Below are positions 1 through 64,000 of a stretch of DNA of 64,000 nt, piece after piece (within the stretch, counting starts at the first letter, position 1; every line of letters begins with the position of its first letter). This DNA comes from Anolis carolinensis. Lineage: Eukaryota. A program made the translations under genes and the position numbers. Under the pieces are notes generated by a model, which ran no database searches, was not told where the DNA came from, and worked only from the letters and a program-made list of their open reading frames with translations. The stretch covers positions 208,579,747-208,643,746 of the forward strand of contig NC_085842.1 of NCBI RefSeq assembly GCF_035594765.1. Direction: 5' to 3'.

Positions 1-52310: not shown

Positions 52311-53414
52311 ATATTTAATATCAATGGGTATATTTTAGTCTAATTTTATTGACAGACACTAAATTAAAATGCCCCACAGAATCTTGTAAATCATTTACTA
52401 AGACAACTTTCACCTTCCCAAAACGCTTCTTGGAAGGCTTTTAAAAATCAAAACCCAAGAAATCTGACTTGGTTTTAAGAAGTTGTCCTGTAAAAATTTA
52501 GAGGAACTGGAGGCCCAAGAAACCTTCAAGACACAAAAAGCAGATTAAAAAAAAAACATGAAAAGCAAGAAGTTGTTATTGTTAGGACTGTCGATTCTGA
52601 AATTCACAGCAAGCCTCTCCTGGGACAATTTCTAAAAACAGGGTGCATGTGGAGTTTAATGGTATGCGTACAGCAAATACATACATATTCTAGTTTTCAA
52701 AATACTGCACTATATATATCCATTGTTATAGGGGCAAACAGAAGGTTTAAAGAGTACCTTCTGTTTGTGTATGTGTGTGTGTGTTGACACAGGCATGCAT
52801 ATGGATGGATAAAGAAGACACTCCCACAGATAGTAGAAGCACTGGCCCCCCACAACACACACACACAAAACCCCCTCAAATGCAATCCCAAAACAAACAC
52901 ATAAATACTCTGGAAATGAAATGTCCACTATCTATAAAGTCTAAGGGACAAGAAGGATATCTAACTCCATCTGTCTATGTATATCTGCATGGATAGATAC
53001 CACTCACAACAATAACAAACAACAAAACTGTGTATTGTAATATTGGCTTTTGCCTCCCTAGTGCTGTGTTTGCAACTAGGAAAGCAAAAGCCAATATTAC
53101 AATACATAGACATAGAGCAGGAGAAGAGAGAGGATGGAAGGAGGTGTGTTGACGGGGAAACTGGAGAAACTAAGTCGATTTTACTGAAAGAAAGGGTTTC
53201 TTTGGTGTGAGCGTAGGAATGCTCCAAGGAGTTTGGAGACGAGGAGGGAAAGGGCGCGTTGGGGGGGGGGGGGGGTGAGAAAAGAAGTGGCCTTTAAAGG
53301 GAGGAAGGCTGGAGGAAAAGAAAGAAACCCCAACAAGTTCAATAAGGGTGGCTGTGTGTGTCTATATCATGTATATCCATCTCTCTCTATGTTCCTGTTG
53401 TTGCTGTTCCCCAG

Positions 53415-53707
53415 CTCCCGGAAGGCGCAGTGGCAGGCAGACTTACAGCCGGTATCAGACCTTGGAGCTAGAGAAGGAATTCCTCTTCAACCCCTATTTG
53501 ACACGGAAGCGGCGCATTGAGGTCTCTCATGCCCTGGGACTGACAGAGAGGCAGGTCAAGATATGGTTCCAGAACCGGAGGATGAAATGGAAGAAAGAAA
53601 ACAACAAGGATAAACTCCCCGGAGCCAGGGACGAGGAGAAAACCGAGGAGGAAACCAACGAGGAAGAGGAAAAAGAAGAGGAGGAAAAAGAAGAAAGCAA
53701 GGACTGA
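53415..53707 (+). CDS. HOXC8: Hox-C8 exon 2 (homeodomain and acidic tail)
   Basis: Acceptor CCCCAG. Encodes [75 protein letters not shown]...*. Confidence 0.97.
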
Positions 53708-53822
53708 GGCTCTCCCTCAGCTCCTTGAAGTCCTCGTTTTATGGCAGATGATAAATCGAGATGTTTACGACGGTCATTCGCTTTTATAGAGTATAGAATG
53801 GAGAGACTCTCACACAACAGTA

Positions 53823-55161
53823 ACTACCTGTCAAACAGTTGTATTCTCCCCCCCCCTTTTTTTTTGTTTTTGTTTTTACAATCATAGAGCCTCCCCTGGT
53901 TTTCCACCATTCCTTATAGCTATTTTTCCTTCCCTCCCCTCCCCCCGCAAAAAATAATTTAATTCTCCTCCCAAATAAATAAAAGTAGGACTGGATTGAC
54001 TACAACCCAACCTAAATCCAGCATGATCCATTTTAATAGCAATGGATCTCACCAGCAGCAGCAGCAAGAGTGAAACCCCTCTGCCTTGCTTCCCCCCTTT
54101 CCTATATTTTAGTTATGAGCAAATACATCCTATCTTAGATATTTATTTGAAGACCAGGAAGAACTTTCCCTTCTTCTAGGTCTTGTTCTCCACCTCACCC
54201 CCAAGTTTAATAATATAAAAGGGATTGGTGGCTGGGTGGGGAGTGTGCTTTTTGCTTAGATTTTACTTATAGCAAATCTTTTTTTTTTTAAGACAAATGC
54301 CAACCAACAACAAAACTATCTACCTACCTATTCTGCCACGCTAAGATCCAATTTGGATTTTTATTTTGTAGCTGTCAGTCTGTATCAACCCGAAGGACAA
54401 TATTTTGGGGTGTTTGTGTTTGTGTTGGAGGGGAGATGGAGGCTTGACAGATGCCTTGAAGACAGNNNNNNNNNNNNNNNNNNNNNNNNNNNNNNNNNNN
54501 NNNNNNNNNNNNNNNNNNNNNNNNNNNNNNNNNNNNNNNNNNNNNNNNNNNNNNNNNNNNNNNNNNNNNNNNNNNNNNNNNNNNNNNNNNNNNNNNNNNN
54601 NNNNNNNNNTGTATATATATAACATATACACACATACATATGTACACATGCATATATATATATGCACATGTATGTATATGTGTGTGTGTGTATGAACATA
54701 TCTGTATGCAAAGTCTACCTATCTGCGCCCTGCAATTTGGCAGGCAAAAGTTAATCACCCTAGGCATGTTTACTTGGGGAGAAGTCCCAGGCAGATCAGC
54801 GAATTTGACATTTGAGTCAGTATGCCTAGGAGAACTGTGAAGGACGTGAAACTATAATGATTTCTATGGGGTTTGTTTATTACATTATTTGTGTGAGCAC
54901 TCGAAATTCTTAACATACTACCTAGTGGGAAACCTGCAATAATCATCTATTCGCAACAAGGTGGGGGCTTACACGTATTAAAAAGGGAAAAAAGAAATGG
55001 GAGGGAAGGGAAGGGGAGGGAAAGCAACTTCGTGGAAATCATTTTAAAATTAAGAGTTGTGTATTGCCCTAATGCAAGCTACTAAGTAGCATAATAACAA
55101 TAATAATTAAAAAGTTTAAAAAATACAAAAAAAACATTGTAATGTATCTTATCACTACCTA
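53823..55161 (+). promoter_or_regulatory. miR-196 seed sites in the HOXC8 3'UTR
   Basis: ACTACCT at 53823-53829, CTACCTA at ~54320, and 8-mers ACTACCTA at 54917-54924 and 55154-55161. Confidence 0.8.
54466..54609. other. Assembly gap in the HOXC8 3'UTR
   Basis: Run of N. Confidence 1.
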
Positions 55162-55242
55162 TAGAAGGAGTCATGCTTTGAAAGTATTTGTAACGCGGTT
55201 TTGTTGTCGTATGTTGCTGCTTATTTTTCTTGGAAAAAAAAT

Positions 55243-55263
55243 CCCAACAACTGAAACTGCCTA
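55243..55263 (+). promoter_or_regulatory. Extensively complementary miR-196 site in the HOXC8 3'UTR
   Basis: CCCAACAACTGAAACTGCCTA versus the perfect complement CCCAACAACATGAAACTACCTA: one bulge and one G:U pair. Confidence 0.9.
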
Positions 55264-55529
55264 GATAAGAACGCACAGTATTGTATGATTTTATTGTGCT
55301 TATAATGTAGTTTAGGACTTAAATTGCACTGAATGTATAGTTATCTATTTGTCTTGACTTCTCTGTTAATGCAACATGCTCGAAATGACACCAACACACA
55401 AAAAATATCATTTGTTTTATGTAAACCCATCTGTCCTCTGCGTGTTCCAAACTCTGAATGTAGCAATTTCTGCCAGAAATCCAATTCTGGTCGCCGTGGA
55501 TTTGTATTGTATACGTGAGACATTACGTA

Positions 55530-55542
55530 AATAAACAATAAA
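55530..55542 (+). terminator. Likely HOXC8 poly(A) signals (tandem AATAAA)
   Basis: Two AATAAA downstream of all miR-196 sites and several TGTA motifs. Confidence 0.6.
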
Positions 55543-55554
55543 AATTGAGGGGGA

Positions 55555-55864
55555 AAAGAGATTGAGGATCTAGGCTTCTTCAATGCCCTGGCGATTCTTT
55601 AGAGCTATACTATATGTTCGTTAACCCACAGGAGGTCTTGGTGGATGAATATGTTCAAAGATATTCAGAATCGAGGCTTCTTCAATATCTTGGCGATTCT
55701 TTAGACCTATACTATATGTTCGTTAACCTACAGGAGGTCTTGGTGGATCCATATGTTCAAAGAGATTGAGAACCTAGCCTTCTTCAATACCGTGGTGATT
55801 CTTTAGACCTATAGTATATGTTCGTTAACCCACAGGAGGTCTTGGTGCTTCCATATGTTCAAAG
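55555..55864. repeat. 102-bp tandem repeat x3
   Basis: Units start at 55555, 55657 and 55759. Confidence 0.92.
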
Positions 55865-56839
55865 TTACCTAACAGTTCAAACTCAAGACCCAGCTTTTCA
55901 CTTCTAAAGAAAGGAGGCGTTACATTGACACGTTCCCAGACTGGGGATTAAAATCCTAAATACATTGACTTGGAACCAGGAAGACAGGAATGGCAAAGGG
56001 AGGAACAGCTGGACAGCAACTGAATAAACCAAGACAGGAGGGGAAATGCCCTCCGATTCCAGCACTTCAGGGTTGGTATTGTGGGACCATTGCGAATGAT
56101 CTCTTTGCCTGCAACCCACAAGTGAGTAAACCCCACTGAACACAGTGGCATTCACTTCCTAGTAATGTCTAAACTTGGGTTGCACATAAAGTCCCGTTTT
56201 CTGCACAAAGACTCTCAGATGACGACCACCTAGGGATGGATGGGTGGGTGATGGCTTCCTCTCCTCAAGTTTATTTTTTCCATCTCCTTTTGGTAACTTC
56301 CTGTTTACTGTTTCAACTGGTATTACATTTCTTTCCTCGCTATATGGTGCAGCTGCCTTTTCGCCTCTTCCAATTTCAAAAGCGTTGGTCTAGCAAAGAT
56401 GGTCCTTTCACTAGCTTTGACCAGAACGGCTGTGCACTGAAAAATCCCAGAGTTTCATATTTGTGGAGTCTTTTCCATCCTATTAAATGTGCGCCTGGGT
56501 AGGATGGGATTAAAGGGATCAAGTTTGCCTCTGGTCCCTCTCCAACCCACAAGATGAAGAGAATGCAGAAAGAGCCCTTAATGGAGGCATCAAAACCGGT
56601 CTTTGTGATAGAATGCAGAATATAACACACAATCTGGCTGAAATGGAACCCGCTCCACACCCTCCATCAAATGATAGGTCCCTTTGGGTGCCTTGACCCA
56701 CCCAGGTCCACACTTTTGTCGCTAAATGCTGCTTGTCTGAAATGGATTCTGACAGCAAGGAGAATGGCGCTTCAGAGCCTCTCCTCCTTTTCTCTCCTTC
56801 CATTTCTGTTAAGCACAACAGTCACGCATCATGGGATAA

Positions 56840-56974
56840 TGTGTTGTCGAAGGCTTTCATGACTGGAATCACTGGGTTGCTGTGAGTTTTCCGAGCTGTA
56901 TGGCCATGTTCCATAAGCATTTTCTCCTGACGTTTTGCCTGCATCTATGACAGGCATCCTCGGAGATTGTGAGG
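56840..56974 (-). mobile_element. PLE pLTR fragment with degenerate hammerhead
   Basis: Reverse complement of tail and pLTR. TCATGGGATA is repeated at ~56829 and ~56991 (possible TSD). Confidence 0.85.
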
Positions 56975-59456
56975 TGGTGATGGGACAGTTTCATGGGATA
57001 GTTTGTCCAGTTTGCGAGTGCAAGGGGGGATAAGTGGGGAGGGAAGGAGATTCCGTGGAAATGCTCTCTACACGTGTTAGGAAAGGGCACAGCGACCTAT
57101 TGGGACCTATTCCTACAGACAGACATCTCCTCCTGTTTGGTGAGCCCGCATCCTCCAGCGGCATCTGGTCTGCAAATGGACAGGTTGTTTATACTGATAG
57201 CCAGATAAGCCATTGTGGGATTCCTGAGAGAGATCCTGGCTTAGTCAAATGAATCTGGAAAAGAGTCTGGGAGGTTGGGAACATTCCTAGCTTCTCCAAA
57301 AACCCACCCAGAGGTCCTTAACTATGCGAGTGACTGCACTAAATGTGTGTGTGTGTGTTTCTCTGTGCTGGACTCTACAGAAGGCAACTGTACAAAGGAA
57401 CAGGGAAAGGGGGTCTCTATATGTCTTCTACCTCCCCGCATCCACATTTCAGCAAATTGCTTTTATGGAGGGTTTAGAAACCCGGTCAGGTGTTGAGGAT
57501 CCTCAATGCCTTCTGCTTTAAGTACCCCGCCAAAGCCGTGAACCTGACAATAACAACAAATTTCATAACAATAAAAGTCTAGCGCAGGTTATCTCCAAAG
57601 GCACACCTTTCTCCAAAAAAGGGGGGGTCCTATGTTCTTGCCCATGGCGGCCCTGCTTCCCAGGTGATGAATGCAGGTTCTGTCGACTTTCCCCCCATTT
57701 TTCCCCACTCCAAAACCCAGTTCGGGGAATATCTGATTGCGACAAAAACAGAGATAGAGAATTACGACCATTTTAATGGTTGGGGAATGGTCTCCATCCC
57801 ACAGGCATACATAACCCAAGCAGGGTCTTTGCGCCCTCTGGATAGGATCCGAATCCACGGCAAGAGGCGCACGCAGCCCTTCTCCAAAAGGCTTCTCCTC
57901 CTGGAGTGGACACCCTTAGGCTCTGTCCATTCGCCTCTTCTATGCCAGGGACCGGCCATAAAGCGTGCCAAGGTGTAGGCTTTGTGAGACTGCAAGGTAA
58001 GCCGTTTTATTACTCATCCTAAGGTAAGGGGCCCGGTTAATGGTGTCTGGGTATGTGTGCTGTGTATATACAGTGCACATACCACACATACTTTATATAC
58101 ATGTGGCATACCATGTGTAGTATTCCATATGCATATCTGGAATGTATGTATCCATCACGCGAATAAGCAAAAAGTTGGACTCCGACCCCAGCCTTCCAAA
58201 GCCAAGCTCGGAGCCCTTTTTTTTCTCTTGCTAGTGAACTACCCTTGTCTTCTTTGAGCTTACCCTCTTCTTCCTCTCTTCCCCCCTTCTTTATCGCTCT
58301 TCGCGGTTTAAGAAAGCCATTGGTTGGATAGTCCGACATTGGGTTTTAAATAGCTCTAAGACCGGCAAGGAAACTTACTTAATTTCAAAATAAGGCAATT
58401 GAGAATGGGAAAAAGGGGGGGGGGGCACAACAGAAGTGGGGGAGAAAAGAAGGGGAAAAAAAAGCTGTATCTGCAACCCATCCATCATATTTAAGTCCAC
58501 GTTCCTAAGTGGTTTGATTTGGAGGAATCTCCCGAACGAGACTTATCTATCATAGGGTTAGAAGTTAAATTATTGAAATTGCAAGGAAAAGCTGTTCCAT
58601 TTTGGGATGGGGGGATGTTTATGGCTTCTAGTCAAGGCAACCCATTCGCATCTTTCCATGAAACACGCAGTTTTTTTCATTTTATTTTTTTGATTTGGGT
58701 AATCACTTCATCATTGGAAGGGGGGGAAAGAAGTGAGACTGAGGGGAAAGGGCCATTTTTATGGGGCGAAGTAATTTGAAAGAAGATAACGCCTTTCACA
58801 AAGTGGCTGATTCGGAAATGATCATTACTTTACTATTACTGAAATGAGATTCATCCACCCGCCTGGAGTAAGAAATATCACCGTATTCTGCAGAGGGTTT
58901 TTTTTTGTTTTTTTTATTAACCAATCAAAATTCTCTCAAATCTCCATTTGTGATTTGTAGGGAAAAAATATAATTCCTCCAAAAGCTGCATTGGAACATA
59001 TTGCTCATTTTCTCTTAATTTATTATTCTAATCACAGCAGCAGTTACACGATAATGCATCCATTAGGTGGGTGGAGAGGGATGCTGTGTAGTCATTTCGA
59101 TTCGATATCGGGCAATGTACACAAAGGGCATTTGACACATAGATGCCAAAGTTTGCAGGCACCAAGTTTTCAGACAGAAATCTAGAATAATCGGAAGGAG
59201 AAAAAATTGTAAAATAAAGTCGGGAAATTTTAATTTCTCTTCAATTTCTCTCTATTTTTTTCTCTCCCCCCTTTTCTGTTTTCCTCTTATCTTTTTTACA
59301 ACTCAGTTTTAGATTGGACATTTAGTTTTCTTGCAATGTTCAGCAATCTTTCCATCTTTTCCTCTCCAATCGGACATTAAATCCGCATCAGGAGCGGACA
59401 ACATGCTTTTCCGGACTAAAGAAGTGTGTGAAAGAAAAGCAGGATAGAGACACAAA

Positions 59457-59606
59457 GGGCCCTTCTACACAGCTGAATAAAATTGCACATTATCTGCTTT
59501 ATACTGGGATATAGGGCAGTGTGGACTCAAATATCCTAGTTCAAAGCAGATATTGTGAGATTTTCTGCCTTGATATTCTGGGGTATATAGCTGTGTGGAA
59601 GAGCCC
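59457..59606 (-). mobile_element. Same MITE family, opposite orientation
   Basis: GGGCCCTTCTACACAGCTG...CTGTGTGGAAGAGCCC, with AAA on both flanks. Confidence 0.7.
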
Positions 59607-60138
59607 AAAAGGAAATGGGGGAAAGGCATAGATGTGGGACAAAACTGTTCAGGACAGGTTAGGTTTGCTCCTGATAGAGAGATCAAAATGTCCTGTTCGT
59701 TTTATGGGACCCTTTTTCTCCCTGGAAAAGGGAGCGTCCATTGTCTCCCCAGTCGCCCTTGTGAGGGTTCCTTCCTCGTCGTAACTTTTAACTACCTGTT
59801 ATAAAATTTATGGGCGGTTTGTAAAAAAAGGAAAGAAAGAAAAAGTAATTTCCGTTCCATCCGGTTGGACTGCAAGCTATGGTGTGTTTTCAGACAGACA
59901 AACACTCGCACATGTATTGGGGAACACACCCACACTTTGCTTTCTCCAAAAAAACATGCCGAAAACAAGAGTCAACTGCCTGGCTAAGAAAGAAAAGCAA
60001 TGGCTGGCACAATCCAGCCCCATTTTCCCCGTGAGAAATGGGTAAGTAGGTAAAGTCGGGCAGAAGATAGAATCCAAGGTAGACTTCCTACTTCTCCTCA
60101 CCAAATTGTCTTTCTGCCCCTCCACAAAATGATGTCTA

Positions 60139-60288
60139 TGTGTTGTCGAAGGCTTTCATGGGTGGAATCACTGGGTTGCTGAGAGTTTTCCGGGCTGTAT
60201 GACCAAGTTCCAGAAGCATTCTTTCCTTTTCCAAAAGGAAATAATGCTTCTGGAACATGGCCATACAGCCCGGAAAACTCTCAGCAAC
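60139..60288 (-). mobile_element. Fold-back PLE pLTR turning at the hammerhead cleavage site
   Basis: Arms end at 60227 and restart at 60236. TSD-like ACAAAATGATG at 60124 and 60287. Confidence 0.85.
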
Positions 60289-61138
60289 AAAATGATGATT
60301 TCCTCCATCAGATACTGTCTTCTGTGATATATATATATATATATATCACAGCAACAAACTCACAACAACAAAGTGATGATTTCCTCCGTTATATATATAT
60401 GTGTGTGTGTGTGTGTGTATACATATATATATATATATAGAGAGAGAGAGTATATGTGCGTGTGTATATAATGTCTGTTTATCCATCTTCCATCTGTCCA
60501 TCTGTGTATATCTCGATGTTTGTATCTTATCCGTAGTTGTTCTTTCATCTACCTATTTTTCTGTCTACCGCCCCAGATGGAACTAGCAAATCTAAAGGAA
60601 AATACTTTTGATACTTCTCAGATTAATAATCTATCCATCAGATGGGTTTGCTCTAACTCAAGGAAGTATATTCCATCATAATTCCCACCACACCAGTGTT
60701 GGCATATGTATACAAATACACGACAGTGTTGAATCTCAGGGTATCACCAGGGGAAAGCGCCTATAGACTCCTCGATGGGATATTGAGGTATTGAGATTAA
60801 TGAAGTCTTGAATGTGCAAAATGGGAAAGGGCTTCCACCTTTGAGGTCACCTGTTCCAGCCTTTTTGGATCTGAAGGCCAAAGGAGAGAACACTTGCCCC
60901 ATTTGGCGGATAGGTTTTATTCAGGAACCTCCTGCTCCTCACAAACCTACTCTAAATAGAAGGACCAAAATTCGGGATTTGGGACGACCTTGATATTTCC
61001 TAGGAGAGTGCCAAGTGTGGAAGGGAAGGCGATGAAAATGGCAGTCAGTGGTCAAGAGGAGTAGATATCATGGTCTGGGGATGCAACCCAAATCTTGGGT
61101 GCGGTGAGTGGCATAACCCTGGCTAGACGTGTCTCTAT

Positions 61139-61286
61139 GGCTTCTTCCACACAGCTGAATAAAATCCCACATTATCTTCTTTGAACTGGAACTGGCAGTA
61201 TGGACTCAGATAATCCAGTTCAAAGCAGATATTGTGGTATTTTTTTCCCTTGATATTCTGGGTAATATGGTTGTTTGGAAGGGCCC
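61139..61286 (-). mobile_element. Same MITE family, diverged copy
   Basis: CTTCCACACAGCTGAATAAAATCCCACATTATC...GGAAGGGCCC. Confidence 0.65.
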
Positions 61287-61829
61287 TGTGTTTCTCTGTG
61301 TGTTTCACACACATTCACGTTGTCATTTGTGGTTTTTCCATGTTGCACCCCACCCCCGCAAGATGTAATTTAGTCCATGAAAGGTCCAGTCCGGAAATGT
61401 GAACACCAGGGTTTGTGGCCCTGATGGGTTGCCACTTGAATAAACAATCCAGATCCAGACTGGAAACAATAAGCAAACCAGCAGCAATAATAGGAAAAAG
61501 TGTAGCCTGGAATGATAGTCCTCCAGAGCTCCCTTGTCCCCGCCTTCGCCACCCTTTGTGTGTGTGTGTGTGTGTGTAAATTAATAAATAGACTTAAAGA
61601 CGAAAGCCCCCACTTCTCCTCCCCCTCCGTCAGATCTCTGCAAAATTATCCCAGCGTTTGTTAAGGCAGGAAAATATGAATGAGAAAAGAAAGAATTGAG
61701 AAACAAAGTCGGTGTGGGTGTGTGGGTGTGACTGTTCTCCCTCCTGCGCGTATGTGTATGTGTGTGTGTGTATTCTCCATGCGCACACATATTGCACACA
61801 TACACACACACATAAGTAGATCTCTAGGA

Positions 61830-62020
61830 AAGAGGAATTCTCTAAACATGGCGACAGAGAGGAGCATTTGCACTCGTCACAAAAATGCAACGCATTCTTG
61901 GTTGTTTGCAGAAAATTTACAGCTGAGCAATAAAAGTTTACGACTGAATCACAAGTTGGATTGGCCACAGGAAGTCATGTGGACTCCATCCATGAACGTG
62001 AACTTTTTATTGTGGTTTCT
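61830..62020 (+). promoter_or_regulatory. Promoter of the shared HOXC6/5/4 exon
   Basis: YY1-like AAACATGGCG (61843), Hox/Cdx-type GCAATAAAA and TTTACGAC, and a reverse CCAAT (ATTGG ~61960), directly before the exon start. Confidence 0.55.
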
Positions 62021-62763
62021 CTTATGACTCTTTCGCAGTAGTCCTTCCTTTAACAGTCCAAGCAGTGCCAGTGAAACGGGGGTACGATGGTATCTGTATT
62101 ATTTTCCTCCATTTAATTATTATTAATAATTATTTGTGGGGGGGTTGGGTGGGGCAGGAGGGGTGCGAGGAATCTCGAATTGTCTCTGGTCTTTCTCTCT
62201 CTCCCCCTTCCCCCCCTTTCCCCCTCCTTCTTATTCCTCTTCTTTGCCTTCTCCTCTCTATTTTTTCCTTGGGGTTGGAATTGTTGGTTGCTCTGGGCAT
62301 TTTAGGAATAATGAGTTTACTGCTGCGGCTGATTGCCTCCTCCTCCTCCTCCTCTCATATTCTCCACCCCTAGGGGCAAAACGCAACACATTTCTTTGGG
62401 AGGATGCAATGATGAGGGGGAGCAGGAGTTGTAAAATACATTGGATTTTGTTTTGTTTTGTTTTGCTTTTTAAACGGGTGGGGGTGAGTAGTTACAGTAA
62501 GAGTGTGGAAGGAGACGCAAGCCCAGTTTCCCTCTCTTGTACCCTCATGTCACGTTCAAAATAGAGAAGGGCTGCTTGGATGGATGCTTGGCTTGATTTT
62601 CTGCCTTCCATGATGGCTTGTTTTTCTTGTTTTGTTATATATATATATCTGTGGAACTGAACTGTGCAGCGTCAGTGCAGAAAAGAAAGAGACAGAGACA
62701 GAGAGGGAAAGAAAGAAAGCAAGAGAAGGGAAAGAAGGGAGAGTGTGTGTGAGAGAGAATCGG
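62001..62763 (+). other. Probable shared 5' non-coding exon of HOXC6/HOXC5/HOXC4 long transcripts
   Basis: Begins AACTTTTTATTGTGGTTT, matching my recollection of the human shared-exon transcript start. Ends in a GA-rich tract and a strong donor CGG|GTAAGT at 62763/62764. Position downstream of HOXC8 is syntenic. Confidence 0.65.
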
Positions 62764-63669
62764 GTAAGTGTTCCCTTATTGGCTAAAATGTGTAACTAAT
62801 GATCCATGGCGGTGGGTGTTAAAGATAATGATGCATCGTGGTGGCGAAGCAAACGAAAAGAGGGGTGTAGCCTGGTTATGACAGAATATGATCAGGAAGG
62901 ATCGGCGCAAATGTGGTTAATTCGGTGCGGGGGGGCGGGGGGCGGGAGGCTTTCGTCTGTGTGTCTGTGTGTGTGGAGTGGGTTTGCTGGCGGTGATGTC
63001 ACTGCGGTCTGGTTTGCTGGAGATGCCGGCTGCAGTCTGCCTCCCCTTTACAATGGTGCAGTGTTGCCTGGGGTTTGAGGGGGGGCCATGGAGGAAGGGG
63101 AAGCGAAGAGGGGGGCGGCGGCGGCGGCGAGAGGGAGAGACCCCCTGACGGCATTGCCCACCGATTACAACCTAAAGCAGTGTCTGGGTCCAGGCTAAGC
63201 CTTGGCCACTAGCCATCCAGTCCCAGGGATGATTATGAAAGGGAAGTGGTTTGAGATGGAATAAACAAACACACCAACAGACAGGAGCAACTTTTCCTAA
63301 GAGAGATCAGGGTGTATGTGTGTGCGTGCGTGTGAGTCTCCGTGCACATGCGCAGTATTCCACTCCTATCCCAGAGAGAAAACCCCTCCTGTGGCGTAGC
63401 AAGGCAAACCAAAGTGCCATTTTTAATGAGCAATTATGTGTTGCCTCGGTTGGTTGTGTATTAGGAGGTGGGTTGTGTATGTTTTACCTTTCCACTCCTA
63501 CTTCTTCTTTTCCTCCCCCCACCCCAACCGAGATCACTCGCCCCAACACATGGTTGCCATTGGCTCCTGAGGGAAGCCTTTCACTGGAGAGGAGGATTGA
63601 GGAGGATTTTAGTCTATTTTTAGAAGTTGTTCCTGACCGTGTGAATGTGCCTGTCTTGGCCAGTGTTTG

Positions 63670-63797
63670 NNNNNNNNNNNNNNNNNNNNNNNNNNNNNNN
63701 NNNNNNNNNNNNNNNNNNNNNNNNNNNNNNNNNNNNNNNNNNNNNNNNNNNNNNNNNNNNNNNNNNNNNNNNNNNNNNNNNNNNNNNNNNNNNNNNN
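63670..63797. other. Assembly gap
   Basis: Run of N. Confidence 1.
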
Positions 63798-64000
63798 TAC
63801 ACACACACACAGGCTTGAGGTTGATCAAACGTCAAAATATATAGATGCTGAAGATATATATAGGTGTTTAGTCAGTCTGGCGGCTATATATATATATATA
63901 TCCTCAACATCCATATGTATTTACGTTTGATCAACCTCACGCCTATATATATGTGTGTGTAGGCACGAGGCTGATTATTATATATATATAGTGATGTTTA

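Follow-up and report, generated by a model that had tools for sequence, protein, structure and literature searches.

A standard layout of Penelope-like elements (PLEs) consists of 5'-truncated arms in inverted orientation, only one end of which bears a tail, and self-priming has already been inferred from their palindromic junctions (PMC3846280; PMC8557442). The same inverted structures occur in Naiad PLEs, which have no ribozyme. Minimal hammerheads are near-universal in the PLEs of animals, although whether they cut in vivo, and to what purpose, is an open question (PMC4209133, PMC8557442, PMC11167929). The described system closest to the present locus is Poseidon_Ac of Anolis carolinensis, whose hammerhead cuts in vitro at GTC^A only in the presence of protein, cleavage being switched on by the PAc protein itself (PMC11167929). 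In that work uncut RNA was the main template of the assay in vitro, ribozyme-dead mutants inserted normally and gave products of unchanged size, and no RNA-seq reads started or ended at the cut; the shortest active 5' truncation of the template, among those tiled, was at +20 of the ORF, and the cut product starts at nucleotide 30 (PMC11167929). Both target strands were nicked and extended by the enzyme, which was modelled as a dimer, and there were two RT starts and a tail comprising nucleotides 85-119 (PMC11167929).

We analysed a window of 64,000 nucleotides from the A. carolinensis genome, set in the lizard HoxC cluster (mir-196 at 28513-28586; HOXC8 exons at approximately 50899-53707). Between HOXC8 and HOXC6, some 6.4 kb downstream of the former, lies a 151-bp head-to-head insertion of the Poseidon pLTR (60138-60288), here called K. 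Positions in the element are numbered throughout from +1, the first base after GTC at the hammerhead cut (GTC^AGG), and pairs of breakpoints are given as tail arm/inverted arm, so that K is +1/+1. An earlier note on this DNA had taken K for a fossil of ribozyme self-cleavage, in which RT copied a cleaved RNA to its 5' end, added eight untemplated bases, primed on itself and copied its own cDNA. Our analysis indicates that K is more likely to be an ordinary insertion than proof of ribozyme cutting in living cells. The window also contains a second, unrelated family of short, MITE-like hairpin repeats (47863-48009, 49610-49844, 59457-59606 and 61157-61247), and a 73-nt inverted repeat at 63799-63956 adjoins a stretch of N.

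The repeat in the window matches Poseidon_Ac (File S1), and its consensus translates to the N-terminus of PAc; most protein matches to the first 40 codons come from gene models of anoles. K shares pLTR homology with this family, including the first ORF codons, and its arms are 93% identical to the window consensus; it has the form of an inverted, 5'-truncated copy with a TSD in AT-rich DNA and a tail on one end only. The ORF for RT and GIY-YIG is absent from K, as expected of a solo end and with no bearing on family origin. The family consensus and copy H, the longest pLTR and our reference, possess every part of a minimal type I hammerhead (CUGANGA, stem II, GAAA, a minimal helix III, an NUH cut and stem I), the core of the window consensus reading CUGAGGA/stem II/GAAA-C-GUC with stem I as CCU:AGG. 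Counted from the A of the start codon of the ORF, the cut falls at 29 nt, or 26 nt past the codon, which agrees with the published position in Poseidon_Ac; the earlier identification of a PLE with a hammerhead, and the coordinate assigned to its cut, were right. Neither arm of K contains the catalytic core. An Rfam scan returned no hammerhead at the gathering threshold, minimal motifs of this kind not being covered by Rfam.

Several database records also carry this repeat. RefSeq models of anole caspase-14 begin within a Poseidon copy (L001:10002-10107; P0007), and in one isoform the PLE N-terminal peptide forms the start of the protein; several more gene models of the anole include it. The record P0028, a contig of 648 bp annotated as 'Pseudomonas syringae hypothetical protein', is a translated lizard PLE repeat and probably represents contamination; pattern scans at the DNA level found no copies of the element in collections of prokaryotic genomes and metagenomes.

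Table 1. Coordinates of K, its surroundings and the other pLTR copies discussed (breakpoints as tail arm/inverted arm).
Feature	Positions	Strand	Description
Left TSD copy of K	60124-60134	+	11 bp, ACAAAATGATG
TCT	60135-60137	+	3 nt between left TSD and K tail; may be degraded element sequence past the tail (by eye against Poseidon_Ac nt 120-127)
K arm 1	60138-60227	-	Tail-bearing, consensus +90 to +1; 93% identity to window consensus
K apex spacer	60228-60235	no strand	8 nt, TTTCCAAA
K arm 2	60236-60288	+	Inverted, tail-less, consensus +1 to +53; end is the second published RT start
Right TSD copy of K	60287-60297	+	First two bases (AC) common to element end
Local duplicate	60348-60390	+	Junction of K arm 2, TSD and flank, within a (TA)n run
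Fold-back B	3090-3197		+12/+30; TSD
Fold-back D	12797-13011		-46/-34; joined via 5-nt microhomology TGAGG; degenerate 10-bp TSD
Fold-back E	14577-14757		-27/-17; TSD
Fold-back F	16553-16732		-7 (or ~-16)/-26 (or ~-21); TSD
Fold-back G	33371-33577		-47/-21; TSD
Fold-back I	44646-44760		-37/+32; both arms end near +56
Copy H	34850-35252	+	Longest pLTR, intact hammerhead, reference; start codon at 35131, +1 at 35160

Comparison with the consensus confirmed that arm 1 stops, and arm 2 restarts, on +1 exactly, and each end at +1 is followed by TTT. The arms are 91% complementary across 64 nt, and K folds strongly (z = -10) about a palindromic apex. The TSD, which the earlier note had missed, brackets the pair, and so both arms belong to one insertion event. 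They differ at 3 of 53 sites, compared with 13% in other pairs of arms, and have two derived bases in common. Both carry T at +46, where the local duplicate keeps the consensus A. An assembly artefact is an unlikely source of K, because the locus has a TSD, its arms differ at three sites, and its words were found in 16 runs, each of which contained 61-81% of them.

The apex spacer is ambiguous. Eight nucleotides do separate the arms, as had been reported, and these may be untemplated or slippage bases on both cDNA ends; their foreign origin is less clear, since the minus strand reads GAAA directly before AGG, which corresponds to consensus -8 to -5 with CGTC deleted and one base extra. A random 8-mer permits such a four-base parse about 5-6% of the time. 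The arms proper begin at +1, and the statement that no sequence upstream of the cut is present would not hold if the spacer retains these four bases. Taken alone as a cDNA 3' end, the spacer yields no hairpin, and so no stable priming hairpin, a stem appearing at the apex only once two or three bases of arm 2 join it.

If cleavage defined the 5' ends of templates, breakpoints should peak sharply at GTC^AGG, and as a dominant feature this expectation fails. Seven of the 11 pLTR copies in the window are head-to-head, and the six besides K break between about -47 and +32 (Table 1). Of the arms that reach the cut, 23/25 read through it and the only stops are the two at K, a single locus. We added loci from protein look-ups, two from Anolis (L001, which also has an intact CR1 ORF2 of 911 codons at 34788-37523, and L002) and three from other lizards. 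Solo copies in the window and the two anole loci start at -7, -8, -30, -38, -47, -60, -105 and -115 or farther upstream. Gecko copies run through the cut to at least -36, their ends at -36 to -39 being mostly a limit of alignability rather than true breakpoints, and no pLTR copy was found in the skink locus (L005). In the leopard gecko, a near-perfect and young-looking palindromic Poseidon insertion with a TSD and two intact hammerheads (L004:9134-9421) has its apex upstream of an intact hammerhead, which demonstrates that symmetric apices also arise away from the cut. Variants shared between arms amount to 1.0% within loci and 0.5% between loci, the copies being too old for a comparison of arm identity at birth.

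The outer ends are far more regular than the inner ones. Every tail-less end examined, whether of inverted arms or of solo copies, stops at +53 to +56 (12/12), and tail arms stop at +83 to +92. Among nine fold-backs from the anole window and two geckos (L003:15039-15264 and L004:9134-9421), eight pair a tail-bearing arm with an arm ending at +53 to +56 and none has two tails. Since one tail end is combined with one short end in 8/9 cases, two priming events appear to be coupled. The second published RT start forms the outer end of all inverted arms; this favours a route in which both strands of the nicked target act as primers over snap-back, which leaves unexplained why the copied strand should halt there in every case. 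Likeness of the flanks to element RNA beyond +56, as expected of priming by microhomology, was not significant (P ~0.07). The inverted arm is contained in the tail arm in B, D, E and G, and in K also, as copying of a cDNA upon itself predicts, and the microhomology in D suits snap-back well, though it is compatible with either route. Fold-back F, however, has an inverted arm that extends farther upstream than its tail arm, and cannot be a copy of the latter unless a later deletion intervened.

Contigs from three whole-genome data sets, two from the species of the window and one from another, were aligned to copy H (54,000-70,000 contigs each). Free ends are commonest at 35215 (+56), as 3' ends, with at least 1287, 1302 and 1378 contigs, and further main ends lie at 35213-35214 and 35248 (+89; at least 234-277 contigs). 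In none of the sets does the cut (35160) rank among the six places with the most support, which bounds it at <114, <120 and <137 contigs; no upward step in depth occurs there in the two runs from the species of the window, and no blunt strand-switch joint falls on the cut among those listed with a summed depth greater than ~19, joints with inserted letters being listed by depth only. A dominant genome-wide peak at the cut is excluded. Against an estimated background of a few tens per base, these contig tables of top entries would not reveal an excess of two- to four-fold at +1. The best-supported strand-switch joints genome-wide are of another kind, tail-to-tail, where 35213-35215 (+54 to +56) is joined directly to 35248-35251 (+89 to +92) of a copy in inverse orientation, target DNA being absent from the joint (26, 22 and 9 contigs); these could be tandem fold-back units or insertions into the element's own end. 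In addition, a junction of 35184 with 35114-35115 (+25 to ~-45, separated by 9-10 AT-rich letters) reaches a depth of 147-323, many times that of a single copy, and suggests an amplified, rearranged unit.

Chance was gauged with a rough model. If each base takes about 0.9% of the ends, the probability that one arm of 28 falls on +1 is 22%; that both arms of one among seven fold-backs do so is 0.06-3%, according to the frequency of symmetric apices. For independent arms the value is ~1e-4 to 7e-4 per fold-back, and across the 757 windows scanned between 0.2 and 9 matches of both arms to +1 would be expected by chance.

We consider it probable, with due reserve, that K is an old, dead-end insertion of the Poseidon family, made in a single event by joining two target-primed cDNAs head to head, and that its apex lies on +1 by chance. 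The GIY-YIG endonuclease would make staggered nicks some 9-11 bp apart in AT-rich DNA, consistent with the TSD observed, and each 3'-OH would prime RT on element RNA, one at about +90, where the tail starts, and the other at about +53 to +56. The outer ends are observed, and the two priming events are suggested by extension of both strands in vitro. Both cDNAs would halt early, in keeping with nearly all PLE cDNAs, which stop within ~100 nt, and would then be joined; their stops would be spread over the hammerhead region, and those of K, or a later remodelling of the hairpin apex, would have fallen on +1 fortuitously with no need for a ribozyme cut. This accords with a TSD round both arms in B, E, F, G and K, with outer ends that coincide with the two RT starts of PAc both locally and genome-wide, with scattered inner breakpoints and read-through of the cut, with the genome-wide tables, with the geometry of F, with the gecko apex, and with insertion unaltered in hammerhead mutants (PMC11167929). 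Against it, both arms of K meet the cut to the base, which is rare for independent arms, and a modest excess at +1 would escape the contig tables. The similarity of the K arms is what copying from the same template predicts, although conversion between the arms predicts it too.

That K records hammerhead cleavage in vivo, with a minority (~1-3%) of Poseidon integrations templated on cleaved RNA, seems to us somewhat unlikely; the molecules that ran off the ribozyme-made 5' end would be either two target-primed cDNAs or a single cDNA plus the snap-back copy of it. In the first form, which we judge unlikely, the hammerhead 3' product would serve as template with both RT starts retained, and each cDNA would end at +1 and pick up a few extra T, through slippage at the terminal A, before the ends were joined. 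Two primers on cleaved RNA would give the layout of K, with both arms ending exactly at +1 and TTT after each, and the PAc protein does turn on cleavage in vitro (PMC11167929). Against this, K is one locus in about 20, and the cut is not a dominant end genome-wide; uncut RNA is the dominant substrate, the shortest active truncation among those tiled lies at +20 whereas the cut product begins at nucleotide 30, and RNA-seq has no ends at the cut. The claim that cleavage defines template 5' ends in vivo is not borne out by the 23/25 arms reading through, and the published PAc data and the ribozyme-less Naiads count against it.

Alternatively, the template may have had a core lacking CGTC, or the arms may have been homogenised to that state later, so that the arms truly broke at -7/-8 and quasi-palindrome correction made the apex symmetric. 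A single extra base suffices for this explanation, chance alone would give the parse in no more than about 5-6% of cases, other 5' ends lie at -7/-8 (F, L001 and L002), and the consensus A at +46 of the duplicate hints at later arm-to-arm conversion; yet no second copy with the deletion occurs among the loci fetched, and it would itself be a coincidence for a deletion to end precisely at the cut. We judge this reading decidedly unlikely. Least of all do we credit snap-back on cleaved RNA, the route of the earlier note, which is highly improbable: exact +1 ends, a palindromic apex, the self-priming proposed for PLE junctions and the R2 snap-back that follows full-length cDNA speak for it, but it demands cleavage as well as snap-back and is opposed by the lack of a priming hairpin, the fixed outer ends and F.

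The chance-apex, two-primer reading has a parallel in the twin priming of L1, where both nicked target strands prime cDNA and a 5' inversion results inside one TSD. In L1, however, the two arms represent separate, non-overlapping stretches of a single RNA, and annealing of the second primer is internal and at random positions, whereas Poseidon arms overlap and their second start is fixed at +53-56. The HDV-like ribozyme of R2, with its snap-back, is a precedent both for 5' junctions fixed by self-cleavage and for snap-back of the cDNA 3' end (PMC3774820; PMC11371274), but there the cut sets full-length ends systematically; Poseidon copies mostly read through it, and their 5' ends are concentrated at the cleavage site neither among the arms (2/25) nor among the top free ends of the contig sets. 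Copies in the anole number hundreds of thousands. On present data, cleavage is at most a minor route. K resembles published inverted pLTRs of PLEs in its head-to-head arms, one-ended tail, TSD and palindromic junction (PMC3846280; PMC8557442), although those studies did not map apices relative to the hammerhead cut or tie the outer end of the inverted arm to the second RT start. With Poseidon_Ac, the element inserted as K has in common the start of the N-terminal peptide, a hammerhead spanning the start codon and cut 26 nt past it, the tail (nucleotides 85-119), two RT starts matching its two outer ends, and an AT-rich target (PMC11167929). It differs in belonging to an older sister subfamily (~93% identity to the window consensus, the Repbase consensus differing at about nucleotides 55-85), in having no ORF body and in the loss of the catalytic core from both arms. 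The mechanism of head-to-head junctions lay outside the scope of the PAc study (PMC11167929), and inverted arms that end at the second RT start, beside a partner with a tail, provide a concrete two-primer model for such insertions in PLEs.
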